Source: Leucoraja erinacea
Taxonomy: Eukaryota
NCBI RefSeq assembly: GCF_028641065.1
Contig: NC_073399.1
Location: forward strand, 30,256,001-30,320,000
DNA length: 64,000 bases
Reading direction: 5' to 3'
The position numbers and the translations under genes are program-made. The notes beneath the pieces are model-generated. The model was not told the origin of the DNA and searched no databases. It was given only the letters and a program-made list of their open reading frames with translations. Shown one piece after another: positions 1 through 64,000 of this stretch. Each line of letters starts with the position of its first letter. Within the stretch, counting starts at the first letter, position 1.

Positions 1-1213
1 GCTATAAATTTGTATATTTTTTACATTTTCTTATGAAAATAATTCTGAACAATTCCATAGAATATTTATAATGTAACAATGAACACAAGCTATTTGGGAT
101 TGGGTGATGTGGTGGATTAAAATGATAAATTTTCAGTTGCGCTTAGATGGAGATTAGATGTTGTAAATTAATTATTGTAAGTACCTCATGGTCAAGAGAT
201 TAGGTCATTCTCCTTATGTTATTGTATGAAAATAGGCCAGGGTACAATTCGGCAAGTGGCAGAGAAAATTAAGCTGCTTTTGGAGACAAACATGGTCTTT
301 TAAGGCTGGTTTTCAGGTCTATTTCTGGGACAGTGTAGGTGGTAGCTTCACCTGCACTTAATTACACCATACCTCTGAATTCTCTACTCCATTACTTCTG
401 CACAAGTTCAACAAGCTCAACATTTAGAAAAATACTTTCATCAAAATAATTCTTGAATAAACTTTGTCACAGTTAATAATCCAATATATTTGATTCCGTA
501 TTGTCTAAGAAAAGGAACTTTTCCATCACAGAAAAAGCTACCAAGACAAAGGACATCCGGTGTTTGTGAACATTTTTGACAAGACATGAATAGGACTCGT
601 GAATAAAACTGATCTGCAAAATACATGGATAGGCAACCCATCCCAACCCCGAGATGTCACCTATCTACATCCTCCTGAAGTGCTGACTGGCCCGCTGATT
701 TATTCCAGCACTTTGATTTTTTTTTGTAAACTGGCATCTGCAGTTCCTTTTGTCTGTAAGATAGCATGTACATCTCTCATACAAAAACTGGTCCAATTAT
801 GGGAAGCTGTCTAAAAATATATGACCCCTTTCATTGAATGTGATTCTCTGTATGTTTTCTCAATTCTTTGCTTATTTTAAAGATGTTTTTTCCATTATCT
901 ATTTTGATTTTTTTTTAAACAAGAGCAATTTTTTGAATAGTTCTTTTGAAGTCTTCTGATTTCCCTTTTAAAGAGCAACAATTGCCATCTATTCTGTGTA
1001 ATATAACTTACATAGATTTATTACCTACATTGTTGTAGCTCACAACTTCGCTCAAATGGAAAATCAAGGCTTTTGAGTTCCAAATGGACTTTCCACCAAC
1101 TCTTAGTCATACTGGAAATTCAAAACTAAACTTTTGGAATATACAAGTTATTCTGTACACACTGAAAACACAGCTGGGCACCAACAGCGACTGGTTGAAC
1201 AAGCTGATGTTAC

Positions 1214-1602
1214 CTGTATGGAGGTCTTCGCTTTTCCCCTGCAAACTGGAATAAATCATCCTTGAAATAGTTTGGCACTTCATAATCTTCCAGGAGTTTC
1301 TGCCTTTTTGGATGCTCCCCATAGCTACTGTCAAAAATGTACAGAGGACTATCATCTTTTGTTGTTTCCATATAGTCAGCATAATACTTCATCTTCATTT
1401 TAACAGAATAACCATCGTTGTCTTCTCCGCACTTGAACTTCTGATTTCTGTACTTGCGCTTTAATCGCTCAAGTGTCCACTTTTCCTGCGCTGCCCATCC
1501 ATGCTCAGCATTTACCAGCACCACAGGCTTATATGGTTTCTCATACTTCTCAATAAAGTTTGCCACAGTCGTTTCCAGAGCATCTATCCTTTCCACATTA
1601 TC
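1214..1602 (-). CDS. JMJD6: JMJD6 coding exon 2 (JmjC-domain oxygenase); gene continues beyond the left edge
   Basis: [10 protein letters not shown]...[20 protein letters not shown]...[15 protein letters not shown]...RRPPYR matches vertebrate JMJD6; AG acceptor at 1604-1603, GT donor at 1213-1212; 389 nt. Confidence 0.97.
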
Positions 1603-2003
1603 CTTAAACAAAAGAGAAGCACAAAATAAGTTGATTTTGTAACTCCAGCAATTAGAAAATACAGATTAGGAACGACAATGGGTCATTATAAGTATTTCTT
1701 AAGTACATAGATAAGAATGGTTTAGAGGGATATGGGCTAAATGCAGACAGGTGGGACTAATGTAGATGGGCCATCTTGATCAGCAAGAGCAAGTTGGGCC
1801 AAGGGGCCTGTTTCCATCCTGTATATTTCTGTTCCGTTAATCAAACATTATAAAAAAGATGGCTTTCTTATGTTTTGATCATACCAACAGCTACCGATGA
1901 AAACATTCATGAAATAATTATTCTACCATAGGTTTAAAAAATTGTGCTAAAATAATACTACTTTATCCTCCTCACATGCTGATAGAGGGGATCATGACAG
2001 AAG

Positions 2004-2322
2004 ACTCCTCGTAACGATCCCTGGAAGCAACGACGCGATGCACTCTGACGCGTTGGGCGACAATTCTGTCAATACGTTGGACGACTACAGAAGCCAACAG
2101 CGAGCTACATCGTCTGACACACGAGCGAACGAACGAATGCTGACAGAGAATACTTTGGATAACCCAACGCTTTTCCGATGCAAACAGTGCCATAAATGTA
2201 CTACCTTGCGCCTCCCTACAATTCCAACCAGTGTAACTACTGGTGGCATATGGTGACTGCCATTCTTCCCACGATTGACTATTTGACTCATTCCTCTCGT
2301 TCATTCACTTGCAATTAAAACC
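2004..2322 (+). other. Unidentified CpG-rich insertion flanked by an 11-bp direct repeat
   Basis: CATGACAGAAG at 1993-2003 and 2323-2333; ORF tail with CxxCxxC; ATTAAA near the 3' end. Confidence 0.6.
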
Positions 2323-2642
2323 CATGACAGAAGCTCACAATTTCGAATGAGAATTAATGTCTCATTCCGAACTCTACAGCTGTCTAGACTCCTTCCCCAC
2401 ACTCGTTCTGTCCTTGTGGACACTTGGAACTGTGGATGCTGGTGTACAAAAAAAGATAAGTGCCGGGGTAATTCAGTGGGTCAGGTAGCATCTCTGGAGA
2501 AATCCCCCTACTCACCTTTCACTCCATCAGCCATTGCATATAATCCTCCAAAATTTTCTCCACCTCCAACGGGATCCCACCACTAGTCACGTCTTTACAT
2601 CTCCACCCCTTTCCGCAGAGATCATTCCCTCCCCAACTGGTA

Positions 2643-3660
2643 TACGTGGGGGTGCCATCGTGTATGGCTGCCCTGCCAGCAGCTGTTAGTCCTTTCACCC
2701 TTTTTAAAAGATTTTTGTGAGTTAAAAGTGTTTGTTTTGGAGGTCTTCTAGACTTTCTATATTTAAGCTATATCTATATCTATTTAGCTATATTTAAGAG
2801 GGAGTTAGATGTGGCCCTTGTGGCTAAGGGGATCAGAGGGTATGGAGAGAAGGCAGGTACGGGATACTGAGTTGGATGATCAGCTATGATCATATTGAAT
2901 GGCGGTGCAGGCTCGAAGGGCCGAATGGCCTACTCCTGCACCTAAATTCTATGTTTCTATGTGGGGGATGGGGGGAAACTATTTTTCTCAGTCCCTAACT
3001 GGTCGGAGATGCGGCTTTTCTCCGAGCCGTATTTTCGCCCCCCCCTCGCGGCCTACCAACAGACTGGAGCGGCGTTTTCCTGCCAGGAGTGGCCAGAACT
3101 TCAGCTTCGGCGGTGGCGCAGCGCTGAGGAACCACCACGGAGCGGGGCGATGCCTTACCCGGGTCGCCGTACGGTGGGCTCCGGAGTGCTGTGACAGCCG
3201 ACTCCAACTGAGGAGCGTCCAGCTGCGGGGCGGCGCTGAACTTTAAACACTGCGGAGCCTGAGATCTCTTGCCAAGATCGCCAGTGTTGGAGCTCCGACC
3301 AGTGCGGACCGTGGGCTTCGGGAGCAGCCGTCTCCGGGGAGGAAGTGGCTGCTCCAGACACTCCGAGCCACTGAGAATGTTCTTCCGACGCCGGAGCTCC
3401 ATCATCCGACGAGAGGGCTTGAAGCATTGGGCTGCCATAGCGGCGACTGCGAAGGCCTCAATAGGCCCGACTATGGGTGAACAGGGGATGGGACTGGACT
3501 TTGCTGCCTTCCCTCACAGTGGGAACCATTGTGGGGGGTGTTTTTCTATGTTTATTGTTAAATTCTTTAATGTTGTGTCTTATCTTTATTCGTGTGCTGC
3601 AATGGCAAGTCAAATTTCACTACACGAATTAGTGTATGTGATAATAAATCTCCTTTGTAT
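2643..3660 (+). mobile_element. GC-rich non-autonomous retroelement interrupted by a CR1 3' end (~2760-2958)
   Basis: Shares head (GCCA...ATGGC) and GGAGATGCGGCTTTT motif with the minus copy at ~32000-32615; nested CR1 tail flanked by ttctat. Confidence 0.55.
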
Positions 3661-5064
3661 CCTATTGAGAACTGCAGTGTTCAATTACAAATAATTGCTT
3701 TTACAAATGATGTTGCTTTTTCCATAACTAGTTACAGGCTACAGGGCAGAATGTGGCATTCTAGAGAGGGAAACTGATTGAAAACCCTGACTTGGTAGCT
3801 TGAAGAGATGAGTGAGAGGCCCAAAAGTACCGAACTGAAGTATGGAAATAGAAGTGATTCTAAATAAGTTTGATTCTTTTAAAACTAAGCTTGATCTGAA
3901 CAGATTGTGAAGCTGTGTTACAGTAATTATCAAAATAGTTTTGCAGTTCAAGTATTTCATATACAATTGGATAAGCTGAAGAAGGGTCTCGACCCAAAGC
4001 CATCAACTATTCCTTTTTCCCCCAGATATGCTGTCTGACCCACTGAGTTACTCCATCTTTTTGTGTCTATCTTTGGACAAGCTGACAGTTGGAGAGTAAG
4101 TTTGTATATGATAAATCCATTCTACGTGTCTCGCAGATCTTGTTTCAATCATAACTATATTTAGGCATGCTTAAAGTTTGGTATTCTGGAAGAGGCTGTC
4201 AACAGTCCCACAGCGTACTCTTCAAGGTAGAACGGTTCCTTGATTTGGAACACAAACTCTTTGCAGTAAGTACTCACTCTGGGCCCCAACTGATACTGTA
4301 GAGTCAAACTAGGTGTCTGAGAAAACTCTGATCTTGGTAAGCAATCTACTACGGCACACTATCTTGAAACGTGTTGTGGAAATAACATAATCCGCCAAAA
4401 CAATCATTTTTTACTGAACACTGAAAGTACCACCTTTGCCTCTCCACTGGAATTCTCTTTTCAATGAAACAATTTATTCTCACAAGGCATGTGCTCACTA
4501 ACTCCAATTCTTTATGTTATTGCAAAACCCCACCTCCTCTCTTTCGAATGACTCATTGAGAATCACCTCAGGATGAACTGCTCCAAAATTTGTCCCGCCT
4601 CACACCAACCGAGCTGTTTAAATTAGTTTGTTGTCACATGTACCGAGGTACAGGTAAGGCTTTTTTGTTGTGTGCTATCCCGTCAGCGAAAAGATTGTAC
4701 ATGATTACAATCAAGCCTTCCACAGTGTTCACATGCAGGATAAAGGAAATAATGTTCAATGCAAGATAAAGTCAAGTAAAGTCCGATTCAAGTTAGTCTG
4801 AGGGTCTCCAATGAGGTTGATTGGAGGTCAGCTCTGTGGTTGGTGATTGGATGGTTCAGCTGTCTGATAACAGCTTGGAAGAACCTATCCCTGAATCTGG
4901 ATGTATGCATTTTCACACATCTGTTTGTCTGATGGGAGAGGGAAGAAGAGGGAGTTTTGGGGATAAGACTCGTCCTTGAATTTGCTTGCCAAGGCAGCGT
5001 GAAATGTAGATGGAGTGAAAGGAAGGTTGATTTGCTTGATGGAGCTGTTCCCAAATGATGCATC

Positions 5065-5300
5065 CTGATGCGCCAGACACCCGGGTTCGATCCTGACAAT
5101 GAGTGCTGTCTGTACGGAGTTTGTACATTCTCCTTGTGACTGCACGGGTTTTCTCGTGCTCCAGTATCCTCACACTTTCCAAAGACATGCGGATTTGTAG
5201 GTTAACTGGTTTCTGTCCCTAGTGTGTAAGATACAACTAGTGTATGGGTTGGTGTGGACTCGGTGAGCCAAAATGTATGTTTCCATATTTTATCTCTAAA
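5065..5300 (+). mobile_element. tRNA-derived SINE (HE1/V-SINE-like), within a Rex1-type 3' fragment
   Basis: B-box GGTTCGATCC then gctgtctgtacggagtttgtac...; related copies at ~37830-38060(-), 44100-44375(-), 51895-52610, 56655-56975, 63685-63960. Confidence 0.75.
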
Positions 5301-6192
5301 TTAATCAAAACATGCCAAACTTCCTACATCTTCGAAGGAAGTAGAGTCTCTGGTGTGCTTTCTTAGCCATTGCTTCAAATGTTAAATCCTTCCATCAAAA
5401 AAGGTCCTCAACCACCCATTCCCTCCACTACTACTTCCTACCTCCTCTACTTTCCATAACCTCCCCACTTCCTTCCTTCACCCTAGAAACACTCCACCCT
5501 TCTGCTACCAACCCATCCCCCCTCACATGTGCGAAAACATGGCTCACCCTAGCCATCCCTTCTTCCTCCCGCTCCCATCTGGCAGAAGTGACAGATCTCT
5601 GAAAGCGCACATGGCCAGACTCAGGAACAGCTTTTGTCATCGGGCTTCTGAAATGTCCTTCCATAAGCTAAGATGTTGACCATTTCTCCTCTCTCCCAGT
5701 GCGACATTGGACTCTATGTCTATGGAACTGATGCGCTACAATATTGAGAACTATATTCCGTGCTCTACATCTTCCTCTTTGTTCCACCCATTGTACTAGA
5801 GTTTAGCTTGATTCGATTTATGTATAGTATTGTTTGATGAGACAGCATGCAAAATAAAGCCTTTCACTGTACCTGCCCTCCAACCGCCACCTCCCCCACC
5901 CACTCCCCTACCACCCTCGACCCCCTTTCCCCAATTCTCCCACCCTCAATCCCTCCCTCTCCTCCCAACCAATCCACTTTCCTCCCACCCCCAATACCTC
6001 CTCCCCTCATCTCCCGTCACCGCATCTCAGCAGCAGACCACACCTCCCTCCCCACACTCACACCTCCACCCTCAAGTCTCCACCGTTGCCCCGGGCCAAT
6101 TGCGTACGTGCCGAAGCAGGGAGTGAGCCTACTCCAGGCCTACTCCAGCCTACTCCAGGCCTACTCCACCGCAGCCAGGTAATGCTGCCTAC

Positions 6193-6321
6193 CGTGACCG
6201 TGCTCAAGGCCAGCGAGAAAGTTTGATGGTAGTTGTGCTTCGTCCAGTCAAACGAGTCCCTCAGCTCGGGCCGGGCGCTGCGCTTCGCCTCTTTGATTCG
6301 CTTTTTAGTTTTGTGATTCAT
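6193..6321 (-). CDS. JMJD6: JMJD6 coding exon 1
   Basis: [31 protein letters not shown]..., ATG at 6321, 129 nt, donor GTAGGC at 6192, in phase with exon 2. Confidence 0.96.
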
Positions 6322-6645
6322 TTCCTGCCGTTTAGTGAGCAGGCCGCGGCCCCTCTCCCCCGCTTCCTCCGGCCTACCGGCCCGCCGACAGCACCCTATC
6401 CCCCTGTCCCCCTGCCCTCCTCTCCACCACCGCCGCCGCCGCCGCCGCCACTCAGCGCACGTTAGCGGCTTTCCAGAATCTTCATCCCCCCACACCCGCA
6501 CCGGCCAGAAGTCCCACCCTCCCTCGCTGACCATTGGCCGCCTGCTGGTGGTCGGACGCAGGTGATTGGCCCCGTGTGGTGTCTGTCTTGTGTCCCAGCC
6601 CCCTCCTGTACGTGCTGACGTCAACGGGTGTGACGGGAGGACGTG
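6322..6645. promoter_or_regulatory. Bidirectional CpG-rich promoter/5'UTRs of JMJD6 and METTL23
   Basis: Divergent ATGs 325 bp apart; ATTGG (CCAAT) boxes at 6533 and 6565; TACGTG at 6609; palindromic CRE TGACGTCA at 6616-6623; high CpG. Confidence 0.85.
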
Positions 6646-6738
6646 ATGAGCGGCGGGCGGCGGGCAGACGGTAGACGGTTCGTGTTCGGTGTCGCCGCCG
6701 GCGTTGGGTCCGGGTCGCTGGAGGTCCTTGTCCCCGAG
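6646..6738 (+). CDS. METTL23: METTL23 coding exon 1
   Basis: [15 protein letters not shown]...LEVLVPE then GAG|GTTGGC donor; phase 0 joins exon 2 to give [14 protein letters not shown], like the N-terminally extended vertebrate form. Confidence 0.8.
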
Positions 6739-7567
6739 GTTGGCTCTGCCTGTGGCATCTAGGGATGGCGGGCGGGGGAGAGAGGGAGTGGGATGTTACC
6801 GGCCGCTTCCCTCTCAGCGGAGAACGGCCTCGGATACGTGAAGCGTTGTGAAGAGATGGTCAGGGCGGGAACTCACACACAACAGCAGAGCTCACACCTA
6901 ACATAATAAGCGAGTTCGGTATTCCGAAAAAAACAAGGAATCTTGGGCTTTGTCAAAGGTCATTCACCATAAAGAAAAAGAAAACAATGCCCTGGCTGAA
7001 GAAACTATAAATTCATATCTTTATTTATAATTTATGTAAAATATATTTCATCTGAGGAACCGGGTCATGTTATAGGAAAATAAATAACAAAGATAATAGT
7101 TTCTGAGTCGAGTTTCACTATTCTGCTAATTTCAAGGCAATGGAATTCTTCAGCCTCATCTATGAATACGAATGAGCAATGGGATTCTCGCTTCCAGAGA
7201 GACTCCCATAAATGGTCAACTCCTCAACCCTCCGAAGGAACAGGTAGCAGGAGAGCGGGATGTAACAGAGATAGAAGGGGGGCAGGTGCGAGTGGGAGAC
7301 GGGAGAACGCGCATACAGACCCATGTCGGCCAACACGCCCCCACCCCCCCCCCCCGCCAGCAAAAGCCGAGCACCACTCAAAGAGGATACACATAAAGCG
7401 CCGCAGCAACTCAGCTGCCTCTTCCCCGCGCCGACTGCAAGCCTGACCCGACACCTCCGGCCGCCCAGGAGGGGACAGGGACGGCCCAAGAGCAACTCAA
7501 CCCCACCAAGGACAAGCACGATCTAGCTCATTCACCAAAGCATAAAGCAATAAAAACGACAAAATAA

Positions 7568-8880
7568 TAGACAATAGGTGCAGGAGTAGACCATTCGCCC
7601 CTTCGAGCCAGCACCGCCATTCAATGCGATCATGGCTGATCATTCCTGTCTTCTCCCCATATCCCCAGACTCCGCTACTTTTAAGAGCCCTATCTAGCTC
7701 TCTCTTGAGAGCATCCAGAGAACCTGCCATCACCGCCCTCTGAGGCACAGACTCACCACTCTCTGAGAGAAAAAGTGTTTCCTCGTCTCTGTTCTAAATG
7801 GCTTACTCCTTATTCTTAAACTGTGGCCCCTGGTTCTGGTCTCCCCCAACATCAGGACCACGTTTCCTGCCTCTAGCGTGTCCGAGCCCTTAACAATCTT
7901 ATATGTTTCAATGAGATCCCTCTCATCATTCTAAATCCCAGAGTGTACAAGCCCAAATGCTCCATTCTCTCAGCATATGACAGTCATGCCATCCTGGGAA
8001 TTAACCTTGTAAACCTACACTGCACTCCCTCAATAGCAAGAATGTCCTTCCTCAAATTAGGGGACCAAAACTGCATACAATACTCCAGGTGTGGTCTCAC
8101 TAGGGCTCTGTACAACTGCAGAAGGACCTCTTTGCTCCTATATTCGATTCCTCTTGTTATAAAGGTCAACATGCCATTCGCTTACTTCACTGCCTGCTGT
8201 ACCTGCTTGCTTACTTTCATAGACTGATATCCAAGGATCCCCAGATCCCGTTGTACTTCCCCTTTTCCCAACTTGACGCCATTTACATAGTAATCAGCCT
8301 TCCTGTTTGTACTACCAAAGTGGATAGCCTCACATTTATCTGCATTAAACTTCATCTGCCATGCATCTGCCCACTCCCCCAACCTATCCATGTCACCCTG
8401 CATTCTCGTAGCATCCTCCTCACAGTTCACACTGCCACCCAGCTTTGTGCCATTTGCAAATTTGCTAATGTTACTTTGAATCCCTTCCTGCAAATCATTG
8501 ATGTATATTGTAAATAGCTGCAGTCCCAGCACCGAGCCTTGCGGTACCCCACTAGTCACTGTCTGCCATTCTGAAAGGGACCCGTTAATCCCTACTCTTT
8601 GTTTCCTGTCTGCCAACCACTTCTCCATCCATGTCAGCACTCTACCCCCAATACCATGTGCCCTAATTTTGCCCACTAATCTCCTGTGCGGGACTTTATC
8701 AAATGCTTTCTGAAAGTCCAGGTACACTACATCCACTGGCTCTCCTTTGCCCATTTTCCTAGTTACATCTTCAAAAAATTCCAGAAGATTAGTCGAGCAT
8801 GATTTCCCCTTCGTAAACCCATGCTGACTTGGACCGATCCTGTTACTGCTATCCAAATGTTCGGCTATCTCATCTTTTAT
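7568..8880 (-). mobile_element. CR1/HER1-type LINE, 5'-truncated (RT + 3' tail)
   Basis: QHGFTKGKSC...VYLDFQKAFDKVPH...GVPQGSVLG...; tail ggctcgaagggc...ctactcctgcacctattgtctat. Confidence 0.95.
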
Positions 8881-9498
8881 CTAAGCTTTTACCAAAGGAA
8901 CAATAAATACAACTAATTCATAATTTGCAAGCAGTATTTTCTTGCCTAGAAGAATCAAAGCTGGAAAAAACAGAAGAAATTAAGGTGTAAATGTACACAG
9001 CTCCACTGCTTTCCAGCAATGTTTGTGCAGTGGCCTTTGACCTGGGCACGCGCAGTCAGAATACCGAACTCACTTATACATGCACATGGCGCTCACATAC
9101 ACATCAGACTTTCCACCCACATTAGTTCATACTGCAGCGCTCACATCTAACACATGCACGTGGCGCTCACACATCAGCATTCACATTCAAACACTTTTAT
9201 AATTTTTTTCCTCATACTCCAATTCTTTGTATACTCCAAATCTGACCAGGTGTGTATCTTCATGACCATTGCCTGTCATTTTTCACCCAAGGTGACAGAT
9301 TGGATGTTCACTCAGTTGGTCTATGTTCCAGAAATCCCTTTACAAATTTTAAACTTTCTACATCTTCAGAATCAAATTTTACAACATTTTACAAAGCATT
9401 CTCTGGGTGTTATCAACATTTGAATGATTAATACTGCGAATTACTTCTATACTTTAATCTTTGAGATATATAATTACACATTCCTTTTGCATCTATAG

Positions 9499-9603
9499 GT
9501 ACTTGATCCTCAATATGGCTTATACATTTGGCCAAGCTCAGTAGTTCTGGCGCAATATGTGTGGTTTTACAAAAACGCTGTAAAAGGAAAGACCATTTTA
9601 GAG
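9499..9603 (+). CDS. METTL23: METTL23 coding exon 2
   Basis: VLDPQYGLYIWPSSVVLAQYVWFYKNAVKGKTILE; tatag| acceptor, |gtaaaa donor. Confidence 0.93.
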
Positions 9604-9989
9604 GTAAAACAGATGAATAATCAAAATCAATAGTCAAAAGTAGATGCTGCCTGACCTGCTGAATATTTCCAACATTGTTTTTATACAATGTAATTTAATT
9701 TGATAATGCAGCAAATTTGAATTCATAGACCTTGGATATGTTCATTAAATATAGAACTGGTGAGGAAAAATAAGTGACCTCTGGTGAAAACCAAACTGCT
9801 TTCTTAAGAGTAAAGTGTGAACTTTTGAAGTTTCTGCTAAGTTTAGCTAAATTGATTATGATCTGTTTAAGAAATCAAAGTAAATGTTGTTTTCATTAAG
9901 AGCTATCAATTGCAGGGAGGTGGGCATCATGGTGAAGAAAGCAACAAGCTAACCATTCAGAGGCATAGGTATTGAGCATAAGAGATTGG

Positions 9990-11875
9990 ACATGTTTAAT
10001 TTGTCCTTCTCAACTTGTACCCTCCCTTCCGCATGGAAGTGTGCCAATGTTACTCCACTGCATAAGGGAGGCGACCCACACGATATTAACAATTACCGCC
10101 CCATCTCAATTGTCAACTCGGTAGCTAAAATCCTCGAGAAACTAGTGTTCAACCAGCTATCACATTATGTCTCAACTTTCAACATTCTAGCTCCATGCCA
10201 GTCTGGGTTCAGACCTAATCACTCCACAACTACAGCTCTGTTAAAACTCACCAGCGATGTGTTCACTGCTTCTGAGGATGGTAAACTCACCGGTACCATC
10301 TTTCTTGATCTAACCAAGGCCTTTGATGTTGTTGACCACTACCTACTGCTTGATAAACTTTACTCTATTGGTCTTTCTCAAAACAATCTACTGTGGTTTA
10401 ACTCATACCTTCATAACAGACGCCAATGCATCACCTTTAATGGAAGTCAATCCAATTCCTTAATTGTTGAGAAGGGGGTCCTGCAAGGTTCGTCTTTGGG
10501 ACCACTCCTTTTCTCTATTTTCATAAACGACCTCCCTAATATCTGTTCTGACTGTCAAATACAACTATATGCCGATGATGCAGTGCTGTGTACATCTAGT
10601 ACTAACAATTCTGAAATTGAAAGAACCCTTCAATCAGATCTTACTTCTGTTCAGAAATGGCTATTATTTAACAAATTAATTTTAAATAAAAATAAATCAT
10701 GCAGTATGTTATTTGGTACCAGACAAGGCCTTGGTAATTCTGTAGATCTGACTATATCATTTAATGAAGGATCACCATTAGAACAAGTATTGAACTTCAA
10801 ATATCTTGGTGGTTGGCTCGACCCAACGCTTTCATTTACGCAGCATAGTGAGACGATTACTAAAAAACTCAGCAGTAATCTAGCTATTCTTTACCGCCAT
10901 ATAAATTGTTTCACCTTTCAGATGAGAAAAATAATTGTCTCTTAATTATTACTACCAACACTGGATTATGCTGATATTGTCTATCAGAATACATTTGATA
11001 CACATCTTCAACCCCTCAATGTAGTTTATAATAGTCTTTGCAGATTTATTTTAAGGTGTCCATATATAACTCACCATTGTTCTATGTACGAAACTCTAAA
11101 CTGGTTATCCCCCCACGCTCGAAGATGCTATCACGGGTTCCAGTTCATCTTTAAATGCATCCATCTCAATTACCCATCTTATTTAAAACAAGACCTATTA
11201 CCATACACACCCTCATATTCACTAAGACATATTCAGCAACCCTTCTTTTTCATTCCAAGAACTAACAAAGAAATTGGGAGACGTGCATTTAAATTCAAAG
11301 CTCCTTCTGACTGGAACACTCTGCCTAGTACCATAAGAACTATTAGCTCATTTTGTCTATTTAAAAATACACTTTTACCCTTCCTTATAAAACCATGTAC
11401 CTGTTTCTAGTATTAGAGTCTTCGAGCTCCTTTATCTAGCTTGCTCTGTGTGTGATCATTTGGCATAACTATTGTATATGCATGGCCATTACACTTATGT
11501 ATTATTGTATTGCATAGTGTAACAAGGTCTTATATTGTATTATGTCACAATATCATGAAATAATATATCATGTAATAATGTTGATAGTATGTATTAACGT
11601 ACGATGTATGATAGGTGGTATATGGTATTATGCATCAACATTATGCTGTAACACATAACTATTGTTATTATTGGATATGTAAAGCCAATTAATAATTGTT
11701 ATAAACTATAACAAGTGGGGATGGAGGGGTTTTGGGATTGGTGTGTGGGAAGGAGGGTCAATGAGAGCCTCTATGTATGTTATGTCTTGTGCTGTATGTT
11801 CTATGTTGGACCCCCTCGAAAACGAGATGACTGTCCATCTCAAGGGGTTATCCATGAATAAACTTGTTTCAACAT
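9990..11875 (+). mobile_element. L2/Crack-like LINE, 5'-truncated, near-intact RT
   Basis: NYRPIS...QSGFR...FLDLTKAFD...QGSSLGPLLF...LYADD; frame continues past stops to 11410; long AT-rich 3'UTR with stem-loop and AATAAA near 11857. Confidence 0.9.
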
Positions 11876-12085
11876 CATTTAATAACTGCAAGGCAAAGAT
11901 CATGTCACACTTGGAATAGTGTGCTATTCTGCTCACTACAATGTAGAAATGATGTGGTGATGCTGAAAATGGGGCTGAAGAGATTCACCAGATTGTTTTC
12001 TGGAATTGAGGGCTTTAGTTATAAGGTATCTTGGTCAAATTGAATACGTTTAATGATGTTTAACTCTGATTCTAATATTCTCCAT

Positions 12086-13028
12086 GGGAATCGGAGATGT
12101 CCTCATTCTTCAGGGAACGGGGGTTCCCCTCTTCTACTATAGATGAGGCTCTCACCAGGGTCTCCTCTATACCCCGTAACTCTGCTCTCAACCCCCATCC
12201 CCCCCCACCCCCACTCATAACAAGGGCCAGGTCCCTCTTGTCCTCACCTTCCACCCTACCAGCCGTCATATACAACAAATAATCCTCCAACATTTTTGCC
12301 ACCAACGGGATCCCACCACTGGCCACATCTTCCCATCTCCTCCCGTCTGCTTTCCGCAGAGACCGCTCCCTCGGTAACTCCCTGGTCAATTCGTCCCTTC
12401 TCACCCAAAACACCCCATTTCCTGGCACTTTCCCTTGCAGCCGCAGGAAATGCAACACTTGTCGCTTTACCTCCATTCAAGGACCCAAGCAGTCTTTCCA
12501 GGTGCGACAGAGGTTCTCCTACACCTCTTCCAACCTCATCTATTGCATCCGCTGCTTTACATCAGTGAGACCAAGCGAAGGCTTGGCGATCGCTTCGCCC
12601 AATACCACCGCTCGGTTCATAATAACCAACCTGATTTCCCGGTGGCTCAGCACTTCAACTCCCCCTCTCATTCCGAATCCGATCTTTCTGTCCTGGGCCT
12701 CCTCCGCTGCGAGAGTGAGGCCCACCATAAATTGGAGGAGCAGCACCTCATATTTCGCTTGGGCTGTTTACACCCCAGCGGTATGAACATTGACTTCTCC
12801 AATTTCAGGTAGTCCCTGCTTTTTCCTCCCCTTCCCAGCTCTCCCCAAGCCCACTGTCTCCACTTCTTCCTTTCTTCTTCCCGCCACCCTCACATCAGTC
12901 TGAAGAAGGGTCTCGACCTGAAACGTTGCCTATTTTTTTTCACTCCATGGATGCCGCCTCTCCCGCTGAGTTTCTCCAGCATTTTTGTCTACCTTCGATT
13001 TTCCAGCATCTGTAGTTCCTTCTTAACC
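12086..13028 (+). mobile_element. Penelope-like element 3' part (GIY-YIG endonuclease + pLTR)
   Basis: NLIYCIRC / ETKRRLGDRF...PVAQHFN...EEQHLIFRLG...GMNIDF; 14-bp duplication CTAATATTCTCCAT at 12072-12085 and 13029-13042. Confidence 0.9.
12897..12932 (+). ncRNA. Minimal type-I hammerhead-like motif in the Penelope pLTR
   Basis: CTGAAGA(12900)-AGGGTCTCGACCT-GAAACGTT-GCC; palindromic ACGT stem III; stem I weak. Confidence 0.55.
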
Positions 13029-13059
13029 CTAATATTCTCCATCATTGTTTTTCATCTAG

Positions 13060-13297
13060 ATTGGAGCTGGTGCAAGCCTACCTGGTATTGTTGTAGCAAA
13101 ATGTGGAGCTAGAGTAATTTTATCAGATTGTGCAGAGTTTCAGAATTGCTTGGATAACTGTCGACAAAGCTGCCAGATCAATAATCTTGAAGATGTGCCT
13201 GTCATCGGTCTAACCTGGGGCCAGATATCTCCTAATCTGGTGCACTTGCCACAAATAGACATAATTCTGGGATCTGACGTGTTTTATGAACCTGAAG
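13060..13297 (+). CDS. METTL23: METTL23 coding exon 3 (SAM-binding motif I)
   Basis: IGAGASLPGIVVAKCGARVILSD...GLTWG...DIILGSDVFYEPE; ctag| and |gtaaag. Confidence 0.95.
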
Positions 13298-14088
13298 GTA
13301 AAGTTTACAAAAATTCCATTTTATATAACCACCAATAATTAACATTCGAAAATAATAGTGCTTATGGTGTCAGATTTGATATTATTTATAATAGCAGAAG
13401 GGAGATAAGCTCTGCATTGACTAACTGTAATAACTGCTAAATAAAGGCATTCCTTGGTGCTTTAGAAGGAAAAGAATGTAATGGGAGCTGACTGAAAGGA
13501 TATGATAGTGTTAAAACAGCTGAAATGGAATTAGAAGTTAATGTAGTTTGCAGACCAGAATTACATTTCTTCCCCTCAACCTATTTGCCTTATCTTCCAT
13601 TGTTTCTAAAGCAGTACATCTCAGTGATGAAATAAGAATGAGCTGTGGATATTCACTCATAAATATAGAAATGGGTCGACATGCACAATACTGTTTTCTT
13701 GCTGAAACGCCAGTAATTATGTATGTAGTGAACATGGTTGAAATGGTTGTTTACAGGCTACAGTGCCATTTTTATGCTATCCTACAAGAGTAAACACATG
13801 CAATCAGTTTACGTTGTGTAAATAATCTAGACTTTTAGCCAGTAAGCTGAATGATTGGTGTGGATTTCAGTAACATTAAGCATTTTGCTTTTTTGCCTAA
13901 TTTATAAAATCCAATAGGCCTGTTGTGACCTATTCTCTCCTGTTTAGGTGAAACCTTTAAGATGATGAACCCCCAAAATTTGTGCCTAGTCTTACTGTTA
14001 AACTTTTAGATTTAAGGCTATCATTATGAATAGACAAAATGTGTGAAATGTATAGCTTTCAAATAAATACTCTTTGATCTACCAATAG

Positions 14089-14173
14089 ACTTTGAGGATA
14101 TATTAACAACTATTTTCTACTTGATGCAAAAAAATCCACATGCACTTTTCTGGACTACTTATCAGGAACGAAG
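14089..14173 (+). CDS. METTL23: METTL23 coding exon 4
   Basis: (D)FEDILTTIFYLMQKNPHALFWTTYQER; atag| and |gtacat. Confidence 0.93.
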
Positions 14174-14509
14174 GTACATTTAAATTGTTTTGTTTGTAGC
14201 TGCTGAATGTTTGATACTTGTATGCAAATATATGACTATTTCCAATGACAAATGGTAGAGTTGAAATGAATAGCAAACCATATTTCATATAAATTACTTG
14301 TTGACTGACATTTGTGACTTCCGTGATTCAGAAGAAAATTATTCTTCCATTTCTTTTGCTCTGTTACGTCATCTGCCAGTCTATTGGGGAGTTTGTCTTT
14401 TGTCATTCAGTTTACTACTCGTTCTGTAACATAGTACTGCTAGGAAGAAAAACTTGCATTTATACAGTGCATTTCTTATATATTTAACAATGCTACAATT
14501 TATGTAAAA

Positions 14510-14656
14510 TGCTGGAGTAACTCAGCAGGTCAGGCAACATTTGTGGAGAACCTAGATAGGTGATGTTTCAGGTCAGAGTCTTAAGGGTACCGACCCAAAA
14601 TGTCATCTATCCATGTTCTCCACAGTTGCTGCATGACCTGCTGAGTTACTCCAGCA
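14510..14656. repeat. Inverted pair of Penelope pLTR-derived units
   Basis: TGCTGGAGTAACTCAGCAGGTCA (14510-14532) is the exact reverse complement of 14634-14656. Confidence 0.85.
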
Positions 14657-15111
14657 CTATTTTTTTGTTACTCAGTTCCCTCTTTCCACATGCTAAAATG
14701 CTACTTTGACTAGCTGCATTATGCAAACTATGACATTATGAGCATTTGTGACCATATGGAATGCTGTAATATCTTAATTCTCAAAATGTTTTTTTACAAC
14801 AGCTTCAATTCATTCAATAATATCATTGCTATATTTTTACATTACCTCCACTAGTACCACTCTAAACCTATCCTCCTCACCCACTTCAACCTTTCTGCTT
14901 AATCCTACAAAGTTTAGCAACCTTTATCATTAATGATTGGATATTTACAACTCTTTGGTAGAAAATTATTATAATACTTTAAATGGAGCAATTTCACCAC
15001 ACAGTAGTCTGAGGTTTAGTTTTAGATTTTCAAGCCAGGATAAATGGTTTCCAATGCCCTCTAATTGCACAGAAGGGAATCTAACTTTAGTTTAAAGGTA
15101 CAGCATCACAA

Positions 15112-15395
15112 CAGGCCTTCCTGCCTTCTCCCCATATCCCGTGATTCCGCTATCTTTAAGAGCTCTATCTAGCTGTCTCTTGAAAGCATCCAGAGAATTG
15201 GCCTCCACTGCCTTCAGAGGCAGACAATTCCACAGATTCATAACTCTCCGGGTGAAAAGGTTTTTCCTCATCTCCATTCTAAATGGCCTAGCTCTTATTC
15301 TTAAACTGTGGCCCTTGGTTCTGGACTCCCCCAAGGTCAGGAACATGTTTCCTGCCTCTAGTGTGTCCAAGCCCTTAATAATCTTAGATGTTTCA
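15112..15395 (-). mobile_element. CR1/HER1 3' fragment
   Basis: ...FTRRVMNLWNCLP...FKRQLD...GYGEKAG. Confidence 0.9.
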
Positions 15396-15705
15396 CGCAG
15401 TCACAAAGGGAACATACAAACTCTGTAGACAACACCAGTAATCAGATTTACATCAGTATTTTACCTGCTGGTCTTGTTCTTCATCAATGATCTCAATTAT
15501 TCATTCTGTACCTTGCAACTCAGTTTAATTAGGATAGCCCATTCCCAGCTTCCATTCTAAGCCAGGTCTGATATTAATTACTCCAATAGCAACTGCTCCT
15601 TAATCTTTATATTTAACCACAAACAAATGGACAAAAGATTTAACAGGGAGAATATTATTAAAACTCCATCTTTAACAATTCTTTGTTGTTTGGATTTTGT
15701 TCCAG

Positions 15706-15880
15706 TGCCAATTGGTCTATTGAAGCATTACTATACAAGTGGAACTTGAAGTGCATTCACATCCCACTGGAAACATTTAGTGCAGATGAAGAACACCTTG
15801 CTGGATCGACTCTACCTGGGAGTCACACTGTTCACATGATGGTTATTACTTTAAAAACAAATATTACCTCAGTGACCTAA
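15706..15880 (+). CDS. METTL23: METTL23 terminal coding exon 5
   Basis: (S)ANWSIEALLYKWNLKCIHIPLETFSADEEHLAGSTLPGSHTVHMMVIT...stop; ccag| acceptor; total CDS 696 nt. Confidence 0.94.
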
Positions 15881-16389
15881 AGCTGCACCAATAACTTCTT
15901 TGTATTATAGAGGACTGCAGTTTCTACCTCGGACAACTATTTTCATGGGGTCCTTATCAAAGGAAAAGATCTCTTCAATATTTATCAAATTAAAAGGATG
16001 AAAAAGTGAATTTCATTTCTTGCTTTTTGTCCATCTCAGATCAAAGCTGAACATTCAATAATTATCTTCAGATAATTAAACAGATAATACAACTTGAGTG
16101 TACTACTTATTTTGCCTTGAAGTTGCAGGAACAATAATCAAATGATATGGATTAAAATATTTAGAGTATCTCACCAGATGACTTTGCCATCATGTGTTCT
16201 TATTTTGCATTGGCTGCATTTTATCATCAATCTTGCTCCATTTCAATCTCAGGCATGTTGGGAACTACCACTGTTGCCCCAGAGCTCTATTTACATGCAA
16301 CAACTCGGCAGAAATGTCAGACAATACATTGGATGGGGAGGCTTACAGCATAAACGGTAATGAAGCTCTATAATTGTTCTTTCCGGGGG

Positions 16390-16430
<41 letters not shown>

Positions 16431-17359
16431 GGGGATAGCACTCCCCCACCCCCTGACATCCCTTCCTCTGGCTTCATTTCACTCATCTACCCTTGTCGAG
16501 CCTTTTTTCAACTATCTGCTAATCAAACACCCCATGACCTGTCCACCTATCATTTTTGTAGGGAGGAACTGCAGATGCTGGTTTAAATCAAAGGGACACA
16601 AAATGCTGGAGTAACTCAGCGGGGCAGGCAGCATCTCTGGAGAGAAGGAATGGGTGACGTTTTGGGTTGAGACCCTTCAGATCTGCCAGGTTTTGCCCCA
16701 CCCGCCATCTCTGCCATCCCTCCCCCACACACAGTCTGAAGGCAGCTTCCGACCCGAAACATTGACTGTTACTCGCCCCAAGTACGCTTCCTGAGCTAGA
16801 GTTCGTCCTGTATCTGCCGTTGTTAGCAAATGGAACACAATAGCTTACAACCACTGAGAGCTACTTATGCAGGACTGAATTATCTACTTAGCAATGGAAA
16901 TTCGAGGGAGGCTAGTAGCATGCAATGAAGGCCAAGCAGAATTCCAAGTGGATAATGTAATTTTGAAAATTCAAGCTAACTTCCAGGTGTAGCTTAATAA
17001 GCACACGCGATGACAGGATTGGGGTAAATGATATCACTAACTCAAAGGTTTGGACTAATAATGTTGAGTGTAAGACCTCGGTTAACAAAATGATGAACTT
17101 GAGTTTCATAGCAGCAAAGGTTTAAGCCTTACTGCTCTGAAACAGGATCTTTAAAAGTTTGAATCCATGCATCAACATGGATTTCTGTTTTGCATTTGTA
17201 TTATTAGAACCATTGCTGCTACCTAATTTTTAAAGCATATATCCATGTCAGCACAAATCAGAGTTATTCACAATCGCACCATCAATTCCCTTGACTCTTA
17301 AAGTCGCTGAATGCAACATCAAGTTAAATGTAGAACAATTAACACCAAGAAAAAAAACC

Positions 17360-17365
17360 TTTATT
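17360..17365 (-). terminator. SRSF2 polyadenylation signal AATAAA
   Basis: tttatt on plus; followed on minus by a U/GU-rich tract ending TTTTCTTGGTGTT, resembling the recalled mammalian SRSF2 3' end. Confidence 0.7.
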
Positions 17366-17721
17366 GACATTACTGAAATACAAGTACAGAATCTTGTACT
17401 GAAGCAAACTGTTAATTACAATAAAGTTCAAAATTAACAGCTTTCTAAATAATATGTTCAATATGTAAATGTATAAACCAATTACCAAGTAAAAAACAAG
17501 GTAGCTAAAGGTGCTTACTGCCTGCTCCATAATTTACACGCAGCCACGTCTCTGGAGGTGCAGCTGACAGGCATTTTACTGGACAGCCATATTTTCTGCA
17601 CGTCAAGGCATCATTACAGGAGCAATCAGGAGAATACAGGACACAGCCAAGCACTCTGCACTGCACTGCAACACGCCACCTTACAGCTAACCCGCTTTAC
17701 AGAACTGCTACACAACTGCGC

Positions 17722-18044
17722 CTAGTGCACAAAAATACATGAGACAATAAGATTAGTATTGGACAGAAATAAAAATTGGAAAAAAGACATATGCAAGTTG
17801 AAATTTAAAAAGGTAATTACTTCAGTGTACAGAAACATTACAAAACCTGGAAATAAGTTCCATGTTTTTTTTTACCTTATGTACGTATCCAACCAAAATG
17901 CATCTGGTCGAGCATTTCACTAAATCGTAAGAAGTAATAGCAACACAGATGGCACATAACATATAATGAGCCTTCTTAGACACAAATTTTAATTCATAAC
18001 TTAAAACTGACAAAACCCATTATAAACAATGATGTTATAATAAC
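17722..18044 (-). promoter_or_regulatory. Alternatively retained 3'UTR intron of SRSF2 (autoregulation/NMD)
   Basis: Donor AAAAG|GTTATT at 18045/18044 and acceptor ATGTATTTTTGTGCACTAG|GCGCAGTTGTGTAGCAGTT at 17722/17721 match the recalled human SRSF2 sites. Confidence 0.85.
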
Positions 18045-18160
18045 CTTTTAAGCTGATAACTGCTTATTTTAGGGTGTCTCTCCATCACCTAAACAGATGG
18101 CAAGAGATGGTATTTCTTGCAAGGCATCTATCATGTAAATCTTCCAGCCACTCAGAATAT
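18045..18160 (-). other. SRSF2: SRSF2 terminal 3'UTR exon, 5' segment
   Basis: Acceptor ttaacttctctttgttctag|AT at 18161/18160; upstream donor AAA|GTGAGT at 21900/21899, 19 nt after the stop. Confidence 0.75.
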
Positions 18161-18989
18161 CTAGAACAAAGAGAAGTTAAAATGTAAGCAGTATGTTCTA
18201 TATCACAAAATATTGATAACAATATTAACTAGGTCACGCCAAAAGTGACAAATTGATAAATATAAACATTTATTTTTAAGCAATGTTTTTAATGCAACTT
18301 CTAGAAAACTTCATTAAACTGGTATTAAAAGGAATTTTCTTCAGTACCAGAGCATTTAACTTCCAAGTCTCAGGTTATGTCTTATTGAAGGTACGTGCAC
18401 TTCCAGAAAAAAAAAAAAGCCCTGCTAATGTTGTAAGTGAAATTCTATAAAGACACAACATTGTGGTTCTATTTCTGGTGCAGAAAGCAATTTAATGACA
18501 ATCCAACAGGAATTTTTCAGCTGGATTTTTGATTTAAAGAAACATGCTGGACTTAAAAATAAATTAAAAAAATCAGAATGCAATTTTTAATGTTCCCTCA
18601 ATAACAATGTATCCTGAAGGTTATATATGAAATATAAATTTTAAAATTCAGAGAGGAATTTTGATATTTGCGGCATTTTCTGCAGTACATCAAGGAAAAG
18701 TCAGTTTTATTTAGTGGAGCTCTATTATCTTGGAAAGCTCCCATAGTTTAATTACCTTCAATCGGACCGAATGAAAGCCAGAATTGAAACGGTGGTCCCT
18801 AGTTACTTTAGGAAAAAATATTGTAAGTTGGAGTCACTTTATTTAAATCTTGCTATAATCTAAACATTAAATAAGGTGATGTTATCTACCTATAAATAAT
18901 TACCAAGTAGCAATATTAATTCAAGACATAAACATATATTGCAATCTCACATTTGGTCAGGTGTGTGATGCAATACTCACCACAGGCCC

Positions 18990-19350
18990 AGACAGGTACA
19001 GCTGCCAGCAAGTTTATCAGCACCCCTGGCATTGTACTCAACAGGCATTCTTCCACAACCAGTATATCGCTGCAGCAGTGCAAATAAACTACAGGATGTA
19101 GTGCAACTCACCAAGCTTACCTCAACTGCACCAACGGCCACAAGACCTCGACCACCCCGCAGAATAACAGCAAAAATCATTGAAACATCACCTCCAGCCA
19201 CAGATCCCCCAGCCACACAAGATCCTGATTTGGAACACAAATAGCTGCTCCTTCATTATCAGTCGATCAAAATCCAAAACCCATACCCAATGTTGCTGGG
19301 GTATTAACATAAGGACTGCAAAAGGTAAAAGCAGTCTGCAACCACATTCT
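18990..19350 (+). mobile_element. Decayed LINE 3' fragment inside the SRSF2 3'UTR intron
   Basis: Resembles a recalled elasmobranch CR1/L2 3' consensus (...actcaccaag...atcctgatttggaa...tcaaaatcc). Confidence 0.5.
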
Positions 19351-21918
19351 TAGGCCAACTTGCAATAGGTAACAAATGACCAACTGCTAAAATCACCAAA
19401 ATTACAAAATATATAAAAATTTGGAATCAGGGACCAAAGGTTTATTGTCATGTATAGTATGGTATGCAAATGAAAATCGGTAATTGATTGAAGCAAAGTT
19501 ACTGTAAATAAAAGCTTTTTAAACACTACAAAAAATAACAAAATAAAAGTTCAGAAGTTAATTCAACATCTTAAAGCTAATTTAGTGAATAAAACAAGTA
19601 ATTTGATGTCTAATGCATGAAGCAACTTCATAGGTACTACAGCATTCAATGGATTTCCATTTAAAACAGACAATTAAATAAATTGACAAACAGCAAAAAA
19701 TTACTTCCAAAAAGCAGGGGGGGGGGCGCGAGTAAAAGGGCGCAGTCAATGGGAAAAGAAACGATTACCAAGGGAATAACAAAAAAGCAATAAAAGAAGA
19801 GTCAGAAGAGTGTATGTGGAAATTGAATTACAGGAACTAGGGTCAAAAATCACTTTCGCAAGCCCAGAGCACTACAAAAAAAACAAATGCTGATTCTTTA
19901 AAAACAAAATTACCTCTATAAACAAGGGCTCCCCTGGTTGGCTTTGCCATTTAACGTCATTGGGGATCCGCTGTGTGATATCAATTTCTTTTCTCTGCCC
20001 GATTCCCATGATCCTTGATTCAACAATCATCCAAAAATCTCAACGTGTAAAAACACATAACTTTGATATTTTGACATTGGGTGAACATAAATATCAACCT
20101 TAACAGCAGTGATATTCCAAATTGATTTTACTTCATTGCCACCTTTTACGATTTGGTGTGCCTCAATGCCATTGCACCGTGTTTAGTATGAAAGTGTAAC
20201 TGTAGAAGTTGATAAAGCAGTTGGCCCCGAATTAAAATTTTAGTTTCATTACCAAGAACGATTACAATAATGGTTTGCATTAAAAGTACGACTTTAATGG
20301 AATCAAATAAAAATTCATATGGTTGGACATCTAATTAGGTTTTCCGTCATTTCTGTCCAGGCTGCAACAAAATAGTGCAGCATTTTTATTTAAATTAAAT
20401 TAGAAGAGGTAGACTAGTGAAGAAACTCAATTTCACATTCTAACAAAATGGTCTTGAGCAAAAACAGCACCATTGTTTTCCCTTCAGAAGTAAACAGGTT
20501 TCTACTGCAGAATGTCATTCTTTTCCCCCATTTGAATTCCTTTCAGAATAACATTTATCATCAGCAGCAGCTTTTACCTACCATTAAACTTCAGACAGCA
20601 AGGCACTTCGCAAGAGTCAGATTGGGAGCAGAACTGGACTGCAACAGGGCTCACGAGCCCTCCAAAGGCTAAAACCCTTCTGCAGCTATTGTTACAGAAA
20701 CTTATCAGGATTCGAAAAATTAAAGGTTAAGCCCACTACAAAACAATGTATTCATGCAACATCATCTTTAGCTGGTTGTGTTATTGCAGCAGTGAACAAC
20801 CGTTTGTAATTGAATAAGGAGGGCGATTTAAAAAAATCAAATATGGGGAGAAGACATTTGCAAGCACAACTTGGAAGAAACAATAAATGAAAATAAATCA
20901 TAAAAACTAGATACAAATATATTACTTTAGGCAATCTTAATATTTTGAGAGATTATAGTCAAGTCTTCATACCCCTCCAGCTCCTCAAGTGGTTCACTCC
21001 CAACACTGCTGATGGCCCACATTGTCATCTCAATGTCCACACATGACCTCCATAAAATAAATGAAATGAACTATAACCTTGCAGGTTTTTTTAAATTAGC
21101 TGCTTTTCCTCAAACATGATTGTGGATGGCATAATGAATTGTCTTATGAAGTTCTTGTGGCTCATGCATGAAATAGTCAGATTGCATTTTGGGATCGGGA
21201 CTATACTGTAATTTCAACTGTTATGTTCATTCAGCTCTTCCACTGCTTAACACAATAACATCTCCTCTGCTAAATAGGGGAAAAAACATACATGTTAAAA
21301 CTGGCCATCAGGATTGTTTGCTTCATGAAAGAATAGTCCCAGAGGAAATGTCTTAGCTTTTCACGGATGCAAAGGGGCAGGTTGAAAAAAAGGGCAGTTA
21401 CAAGTATCACTGGAAGTTGAAGATTTCAGTTGGGCTCAGCATCTTGTAAATTCTCTGTCAGTTATCACAATTCACCAAAGAAGTGATCAAAAGTTACCAA
21501 ATCAAAAATAACCAAATACAGTAATAATTGGTCAGCAATATTGTTTAGTAATTTCCCATATTGAATAGGCATTCAGAAATGCAAGGAAAGCCAGCTTCTG
21601 TTAAGTGAAGAGCAGTGAAAAGGCTAACATCAACAAACAAATGGTTTCAACAGTATAGTATATTGCTAATGCAAAAAAAAAAAAAACAACCTTTTCCAAT
21701 AAATTGATTTCTCCTGTACCTGACAATTAAATTAACTTGCATCAAGAATGATTTCCATTTATTAACAATAGTCCAATACAAATCACCCTGATTTGTTCGA
21801 TGATAATTATACATTCTTTCTATATTACTCAGTAATTAGCCTATTTATATATGCAAATTAATCTCAATATAATAGCATCACTTAAATCTATATACTCACT
21901 TTGGTGCCATTTACCACT

Positions 21919-22207
21919 TCACGGTGATTCAATTCCATCTTTCTGTGGAGATGTTGAATTAATTGGTGTCTTGGATCTGGATTTAGACTTTGACCCATGA
22001 GACATCCGAGATATACTTCTAGATCGTGACCTGGACCTCGATCTTGACCTTGATTTTGACTTGGACCGCGATCTTTCAATGGATCTAGATTTGGAACGGG
22101 ATCTAGATCGGGTAAACGAACGAGATCGGGACCTGCTGTAACGAGATCTTGACCTACTTCGGCTTTTACTTCTGGATCTGGTATGCGATCGACGGCGTCT
22201 TCTGGGA
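21919..22207 (-). CDS. SRSF2: SRSF2 coding exon 2 (RS domain)
   Basis: (S)[26 protein letters not shown]...stop; acceptor ttag| at 22208; phase matches exon 1. Confidence 0.96.
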
Positions 22208-23557
22208 CTAATTTGAGTGACAAAACAGGGCAGAAGCAAGGGAAAATTAAGTACGAAACATTGACAAACAATAAATTAACAGAATTCATCTCCCATCTCT
22301 TATAAATATAGCTCCAAGGTGACCATTCATTAGTGCACTTGTCCGGATAATCTGTCTGTACATTAAGCAAATGAAGTACAGGTGGAAAATCCAACCACGG
22401 TGTAAATATTAATTACAAACATTTACTTATTTTCATCCTAAATTTCACACGTGTATTGGCCAATTGCTTATGTTGCTGAATAATGTACTATCTTTCTCCA
22501 ACACAGTGACAGTTCATGATGCACATGATCAACAAAATAAATGATTTTCACTTCCCCATGGTAACTGGGACAGGAAAACTGTAGAGTAAATTATTACAAC
22601 CATGGGAGTTTCCTTGTTTGAATACAATCTAATAATGATCTGAGACTTTGTGGATTTCTTGAATACAAAACATAAAGAAAATATACATTTTAAATCACCC
22701 ACTTGTATCTTCGAGATCATTGGAATGGTAGTAAGCATACCATCCCTCCATCAGGAATTACACAGAATGGAATACATCAACACAAATAAATGCGATGAAG
22801 AAAAAAGTGTGCGTGCCCCTTCCTTGCTAAAGAGTTACAGACCAGTAAAATGGAAAATGATTAAATAAAAACAGCCACTGAAATAAATATACTTTTCCCC
22901 CAAAACAAAATTTAAACACCTAACTCATGTTGGACAACAAATTAAAGGATTAAAACTCAATATTTTTCTATTGTAGTCAACTTTCCCTCCAGTCCCAAAG
23001 CTTCATCTTCCCACCAAATAGCCAGAACTTTATCTTCCCACTAAATAGTTAATTACGAGAATAATACTACTTTTAAACAAAGCACACGAGCATTACTAGC
23101 TCAGTGTAAAAGTCACACCACGAATAACATTGCAGACGGAGGGAGCACACACTTATCACGACAAATGAAACAAAATATCAAATTTCAATATCTAAAGAGG
23201 CGTCTGTGATAACAATGCCTCCCCCACATTGGCGTTTATGAGACGGCGCAATAAAGATGAAAAAAACATTAAGTAGAAAAGTCTCGGAGATCGCTCAAAA
23301 ACACAACACTTTTTGTCTAGGCTGGAAGTTAATATCACACCAATGCCTCTTCAGGCTTGCCATGGATACAATCTATTGAATACGCATCCCTCGTTTTAAG
23401 TCGGGACCCTTCTTCAGAAAGAATAACACTTAAGATCCGTAACTTTCTATCAACGTTCTGCCTAAAAAAGCAAATGTAACCTCATGCTCAGAATCCCTAC
23501 AGAAATAGTCAAACACAGAAACAAGCCAGTTGGTCGAAGTCCTGGCAACATCCTTAT

Positions 23558-24449
23558 AGGGAGGTTTCACGGCAGTCGGGTCACGACCCATGACCTGTAC
23601 TATTGCTACGCTACGCCAAATGGAGTACACGCGATGAACTGCAGGTAAGCACTTATCATTGTTTCCAGCGTAGCGGGCCCATTAAAACCCGCCGAAATGG
23701 TCAATTTTTGCGCCGTAAATAATTATGGAAGTCGGGGTACATGTGAGAGACATGTCCCCAACTTCAGAATTCCAAAAGTGAAGCGAAATGTAGGTAAATA
23801 GAAGCGAGAGCTGAAGGGACAACAGCAGCTAAAGTGCTTGGTAAACATTGGCCGTGCAGATATCGGAATTGAAAATACTGGGAATTATCGTGTTTGCTCA
23901 CTGCATTTCATCAACAGTAAGGCATTATTTGTGTTTTTTCTTGATTCCTTTGATATCTAAAAAGTCTCAGAAGTGATAAATCTGACTGTAAATTTTTCTT
24001 CAGATGCGTTTTCATTTTGTATGTAAAAACCCACTTGAGAACCATGGGCGATTAAAAAAATTTACAGCCAGATTTATCACTTCTGAAACTTTTTAGATGC
24101 CAAAGGAAGAAAAAACACAAATAATGCCTTAGTTGATGAAATGCAGTGAGCAAACGGCCAATGTTCGCTAAGCACTGTCTGTTGTTGTCCCTTCAGCTCT
24201 CACTTCTATCTACCGTCATTTCTCCTCACTTTTGGAATTCTGAAGTAGGCTAAATGTCTCACACGCTTATCCCGATTTCCATAATTATTTACAGCACAAA
24301 AATTGACATTTTCGGCGGGTTTTAACGGGCCCGCTACGCTGGAAACAGTGTTAAGTGCCTACCTGCGGCTCATCGCGTGTACTCTATTTAGAGTAGCGTA
24401 GCAACAGTACGGGTCATGGGTCGTGACCCGACTGCCGCGAAACCTCCCT
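23558..24449. mobile_element. Palindromic ISL2EU-like non-autonomous DNA transposon in SRSF2 intron 1
   Basis: AT|AGGGAGGTTTC...GAAACCTCCCT|AT; ~400-bp inverted arms; decayed THAP ORF at 23697-23916 (MVNFCAV...FRIPKV...RVCSLHF). Confidence 0.8.
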
Positions 24450-24574
24450 ATTCTCAAATTGATGTAGGCCAGTGTGACCAAAGATCTTATAGCTTTGAGT
24501 GTGACAGAATCCTTCACTACCCTATCTACTTGCGATCCATTTTCAGGGAACCATGTACCTGTACTCAAGAGATC

Positions 24575-24850
24575 CCTTCCCCTCCCCCCCCCCCTCCCTC
24601 CCCAATCCCTCCACCCAACTCCCCCCCCTCAATCACTCCACTCCCCATCCCCCCTCTCAATCTTTCCACTCCCCTTTCCCCAATCCCCCCCCACCCAACT
24701 CCCCCTCAATCACTCCACTCCCCCCCCCCCCTCCTCCTCCTCAATCCCCAATCCCTCCACCCAACTCCCCCTCAATCACTCCCCTCCCCCCCCTCAATCC
24801 CTCCACTCCCTTTCCCCCAATCCCTCCACCTCACCCTCCCTCACCCCTAG
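24575..24850. repeat. C-rich minisatellite-like tract (G-rich on the SRSF2 transcript)
   Basis: Recurring CCCTCAATC(A/C)CTCCA units. Confidence 0.85.
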
Positions 24851-24868
24851 GGAGGGGGTGCCACCCAC

Positions 24869-25221
24869 CTGCGGCTTCTCCGGCCGTAGGCGCCGGCGTG
24901 CCGACGGGACGACCCACCGCGGCGGTGCGACTCGGCGGGGCGACCGTAGCGGGCCATCTGGACGCGGAGCTCCCTGCCGTCGAGCACGGCGCCGTCCATG
25001 GCGTCGATGGCATCCTCGGCGTCCCTCTTGTCGTGGAAGCGGACGAAGGCGAAGCCGCGGCTCTCGCGGGTGAAGCGGTCGCGGGGGATGTAGACGTCGC
25101 CCACCTTGCCGTACTTCTCGAACACCCGCTTCAGCGTCTCGGGCGACGTGCGGTACGTCAGGTTGTCCACTTTCAGCGAGGTCATCCCCTCGATGTCCGG
25201 CGGCATCCTCCCGTAACTCAT
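24869..25221 (-). CDS. SRSF2: SRSF2 coding exon 1 (RRM)
   Basis: [30 protein letters not shown]...RGFAFVRF...[12 protein letters not shown]; donor AG|GTGGGT at 24868. Confidence 0.98.
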
Positions 25222-25797
25222 GTTGGCGTTATTGAATAATAATAACAACACACACACACACACACAAACCGCCGCCCGGCCCGAACACAATCACAAGATG
25301 GCGCCGCCTCAACCCGGAAACACACCCCGGCTCTGACCCCATCAGCCCCAAATAACAAATAAAAACACATTTTTATCAATTCTATGAACCCATTCCATCA
25401 TTATATTCACTGTTATACATCTCTTTCATTTCGAAACTTCAAAATTAAATCACTTAGAGCGAAATGCATTCTGGGTATTGTAGTTCGCCTTTTTTCTTTT
25501 TGACTTTCCTTTCGATTTTTTTAATAAAACGGCAAACGTTACAACAAACCGTTTACCGCCAGCGTATTAAATGCAATTGTAAGTGCCGCGGGGTAAAGGC
25601 ATAAAGCAGCGGTTGTCGGTCGGGCTGATACGCATGCGCGTGTCACTTCCGGTGGCAGTGAGAGAGTGAAGACGTTTAATTGTTGAGAGAAACATCAAAC
25701 TTCAGCGGCCGCGACCCAGACCCCAGGGTCCGGACTCCAGACCCCCCCAGACACCAGACTCAAGACCCCCCAGGCCCAGGACCACCAAGACCCAGCC
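25222..25797. promoter_or_regulatory. Bidirectional promoter/5'UTRs of SRSF2 and MFSD11
   Basis: YY1 CAAGATGGCGCC 25294-25305; ZNF143/SBS-type TGCATTCTGGGTATTGTAGT 25465-25484; NRF1-like CGCATGCGCG 25631-25640; ETS/GABP CACTTCCGG 25644-25652. Confidence 0.85.
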
Positions 25798-25893
25798 ATG
25801 ACGCCCGAAACAAGGAAATTAACCAATGTCATCATTCTGGGCTGCTCTTTTATGTTCGTTTTCACTGCGTTTCAAACCTGTGGGAACATTGAG
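25798..25893 (+). CDS. MFSD11: MFSD11 coding exon 1 (UNC-93-like MFS protein)
   Basis: MTPETRKLTNVIILGCSFMFVFTAFQTCGNIE; gccATG, |gtgagt donor. Confidence 0.95.
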
Positions 25894-25997
25894 GTGAGTG
25901 CTCACGGCCCGGACTTTAACCGTGGCTGCAGCTGTCACTAATACAACATATTGTTTAAGAAGGAACTGTGCAGATGCTGGAAAACCGAAAGTAGACA

Positions 25998-27200
25998 AAA
26001 GTTAGCAATGTCACCAAATTTTGAGATTTTAAATCAAGTCTGTAATTTATCCTATCAGATAAAGCTTAAAACCGAGATGAGAAGAACTTTTTTCACACAG
26101 AGTGGTGAATCTCTGGAACTCTCTGCCACAGAGGGTAGTTGAGGCCAGTTCATTGGCTATATTTAAGAGGGAGTTAGATGTGGCCCTTGTAGCTAAGGGG
26201 ATCAGGGGGTATGGAGAGAAGGCAGGTACGGGATACTGAGTTGGATGATCAGCCATGATCATATTGAATGGCGGTGCAGGCTCGAAGGGCCGAATGGCCT
26301 ACTCCTGCACCTATTTCTATGTTTCTATGTTTCTAAAAAGAAGTTTAATTTGATAACTAATTCACTTTCATATCTTCAGTATTAAAAAGGTTATGGCCAT
26401 TTTCATACTCTGAAATTAGCATCTTGTTCCCTATTGCTTTTCCATTGACTTAACTCAAAAGCTGTGATCGAGGACAGTCAAAAGCCTGTAAAATTACGAG
26501 AACTGAATGAAATTTTCAGTTACTATAGATTGAAGCATTCAAAAACAAATGTAAAACAATCTTACTTGGATGAACTGAAATTAAAGCATATAATTAGTTA
26601 GTTACCTAATTGTAGCTAATTACAAAATTCAATTACTGGATCTAAACATCTATCCATTTCTTAAGAAAAGGTTAGCATTTTTAAATAGCCTAAGTGTCCA
26701 AATAACATTCACACAAGAATTCACAATATAACATGATTTTTAAATTTCATTGTCATGAATTTATAGGCCTAATGGAAGGAATTTAGTGTTTAATTCCCGT
26801 AAATTAATGGCCATTTTAATCATCTTGCGAGTGGGTTTTTGTAGAACGCTATCGATTCGAATGTTGCGGTTGCGGTGAATTTAAACCCCAAATCGGCAGG
26901 AAAATCACTGCCGGTTCGTATATTTACATAATCACATATTTGCTGATGAAATTTCGATTAAAGTAATCCTAAGAAGCAAGTTTATATGTAAAATAAACGA
27001 CTTGCCTTATGTTTTGTCCCGGACGTGAGATCCGTTCCGTTGCCTGCGTTAGAAGTAGCTTTTTATTTTACTCCAGCGCTGAAATTGTCCCGCTGTTTAA
27101 AAAAAATAATTCGGAGAACGGCAGTCGGAACGATTGTTCAGCATTGGGTAGTAACCTGAGAAAATATATCTCGGACAGGCAGGAGAAAACGGCATTTTAA
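25998..27200. mobile_element. AT-rich unclassified repeat, probably a DNA transposon, interrupted by a CR1 tail (26066-26333, +)
   Basis: atcagataaagc|CR1|taaaaagaagtttaatttga; a related degraded copy at ~39970-40610 is uninterrupted at this junction. Confidence 0.55.
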
Positions 27201-27291
27201 TTCATTCGGACTGAAGACTAATACAACATAGTAGTGCTGATCAACCATAGTACAATGTTGAATAAAGTATAAGTGGTGCTGATAAACTAAA

Positions 27292-27668
27292 ATACATAGA
27301 AAATAGGTGCGGGACTAAGTAGGCCATTTGTCCCTTCGAGCCAGCGCCGCCATTCAATGTAATCATGGCTGATCATCCACAATCAGTACTCCGTTCCTGC
27401 CTTCTCCCCATGTCCCTTGATTCCGCTAGCCCCAAGAATATCTAACTCTCTTTTGAATGCATCAAGTAAATCGGCCTCCACTGCCTTCTGAGGCAGAGAA
27501 TTCCACAAATTTACAACTCTCTGGGTGAAAAAGTGTTTCCTAATCTCAGTTCTAAATGGCCTACCCCTTCTTAAACTGTGGCCCCGAGTTTTGGACTCCC
27601 CCAACATCAGGAACATGTTTCCTGCATCTAGCGTGTCCAATCCCTTAATAATTAAAAATGTTTCTATA
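27292..27668 (-). mobile_element. CR1/HER1 3' fragment
   Basis: FFTQRVVNLWNSLPQKAVEA...; catagaaa tail. Confidence 0.9.
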
Positions 27669-27669
27669 G

Positions 27670-28200
27670 GACGCCAGGACGCATGTCTGTGAGCGGATGG
27701 CGGGCCACATCTATCACGTGTACATATGGATCCCGCCCCGAATGGCAGGCATCAAATCGCGTGTTCACATAGATCCTGCTCCTTCAAGGACAGCATCCGG
27801 AGCACTGGCCCCTAGTTACGGGTGCTCATGAACATGGCGCACCTATGAACCATTGCCTTGGCACTGTCCTGAAGGCAGTGGCTCCAATACTCACACTCAC
27901 TCGTCCCCAGCCTATTGACAACCCCAATCCCAGAGTGAAGCCCAGTCACAGAAGGTGTGCAGCTGTGCCTGCGGCTTTGCGCAGGATGTGGTATAGCCAG
28001 CTCGGCGCTCGGTAGCTCCGCCATTGCGGCAGCTAGTGTGGGCCTCCTTGAGATTGCACCTGGGTGTCGGGCTCGGGAGGTACCAGAGATGATGGAAGAC
28101 TGCGGGCCGAATGATTACAGAAAAAAAATACGCCAGCGGGTCGGCTAACTTCAGGTTATGGGCTGCATTCGGCCCGGGGGCCGTAGGTTGCCGACCCCCG
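27670..28200. mobile_element. hAT-type MITE fragment (right end)
   Basis: Ends ...gggccgtaggttgccgacccccg, resembling CAGGGGTCGGCAACCT hAT TIRs; left end not found. Confidence 0.55.
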
Positions 28201-28355
28201 GAGTAAAGGATAGTGGCATTGATACATTGTAGTGGAATATAGAATACAACAGAGTGGTGCTGCAACTATATTTCATTATAAAATAAAGAATAATATTGCT
28301 GATAAACTACATTACAATAATGAAGAAGTGATAGTGGATTTGATATTGATTAGTA

Positions 28356-28975
28356 GGACTGGATGTTACAATCCCGAAGGTTCTTCACCATAACTGACAC
28401 CCAGTATTCTTGGGGGTGACCACTAGGTGATTTTGCTACCAATCAGACACATCTTCAGTTGTGTACCTCAACGTCACTGGGTGTTTCGGCCTTTTATCAC
28501 AAGACACCCTTAGTCGAGGCACGCCCACCGCAGGGTGATGAGACCTGGGTGTGTGTCTTGTGGTTAGCCTCTAGATGGTCATGTGACAGCCCAGACAGCA
28601 TCTTTTCTCTTCAGCCACAGCCAGTGACTGCTCCATTCTGCTTTTTTCCTTCCATCCTCCTCTCTACCGCTGACTGTGGCTGGTTGGGCTCTGGACTTGG
28701 GTCCGTTGGTGGGACAGTACTTGGTTGAGCTTCGCCTGGGGTGCTGATACCCTGTGGATTCTGGTGGTTAACCTGCCACTGGGCTTCACTCGACTGATTT
28801 GGCCTACCTCTTAGAAGGTAATGGTCAATGCGAGGCCTCACACCAAGCTCTCCCAGGCACTTTTCCCTGCCCTGGTGGATCTTGAGACCCTTCTCTGATG
28901 TTATCTTTTCCCAGCCACAGATGCAGTTTCGTAGCTTATGTCCTGCCGGGGCTGCTGCTCTGTCCATGGCTATGC
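28356..28975 (-). mobile_element. Hero-like (R2 group) non-LTR element, internally deleted
   Basis: N-terminal zinc finger CICGWEKITSEKGLKIHQGREKCL joined directly to 3'UTR-like sequence; TAGTA at 28351-28355 and 28976-28980. Confidence 0.7.
28445..28509 (-). ncRNA. Candidate permuted/pseudoknotted hammerhead ribozyme
   Basis: GGGUGU-C-UUGUG-auaaaa-GGCC-GAAACACCC-15nt-CACAA-CUGAAGA-UGUGUCU; stems III (6 bp) and I (5 bp) perfect and in register. Confidence 0.6.
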
Positions 28976-29025
28976 TAGTATAATATAGAATGTAGGATAG
29001 TGGTGCTGATAAACCACAGTACAAT

Positions 29026-29901
29026 AGGGAGGTTTCACAGCAGTCGGGTCACGACCCATGACCCGTACTGTTGCTACGCTACTCCAAATGGATTACACGT
29101 GATGTACTACAGGTAGGCACTTACCATTGTTTCCAGCGTAGCGGGCCCGTTAAAACCCGCTGAAATTGTCAATTTTTGCGCTGTAAATAATTATGGAAAT
29201 CGGGATAAGCGTGAGAGACATTTAGCCTACTTCAGAATTCCAAAAGTGAGGAGAAATGACGGTAGATAGAAACGAGAGCTGAAGGGGTCAATAACAGACA
29301 GAGTGCTTGGCGAACATTGGCCGTTTGCTCACTGCATTTCATCAAGTAAGGCATTATTTGTGTTTTTTCTTGATTCCTTTGGTATCTAAAAATTCTCAGA
29401 AGTGATAAATCTGGCTGTAAATTTTTCTTCAGATGCGTTTTCATTTTGTATGTAAAAACCCACGAGAACCATGGGCGATTAAAAAAAAATTACAGCCAGA
29501 TTTATCACTTCTGAAACTTTTTAGATACCAAAGGAATCAAGAAAAAACACAAATAATGCCTTACTTGATGAAATGCAGTGAGCAAACGTGATAATTCCCA
29601 ATATTTTCAATGTTTACCAAGCACTTTAGCTGCTGTAGTCCCTTCAGTTCTCGCTTCTCTATACCTTCATTTCGCTTCACGTTTGGAATTCAGAAGTTGG
29701 GTACATGTCTCTCACACTTACCCCGACTCCCACAATATTTTTCAGCGTAAAATTCAACATTTTGGCGGTTTGTAACAGGTAGGAAAGTACGCGTTTCTAG
29801 CATTAATAACATATACCGGAAGTGACGGGTGTCTTCCAGTTGGATTTAGCGGCTCCGTGCGTCGAGCCCTATGACCCAGTGACCTTCCTTGCAACCCCCC
29901 T
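29026..29901. mobile_element. Second ISL2EU-like element, partly palindromic, distinct right end
   Basis: AT|AGGGAGGTTTC...GCAACCCCCCT|AT; highly similar to 23558-24449. Confidence 0.8.
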
Positions 29902-29902
29902 A

Positions 29903-30112
29903 TATAGAATAAAACAGTGTGAGTGATAAACCATATTGCAATATAAAATAAAAGATAGTGTTGAAATTCTGTATTACAATAAGGAATAAAAGATATTGTT
30001 GCTAATAAACTACATTACAATATTAAATAAAGGATAGTGTTGCTGATAAGTTATATTACAATAACAAATAAAGCATAGTGATGTTGATAAACTGTATTAG
30101 AAAAAAAGAATA
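29903..30112. repeat. AT-rich degenerate tandem repeat (ATAGTGNTGCTGATAAACNATATTACAAT...)
   Basis: The same unit recurs at 27215-27291, 28205-28350 and 28976-29025, split by later insertions. Confidence 0.75.
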
Positions 30113-31349
30113 AACCAGCATCTACATTTTCTAATCTCCCTGTAGATGCTGCATGACCCGCTAAGTTGCTCTGCACTTTGTGATTTGCTTACAATTCTAG
30201 CATCTGTAGACTCTTGACTCCAAAAAAGCCGACTTAACATGTCAGGTCAAAAATTTGTCATCAGACCAGGTCTTCGCACTGATGCCGTGTGATCAGCTGG
30301 TTATGTTTTACCTGTTTCTGCTGAATTTTGCATAGAGTTTGAACATAAATATTATGGGGAATAATTGGTGGGACCAGTGTTTTTTTACCAGACATATATC
30401 TGATTTGAAGTTCTACATTTTGATATGTGCTGATAGTGAAGTAACAAAATGAAATTACTTATAAATTATAATTAAAACACAAAGTGCATGTATAACTCCA
30501 GGATAAGCACTAACTAAGAAAACCAAGCCAAAAACAAAAGAATTATCTAACTAAAGGCAGCAGCTTACAATAAATGACTTCATATGCAAAAGAAAACCCA
30601 GCCAGCTACAGATTACTCCCCCCTTTTTATTTAAAAAAAAAAAAACTAATCCTGTAGATGCAAGTATATAATTGGGGTTATCAAGTGGGCACCTCTCTTC
30701 ATTGGTGTTTCATTGAGTTAAACCCACAGCACCTCAGGCAAGCTCAACAGTTGGTTCTGACAACCCCCTCTCCCACCACCTATGCTATCAGTATCTACTA
30801 AATACAGGAAGCTGCAGCCAATTAGCTCACTCTAACGAATGCTAAACACCTGCATTCTATCTTCCACTAATCCTAGCCCATCATTAAGCTTGTAACACCA
30901 GAAATATCACCTTGCATAAGACTGGGAAACACTTGCACTGACTACAATTACAAAGAAACACACATACTGCATGTCATACGTTTCCTTTCTGCCCCCAACT
31001 GACACTATTTCTTCACCACCAAATCCACCTACTGCCTTGCTCTGCTGCCTCTGACATTTGCTTTACAGCCTGATACAAACTCTGTCCGCAAATTCCTAGG
31101 TCTCCAACTAGCTATGCGGATGATCTTGCTATGAAACCTCTACAACCCACCTCTACCATCCTTGCTGCTCAACTTCTGCTGCCAACTCTACATATCTAAG
31201 CCATTAAACCTATAATGTAGCTTTCTAATTAGAGAAACTCAAAACTAAGAGAATACTCTGAAGTATAGACTCTTGTAATGTCAGAACAGTGAGCACATTT
31301 TACCAGTAAATGTTGAATCTAATTCAAAATTTCAAACTATTTGTTTTGA

Positions 31350-31810
31350 CAGAAACATAGAAAATGGCTGATCATCCAAAATCAGTACCCTGTTCTGGCT
31401 TTTTCCCCATGTCCCTTGATCCCCTTAGCCCTGGGAGGTAAATCTAACTCACTCTTGAACACATCCAGTGAATTGGCCTCCACTGCCTTTTGTGGCAGAG
31501 AATTCCACAGATTCACAACTCTCTGGGTGAAACCGTTTTTCCTCATCTCAGTCCTAAATGGCCTACCCCTTATTCTTAAAATGTGACCCCCTGGTCCTGG
31601 ACTCCCCCAACATAAGGAACATTTTTCCTGCATCTACCATGTCCAATCCTCTAAGAATTTTATATGTTTCTGTAATATTTCCTCTCATCCTTCTAAATTC
31701 CACCGAATACAAGCTGACCCATTCTTTCATCATAGGTCAGTCCCGCCACAGTTATGAAGGCCAACATGCCATTCGCTTTCTTCACTGCCTGCTGTACCTG
31801 CATGCTTACT
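31350..31810 (-). mobile_element. CR1/HER1 3' fragment
   Basis: GFTQRVVNLWNSLPQKAVEANSL...; gaaacatagaaa tail. Confidence 0.88.
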
Positions 31811-32785
31811 GGTAGATTATAACCTCAGAATTGAGAGCATTCATGCCCCTTTCTGCAAGTAATTATTTGCAATTTATGTCAGAAGATTGATTGCAGCAAC
31901 AAAATAACTAACATTCCAGTTCTAGTAAATAACAAGCGCTTGTAAAGAATTATTTCAAAGTAGACCAGTGTCATCTACCAGATACTCCAAAATGCAATGA
32001 CACGGTCACAAGATACAAAGAATTTAGTTGCCAAGTATGTAAGAAAATCCACGGAATGTGATTTGCCGTAGTCATACCAAAAAAGCAGTAAGACACACAA
32101 CTACATAAATATTAACATAAACATCCACCACAGCGTACTGTGATGGAAGGCAATAACGTATTATCTACTTCCTTCCTTTTCTCCCGGGGTCAGGGCAGTC
32201 GAACCATCCGTTGTCGGGGAGATCGAAACTCCAGCAGCCGGCGATCGAAGATCCCTCGTCGGGTCGATAGAAGCTCCTGCAGTTGAAGCTCCCGAAGTCG
32301 ATCCCCCTAACTAAGGGGCTGCGAACTCCACGATGTTAAGCCCGAAGGCACCCGAGGTTGGAGCTCCCAAAAGTCGATCCCCTGCAAAGGGACCACCAGC
32401 TCCACGATGTTAGGCCGCAGTGCGGACGGAGATGCAATATGGAAAAAGCCGCATCTCCGTCGAGGAAAGAGATTTAAAAAAGTTTCCCCCACCCCGCACA
32501 TAATACAAAACTAAAGATACACTAAAACATACATTTTAAAACTAAAAACAACAAAAGAAGAAAAGGACGAGACAGACTGTTGGTGAGGCTGCCATCGTGT
32601 GGCGCCACCCGGTGGGTCACAGTGAGATTGCTGGCTATTGTTCTTTCAGATATCCATGAGGTGTTCTCAAAAGTTCTATTCTGAACAGGATAGTTTTGAA
32701 ACATCAGAATAACTTGTAGAATATATTAATGATCAATGGGAAAGAATGTTTGTTTTAGATTTAAATATTATTTTTTGTTTAACAG

Positions 32786-32841
32786 CAAACCGTCATCAAG
32801 AGCATCAACAGCACACAGTTTCATGGAAGTGGATATACCAG
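32786..32841 (+). CDS. MFSD11: MFSD11 exon 2
   Basis: QTVIKSINSTQFHGSGYT; acag| acceptor, weak donor |gttcct. Confidence 0.9.
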
Positions 32842-34032
32842 GTTCCTTGTTTATTTTCTTCTGTGGAATGATACTGTATGAAGACTTGTGTAACACTGAG
32901 ATAGCAAGCCTACCCTTGCAAATGTTACAAGAGCTAAACAATATGTAGTATACTTTGTAATATTTTATCTATGTTGAGAGTAGGATATGATAACTTGATA
33001 AAGTACAACATTGTTTCTGTTGCAGTTTTAGAACATAGAACAGTGCAGCACATGAACAGGCCCTTTGGCCCACAATGTCTGTGCCGAACATGATGCCAAG
33101 ACCAACCTTTATGTGGCTGCACATAGTCCATATCTCTCTTTTACCTGCTTATCCAAAAGTCCTTTAAATGCCACTATCTACCTCAGCAGTGCGTTCCAGG
33201 CACTCTCCACCCTTGCGCATCTCCTTTAATCTTTGCCCCTCTAATCTTAAAGCTATGCCCTCCAAGTATATGATATTTCCATCCCAGGAATTTAATTTTT
33301 TGACTGAGAATTATGCGCCTCAAATTTATTTACTTGTATCGGGTATTATTTACTTGCAGCAACCTCCAACGTTCCTGTCTTCCTTATCAGCCTGGGCAAT
33401 CCAAGTCTGTCCATCTCTCCCTGTAGCTAATACCCTCCATTCCAGGCATCATTGTGGTAAACCTCCTCTGCACCCTTTGTAGAAATGCCCTTTGTTATAA
33501 ATCTTCATTACACAGTCTTCTGATTAATAGTTTCTTTATTGTTGAAGAAAAACAGTAAGATATTCATCCAATCTTCGTCTCTGACTCGTACACTTTAATC
33601 TTCGTCAAACTCCAGCTTATCGCTTTTAAATGTTAGAAAATTCCTCATGTCTTGGCAAAACTCCACACGGTCGAAGGGTGTTCCTTCTAGCCATGTCGAG
33701 CTCTAAAACTAACAAACTAAGCTTCTGCGCAAGAGAACCCAGCAGCAAACACGCCACCGACTACGTAATAAATCCCACCCACATAATCACTCACTAACCA
33801 AGCCATCTACATTTTCGTCCAAGTCAATAATATATATCACATTTCACAGCGGTATCAGCACAGATCCCTGCGGAACTCCATTAGTCATAAACCTCCGGTC
33901 TGAATATTGTTCTTCCACCACAGACCTGTCTTAAATCAGTATTTAAATATTATTTATTTAAATATTGTAAATGGGGATGCAGTTATTTTTTTAGCAAATT
34001 ATTGTGCTGACATTGATTTATGTTTCTTATAG

Positions 34033-34140
34033 TTTGGCCATAATTTACACTGTGTTTTCTGCCTCCAATCTGTTGACTCCATCAATTGTTGCTCTTTTGG
34101 GATCTCAACTTTCCATGTTCATTTCTGGATTAGTGTACAG
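34033..34140 (+). CDS. MFSD11: MFSD11 exon 3
   Basis: LAIIYTVFSASNLLTPSIVALLGSQLSMFISGLVY; AG/GT bounded. Confidence 0.93.
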
Positions 34141-35254
34141 GTGAGTTAAATAAAGTTCACTTTTTTATTTTGCCTGTATTCCACCTTACTCTGCTGCCAT
34201 TTACTTTATTTTTTAAAGTTTCAGAATTAATTTTTTTTTAATCTTATGATTTTATAAATAGGGGGTGGTTTTCACAATGTAGATGGAAGCACCCAGGTGT
34301 GAATGTTGTTCTTAGTAAACTAGACATTGATCCTGTTGGTCATTTTGTATACTATTTCTTTTTTTCCATTATCCATTTAATTAAAAAAAAAATTATTTTA
34401 ACTAAAATCTGTCTGTATATCAATTTAGTGTTGGAATTTGTTTTTAGTTTTATTTTGTGCATGTGGGTATTCTGCAATATAAGCATTTGGCTTGTCACTA
34501 TCAATTACTAACTTTGAGGCGTACGAATGGTTCTAAAAAGAAATGTTTGCTGCTTTACAATGACAGTAAAAGGATGCATGTAATTAGAAGTATTTAAACA
34601 TGCTTCCTAACTATACTGTCATAAAATATTGCTTCTGCGAATTACAAATAATCAGATCAACTCAGTACAATTATGTGGAGGTCAAATAGTCCTTGACAAA
34701 TTTATTTGTGTTTTTATGGATTATAATTGATAGTAAGGGATAAATAGTGGATGGAGTTTTTGTATTCTCAGAAGGACTTCAATAAGGTAGCATGAGGTGG
34801 TTGCATAAGATCAGGTCTTGTGAGCTTGAGGTAATATGTTAGCAAGGAATAAGGATTGATTAATGAACAGAAAACAATGAATAGGAAAACTCGTCTTTTG
34901 CAATGGCCTTGAGTAATTAGTGGACTGGGCCAAGGACTGGTGATAAGGCTACAGCTATTTACGATCCATATCAATGAGTTAGATCAGTGCACCAAGTGTA
35001 AATAATCCTAATTTTGCTGATGATATAAAACTGAAGGAAGTAGGGATTGGGTGAAGGGTTGACCCTTTAAGTGATACCAAAACGATACCAAAAGGAACAT
35101 GATTTGTGGGAGTGTGAGATAATCCGCTTTGCTTGGAAGAATGTTTTTGTAAAGTGAGAGGTTAGCAAAGGTTGGTACATAGTCCTTGAATACAGTTAAT
35201 CATTGCTTCTGAGCCATAATATAATTGTTGGGTTCAATATCATTTTGTGGAAGG

Positions 35255-36520
35255 AAATTATTCCCACATAAGAGATTAGTATACAAATTTAAAGCACACA
35301 GTATTGGGGGGTTCAGTATTGATGTGGATAGAGAACTGGCTGGCAGACAGGAAGCAAAGAGTAGGAGTAAACGGGTCCTTTTCACAATGGCAGGCAGTGA
35401 CTAGTGGGGTACCTACCGCAAGGCTCAGTTCTGGGACCCCGGCTATTTACGATATATATTAATGATTTGGACGAGGGAATTGAATGCAACATCTCCAAGT
35501 TTGCGGATGACACAAAGCTGGGGGGCCCACATAAAGGGCAGTGTTAGCTGTGAGGAGGATGCTAGGAGGCTGCAAGGTGACTTGGATAGGCTGGGTGAGT
35601 GGCCAAATGAATGGCAGATGCAGTATAATGTGGATAAATGTAAGGTTATCCACTTTGGTGGCAAAAACAGGAAAGTAGATTATTATCTGAATGGTGGCCG
35701 ATTAGGAAAGGGGGAGATGCAATGAGACCTGGGTGTCATGGTACACCAGTCATTAAAAGTAGGCATGCAGGTGCAGCAGGCAGTGAAGAAGGCGAATGGT
35801 ATGTTAGCATTCATAACAAAAGGATTTGAGTATAGGAGCAGGGAGGTTCTACTGCAGGTTACACAAAAAAGCTGGAGAAACTCAGCGGGTGCAGCAGCAT
35901 CTATGAAGCGAAGGAAATAGGCATCTACTGCTGCAGTTGTACAGGGTCTTGGTGAGACCACACCTGGAGTATTGCATACAGTTTTGGTCTCCTAATCTGA
36001 GGAAAGACATTCTTGCCACAGAGGGAGTACAGAGAAGGTTCACCAGACTGATTCCTGGGATGTCAGGACTTTCATATGAAGAAAGACTGGATAGACTCGG
36101 TTTGTACTCGCTAGAATTTAGAAGATTGAGGGGGGATCTTATAGAAACTTACAAAATTCTTAAGGGGTTGGACAGGCTAGATGCAGGAAGATTGTTCCCG
36201 ATGTTGGGGAAGTCCAGAACAAGGGCTCACAGTTTAAGGATAAGGGGGAAATCTTTTAGGACCGAGATGTGGAAAACTTTTTTCACACAGAGAGTGGTGA
36301 ATCTCTGGAATTCTCTCGTGCAGAAGGTAGTTGAGGCCAGTTCATTGGCTATATTTAAGAGGGAGTTACATGTGGCCCTTGTGGCTAAAGGGATCAGGGG
36401 GTATGGAGAGAAGGCAGGTACAGGATACTGAGTTGGATGATCAGCCATGATCATATTGAATGGCGGTGCAGGCTCGAAGGGCCAAATGGCCTACTCCTGC
36501 ACCAATTTTCTATGTTTCTA
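35255..36520 (+). mobile_element. CR1/HER1 LINE 5'-truncated copy with a 66-bp nested insert
   Basis: KFADDTKL...RPHLEYCIQFWSP...FFTQRVVNLWN; ctatgtttctat tail. Confidence 0.93.
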
Positions 36521-36757
36521 TTCTTGACAATGTTTGTTTTTTGGGATTTGCCATGTGTGGTCTATAAGGAAGAACTAGTGGATGTAGCATACAAGACAAC
36601 TTGGGTGAAAATAAGTATTCGGCATACAGGTACAACATCCTTCATTTTGGAGAGGTTTCTTTTTCTTTTCCATATAATCCTGCCTGTAATGCAAGGATGC
36701 TGCTTAATTGATTTATATTTGACTACATTTATATCTGATTTTAAACTTTATTTTCAG

Positions 36758-36837
36758 TGCTTACGTTGCAGTCTTCATTCAGCCGTACACTTGGTCCTTT
36801 TACTTGGCTTCAGTCGTCATTGGCATAGCAGCCGCAG
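36758..36837 (+). CDS. MFSD11: MFSD11 exon 4
   Basis: AYVAVFIQPYTWSFYLASVVIGIAAA; AG/GT bounded. Confidence 0.93.
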
Positions 36838-39047
36838 GTCAGTATTATTTTTTATATCTATTAAGCAACATGAATAAAACACAAAGGAAGAGCTTTTAGT
36901 AAAGATCTCTATTATCTTTCAGATAGACAACTAATCAAATGTAATCCTGTTCATTCCCTTGATTAAAATAATGTTAAAAAATCCATAAGGAGGTAGTTTC
37001 TGTATTTTGATATTCATTTCATTGCATAAATCAAATTTAATCTATGTGTCTAATTATGGGAATAGATTGGTCAGGCAGCGTCCGTTAATGTTCTTGCAGT
37101 TCCAATAGAGGCCATTGACCTGGATCATTATTTATGGATTGCATTCATTACATTGTGTTTGGAAGATAAAAATCTGCATGTGTCTGTGTTAATATTGGTC
37201 TTCATTTATTAGTTGTTTTCAATGAGGTTCAGATTAGGCAACCACATTTTATTTCTATGTACCTAATTTTGTTTTATTTCTGAACTGTTGGCCTGCTCAG
37301 ATCATCCTTCTGTGAATGTTAGTGTTGTTTTGCCTTACTGAAGCATTGCTATGTAGTAAACAAATCGTTTGAAAAGTTCATCAGGCATGCAAATTCTTAT
37401 TTTTTTTATTCCAATGTACATATGCCAGCTCCCAATCTATAGATTCTTTCAGTTGGTATTTTCAGTTATTCTTTAAAAGTGTACCCATTGGGAATGTATT
37501 TTTCTTAATGTGACCAGATATCATGATTTCCTATAGAACTTGACATCTCTCGCTACCCACTCTCACTCCTCACCAGCAATTCTCATTTTTTACTTGTAAC
37601 GATGATTTTGTTATGAAAGACAAATGTTGCTGAATGTTTTACTCCCATTAATTGGCAGGAGATGAAGCTTTATTGATAAACTTTGAATGAAACTATGTCT
37701 TTTAGTCAGTTGCCCCCAGTAAAACTGATACAAGTCTTAACGTTTAAATTTTACCTTACAAATGGCAGTTTTATTTTGTTTGGAGATGCAGCCTGGAAAC
37801 TGCATCCTCGACCCACTGTGTCCACACCGACAATCAATCACCTGTTCACACTAGTTTCATCTTATCCCACTTTTGCACCTACTCCTGACACACTGGGGAA
37901 AATTAAGAGGCCAATTGATCTACAAATGCACGCACCTCTGGGATGTCGGAGGACACCGGAGCAGCTGGTGGACAGCAATGTCACAGGGAGAACGTGCAAA
38001 CTCTGCGCACACAGCACTTGAGGTCAGGGTTGAACCTGGGCCTCTGGTGCTGCCACTGTGCCACTTGTAGGTTTTAAATTATCCAAGTTATTAACATGTT
38101 TAAGGTGAAACACATTCAGGCAGGTTGTGGGGCATGGACAGAGCTACAGTTCAATTTCCTTTAATGCACATTTTCAATTGGAGAACTCAATTTCATTTTT
38201 TGTCTTTGAAAAATGTTCGTTCAAAATAACCTCTGGAGAATCATACAACCTCCTCCATTCACACCTGGCAAAAGTACTGCTGAAGAATTATTTTTGCTAC
38301 TCATCATTGGCAGCCATCTCTCATGACATTTTTCTTCTGAACTTTGACCTCAACAAAATCTCCTGAACTTGGCGAATGTAATCACAGTTTCCTTCTTTTT
38401 GGCTGTATTCAGGGATCAACCCTGTTTAGTGGAAAATTATTGGAATATTTTACTGTAATGAACAGTATATCTGGTTGCATTGGTTTTAAACTTCAATGTG
38501 CTATATCATGTTGACTTTTATTTCATTCAACAGGAAATTAGGCCTGGTTTTAGTTTTTCTTTGTAACTTCATTCCCTGATATTTGTCGCCTCTATTTCTG
38601 CCATTGATTTTTTTTTTTCAAGGGTAATTAAATATGTGCAGGTTTGAGACTAAGTAAATAAGAAGGACCTTGGTAGAGTGATCGCCAAACAAGGGGAATA
38701 GATTTTACTAATAAGTAATTAGTAGAAAGGTTGGAGAGGAAATGTGGGAAATTGTTTCCATCCACAGGGTGTTTAGAACTAATTGCCTAAAAGGCTGCTG
38801 AGCTGCTAGATGAATGAGTTAGTGGAATTGTGGATGTTACTCTGTGCAGTCAGTGCAGAAGGAGTAAATGCTATTGGTGTGCTAGGTCTGATGTTAATAA
38901 ATCAAAGTACTATATGTTATTTTAAATGAATTGCATTTTGAAGACTGGGAGAAATCTAACTGGAATGAATGCTTCCAATTAAATATTTTGCAATACTGCT
39001 TGAAATTTATTGAATGATTGAACATTTCTTTATTTGATGTTTTTCAG

Positions 39048-39144
39048 TGCTATGGACAGCACAAGGCAATTGTTTGACAATAAATTCGGATGAAAATACA
39101 ATTGGAAGAAACAGTGGCATATTTTGGGCTTTGTTGCAATTTAG
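39048..39144 (+). CDS. MFSD11: MFSD11 exon 5
   Basis: LWTAQGNCLTINSDENTIGRNSGIFWALLQF; AG/GT bounded. Confidence 0.95.
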
Positions 39145-39721
39145 GTATTTTTTTAAAGTGACAATAACTGAAATCTACTTGGATGTGCAAATGTGTGTAT
39201 TGTAGAATTTTTTCAAGGCAAGATATTTCCTACCTAATTTTATTCCTCTTTAAATATGGGCTTATGTATGCAAAATGGGCAAACATTTGCAAGTTTGTCC
39301 ATTTCTAAAAGTTACAGATCACCAACACGCTTTCACTTCCCCTAGATCAGTGTTACAACTTAAAAAAAATTAAAACTTTGCATGCTGCTTGTGTTTCTGA
39401 GGAAGTGAAAGCTTTTGATTGCTTGTTGGTGTGAGCTGTACCGTTTAGAAATTAACAAACTTGCATATGCTTGCCCATTTTTTACCCTTGGATGAATTCT
39501 CCAAACCCTCTCCCCTTTCACCATTCTTACCCAGTTGAAAAATGTTTTTAAATATAGCAGTATAATGGCATCTTTGGAATATATATGGTATATATAGTGT
39601 ATATATGTGTTTTATATAGTATATGTATGTGAGCTGTGATTTTTAGAAATTAACAAACTTGCATACACATGTGTGTGTGTACATACACCTATATTTATAT
39701 GTGCGTGTTCGTACGTGCACA

Positions 39722-39904
39722 NNNNNNNNNNNNNNNNNNNNNNNNNNNNNNNNNNNNNNNNNNNNNNNNNNNNNNNNNNNNNNNNNNNNNNNNNNNNNNN
39801 NNNNNNNNNNNNNNNNNNNNNNNNNNNNNNNNNNNNNNNNNNNNNNNNNNNNNNNNNNNNNNNNNNNNNNNNNNNNNNNNNNNNNNNNNNNNNNNNNNNN
39901 NNNN
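39722..39904. other. Assembly gap (183 N)
   Basis: Run of N flanked by TA/TG-rich, low-quality-looking sequence. Confidence 1.
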
Positions 39905-40626
39905 ATATATATGTGTATATGAATACTTGTCTTTTGGCTAATTGTAGCAATGTGTATATCAAGTCTATTTATATCAGATAAAGCATAACAATAAGTTTAA
40001 TTTGACACCTGTGTTTGTATCTCGAGTATATATTTTCATATATAGCATATTGTGTGTGATTTTTCTATATAACAAAAACGCTGTGATCGTACAGTCAAAA
40101 GTACCTTCTTAAAAATAAGAGAATATGTGTTATATAGATGAAGCATTCTGAAACAAATATATAAATATCTTATATGACCTGAAATTGTATATATTATAGT
40201 TGTGTAGCTATTTCAAACTTCAATTACTAGATCTATATATATATATAATAAATGATTAACATTTTAAATAGCCCAAGTGTCCAAATATATATCACAAATA
40301 ATACAATAAAACATGATTTATATATATTTACATCAATGTATGTGTATAATTTAGTGTTCAATTGTGTATATATAAATGTGTGGGTATATATATGTGTGAA
40401 CGTTATATGTGATTTGTGTATATGCCCAGAAAAATATATATAAGTGTGTGAGCTACTCTATCTATCTATACAGGGTATTCAGTAAAAATAAGGTACATAC
40501 TTTTGTGCTTTTTGGGGCTAATTGTGTCACTAGTCTTTTGCGACGGGGTCTTTCAGCGATTTTCCGTTAATGATTACTAGGCTGAACATTTTGATTGTAA
40601 ACTAATATTTTATTTCTTTATCCTAG

Positions 40627-40685
40627 TCTTTTATTTGGAAATCTGTATATATATTTTGCCTGGAAAGGAGAAAAGCATATTTCAG
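40627..40685 (+). CDS. MFSD11: MFSD11 exon 6
   Basis: LLFGNLYIYFAWKGEKHIS; AG/GT bounded. Confidence 0.93.
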
Positions 40686-41491
40686 GTCAGTTTTCTTTGC
40701 CTATGCTGCACAAATATAAGGAGGAACTTGGCCGTAACATTTTCTTGCAGACCACTGGTGCTGAATAGCAAATTTATAATGTTGACTCTTTTTTTTAATA
40801 CTTTAAAGTTTTGTTTCTGCATTGAAGGGGTTGCATCCACAACCTATACTGTTACACAATAGAATACCCCAAGAAACTAAAAATAAAGGAACAATTCTAA
40901 ATATTTTGAAATGGCATAATCATTTTGCATCAGCCTGTATGGCACTGTATAACTTTAATTTTTCTCCATGCTTATCTTTATTATTATACTTTAGTACCAA
41001 AGCTTTTCTATTGCAAATATTGGTGCGTGTTATGAGATTTTATACCTTATTTATTACATTTCAATAAAAGCCCTTGTTCAATAAAAGCCCTTGCAAAGGC
41101 AGTGTGTGAAGCACAACCCAATTGAAGACATTGTGGGGATTGTTCCTTTAATCCAAGTCTATTCTTCATTTTCCAGCAAGATATGACACATCTGAAAGCG
41201 TATACTATGTGACTAATGAATAAAGTGATTTAAGAGTTCTGCTTTTTTGTGGCCATATCAATGTTTCAATACTCTTTTGTGTTCACATCAATAGGCAACT
41301 GTCATCATAATAGTCCTATTCTATGAGGTGATGTTTGATGTTTTAAGGAGCCATGCTCTGTTCCTGAATAAGACATGAGCTGGCCACCTTCTCTTACAGC
41401 TTCTTCTTCTGTTCTTAGTTATAGTTTCTTGCTATTTTATAAACGTTAGTTGCTTCATCATCTCATTGTAGTTTTGTTTGGGTATTTTCAG

Positions 41492-41636
41492 ATTATAATC
41501 GTAGGACTGTTTATACTGCACTCACTGTGATCAGTTTGGTGGGAAGTGTTTTCTTCATTCTTATAAGGAAACCCATCTCAGAGGTTCAGTCCACAGAAAA
41601 CAATGTACCTGATGATGAGCATGAACCTTTGATTAG
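41492..41636 (+). CDS. MFSD11: MFSD11 exon 7
   Basis: YNRRTVYTALTVISLVGSVFFILIRKP...DDEHEPLI; AG/GT bounded. Confidence 0.93.
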
Positions 41637-41868
41637 GTAAACTTTTTTACTTTCATTTAAAAAGAAGTAATACCTACCTCTTGTAGTTATTTAAAGTTTG
41701 GAACATTTTTTTGCACGTTGTTCAAGAAATCTAGACAAAGATGAACAATTCCACATTAGGGCAATTTTAGATTTTATTTTGTTGTTTGATAGTGTATGTG
41801 TGTAAATAACAAAATTGCTGAAAAGAGTTTTATTTCACTTTGTGGGCATTGAGTACATGTACTATACA

Positions 41869-42877
41869 CAATGCCGTCCATAATGTTTGAGACAGACCCA
41901 TCATTTATTTATTTGCCTCTGTACTCCACAATTTGAGATTTGTAATAGAAAAAAAAAAATCACATGTGGTTAAAGTGCACATTGTCAGATTTTATTAAAG
42001 GCCATTTTTATACATTTTGGTTTCACCATATAGAAATTACAGCTGTGTTAATACATAGTTCCCTCCCCCCGAAGATTAATATATCATAATGATGGCAAGA
42101 GCAGAGAAGGAACTGCCCAAGATCCAAAGCATACCACCTCATCTGTGAAACATGGTGGTAGGGGTGTTATGGCCTGGGCATGTATGGTTGCTGAAGGTAC
42201 TTGCTCACTTATCTTCATTGATTAGACAACTGCTGATGGTAGTAGCATAATTAATTCTGAAGTGTATAGACACATCCTATCTGCTCAAGTTCAAACAAAT
42301 GCCTCAAAACTGGTGGTTCATTCTATAGCAAGTCAATGATCCCAAACATACTACTAAAGCAACAAAGGAGTTTTTCAAAGCTAAAAAATGATCAATTCTT
42401 GAGTGGTCGTCAATCACCTGATCTGAACCCAATTGTGCATGCCTTTTATATGCTGAAGAGAAAACTGAAGGGAACTAGCCCCCAAAACAAGCATAAGCTA
42501 AAGATGGCTGTAATGCAGGCTTGGCAGAGCATCACCAGAGAAGACACCCAGCAACTGATGATGTCCATGAATCACAGACTTCAGGCAGTCATTGCATGCT
42601 AAGGCTATGCAACAAGATACTAAACATGACTCCTTTTATTTACATGACATTGCTGTGTCCCAAACATTATGGTGCATTGAAATGGGGCGACTGTATAAAT
42701 ATTGCTGTAATTTCTACATGGTGAAACCAAAATGTATAAAAATTGCCTTTATTAAAATCTGACAATGTGCACTTGAACCACATGAGATTTTTTTTCTATT
42801 ACAAATCTCAAATTGCAGAGTACAAAGGTAAATAAATAAATGATGCGTCTTTGTCCCAAACATTATGGAGGGCACTG
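41869..42877 (+). mobile_element. Tc1 element, internally deleted, ~200-bp IR/DR-type TIRs
   Basis: caatgccgtccataatgtttg ... caaacattatggagggcactg|TA; VKHGG.GVMAWAC...NDPKH...QSPDLNPI remnants. Confidence 0.92.
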
Positions 42878-43795
42878 TAATGGGAAACGATTTAATATGA
42901 ATCTGAGGGGTAACTTTTTCACACAAAGGGTGGTGGATGTATGGAACAAGCTGCCAGAGGAGGTAGTTCAGGCAGAGACTATCCCAACATTTAAGAAACA
43001 GTTAGACACGTACACGGATAGGACAAGTTTTTAGCAATATGCGGGCAGCTGGGACTAGTGTAGCTGGGACACATTGGCCGGTGTGAGCAAGTTGGGCCGA
43101 AGAGCCCGTTTCCATACTATCTCTCTATGACTATATACTCGGCTTTTAAAAGCAATCATATTCTCATTAATATAAATATGCAAACCTTTTCAAATCTCGA
43201 CCAATGCAAGTCAAATTACAATGCTTATAGACTTGGACGATTGAGGTCTGAGAGCAGGAATGGCACTTGCATCATTTGTAACATGCTGCTGTAAATGCAT
43301 TTTTTCCCTGTTTGTTCAGTTCTCTATTTTCCCTGAATCAGTTGTACTCTTTATAAGCAGTTCAGATAACTTGTCTATATTCTAAATGCATGGCAGTTTA
43401 GTAGCTTCATAAAAATGTATTCAACAACAAATATTGATATACTATCTTCAACACTTTTATTGTTCCATGCACAAATACTGATTATTTTACTCAACAATGT
43501 TTCAATTTATAGGACGTGCAAATATGTTGTGCAAATTAAATATGCATATCAGAACAAATGAAAGGTAATTCTAAGACCTTTGACTAGCTTGATCAAATTT
43601 TGATCCATAATTATGCTGAGCAAGCAAGAGCAACCATTATTATTTGTTTAGCTGTGTGCTGTACTCATTTGATGAGATGTACCTATTCAATTGGATATCA
43701 AATATAAATCAAACTCCACTAAGTCCAGGATTCTGTGGTACTTGGCTTTACAGGTCTTTGTTAACGATGTTAACATTGTTTTGCATCATTTGCAG

Positions 43796-43833
43796 AACTC
43801 AAGAACAGCCATCACAAGCAGTAGCTGCATTCA
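43796..43833 (+). CDS. MFSD11: MFSD11 exon 8
   Basis: TQEQPSQAVAAF; gcag| and |gtaagt; keeps frame between exons 7 and 9. Confidence 0.85.
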
Positions 43834-43944
43834 GTAAGTCTTTTTCATGTATATTTGCACTCGCCCAATATTCGCTAATTTATTAGATGCCTATCTTAAA
43901 ATCTCTTGCATGCTAATTTACATTATTTTATTTTCTTCAAATAG

Positions 43945-44010
43945 AAAGTGCAATCAACATATTTTTAACCAAGGAAATACTGCTTCTAAGTGTTTGCATT
44001 GCCTACACAG
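43945..44010 (+). CDS. MFSD11: MFSD11 exon 9
   Basis: SAINIFLTKEILLLSVCIAYT; AG/GT bounded. Confidence 0.92.
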
Positions 44011-44840
44011 GTAAGGTTTGAATGGTAACTAGATTAGTTATTTCTTCAATTCTTGTTTTCCTGTACATAATGGGTCAAAATAATTGCTGTAAGTTTAGTT
44101 TAGAGATACAGCGTGGGAAAAAAAAGGCCCACACGACCAGCGTTGACACCCCTACACTAGTTCTATTCTACACACTAGGAACAATTTAAATAAGCAAATT
44201 AACCTTCAAATCTGCACGTCTTTGGAATATGGGAGGAAACTGGAACATCCGGAGAAAATCCACGTGGTCACAGGCGAACATGCAAACCCCATACAGTCAG
44301 CAGCCGTAGTCTAGACCAAATCCAGGCCTCTTACGCTGTGAGGAAGCAACTCTAACGCTGTGCCAATGTACCACCCTATATTTCAAATATATTTGAAATT
44401 AATTGTTAATGGAGTGATTAAAATTGGTTTGTTAATGTAACAATATATATAAAACAAGCACGTGTTAATATCTTAACATATGTGTAACATTTTTATGAAT
44501 TGAAATGCATTAAAAAAACTTTTAAGGAAAAAAATGTTCCCAATGCTGATAAAAGGATGGCTGGACTTAGTCATGGTCCTCAGTACATACCTGACTGTTA
44601 GAGAAATGTCGTCTGCTTTCCAAGCTCATATACATCTCCATGATCTGAGTGTCATGGATTATGTTTACACTTCATCTGTGTAGGTTCAGTTTATTTGCCG
44701 GTTGGCTATCTGTTGGTATAGCTGATACATTACCTGGCTAATGCAAAGTAAAATGTGAAGAAATCACTTGTACTTCAGAATAGAAATTGAAGGTTGTCTA
44801 ATAAGTGAACCGATAACATGTTGAATTGTTTCTTTTCTAG

Positions 44841-44966
44841 GGCTTGAGCTAACATTTTTCAGTGGGGTCTACGGTACATGCTTGGGAGCAACAAATTATT
44901 TTGGGGATGAAGCAAAAAGCTTGATTGGTTTAAGTGGCATCTTCGTTGGTGTTGGAGAGATTATAG
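44841..44966 (+). CDS. MFSD11: MFSD11 exon 10
   Basis: LELTFFSGVYGTCLGATNYFGDEAKSLIGLSGIFVGVGEII; AG/GT bounded. Confidence 0.95.
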
Positions 44967-45051
44967 GTTTGTAATCGTTTGCTGTTTGTTATTATAAAAA
45001 ATAAACTTTGTTAAATGAAAATACATTTATTTCTTTTGTACTCATTTTTAG

Positions 45052-45238
45052 GTGGTGCAACTTTTGGATTACTGAATAAATTCCTCAGCAAGTATCTTGG
45101 CATTGGCAGAAACCCTGTAGTTCTTCTGGGTTTATTCTGCCATATTTTAGCCTACTATCTCATATTCTTAAACGTGCCAAATGATGCACCAGTTGTTTCT
45201 GATGTTGGGACAAATGAAGCTGCTTATCTAATTCCAAG
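45052..45238 (+). CDS. MFSD11: MFSD11 exon 11
   Basis: GATFGLL...GRNPVVLLGLFCHILAYYLIFLNVPNDAP...AYLIP; AG/GT bounded. Confidence 0.94.
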
Positions 45239-45718
45239 GTTGGTCATATACTTTGATTTGCACTTCTGTCTCATGTAAATGCAGTATTAGTAACGAGTTG
45301 GGTACTATTGGGTCAGAAATGCTTAGACATAAAAACAGCTTTTTTTCCATGAGCAGTAGCTCTACTCAACAGCCAAATGTGTGTAGCCTCCTTTTACTCT
45401 GGTATTTTATTTTATTCTTCACATGTTTAAATTATAACGGTTTATTTTTAATTGTCTACTGTGTATTGTGCTGTTTTCCTTGCGAGCAAAGCACCAAGGC
45501 TTTGTGTTTATACATACTTGGCTAATAAAATTTATTCAATTCAATTCAATCATTTGTTTCAATGCATGGGCTAAATATTTTCAAAAGCTAAGGTTTTTTT
45601 TTGTAGCTAGATAACAGCAGTTTACGTTTAAAAAGAAATAATATGATAGTTATGGAAGAGAATGGCCCTGTTTGCAGCGATGAATTTTCCAGCTCACGAT
45701 ATGCCTTTTGATCCCCAG

Positions 45719-45854
45719 CAAATTTATCGCAATAGCATGCAGTTTCCTTCTGGGACTGGGAGACAGCTGTTTCAACACACAACTCCTCAGCCTTGTGGGA
45801 TTTATGTATGCCAAAGAGAGTGCTCCTGCGTTTGCTGTCTTCAAGTTTGTGCAG
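45719..45854 (+). CDS. MFSD11: MFSD11 exon 12
   Basis: KFIAIACSFLLGLGDSCFNTQLLSLVGFMYAKESAPAFAVFKFVQ; AG/GT bounded. Confidence 0.95.
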
Positions 45855-46117
45855 GTAAGAATGAAAAAGCTTTCTAATGAACTCAGATTCAGATTCAATT
45901 TTAATTGTCATTGTCAGTGTACAGTACAGAGACAACGAAATGCAAATTAACTAAAACATAGTTAAATAAATGTATTGTCATTTTTAATATTTAACAAGAA
46001 AAATGTTTTCAATACGCATACTGGTATTACCAGGTCTTTTTATGCTATACCTGCATCAGAGCTGCCGATTCTTCCACTAAAATATTTTCTTTCTCTTCCC
46101 ACCCCTGCCCTCCCCAG

Positions 46118-46279
46118 TCTATCAGTGCAGCAATCGCATTTGGTTACAGCAATTACCTAATGCTTCAATGGCAACTACTTATCCTCTGCCTGACTGCATT
46201 CTGCGGTACCATCTCCTTCATCCTCGTGGAGTGGAATGCAAAATCGAGTTTCACCAGCCGTGGTTATGATCGTATTTGA
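46118..46279 (+). CDS. MFSD11: MFSD11 terminal exon 13
   Basis: SISAAIAFGYSNYLMLQWQLLIL...VEW...RGYDRI stop; total CDS 1356 nt. Confidence 0.94.
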   Translation, partial: SISAAIAFGYSNYLMLQWQLLILCLTAFCGTISFILVEWNAKSSFTSRGYDRI

Positions 46280-47300
46280 CGAAGAAACAAGCTATTTTTG
46301 AAGAATATACACTTTTAGAATATACATTTTTAAATCCTATTTTTATTAAATTTCACTTTTATTGTGATGAGCAATTTTAATTTACTGTGCAAAAGTTTTC
46401 AAAGCATTTTCAAAACTAGTGTAATTTAAGGATTTATCTAGAAAAATATATATAATAAGGTCAGTGCAATGAACAAGCTGACTGAAAGCTGGGCACTAAA
46501 GGGTTTGTACAATAATTTGGGCAAAGAATTCTGCTCAAAAACCATGCACTCTTGAAATATTCTGATTGAACTAAAATCTGAATATTCGGAATTATTTAAC
46601 TACTGTACGGAAATGCTGTTTTAAGCATTTTCCCAGTGGCATCCAAAAGCATCATTTAGAACCAAGATTTTATTATTTGCCAAACAGATATACTACTAAA
46701 AAAGTAACAGATTCCATTAACATGGAGCAAAGAAGACATGTTTTTATTTGTAACACAGTAATTTGAGATATTTCCAGTAGTTTTTGGATAAGGTTAAAAT
46801 TCTTTAAACTTACAGAGAATCACTATTTGAAAGTTCCCCTTACATCAAATGGTACATCATTCGTATTGATTCTTCTAAATGTACATCGAAATTACTTGAA
46901 ATATATCTTCCCAATTTTATCGGTGATTACACTAAGATTTTTATAATTACTTTCATTTGGTGTTGGTAGTTTACATAATAAAACAGTGTTTTATGTCAGC
47001 TATTTTCGACTTTGCAGAAATATGTCCAGTGGTCACATTAGTGATGCAGTATTGTATGGTTACTAATTGTGATGAGAACTGAAATTATTTGGCTATAAAA
47101 TTGATTCATTTTGCTGTGTTTTGATAGTTTATTAAAAAAAATAGCATTTGAAACTGCTACTGAATTTGAAGAAGCTACTGAAGTTGAAGCAAATGAGAAG
47201 GAATTTAAATGCTAATTACTGTATTGATAACAGCAACTGTATTTTATAATAGTTAGGATTCTATTAATGAGTTTTATTTGATTCCGTTTGAGTTTAATTT

Positions 47301-47336
<36 letters not shown>

Positions 47337-50300
47337 TGCTGTTACCAAAGCAAATCTGCAGAATTATTTTAATTTCTCTAAAAGAGGAAGTATTCTTCAC
47401 TATCCAATGGAATTGGATATGCATGTTGCATTTTTTTTGATATTTGCAGTGATGCAGAAAAAAGCAATAGTTGTAACTCATTGGTAGCACTGGTGAATCA
47501 GATGGTGGTGGGTTCAAGTCCATTCCAGATGAGATATTAAACAGCTTTTTGTTTGTTCCTCTAACTAGATATAAAATATCCCACGTAGAAGAAGGGGAAG
47601 GCAATCTCTTGTTGGTTAATATTAACTTCTTGAAGCATCATCACTACTTATAAACGACCTTGTCATTGTAAATAAAAAGCAAACATTTGTTAATATGGAA
47701 GTGGTAACAAGGTGCTTAGAGAAAAAGTTAAACCGCAGGACAGTCAGCAATAACATGAAACGCACATCATAGGTAATGGAGAAGCTGCAGATACAGAATT
47801 TGTGGACTTTCTTCCAGCATTTGATAAGGTTACTAAACAAAATTAAAGCCTTGGGTTTGGGAGAAGAACACTGGAGTGAACTGAGAGTTGGTTAATGAAC
47901 AGACCATTGGAATACCTAAGTTATGAGTTGGCAGGCTGAATCTTGGGGTGCTGCTGTCCCAGTGATTTGCAAGGTATTTCATCGATTTGGATGAGGGGGA
48001 CCAAGTGTAATATATTCATGTTTGCTGACACTAATCTGAATGGCATTTTGTGGAATATGCAGAGGCTTGAGGGTGATATAGACAGGCTATATAGAACAGT
48101 ACATCACAGAAACAGACCCTTGGGGCCCCACAGTGTCCAATGTTGATGCCAAGTAAACTAATCTCTGCCATCATGTGACCTATATCCCTCCATATTCCAG
48201 GGCCTCTCTAAAAGCTGTGAGGACATGGCAGTCAGATTAAAATGTAAGATAATGAGGTTGTCCATTTGGGTTTAAAAAAAAATATTTTTTGATGTGACAG
48301 ATTGAATGGTGTTGGTATTCGGAGAGACTTGGTCACACTTGAATGGAAAATACATGTGATATGTTCGTCTTTATTGTCAAAGGATTTTGTTCCAAAAATA
48401 GAGATGTCTTAAATTATATCAGGCCCTGGTGAGACATGCATATGTTGATTAATTTTCTGTGTTTAGTGCCTTTTCAGTTACAATATCCAAAATAGAATTT
48501 GGCCAAATTAGAATATATTTAAATACCCTTAAATCCCAATATTTCACCCAGTCTACACGATTATTTAACTGCATTAGTTATTGGATCGTTAAAACGGAGG
48601 AACCAAAGCATCATTGGAACTGCTTTCTTATGTCCTGGTTTACTGATGTAGGTTATCCAGCATTAAATTAAAATGTCAGATTTATTTTTTTGCTTTGAAT
48701 TGTTCTTATTCTTTATTCCTTGTCAGATGACTAAAGGGTTAACTAAAAATAGAGATTTTTGGGGAGCTGGGCGAGGGGTGGTGATATTGAAAAGAAACCA
48801 TGTTGCTTAATCCTATTGATTGTAAGACTTGTCCTGAATTTAGTTAATTGGTGAAATTGGTTGCAAACTTTGATTCAAAGTGATGATTGGGGATCAAAAG
48901 GGATTTTCTGCTCTTGGGCCAAGGACACGTGGTTTGAATTGGGCAAATTGATCGACATTTTAAAATACTGCTGCTAGTCTAAGAATCTTTGCTGTACAAG
49001 TCATTAATTTATCCAGATACAATAGAAAGAAAAATGTATGATTCAATCGTACATTTTCATCTATTGCAATACAACATAGAAACATAGAAAATAGGTGTAG
49101 GAGGAGGCCATTCGGCCCTTCGAGCCAGCACCGCCATTCATTGTGATCGTGGCTGATCGTCCCCTATCAATAACCCGTGCCTGCCTTCTCCCCATATCCC
49201 TTGACTCCACTACCCCTAGAGCTCTATCTAACTCTTTCTTAAATCCATCCAGTGATTTGGCTTCCACTGCCCTCGTTGTGACATGGTCTTAAAAAATGGT
49301 TAATTTATTTATTTTGACTGTGTGAATAAAATATTGATTGAATTTAGTTGTTACCATAAATTTGTTTGAAATTAACATGGCATTTTAGATGGATTGATAA
49401 CATGACATAAATTTGATTTTAAAATGCTATTGTTCTATCCATGACTTCTACATCAATTGCAGACATACTGTCCATTGTGACAATTTGTATCAAAGTGTGT
49501 AATATTTACAATCATTTTATATAATAGTCATTGCACTTTATAACTTGTTCTGAATTCCTTAATACTTAATGTGCATTCATCTGAGTGCAATAAATTTGTA
49601 TCTGCAAGTCACTAAAATATGAGTTATGCCATCCTTGTCAATTAAACAAATTCTTGTGAGCAATGTACTCCAATTAAAATGTGCAGTCATTCCTCATTTG
49701 CTTCATTCTTTGCACAAGTAATGTTATAGAAAATAAAACATGACTTTGGCGTAAGTAAAAATCAGAATATTAAGTAGATGCAAATTGCATTTTAGAATAA
49801 ATGATAGAAGAATTTTCATGCAAAGGTGAAAAGCTATTTCAAAATATTCCCAGCATAGAAGTATTGCTGCATTAATTAATAGAGAAAATTACATTCTAAC
49901 GGTGCAATGCAAATATTTTGGGTATTAACAGTAACATTCCAAATAATACCATGAGGCGTGGTTAAAGGCCTGTTAACTTTCCAGACTTTCTAAAAATGGG
50001 TTAAATCACTTAACTGTTGCACCATAAATGATGCATGAAGTATATTCATACCAGATTGGGGAATTCGTGTGGAACATGTAATCTTAGGGCTGATCACATT
50101 TTGTCCCAGGAGATATTGGAATAGATACAAGAAAGTTGGAGCAGGAGTAAGCCACCTGTCTCCTAAAGCCTGCATTGCCATTAAATATGGACATGACTGA
50201 TCTACCTCAGGCCTTAAAACTACTTCAGTGCCAGTTCCACATAGTCCTCAATTCAAATTGCCCTCATTGTTCAAAGGTCTGTCAACCTGATCTTGAAGAG

Positions 50301-52131
50301 TACAATCTCTGTTTACAGTTCTGCAATCCTTTAAGGACAGAATTCTAGAAAGTTGCTACCTTCTTAAGAAATTCCTGTGCATCTCAGTTTTAAATAAGAC
50401 CAGTGATCATTTTATTGGGAACTCAGAAGATTAGGTCAACCATCGGCCCTCTTCTGTGCCTGTTTTACAGAGCATCCAATTCCTGATCTTTAAAAACAAA
50501 TGTTTACCACGTCTTTAAATAAATCCAGGGTTGACAGGGCCACGGAGCTAGAGAATGGAAACTGCCTCTTCAGTTCATCCACCATGTATTTCAACCACTC
50601 ATTTAATCCACTAGCCACACATTATTCCCATTTAGAAATTCTCATCTACTCCCATCAGACGTTATCGCAGCAGGATGATCAAACTTTCCTGGTTTTAATC
50701 AGACTTTACTGGACTTTATCTTGCACCATACATTCCCTTATTCCGGTATCTGTACACTGTGGGTGGTTTGATTGTAGTCATGTATAGTCTTCCTGCTGAC
50801 TGAATAGCACATAACATAAAGCTTTTCACTGTACCTCGGTACGCGTGACAATAAACTAAACTAAACCCGCACTGCCACAGAGAATGTGCACACTCTGCAC
50901 AGACAGCAACTGAGATAAGCATTAAAGGCTGGTCTCTGATGGAGAGCTTTAATAGCTGTGCCTCTGTCCACCCTTGTAGTTTCCACAGTCCACCTTACAA
51001 AGAATTCTGGAGATTCATACCCTCTGTGCTAAGTTTTTTTGGAAACCCATGTCCCATATGGTACTGTGTATGATGGCTGTCTTGTTTCCTGTTGTCTTTC
51101 TAATCATTCAACCCCGCGCCCCCCCCCCCTCTGCCCCACTCCCCTGAAAAATCAATTGTGAATTGTCTAATAACTCTGCACAATTGAACATTTTAAGACT
51201 CAAAACTCTTTAATGTAGCATGTTCGCTGAATATAAAGTCATCTGCTTCAAAATACAGTCAGACAGTTAAACTGCTATTTAGACATTAACAGTGTTTCTG
51301 ATTGCTAACAATTGGGAATATTTAAACCTGTAGAAGACTTTTAATGCAACATTAGATTCAGATTCAGAAAACTTTATTGTCTGTCGTAACAGAAAATCTT
51401 TGACGTGGCTCAACATACAGACAGGACAATGTACTGATAAGCAGTCATACAGCACAGATTTCTGCGAGCACACCCAATGTGTATCGATCTTAAAAGCAAA
51501 TATAAGATTAAAAACTGTAAAAATAGACAAGATAAAAGTTGTGGATACGTGTAAAGTGACAATGCGTCAGGGTTAATTTGTCCATTGTTCATTTTTTTAT
51601 TTAAGCTGTTTATTAGCACATTAAGTCCATGTGAAGCTCATGTTATATGATCTGTTATATTCTTCCTATAAAAATGTTTTTCTTAAGGGACATATAAAGA
51701 CTATTTACAAAAGCTGCAGGTGTTTCGCCTCTGCATTTTCCTGATCAGACATTTTCCAGCTTTGTTTATTTTATCAAAATCTATTTCATTGTCATTATTT
51801 GTCTTCAGGTCATTGAGAAATTTCTGCAATTCATGTCACCATTTTTATGTTAGTTAAGGTATTGTTATTGGGTGCATTCTAGCTTATTGGGCTTAACTTG
51901 AGTGGCACGGTGGTAAATCTGCTGCCTCACAACGCCGGAGAGCCATGTTCGATCATGACTATGTGTGCTGTCTGTGCAGAATTTGCATGTTCTCCCTGTG
52001 ACCGCGTGGGTTTTCTCTGTGTGCTCCAGTTTTCGTCGACATTCCCAAGTCATGTGGATTTGGAGGTTTAATTAGGTTCTGTAAATTGTCTTATGTGAGA
52101 TGCAAAAGTAAGATAACGTAGATCTAGTGTA

Positions 52132-52542
52132 TGCACTATGGGAACTTCACTCACCCCCCTGCAGGAACTATACAACAGGAGGTGCAACTCCAGAGCAAAC
52201 AAAATCATGAGAGACCTCTTCCACCCCTGCAACGGACTGTTACAGCCGCTACGGTCAGGCAAACGCCTCCGTTGCCATGCAGTGAGAACGGAGAGGTTGA
52301 GAAGGAGTTTCTTCCCAGAGGCAATTCGGACTGTAAACGCCTTTCTCACCAGGGACTAACTCTACAGAACGTTTTTCCTTCTATTATTTATTATGTAAAA
52401 GAATATGTGTGTTATGATTGTGTTTATAATTTGTTTGGTTGTTTTGTTGTTTGTCTTTTGCACAAAAGTCCGCGAGCATTGCCACTTTCATTTCACTGCA
52501 CATCTCGTATGTGTATGTGACAAATAAACTTGACTTGACTTG
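52132..52542 (+). mobile_element. Rex1/Babar LINE 3' end nested in a SINE
   Basis: HPCNGLLQPLRSGKRLR...RLRRSFFPEAIR; (CTTGA)n tail. Confidence 0.85.
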
Positions 52543-55500
52543 GGTGATTGATGGTAGATGATGGACTCGGTGGGCCAAAGGGCTTGTTGCCACACTGTAT
52601 CTCTAAACTCCAAACAGTCGATTGGCTGATGTGCACTTCCCTTTCTTTGATTTGGGATTATTTTTCTTCAATTAAATGGACAGATCCCATCATTTGGACC
52701 CAGCATGGTTATGAAAGTTATTTAAGGGAGAGTTCCTCTGTGATGTGATGCTATTTTACACCAATATTTATGACAGCAACAAAAGTGACTCTTCTAATAA
52801 TCCCACACCTAGCAAAATGCTCATTTTAATTAATACTTTCTTGTTTCAAAATAACCAACAAAACTAAAATTAAAATATTGGCCCAATTGCATTTTTGGGA
52901 CATGAATATTAGCACGAGAGATTTATATCTTTGCAGCACCTTTAAAATTGTGTTACCTGTGTTGTGTTTTGTACATTTTTTTCATGCCACTTCTATTGTC
53001 TTGTTAATTGACATTGGGACCTGTTTGCTTTGTTTAAGTCTGAAGAAGGATCCCGACCTAAAATGTTACCAATCCACGTTCTTCAGAGATGCTGCCTGAC
53101 CCGCTGAGTTACTTTCAGCATTTTGTGTCTTCTTTAAGATTTTGAAAAGCATCCAAATTCAGAAATCATTGACGATCTCTCTAATTTTTTATTCGGCGTA
53201 TTCCCGATTCTCCCAGCCCCATTTTGTTTTATTTTTAGTTCTGAATTTCCAACTTTCATTTTAATATGAAATGAAAATGCAGAATTTTACTGTTTGGTTA
53301 GCATGGTGAGGAAATATAGTCCAAGTCGTAGAGCAGCACAGCATGAGAAAGACTACGTACACCACTGTACACCACATGTACTATGTAACGGTACTTCTAC
53401 TAGAAATCTATATTTTCTACTGCCCTGGAATTCTTATAGTCCAGTGAAATCAAGCAGCCTTTTATTTCACGTGAATGACAACATATTTCGATAGACATTT
53501 GTATCCAAGTAATGCAAAGTTGTTGTATCACCTGGATAGCATCTCAACTATTCCCTTGCTTCCTTTAGTAATCAGCCCTTGCCCACACAACAGTTGATGT
53601 TTAAGCACTTGCCTGTATATTTCCAGCTATGCACCATGACCACCACCTAGTGGATGCGTCTGACAACCATGATCTGTGTTGGAAGGAACTGCAGATGCTG
53701 GATTATGCCAAAAATTGACACAAAATGCTGGAGTAACTCAGCGGGATAGGCAGCATCTCTGGGTAGAAGGAATGGGTGAGACCCAAAATGTCACCCATTC
53801 CTTCTATCCAGAAACCCTGCCCGTCCCAAACATGATGATCTGCTGCAGAAACGGGATGAGCAATTAAACGTAGCAATGAACATAATTTACCTACTTTGAA
53901 ACTGTGAAAGTTGAAGTATATTTTAACATGATAACATTAAAAAAGAAGCCATCACAGTGAATCACGATTATAGAGTTCAGAAGTCCATACAATAAATGCA
54001 ATAGGACTGAAAACAAAAGTATCGCCACCGGATGAATTACATCTAATGTGAACTAGATAACAAAATATTTTCAATTCCGAGATAGTATAATAACTTTAAA
54101 GGATGCTCTTTCTGAATTGTTTACTTATTTGGATAACACTGTAAAATAGTTGTACTAAGGACTTTTACACTATATTGGGTTTTTTTTTTTTTTTTACATT
54201 ATAGTGCTTTTTGTATTCATTGTTTTTGTGTTTGTTATATTTCCTATTGAGTACTGTGTTTACAAATCTGTTGTGCCAGTCCAAGTAAAAATGTCATTGT
54301 TTTGTTTCAGTGTATATGACGATAAAACACTCTTTGCTCTTCCTACAATTAATCATGCTTCAGTGAGGAATAGGTTCTGGAAGAGTTAAGTAAAATAATT
54401 AACAATTGCAGGAACAAAGCAGGTCAGGTCTCATATCTGGAGGGGAATAAATGGGTGACATTTTGGGCTGGGTCTTCTCCATTCCCCTCCAAAGATACTG
54501 CCTGACCTTCTAAGTTCCCCCAGTTGTTTGGTTTGCTCAAGATGACAGTTTCCAAGATGACAGTTCTACTGTGTCTCCATTCTGGAAGTGTTATTTTGGT
54601 TCAACTCATGTCATACCATTGTTAATCCCAGGATTATTTCGTGAAGCTTCAGGAAAACCATAGCAATACATACAATATAAACCACAGAAACATTTAAATT
54701 AAAGGTAACATAGAACAATGTCCAAACTCTGCAGTGAGAAATATTGGGCCAGAATATTAAACATTATTTAATCAATATATCTAATTTTTCACTGAATAAC
54801 ACTACCGAGTACTCCATACACATTAATAACTCCCACTGCATATTGCATTCACATTGTGACAAAGATTTAAGATGATCCGCTCACAGTGAACCAATGACAA
54901 TTTTGTAGAGTAACCTCCATTAAGAAATTCAGCATCGAGACACAAAGAATGGTCGATGATGCTGACCAATCAAGGCTTTTGCACAATTTATGGGAGAATG
55001 GGAGGTGGGAGGAAGTTAGTTAGTAAGTTAGAGATACAGCATGGAAACAGGCCCTTTGGCCCACTGATTTCTTTCTTAAGTAATTTATGTAATTATATTC
55101 ACTGTTACTTTTCTACTCCATCATTTTTAAAAGTTGTGAGCATAAGTCTCAAAGTTTTTTTTTGTATACAGGAGACTGCAGATACTGGAATCTTGAAAAA
55201 CTGAAGGAAATATTTGTTAAATGCCCTATGATTTTTATTCTCAGTCTAAGAGTTCATGACTTCTTGGGCTAAAAATCTTTGATTTCTACTCTCCATCATC
55301 TCTCTCAGACTTTAATTTAATTTAATTCCTGGAGAGTCCCCACGGGGTGAAATATAGACAGCACAAATACATATTAATATATTAGAAATTCTCCCAGATT
55401 ATTTCCCTTTATGTTTAAAACAAATTGTGAGATTCAAAAATCACAAATGCTCTTGAGACAAATTCAGACAAAGAAGTGTTTTTATTAATTTCATATTCTG

Positions 55501-55825
55501 CAGAATATAGACAGCACAAATGCATATTAATATACTAGAAATTCTCCCAGATTATTTCCCTTTATGTTTAAAACAAATGATTCAATTCTGAGTAATATTC
55601 TCCATGTGGGACAACTGGAGAGGGGGTTAAGGAAAGGAATATGCTCAGTAAGAAATGTTAAATGTCTGATTATAAACAAACGTTGCCTGTAGAATATTGT
55701 GGGATGATAAAACACTGAGCTCACATCGCGGTCGGAACTAATGTTCTGGGGACCGGGTTGTGTTCAGAACTAATGTGTGCGTCGAACCAGAAGCAGGAAG
55801 GAGAACACAGCTGGAGCACAGAGAG

Positions 55826-55842
55826 ATGGCTGGAGATCCCTG
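55826..55842 (+). CDS. STX8: STX8 (syntaxin-8) coding exon 1, copy A
   Basis: ATGGCTGGAGATCCCTG|gtgaga; 17 nt, splices in frame to 57683 giving MAGDPWLAKYDST; small CpG-containing patch just upstream (55725-55800). Confidence 0.7.
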
Positions 55843-55854
55843 GTGAGAGGCTGA

Positions 55855-56030
55855 GGAGGGAGGAGAGTGGATGGAGATAGTGGAGGACAGGAGAGAGGGG
55901 GTGGATGGAGATAGTGGAGGACAGGAGAGAGGGGGTGGATGGAGATAGTGGAGGACAGGGGAGGGGGTGGGTGGAGATAGTGGAGGACAGGGGAGAGGGG
56001 GTGGATGGAGATAGTGGAGGACAGAGAGGG
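55855..56030. repeat. GA-rich tandem repeat (~35-bp unit) downstream of STX8 exon 1 copy A
   Basis: About five GTGGATGGAGATAGTGGAGGACAGG... units. Confidence 0.9.
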
Positions 56031-56197
56031 GGGGGGGGGGGGGAGGGACAGGAGAGAGAGGGAGGGGAGGGGGGAGAGACACCAGGGATGAGGGAGAGGG
56101 GGGAGTAGATGGAGGGGATGAGGAGGGGAGAGGGGTAAATAAGGGGAAGGAGAGGGAGGTGGTGGGTTGAGGATGAGGTCAGTGCTGGGGAGCAGAA

Positions 56198-56214
56198 ATG
56201 GCTGGAGATCCCTG
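56198..56214 (+). CDS. STX8: STX8 coding exon 1, copy B (identical 17 nt, intact donor)
   Basis: ATGGCTGGAGATCCCTG|gtgagc. Confidence 0.5.
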
Positions 56215-57682
56215 GTGAGCTGCTGAGGGGCGGGAGAGAGGAAGAGGAAGGAGTGGAGGTGGAAGGGAGATGGAAAGTGGGTGTGTGTGTGGGGCAGGGA
56301 GGAGAGGAGAAGGAGCAGAGGGAGGGTGGGTGGATGGGAGGGGAGGATGGTGGATGTAGAGAGAGGAGGAGGTGGTCAATAGGTCAGTGCAGGGGAGCAG
56401 AGGAATGGCTGTAGATCCCTGTTGAGCTGCAGGGAGTGGGAGGGGAGGGGAGAGGTGAGGGAGGTGGAGGCCATCGATGCCAGGGGTGCAGGAGGGTCAC
56501 AAAGCTCTAGAGACACGAGGAACTGAGTTATACCAGCACCTTATGTTCATTACAAAGTCCTGTTGATTGTAAGGTGCCTGAGCTGCATCCAGCCACCCTC
56601 TAATGAACTAGGGTCAATCCTTGGTTTGACAGTCGGGGTAAAGCGTGGGATGAGGTGGCAGAGTGGTGCAGCTGCTGGAGCTGCTGCTTCACAACAACAG
56701 AGACCTGGATTCAATCCTGACCTCGGGTGATGTCTGTGTGAAGTTTGCACGTTCACACTGTGATCATGTGGGTTTCCTCTAGATACTCTGGTTTCCTCCC
56801 ACATCCCTTAGACATGCTGGTTTGTTGGTTAATTGGCTTCTGTAAATTGCCCCTAGTGTGCAGGGAGTGGGTGAGAAAGTGGGATAACATAGAACTGGTG
56901 TGGACATGTGATTGATGTGTGGACTCGGTGGGCCAAAGAGTGTGTTTCCATGTTGTATCTCTAAATTAAGCTAAAAACTAAAGGCAATAGGAACTGCGGA
57001 CGCGGGAATTTTGAGAGAAAAAAGCGCAAAGTGCTGGAGGAAGTTAGTGGGCCAGGCAGCATCTGTGAGTGAACGGGCAAGCAATCTGTTAGGTCGGGAG
57101 GGATCTGGTGAGCTGTGTAATTATGGATACATTTCTGCTGTTATCAGTAATCCACAGTGCCCAGCGAATGTCCAGTTTTGAGCTGCCTGATCTGTTTCTG
57201 AATTTAGACCATTCAGTAATTTTTCAGTGCCACGGAGGCTGTCCACAGCTTGAAGGTGGGACCTTGTCTCTTGCAGGACTATTTTGTAGATTGCAATGTC
57301 ATACACCATGCCAAAGCCCTTTGGCCCACTAAGTCCACGCTGATCATTGCCTTGTCAATTATCTTCCCCTTTGCTCTACATACTGTACTTGAGTTTGATT
57401 TGATTTTGTTATATATGGTATTATCTGATTGGACAGCATGCACAACAAAGCTGCTTACTGTACATCAGTACATGTGACATTAATAAACCTACATCTGTTC
57501 CCCACTTATGCTCAGTAGTGATACGTATGACAATACTTTCCAACCTATTGACTCAGGCAAGAGTGGTAGCATCGATGCCGTGAGCAATAGTCTCACTAAA
57601 TGTATTTAAATAACCCAAATTTATGAATTCTTAATCTTATTTGCGATCGGACTATTCAGTAGCTTTTCTCTGATTTCTGCAG

Positions 57683-57782
57683 GTTGGCGAAATACGATTC
57701 CACCTGGCGCTTAGCGCAGGACATTGCTGAAAACGTTCATGACCGTAACCGACAGCAGAGGACGGGAGGTAATCCGTCCAAG
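57683..57782 (+). CDS. STX8: STX8 coding exon 2; gene continues beyond the window
   Basis: (W)LAKYDSTWRLAQDIAENVHDRNRQQRTGGNPSK resembles recalled human MAPDPWFSTYDSTCQIAQEIAEKIQQRNQYERKGEKAPK; tttctgcag| acceptor, |gtacat donor, 100 nt. Confidence 0.88.
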
Positions 57783-58004
57783 GTACATTGTGTGATGGGC
57801 ACCACGGCTTTGCAATTCCTTTTGTTGCTCGTCATTTTTTCCATGATGTCATTTAAAGAAATATAATTAGAGAAGGAAGCATAATTCAGCTAGGAAGTGT
57901 CTTCTTCTGGTAGTATATCAGAGTCACAGTCAGACCCAAAGGTCCTGCTACTTTTGAGGCACTTTACATGGGCAGCAGAGTGGCACAGCGAACAGCGCTG
58001 CTTC

Positions 58005-61000
58005 AATAGACAATAGACGATAGGTGCAGGAATAGGCCATTCTGTCCTTCGAGCCAGCACCGCCATTCACTGTGATCATGGCTAATCGTCCACAATCAGT
58101 ACTCCGTTCCTGCCTTCTCCCCTTGTCCCTTGATTCCGCTAGCCCCAAGAATATCTAACTCTCTTTTGAATGCATCCAGTGAATCGGCCTCCACTGCCTT
58201 CAGAGGCAGAGAATTCCACAAATTCTCAACTCTCTGGGTGAATTTTTTTTTTTCCTCATCTCCATTCTAAATGGCCTAATCTCGGTTAACTTTTTTTCTC
58301 TGTTGCCAGCGGGCAACTTAGGCAGCTTTTTAGGTTGCCAAATTACAGTTTAGGTGGTCAATTGAAGATGGCTTGCATGATGCGTGCGATAATGTGCTCG
58401 AACGAAGTCCGTAGTTACCAGTCGGAATTATGCTCAATGAAGCATTCACATATTATTTCTGCTTCAAATAAAGTCGCAAACTAAACAAATTCACCAATCA
58501 AGACATGATATATAGCACAATGACGCAGCAAAATTATAATACGGTATCTCAACTCTTTTTACACATTGCATTTAATGCAATTTCTATTATTTCTTTCCAC
58601 TTCCAAACAAAAATGTGGTTGGATTATTCAGTGTATGATCAACCTGTGTCAATAAAGGGAACAGACACAACGGGTCTGCACTTGGTCTAGTAATTTTATA
58701 TGTTTCTATAAGATGCCCTCTCATCCTTCTAAACTCTAGTGAATACAAGCATAGTCTTTTCAATCTTTCCTCATATGGCAGTCCCGCCATCCCAGGGATC
58801 AATCTTGTGAACCTACGCTGCACTGCCTCAATCACAAGGATGTCCTTCCTCAAATTAGGAGACCAAAACTGTACACAATACTCCAGTTGTGGTCTCACCA
58901 GAGCCCTGTACAACTGCAGAAGAACCTCTTTACTCCTATACTGAAATCCTCTTGTTATGAAGGCCAACATTCCATTAGCTTTCTTCACTGCCTGCTGTAC
59001 CTGTAAGCCAACTTTCAGTGACCGGTGTACAAGGACGCCCAGGTCTCGCTGTACCTCCCCCTTACCTAACCTAACCTCATTGAGATAATAATCTGTCCCC
59101 TTGTTTTTGCCGCCGAAGTGGATAACCTCACATTTATCTATATAATACTGCATCTGCCCACTCACTCAACCTGTCCAGGTCACCCTGCAACCTCCTAACA
59201 TCCTTGTCATAGTTTACAATGCCACCCAGCTTTGTGTCATCTGCAAACTTGCTAGTGTTGCTCCTAATTCCCTCTTCTAAATCATTAATATATATGGTAA
59301 ACAGTTGCGGTCCCAACACCGAGCCTTGCGGCACTCCACTCGCCACTGCCTGCCATTCTGAAAAGGACCCTACTCTTTGCTTCCGGTCTGCCAACCAATT
59401 TACTATCCATGTCAGCACTTTACCCCAATACCATGTGCTCTAATTTTAGTCACCAGTCTCCCGTGCGAGACCTTATCAAAGGCTTTCTGAAAGTCTAGAT
59501 ACTCTACATCCACTGGCACCCCTTCATCCATTTTACTTGTCACAGCCTCAAAAAATTCCAGAAGATTAGTCAAGCATGATTTCCCTTTCATAAATCCATC
59601 TTGACTTGGACTAATCATTTTACTGCTATCCAAAAACCCCATTATGACCTCTTTAATAATTGACTCCAGCATCTTTCCCACCACCAAAGTCAGGCTAACT
59701 GGTCTGTAATTCCCCGTTTTCTCTCTCGCTCCTTTCTTGAAAAGTGGGATAACATTAGCTATCCTCCAATCCACAGGAACTGATCCTGAATCTATTGAAC
59801 ATTGGAACATTATCAACAATGCATTCACTATATCTAGCCACCTCCCTGAGGATCCTGGGATGCAGACCATCAGGCCCAGGGGATTTATCCCATTAGCCTA
59901 CCCAATACTATTTCTCGCCTAATGAAAATTTATTTCAGTTCCTCTACCCCCTTAGGTCCTCTGTCCTCCAGTACATCTGGGAGATTGTTTGTGTCTTAGT
60001 GAAGGCAGATTCGAAGTACCTGTTCAACTCTTCTTCCATTTCCTTGTTACCCATAATAATTTCACCCGTGTCTGCCTTCAAAGGGACCCACATTTGACTT
60101 TGCTACTATTTTTCCCTTAACATATCTAAAGAAGCTTTTACTGTCCTTCTTTATATTCCTGGCCAGCTTCCCCTCGTACTTCATCTTTTCAGCCCGTATT
60201 GCCCGTTTTGTTTCCTTCTGTTGTCCTATGAAAGTTTCCCAATCCTCTGGCTTCCGGCTACTCTTTGCTGTGTTATACATCTTTTCTTTTAGTTTTATTC
60301 TATCCCTAACTCATAACCATATAACAATTACAGCATGGAAACAGGCCATCTCGGCCCTTCTGGTCTGTGCCGAACACTTATTCTACCCTAGTCCCATATA
60401 CCTGCACTCAGACCATAATCTGACTGAGCTTGAGCTATTTTGCAAAGAAGAATGGGCAAAAATTTCAGTCTCTAGATGTGCAAAGCTGGTAGAGACATAC
60501 CCCAAAAGACTTGCAGCTGTAATTGCAGTGAAAGGTGGTTCTACAAAGTATTGACTCAGGGAGGCTGAATACTTTTGCACGCCTCACATTTCAGTTTTTT
60601 ATTTGTAAAAAAATTTGAAAACCATGTATCATTTTCCTTCCACTTCACAATTATGCACCACTTTGTGTTGGTCTATCACATAAAATCCCAATAAAATACA
60701 TTTACGTTTGTGGTTGTAACGTGACAAAATGCGGAAAAGTTCAAGGGGTATGAAAACTTTTGCAAGCCACTGTACCTATCCAATTTATTTTTAAATTATA
60801 AAATCGAACCTGCCTCCACCACTTCCACTGGAAGCTCATTCCACACAGCTACCACTCTCTGAGTAAAGAAGTTCCCCCTCATGTTACCCTAAACTTCTGT
60901 CCCTTAATTCTCAAATCATGTTCTCTTGTTTGAATCTTCCCTACTCTCAACGGAAAAAGCTTATCCACTTCAACTCTGTCTAACCCTCTCATCATTTTAA

Positions 61001-61640
61001 AGACCTCTATCAAGTCCCCCCTTAACATTCTGCGCTCCAAAGAATAAAGACCTAACTTGTTCAACTTTTCTCTGTAACTTAGTTGCTGAAACCCAGGCAA
61101 CTTCTCTTGTCAGCCACGGTCGCCTCCAACGCCCCTTAGAATCTTTCTTCCTTTTTGGAATGAAATGATCCTGCGTCTTCCGGATGATTCCCAGAAATTC
61201 CTGCCATTGCTGTTCCACCGTCATTCCTGCTGGGATCCCTTTCCAGTCTACCTTGGCCAGCTCCTCACTCATGCCTTCATAGTCCCCTTTGTTCAACTGC
61301 ATCACTGGCACTTCTGATTTAACCTTCTCCTTCTCAAATTACTGATTAATACTAATTATATCATGGTCACTACCTCCAAGCGGTTCCTTTACCTCGAGTT
61401 TTTTTTTTTTACCAAATCTGGTTCATTAGACAACACTAAACCCCGAATTGCCTTTTCTCTGGTCGGCTCCATTACAAGCTGCTCCAAGAATCCATCTCGG
61501 AGGCACTCTACAAACTCTCTTTCTTGGGGTCCTGAACCAACCTGATTTTCCCAGTCTACCTGCATATTGAAATCCCCCACCACAGTGGCATTACCTTTGT
61601 TACATGCCAGTTTTAACTCCTGCTGCAACTTACACCCTAC
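58005..61640 (-). mobile_element. Long CR1/HER1 LINE (APE-RT-tail) with nested insertions
   Basis: VVGDFN, NYRPVSLT, LDFQKAFD, KFADD, RPQLEYC motifs in order; interrupted at ~58280-58690 and ~60312-61097. Confidence 0.93.
60417..60772 (+). mobile_element. Tc1 3' end nested in a CR1 fragment nested in CR1
   Basis: [45 protein letters not shown]; right TIR ends gccactg|TA. Confidence 0.92.
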
Positions 61641-61642
61641 AT

Positions 61643-62695
61643 AACATGGGGAAAATCTGAACGTCTCGGATGTCTAAGGGTCTCAAACTGAGGTTCTTCC
61701 ATGCACCTGTAGAGACCATATTATTGTACGGGTGTGAGGCATGGACTCTCACTCGAGCACTGTCCAAGTCTCAATGGTACCTACACCCGAATGCTCAGTA
61801 AAATTCAAAATGTCAATTGGAGGGACCACATCCCCAATGACCAGCTCGTGGGGAGATTCCACCTCTGACCGAGAAGATCAGGTGGAGAAGGATGAGGCTC
61901 GCTGGTCACTGCCACCGCCCCCCAGAAATGTCAGCGAACAAGGTTGTGTTGTGGGAACCCTCCCATGGAAGACATGACCCGGGACGGCAACAATCAAGAC
62001 GATGCTGAAGACATTGATGGAAGACAATAGACAATAGGTGCAGGAGTAGGCCATTCGGCCCTTCGAGTCGGCACCGCCATTCAATGTGATCATGGCTGAT
62101 CATCCCCAATCAGTACCCCGTTCCTGGCTTCTTCCCACATCCCCTGACTCCGCTATCTTTAAGAGCCCTATCTAGCTCTCTCCTGGAAGTATCCAGAGAA
62201 CTGGCCTCCACCGCTCTCTGAGGCAGAGAATTTCAGACTCACAACTCTCTGTGAGAAAAAGTGTTTCCTCGTCTCCGTTCTAAAAATGGCTTACCCCTTA
62301 TTGTTAAACTATGGCCCTTGGCTCCGGACTCCCCCAACATCGGGAACATGTTTCCTGCCTCTAGCATGTCCAAACCGTTAATAATCTTATATGTTTCAAT
62401 AAGATCCCCTCACATCCTAAACTCCAGAGTATAAAAGCATAGTCGCTCCATTCTCTCAGCATATGACAGTTCTGCCATCCCGGGAATTAACCTTGTCAAC
62501 CTACGCTGCACTCCCTCAATAGCAACAAAGTCCTTCCTTAAATTTGGGGACCAATACGACCAAGACGTATGTGTTGAGACAAAAGAGGAGCTTGCCAGCT
62601 GCATGGAGGACAGAGATGAGTGGTGCGCCCCTCACCGTGCCCGCGGGAAACCAGCACCACTGCTTTGCTAAAGTTGTCAACGATGATGATGATGC
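61643..62695 (+). mobile_element. RTE/RTE-X LINE 3' part interrupted by CR1 (62022-62553, -)
   Basis: VETILLYGCEAWTL...RRMRLAGHCHR; (GAT)n tail at ~62682-62693. Confidence 0.8.
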
Positions 62696-63032
62696 CATGC
62701 ATCTGCCCACTCACCCAACCTGTCCCAGTCACCCTGCATCCTCATAGCATCCTCCTCACAGTTCACACTGCCACCCAGCTTTGTGTCATCTGCAAATTTG
62801 CTAATGTTGCTTTTAATCCCTTCATCTAAATCATTAATGTATATTGTAAATAGCTGCGGTCCCAGCACTGAGCCTTGCGGTACCCCACTAGTCACTGCCT
62901 GTCATTCTGAAAGGGACCCCTTAATCCCTGCTCTTTATTTACTGTCTGCCAACCAATTTTCTATCCATGTCAGTACCCTACCCCCAATACCATGTGCTCG
63001 AATTTTGCCCACTAATCTCCTATGTGGGACCT
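62695..63032 (-). mobile_element. CR1/HER1 RT fragment
   Basis: [21 protein letters not shown]...[10 protein letters not shown]. Confidence 0.9.
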
Positions 63033-64000
63033 TACAGCTCCAAGGACCAGAGTTTGATCGCCACCTTTAATGTTTCCTGCATGTAATTTGTACATTCTCA
63101 CTCATGGTTCTCTTTCTGGTGTTCTGGTTTCCTTCCACATTCCGGTAATGTGCAGGTTGGCAGGTGAATAGGCTATTGCCTCTGTTTATTATATGTTATC
63201 TATGAGTACTGTGTTTCCAGGCCTGTTATGCTGCTGCAAGTAAAAATTCCATTGTTCTGTTGTCGGTAAATATGACATTCAAACGCTCTTGACTCAGGAG
63301 TGGTAAAATCTGGGGGAGCGGGAGACGTGGATGAGAGTGTGGGAAAAATAGAGTGGGTTAGCACAGGTTTAGTGTAAAAATGCAAAAAGACACAAAGTGC
63401 TGGAGGAACAGGGCAGGCAGCATCTCTGGAGTACATGGATGAGATACATTGCAGGTCTCGACATGAAAAGTCACCGAGGCATGTTCTCCAGACGTGCTGA
63501 CGGACCTGCTGATTTGCATCAGCACTGTGTCCTTTTGTGTATTGACCAACATCTGCAGTACTTAGTGTAAAAATGAGTGCCTTGTGTTTGGTGTACACCC
63601 AGTGGACTGAAGGGCCTGTTTCCACGCTGTGTTTCTCTGTGATCCTATATTATACCATGCTTGGCATCGGGGATGCTTTCCAACAGTGGCACAGCTGGTA
63701 GAGTCACTGCCTCACAATTGCAGAGACCAAGGATCGATCCTGACCTTGGGCGCTCTCTATGTGGAGTTTAGATGTTCTCCCAGTGACTGCGTGGGTTTCC
63801 GCCCACATCACAAAGACATGCGGGTTTGTAGGTTAATTGGCCTCTGTAAATTGTAAGTGTGTAGGGTATCTAAGAAGGAGTGGGCGAGAAGGATGGAGAT
63901 TAAAAAATAGAATTAATGTAAAGGGTCAGCATGGATTTGATGGGCCGATTGGTTTATTTCTGTAGGATAGGAACAGGTACGTGGAAGGAAAGGTTTAGTG

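What the first reader, a model, noticed from the sequence alone, without database searches (positions are those of the whole stretch)
28445..28509. Hammerhead ribozyme core in a non-circularly permuted (pseudoknotted) strand order, in a Hero-like retroelement
Seen (minus strand): GGGUGU(28509-28504) C(28503) UUGUG(28502-28498) AUAAAA GGCC GAAACACCC(28487-28479), 15-nt linker, CACAA(28463-28459) CUGAAGA(28458-28452) UGUGUCU. All conserved hammerhead core boxes are present (GUC triplet, CUGANGA, GAAA). Stem III (GGGUGU/ACACCC) and stem I (UUGUG/CACAA) pair perfectly and in the canonical register. Stem II is imperfect (extra U, G-C, bulged U, G-C, U-G, C-G, U-A). Known: types I, II and III are circular permutations of the order [UH]-[CUGANGA]-[GAAA]. 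Here the order is [UH]-[GAAA]-[CUGANGA], which is none of them, so standard descriptor searches would miss it. Inference: it folds as a pseudoknot in which a ~6-nt linker tethers the tips of stems I and II (adjacent in active hammerheads), cleaving between 28503 and 28502; it could instead act between tandem or dimeric RNAs. I do not know of a description of this topology or of a ribozyme in Hero 3' regions.
Basis: partly seen in the sequence, partly recalled or inferred. Interest (0 to 1): 0.9.

Follow-up and report, generated by a model that had tools for sequence, protein, structure and literature searches.

The report
Permuted hammerhead RNA in Hero retrotransposons
A scrambled-order version of the self-cutting 'hammerhead' RNA, so far reported only from environmental RNA, is conserved at the tail of a widespread family of animal jumping genes whose copies look as if they were made from circular RNA; cutting has not yet been tested.

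Summary
The motif is there as described. Its strand order is not new: it is the 'type-SGC' hammerhead of Eckert et al. 2023 (PMC10085705), shown there to cleave but found only in metatranscriptomes. New here is the host and the architecture. The motif is the 3' UTR of Hero-clade (R2-group) retrotransposons: at least four families in this genome and 24 non-redundant versions overall. Stem I shows compensatory changes. Three more covarying helices and a k-turn-like element clamp about 55 upstream bases onto the core, and two of them compete for that single pair, so the RNA may be a switch or inactive. Full-length copies of two families are preceded by their own 3' end through an exact junction, while genomic 3' ends are ragged and never at the cut site. 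That fits cutting, re-joining into a circle and more-than-unit reverse transcription, as proposed for Penelope elements. No cleavage or circular RNA was shown; RNA data were uninformative. Literature searches found no Hero-hammerhead link, and earlier scan notes did not hold it.

The parts
28343..28979 (-). 5'-truncated copy (637 bp) of an 849-bp internally deleted, non-autonomous Hero family; one motif only, so not a possible master copy under the model
   Evidence: 93-96% identical to the other 39 scored matches
28641..28979 (-). remnant of the Hero ORF N-terminus (CxC...GLKIH zinc-finger-like motif), joined by the deletion to the ORF end
   Evidence: same motif in P0002, P0007
28579..28623 (-). 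last codons of the Hero ORF (WLWLKRKDAVWA) and stop
28552..28558 (-). strand A (AGACACA), pairs with the strand after CUGANGA (helix A)
   Evidence: (4 of 5 pairs with two-sided changes)
28526..28553 (-). hairpin B with conserved loop (family CUGAUCA; this copy has G>C at 28540)
28521..28525 (-). strand E, pairs with the strand before GAAA (helix E; this copy has C>G at 28522)
28513..28520 (-). strand D, pairs with 28472-28465 beyond the k-turn-like element
   Evidence: 6 of 7 pairs with two-sided changes
28510..28512 (-). non-bulged strand of the k-turn-like element (family UGA; this copy has G>A at 28511)
   Evidence: k-turn pattern recalled, not tested
28503..28509 (-). Block S: stem III 5' strand and GUC triplet; predicted cut between 28503 and 28502
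   Evidence: analogy with PMC10085705
28498..28502 (-). stem I strand after the cut (UUGUG)
28479..28492 (-). Block G: strand E' ending in Y11.1 (28488), GAAA, stem III 3' strand
28465..28478 (-). 3-nt bulge plus GA of the k-turn-like element, then strand D'
28445..28463 (-). Block C: CACAA, CUGAAGA, extra U (28451), G10.1 (28450) and strand A'
28343..28444 (-). 3' tail to the family's end (CCUACUAAUCAAU), about 160 nt past the predicted cut; in full-length copies this tail also stands in front of the 5' UTR

Best explanation
The motif is a type-SGC hammerhead ribozyme with extra helices, kept by selection in the 3' UTR of Hero retrotransposons. A master copy carries the motif twice, because its 3' end is repeated in front of the 5' UTR. 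A read-through transcript is cut at both copies. Helices A, E, D, III and I all join sequence upstream of the cut to sequence downstream of it, so the two ends of the unit-length RNA can re-anneal and be ligated (by the ribozyme or a host ligase) into a circle. The Hero protein then primes reverse transcription inside the circle, 90-160 nt past the cut, and can copy more than one round, which regenerates the terminal repeat. Stem II is reduced to G10.1-Y11.1; helices A and E can each take one of these bases, giving an off state that would protect the circle. SHOWN: sequence, covariation, Hero linkage, repeat architecture. INFERRED: cleavage, the switch, ligation, circular template.
For: Core positions appear when they are not in the query: a protein-only search gave a second family with the whole motif; a pattern without H17, G12 and CUGANGA gave 1162 own-genome matches (control 1), and in the 30 fetched, from 4 families, H17 was C or A in 30, G12-A13 present in 28, CUGANGA exact in 27, versus 1 of 37 in the prokaryote collection, that one being a true family member. 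Variation falls where hammerheads tolerate it (N7: U13, A6, C4, G1; H17: C16, A5, U3 of 24). Stem I, unconstrained by the metagenome pattern, covaries (GC/UA/AU at pairs 2 and 3; 0 of 20000 permutations). G10.1-Y11.1 in 24 of 24 and an extra U/C after CUGANGA in 24 of 24, as in the published SGC descriptor. Copies that reach the start of the 5' UTR continue into the element's own 3' end in 23 of 24 (family 1) and 25 of 27 (family 2); junctions are in register in 31 of 32 and 10 of 10 while 98 and 45 genomic 3' ends are ragged; upstream repeats run past the cut in 12 of 46 and 13 of 30, two by more than 1460 bp; same joint in metagenome locus L284. Precedent: PMC4209133 proposes this cycle for Penelope elements.
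Against: No cleavage assay exists. A one-pair stem II is far weaker than the 5-bp stem II in the tested SGC-1 construct (read from its oligos), and the competing partners are equally conserved (G of strand E pairs with Y11.1 in 28 of 28; the C facing G10.1 is at least 90% conserved); nested folding puts G10.1 in helix A. No pile-up of copy ends at the cut: 0 of 30 3' ends, 3 of 46 and 0 of 30 5' ends; expected for a circle, but it gives no positive trace of cutting. Helix E covariation rests largely on two sequence classes (408 of 20000 by run length). Permutation counts ignore relatedness. K-turn GA/GA intact in only 18 of 24 decayed copies.
Confidence: 0.58

Rival explanations
1. The RNA does cleave, but its job is 5' processing, as for the HDV-like ribozyme of R2: the upstream copy frees the element from a host read-through transcript (and may aid cap-independent translation), while the 3' copy is held off. 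Terminal repeats come from long linear templates or from the reverse transcriptase jumping end to end.
For: R2 5' ribozyme precedent (passages of PMC13580325, PMC7650587); ribozyme-aided translation (passages of PMC13725137); an off state is plausible; 3 of 46 family-1 copies start within 4 nt of the cut; end-to-end jumping by R2 RT is cited in PMC3636483's reference list (titles only).
Against: A linear RNA starting at the cut cannot give the 12 of 46 and 13 of 30 copies whose repeat runs past it; family 2 has 0 of 30 starts at the cut; exact junctions beside ragged 3' ends fit a continuous template better than jumps; linear inheritance alone would shorten the repeat each generation (inference).
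Confidence: 0.2
2. The structure is a non-catalytic (or decayed-hammerhead) recognition signal for the Hero reverse transcriptase; helices A and E permanently replace stem II, and the head-to-tail copies arise without any ribozyme.
For: No contiguous stem II (0 of 28 with 3 pairs); helices A and E fully extended in nearly all families; most copies span the cut site intact; LINE 3' UTRs are known to fold into protein-recognition structures (recalled).
Against: All hammerhead core bases are kept in register across families about 64% identical on average (50-83%), with free variation only at N7 and H17; a protein-binding site has no reason to copy that pattern or to keep a non-G at position 17 (0 G of 30, though only 4 families).
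Confidence: 0.18
3. Chance resemblance in one decayed repeat copy.
For: Short boxes and imperfect stem II; this copy has three mutations in the peripheral helices.
Against: 1 of 300 shuffled windows matches; 0 of the 69 metagenome matches outside the two repeat families has a stem I of 4 or more pairs, against 32 of 36 Hero-type ones (my count from the listing); covariation 0 of 500 shuffles.
Confidence: 0.02

Closest known systems
Type-SGC hammerhead ribozymes (HRIMA-1 and variants; Eckert, Friedrich, Weinberg, Weinberg 2023, PMC10085705)
   Same: Block order S-G-C, all core bases, short linker from stem I to the stem II side, extra U after CUGANGA, 5-bp stem I.
   Different: [quoted passage not shown] Here: animal genomic retrotransposons, stem II of one pair, helices A/B/E/D and a k-turn-like bend; 0 of 26 match the published descriptor. 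Their supplementary figures S7-S8 are pictures that I could not see; a text search of the supplement found no 'Hero', 'k-turn' or Hero-type stem.
Hammerheads in the pseudo-LTRs of Penelope-like elements (Cervera and de la Pena 2014, PMC4209133)
   Same: Hammerhead in a terminal repeat of an autonomous retroelement, head-to-tail partial tandems, proposed circular template and more-than-unit reverse transcription, unpaired base before stem II.
   Different: Penelope elements have GIY-YIG endonucleases and type I, often minimal, dimer-acting hammerheads; Hero has an RT plus restriction-like endonuclease and an SGC motif with a full stem III.
Non-LTR retrozymes (PMC7229834 listing; bioRxiv 10.64898/2026.07.22.740005)
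   Same: Non-autonomous units with a hammerhead, more-than-unit genomic copies; the 849-bp family here is the Hero counterpart.
   Different: Retrozymes carry type I hammerheads in tandem arrays and are traced to Penelope elements; this unit keeps pieces of the Hero ORF and rarely exceeds 1.4 units in the loci seen.
R2 elements with a 5' HDV-like ribozyme
   Same: Same R2 group (single ORF, RT then restriction-like endonuclease); self-cleavage tied to RNA maturation.
   Different: Different ribozyme class, one copy at the 5' end, linear template, rDNA target.
Hero clade (HERO-1_BF, HERO-2_DR, HEROTn)
   Same: RT stretch of family 2 is 74 of 88 identical to HERO-2_DR and of family 1 49 of 80 to HERO-1_BF (my count by eye against the supplement passage of PMC5678591); no target specificity seen.
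   Different: No ribozyme or terminal repeat is mentioned for Hero in the passages read; Repbase/Dfam entries and the original Kojima and Fujiwara 2004 paper were not available.

Membership tests
Hammerhead ribozyme | Core C3-U4-G5-A6-N7-G8-A9, G12-A13-A14, A15.1-U16.1, H17 | tested here: met
   (core recovered when not in the query)
Hammerhead ribozyme | Stem I and stem III in register, with covariation | tested here: met
   stem I covaries; stem III pairs but was fixed by my patterns, so it gives no covariation
Hammerhead ribozyme | Stem II of several base pairs closing on G10.1-C11.1 | tested here: not met
   only the first pair is kept (24 of 24); 0 of 28 with 3 contiguous pairs; continuation is by a swapped strand (helix E) if at all
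Hammerhead ribozyme | Site-specific self-cleavage after H17 | not testable with these tools
   needs in vitro assay
Type-SGC permutation | 5'-to-3' block order S, G, C with short stem I-stem II linker | tested here: met
   (linker 3-8 nt)
Type-SGC permutation | 'I' helix between the strand before stem I' and the strand after stem II | tested here: not met
   both strands pair with upstream sequence instead (helices D and A)
Type-SGC permutation | Match to the published RNAMotif descriptor | tested here: not met
   0 of 26 with my re-implementation
Kink-turn | 3-nt bulge followed by tandem G.A/A.G between two helices (consensus recalled) | tested here: inconclusive
   GA/GA intact in 18 of 24 with flanking helices; bending or L7Ae binding not testable
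R2-group non-LTR retrotransposon | Single ORF with RT followed by zinc knuckle and restriction-like endonuclease (PMC3636483) | tested here: met
   1092-aa ORF in L339, RVT_1 in L157, RPD...ELTVPWE motif (motif identity recalled)
Hero clade | RT similarity/phylogeny with named HERO elements | tested here: inconclusive
   high identity by eye to HERO-2_DR and HERO-1_BF; no tree with named references was built
Retrozyme/Penelope-type circular-RNA replication | Ribozyme present twice in more-than-unit copies | tested here: met
   L157, L158, L342; 12 of 46 and 10 of 30 copies carry the whole upstream motif
Retrozyme/Penelope-type circular-RNA replication | Circular RNA detected in cells | not testable with these tools
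   only assembled contigs of runs guessed to be RNA were offered

The most novel reading that the evidence does not exclude
Hero, an autonomous R2-group LINE clade found from molluscs and lancelets to fishes, replicates through a circular RNA made by a switchable, non-circularly permuted hammerhead: the first type-SGC ribozyme in cellular genomes, with a strand-swapped stem II, a k-turn that routes stem III back to stem I, and a four-way junction acting as an on/off switch; its reverse transcriptase primes inside the circle.
Probability: 0.5. Interest if true: 0.92.

Novelty: new variant of a known kind. Interest (0 to 1): 0.8.

Why it matters
It would move non-circularly permuted hammerheads from anonymous environmental RNA into thousands of copies in animal genomes, add a ribozyme architecture that current descriptors miss, and give Hero elements, which lack an rDNA-type promoter source and have no described ribozyme in what I could read, a testable life cycle. 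A circular template with internal priming in a close relative of R2 bears on how non-LTR elements keep their 5' ends and on R2-type genome-writing tools. A 140-nt transcription assay decides the first question in days.

Tried and rejected
Rfam scan of 24000-34000: no hammerhead family at E<=10. RNAfold/MFE cannot show stems I and E (pseudoknots); z-scores -2.0, -2.6, -0.9, -2.5, not used as evidence. Pairing of strand A with strand E as a long alternative helix: no cognate preference (6627 of 20000). Pile-up of copy ends at the cut: not found; a gap in family-1 5' ends between unit positions 628 and 685 was not reproduced in family 2. Target-site duplications: none recognisable; 11 of 29 copies share only 6-8 nt between flanks, not at the junctions. 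Viral contigs: no Hero relative and no motif. Prokaryote collection: 36 of 37 matches are chance, one 3.5-kb MAG contig (L394) carries the motif and is probably host DNA. Sequencing runs: no RNA holder listed; four runs laid as contigs show no ends or joints at the cut; one deep contig spanning the site carries a change at G12 and an 11-nt deletion upstream, a single case of unknown strand and molecule type, not used. Rows dropped before counts: of 118 metagenome matches, 36 were Hero-type by eye (19 with upstream Hero protein hits, 17 by HMM); 3 truncated ones were left out, 33 plus one own-genome copy were reduced to 24 at <90% identity (15 protein-linked), and the tests gave the same result on both sets. 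Alignment A1 held one wrongly bounded row and was replaced by A2. The Fell et al. 2025 paper with named Hero UTRs is not held. Not-in-print claim rests; subscription journals, Repbase Reports and Dfam were not searched.

Full report
Observation. Stem III (6 bp) and stem I (5 bp) pair in hammerhead register around GUC, GAAA and CUGAAGA. A relaxed descriptor finds it once in the window and in 1 of 300 shuffles. Rfam has no hammerhead hit here.

The topology is known. Eckert et al. 2023 (PMC10085705; main text parts 1-6 of 8 read; supplement parts 1 and 8 of 42 and a term search; figures not visible) name the order cleavage-site block, GAAA block, CUGANGA block 'type SGC', validated five such RNAs in vitro (0.007-0.13 per min) and state that none came from genomes of known organisms. 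Their descriptor demands CUGAUGA(U)G, CGAAA and two more stem II pairs; my re-implementation matches 0 of 26 Hero-type motifs, which explains a miss in RefSeq.

The element. The motif lies in a 637-bp, 5'-truncated copy (28979-28343) of an 849-bp internally deleted family; the DNA search scored 40 of 831 candidates at 93-100% identity. Other copies continue upstream into a restriction-like endonuclease and RT, about 4.8 kb in L158. Protein relatives reach 81-82% identity and include named teleost, lamprey, lancelet and bivalve proteins. By eye, RT stretches match HERO-1_BF (49 of 80) and, for a second family, HERO-2_DR (74 of 88) as printed in a supplement passage of PMC5678591; no tree was built.

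Conservation across families. Thirty-six are Hero-type by eye, 19 with Hero protein directly upstream. In 24 non-redundant versions (mean identity 64%), stem I takes the forms UUGUG/CACAA, UGAUG/CAUCA, UGUUG/CAACA, UAGUG/CACUA, UAGUU/AACUA; cognate strands pair better than swapped ones in all 20000 permutations. On alignment A2, 91.5% of 657 cells pair and 17 of 28 pairs show two-sided changes (0 of 500 shuffles; slid controls 37-51% paired). These controls ignore relatedness, so they are not probabilities. Because that pattern fixed the core, I tested the core separately: a protein-only search of this genome gave a younger family whose 30 fetched copies all show the motif, 20 fully intact, and a pattern lacking H17, G12 and CUGANGA gave 1162 matches; of the 30 fetched (4 families) 30 had C or A at 17, 28 had G12-A13, 27 exact CUGANGA. 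The same pattern in prokaryote genomes gave 37 matches, 36 without the core.

A larger structure than reported. Only G10.1-Y11.1 is universal (GC 13, GU 11), after an extra U (22) or C (2). Instead the linker after stem III pairs with upstream strand D across a bulge with tandem GA/GA that fits the k-turn consensus as I recall it (intact in 18 of 24); the strand before GAAA pairs with upstream strand E (GGGUC/GACCC versus GGCC/GGCC; 2 of 20000 by energy, 408 of 20000 by run length; 25 of 28 with 4 or more pairs); and the strand after CUGANGA pairs with far-upstream strand A (0 of 20000). Inference: helix D, bent back by the k-turn, meets the tips of stem I and helix E in a three-way junction, doing the job of the stem I-II contact, and helix E continues stem II by strand swap. 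Against catalysis: A and E can each extend by one pair and take G10.1 and Y11.1, and those partners are just as conserved. This is either an on/off switch or a sign that the core never forms. The window copy has an intact core but mutations at 28540, 28522 and 28511.

Terminal repeats. Copies end 160 nt (family 1) or 88 nt (family 2) past the predicted cut; 0 of 30 copies found with an upstream probe end at the cut. Full-length copies are preceded by their own 3' end: 46 junction matches in family 1, control 0, with upstream repeats of 13-420 bp, 12 running past the cut and 3 starting within 4 nt of it. Anchoring in the 5' UTR, 23 of 30 fetched (of 45) cross the junction, 1 starts at it and 6 start further in (the values -846 to -817 there are unit positions 3-32). 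In family 2, 25 of 30 fetched (of 32) cross, 2 start at it, 3 inside; 13 run past the cut, two by over 1460 bp, none starts at the cut. Internal junctions are in register in 31 of 32 and 10 of 10, whereas 98 and 45 genomic 3' ends are ragged over 0-7 nt and follow the read-through sequence for a few bases. L157, L158 and L342 are autonomous-type copies with the motif at both ends, and metagenome locus L284 shows the same joint. The template is therefore continuous across the apparent ends: a circle or a long concatemer.

Mechanism. Two motifs in one transcript would release a unit-length RNA whose ends re-form the same five helices, favouring ligation (full hammerheads ligate efficiently, passage of PMC6155905). 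Internal priming on the circle and more than one round of copying would rebuild the repeat. Cervera and de la Pena propose this for Penelope elements (passages of PMC4209133); retrozymes are the non-autonomous parallel (bioRxiv 10.64898/2026.07.22.740005, part 1 of 5 read). I put about 0.85 on a hammerhead-derived RNA under selection, 0.7 on cleavage, 0.58 on the whole cycle. RNA data gave nothing usable.

Novelty. Searches for hammerhead with Hero returned 0 papers; 'type-SGC' returned only Eckert et al.; passages on Hero in PMC7650587, PMC13580325, PMC4640811, PMC3636483 and PMC9004415 mention no ribozyme or terminal repeat; PMC13725137 (passages) cites permuted hammerheads without a retrotransposon link. 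Subscription journals, Repbase and Dfam were out of reach. Earlier scan notes held nothing matching. Verdict: known topology, new structural variant, new host class, and a probable unreported replication mode for Hero; interest 0.8.

Noticed in passing
L199, L213, L217, L221, L230, L248, L252, L258, L259, L276, L279, L280, L290 (around the pattern match in each): A second, unrelated repeat family matches the S-G-C order with a 5-8 bp stem I (11 of 13) and a possible Eckert-type 'I' helix, but has U/A instead of G10.1-C11.1 and may be the antisense of coding sequence; no Hero protein nearby.
   Followed up: partly
window 21888-25290, minus strand: SRSF2-like gene (RRM_1 hit, E 2e-23; RS-rich exon); the Hero copy lies about 3 kb upstream of it on the same strand.
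   Followed up: partly
window 29323-29589: Long inverted-repeat element (MITE-like) giving spurious miRNA hits in Rfam.
   Followed up: no
L157:4896-6245 versus P0002-P0009: Family-1 RT is 78-82% identical to proteins including a teleost one (Cirrhinus), high for this host if it is a cartilaginous fish as its other repeats suggest (recalled); possible horizontal transfer.
   Followed up: no
L039:1534-1610 and L347 just after the junction; L284: The first 70 nt of the 5' UTR share a motif (AAACCAGUG...UGACAACC) between Hero families 1 and 2; it lies just 3' of the priming site on a circular template and may be the protein-binding signal.
   Followed up: partly
L011, L013, L072 (tail, unit position about 814-816): The same unrelated short element is inserted at nearly the same spot of the tail in several copies.
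   Followed up: no
G000:C1:85225501 and 85226039: Two family-4 motifs 538 bp apart suggest another non-autonomous more-than-unit Hero derivative.
   Followed up: no
L394: A 3.5-kb contig in a bacterial MAG carries the full Hero-type motif followed by a CCCTAA-like repeat; probably host contamination.
   Followed up: partly
window 28542-28536: Hairpin B loop (family CUGAUCA) is strongly conserved across families and resembles a CUGANGA box with G8>C; role unexplained.
   Followed up: no
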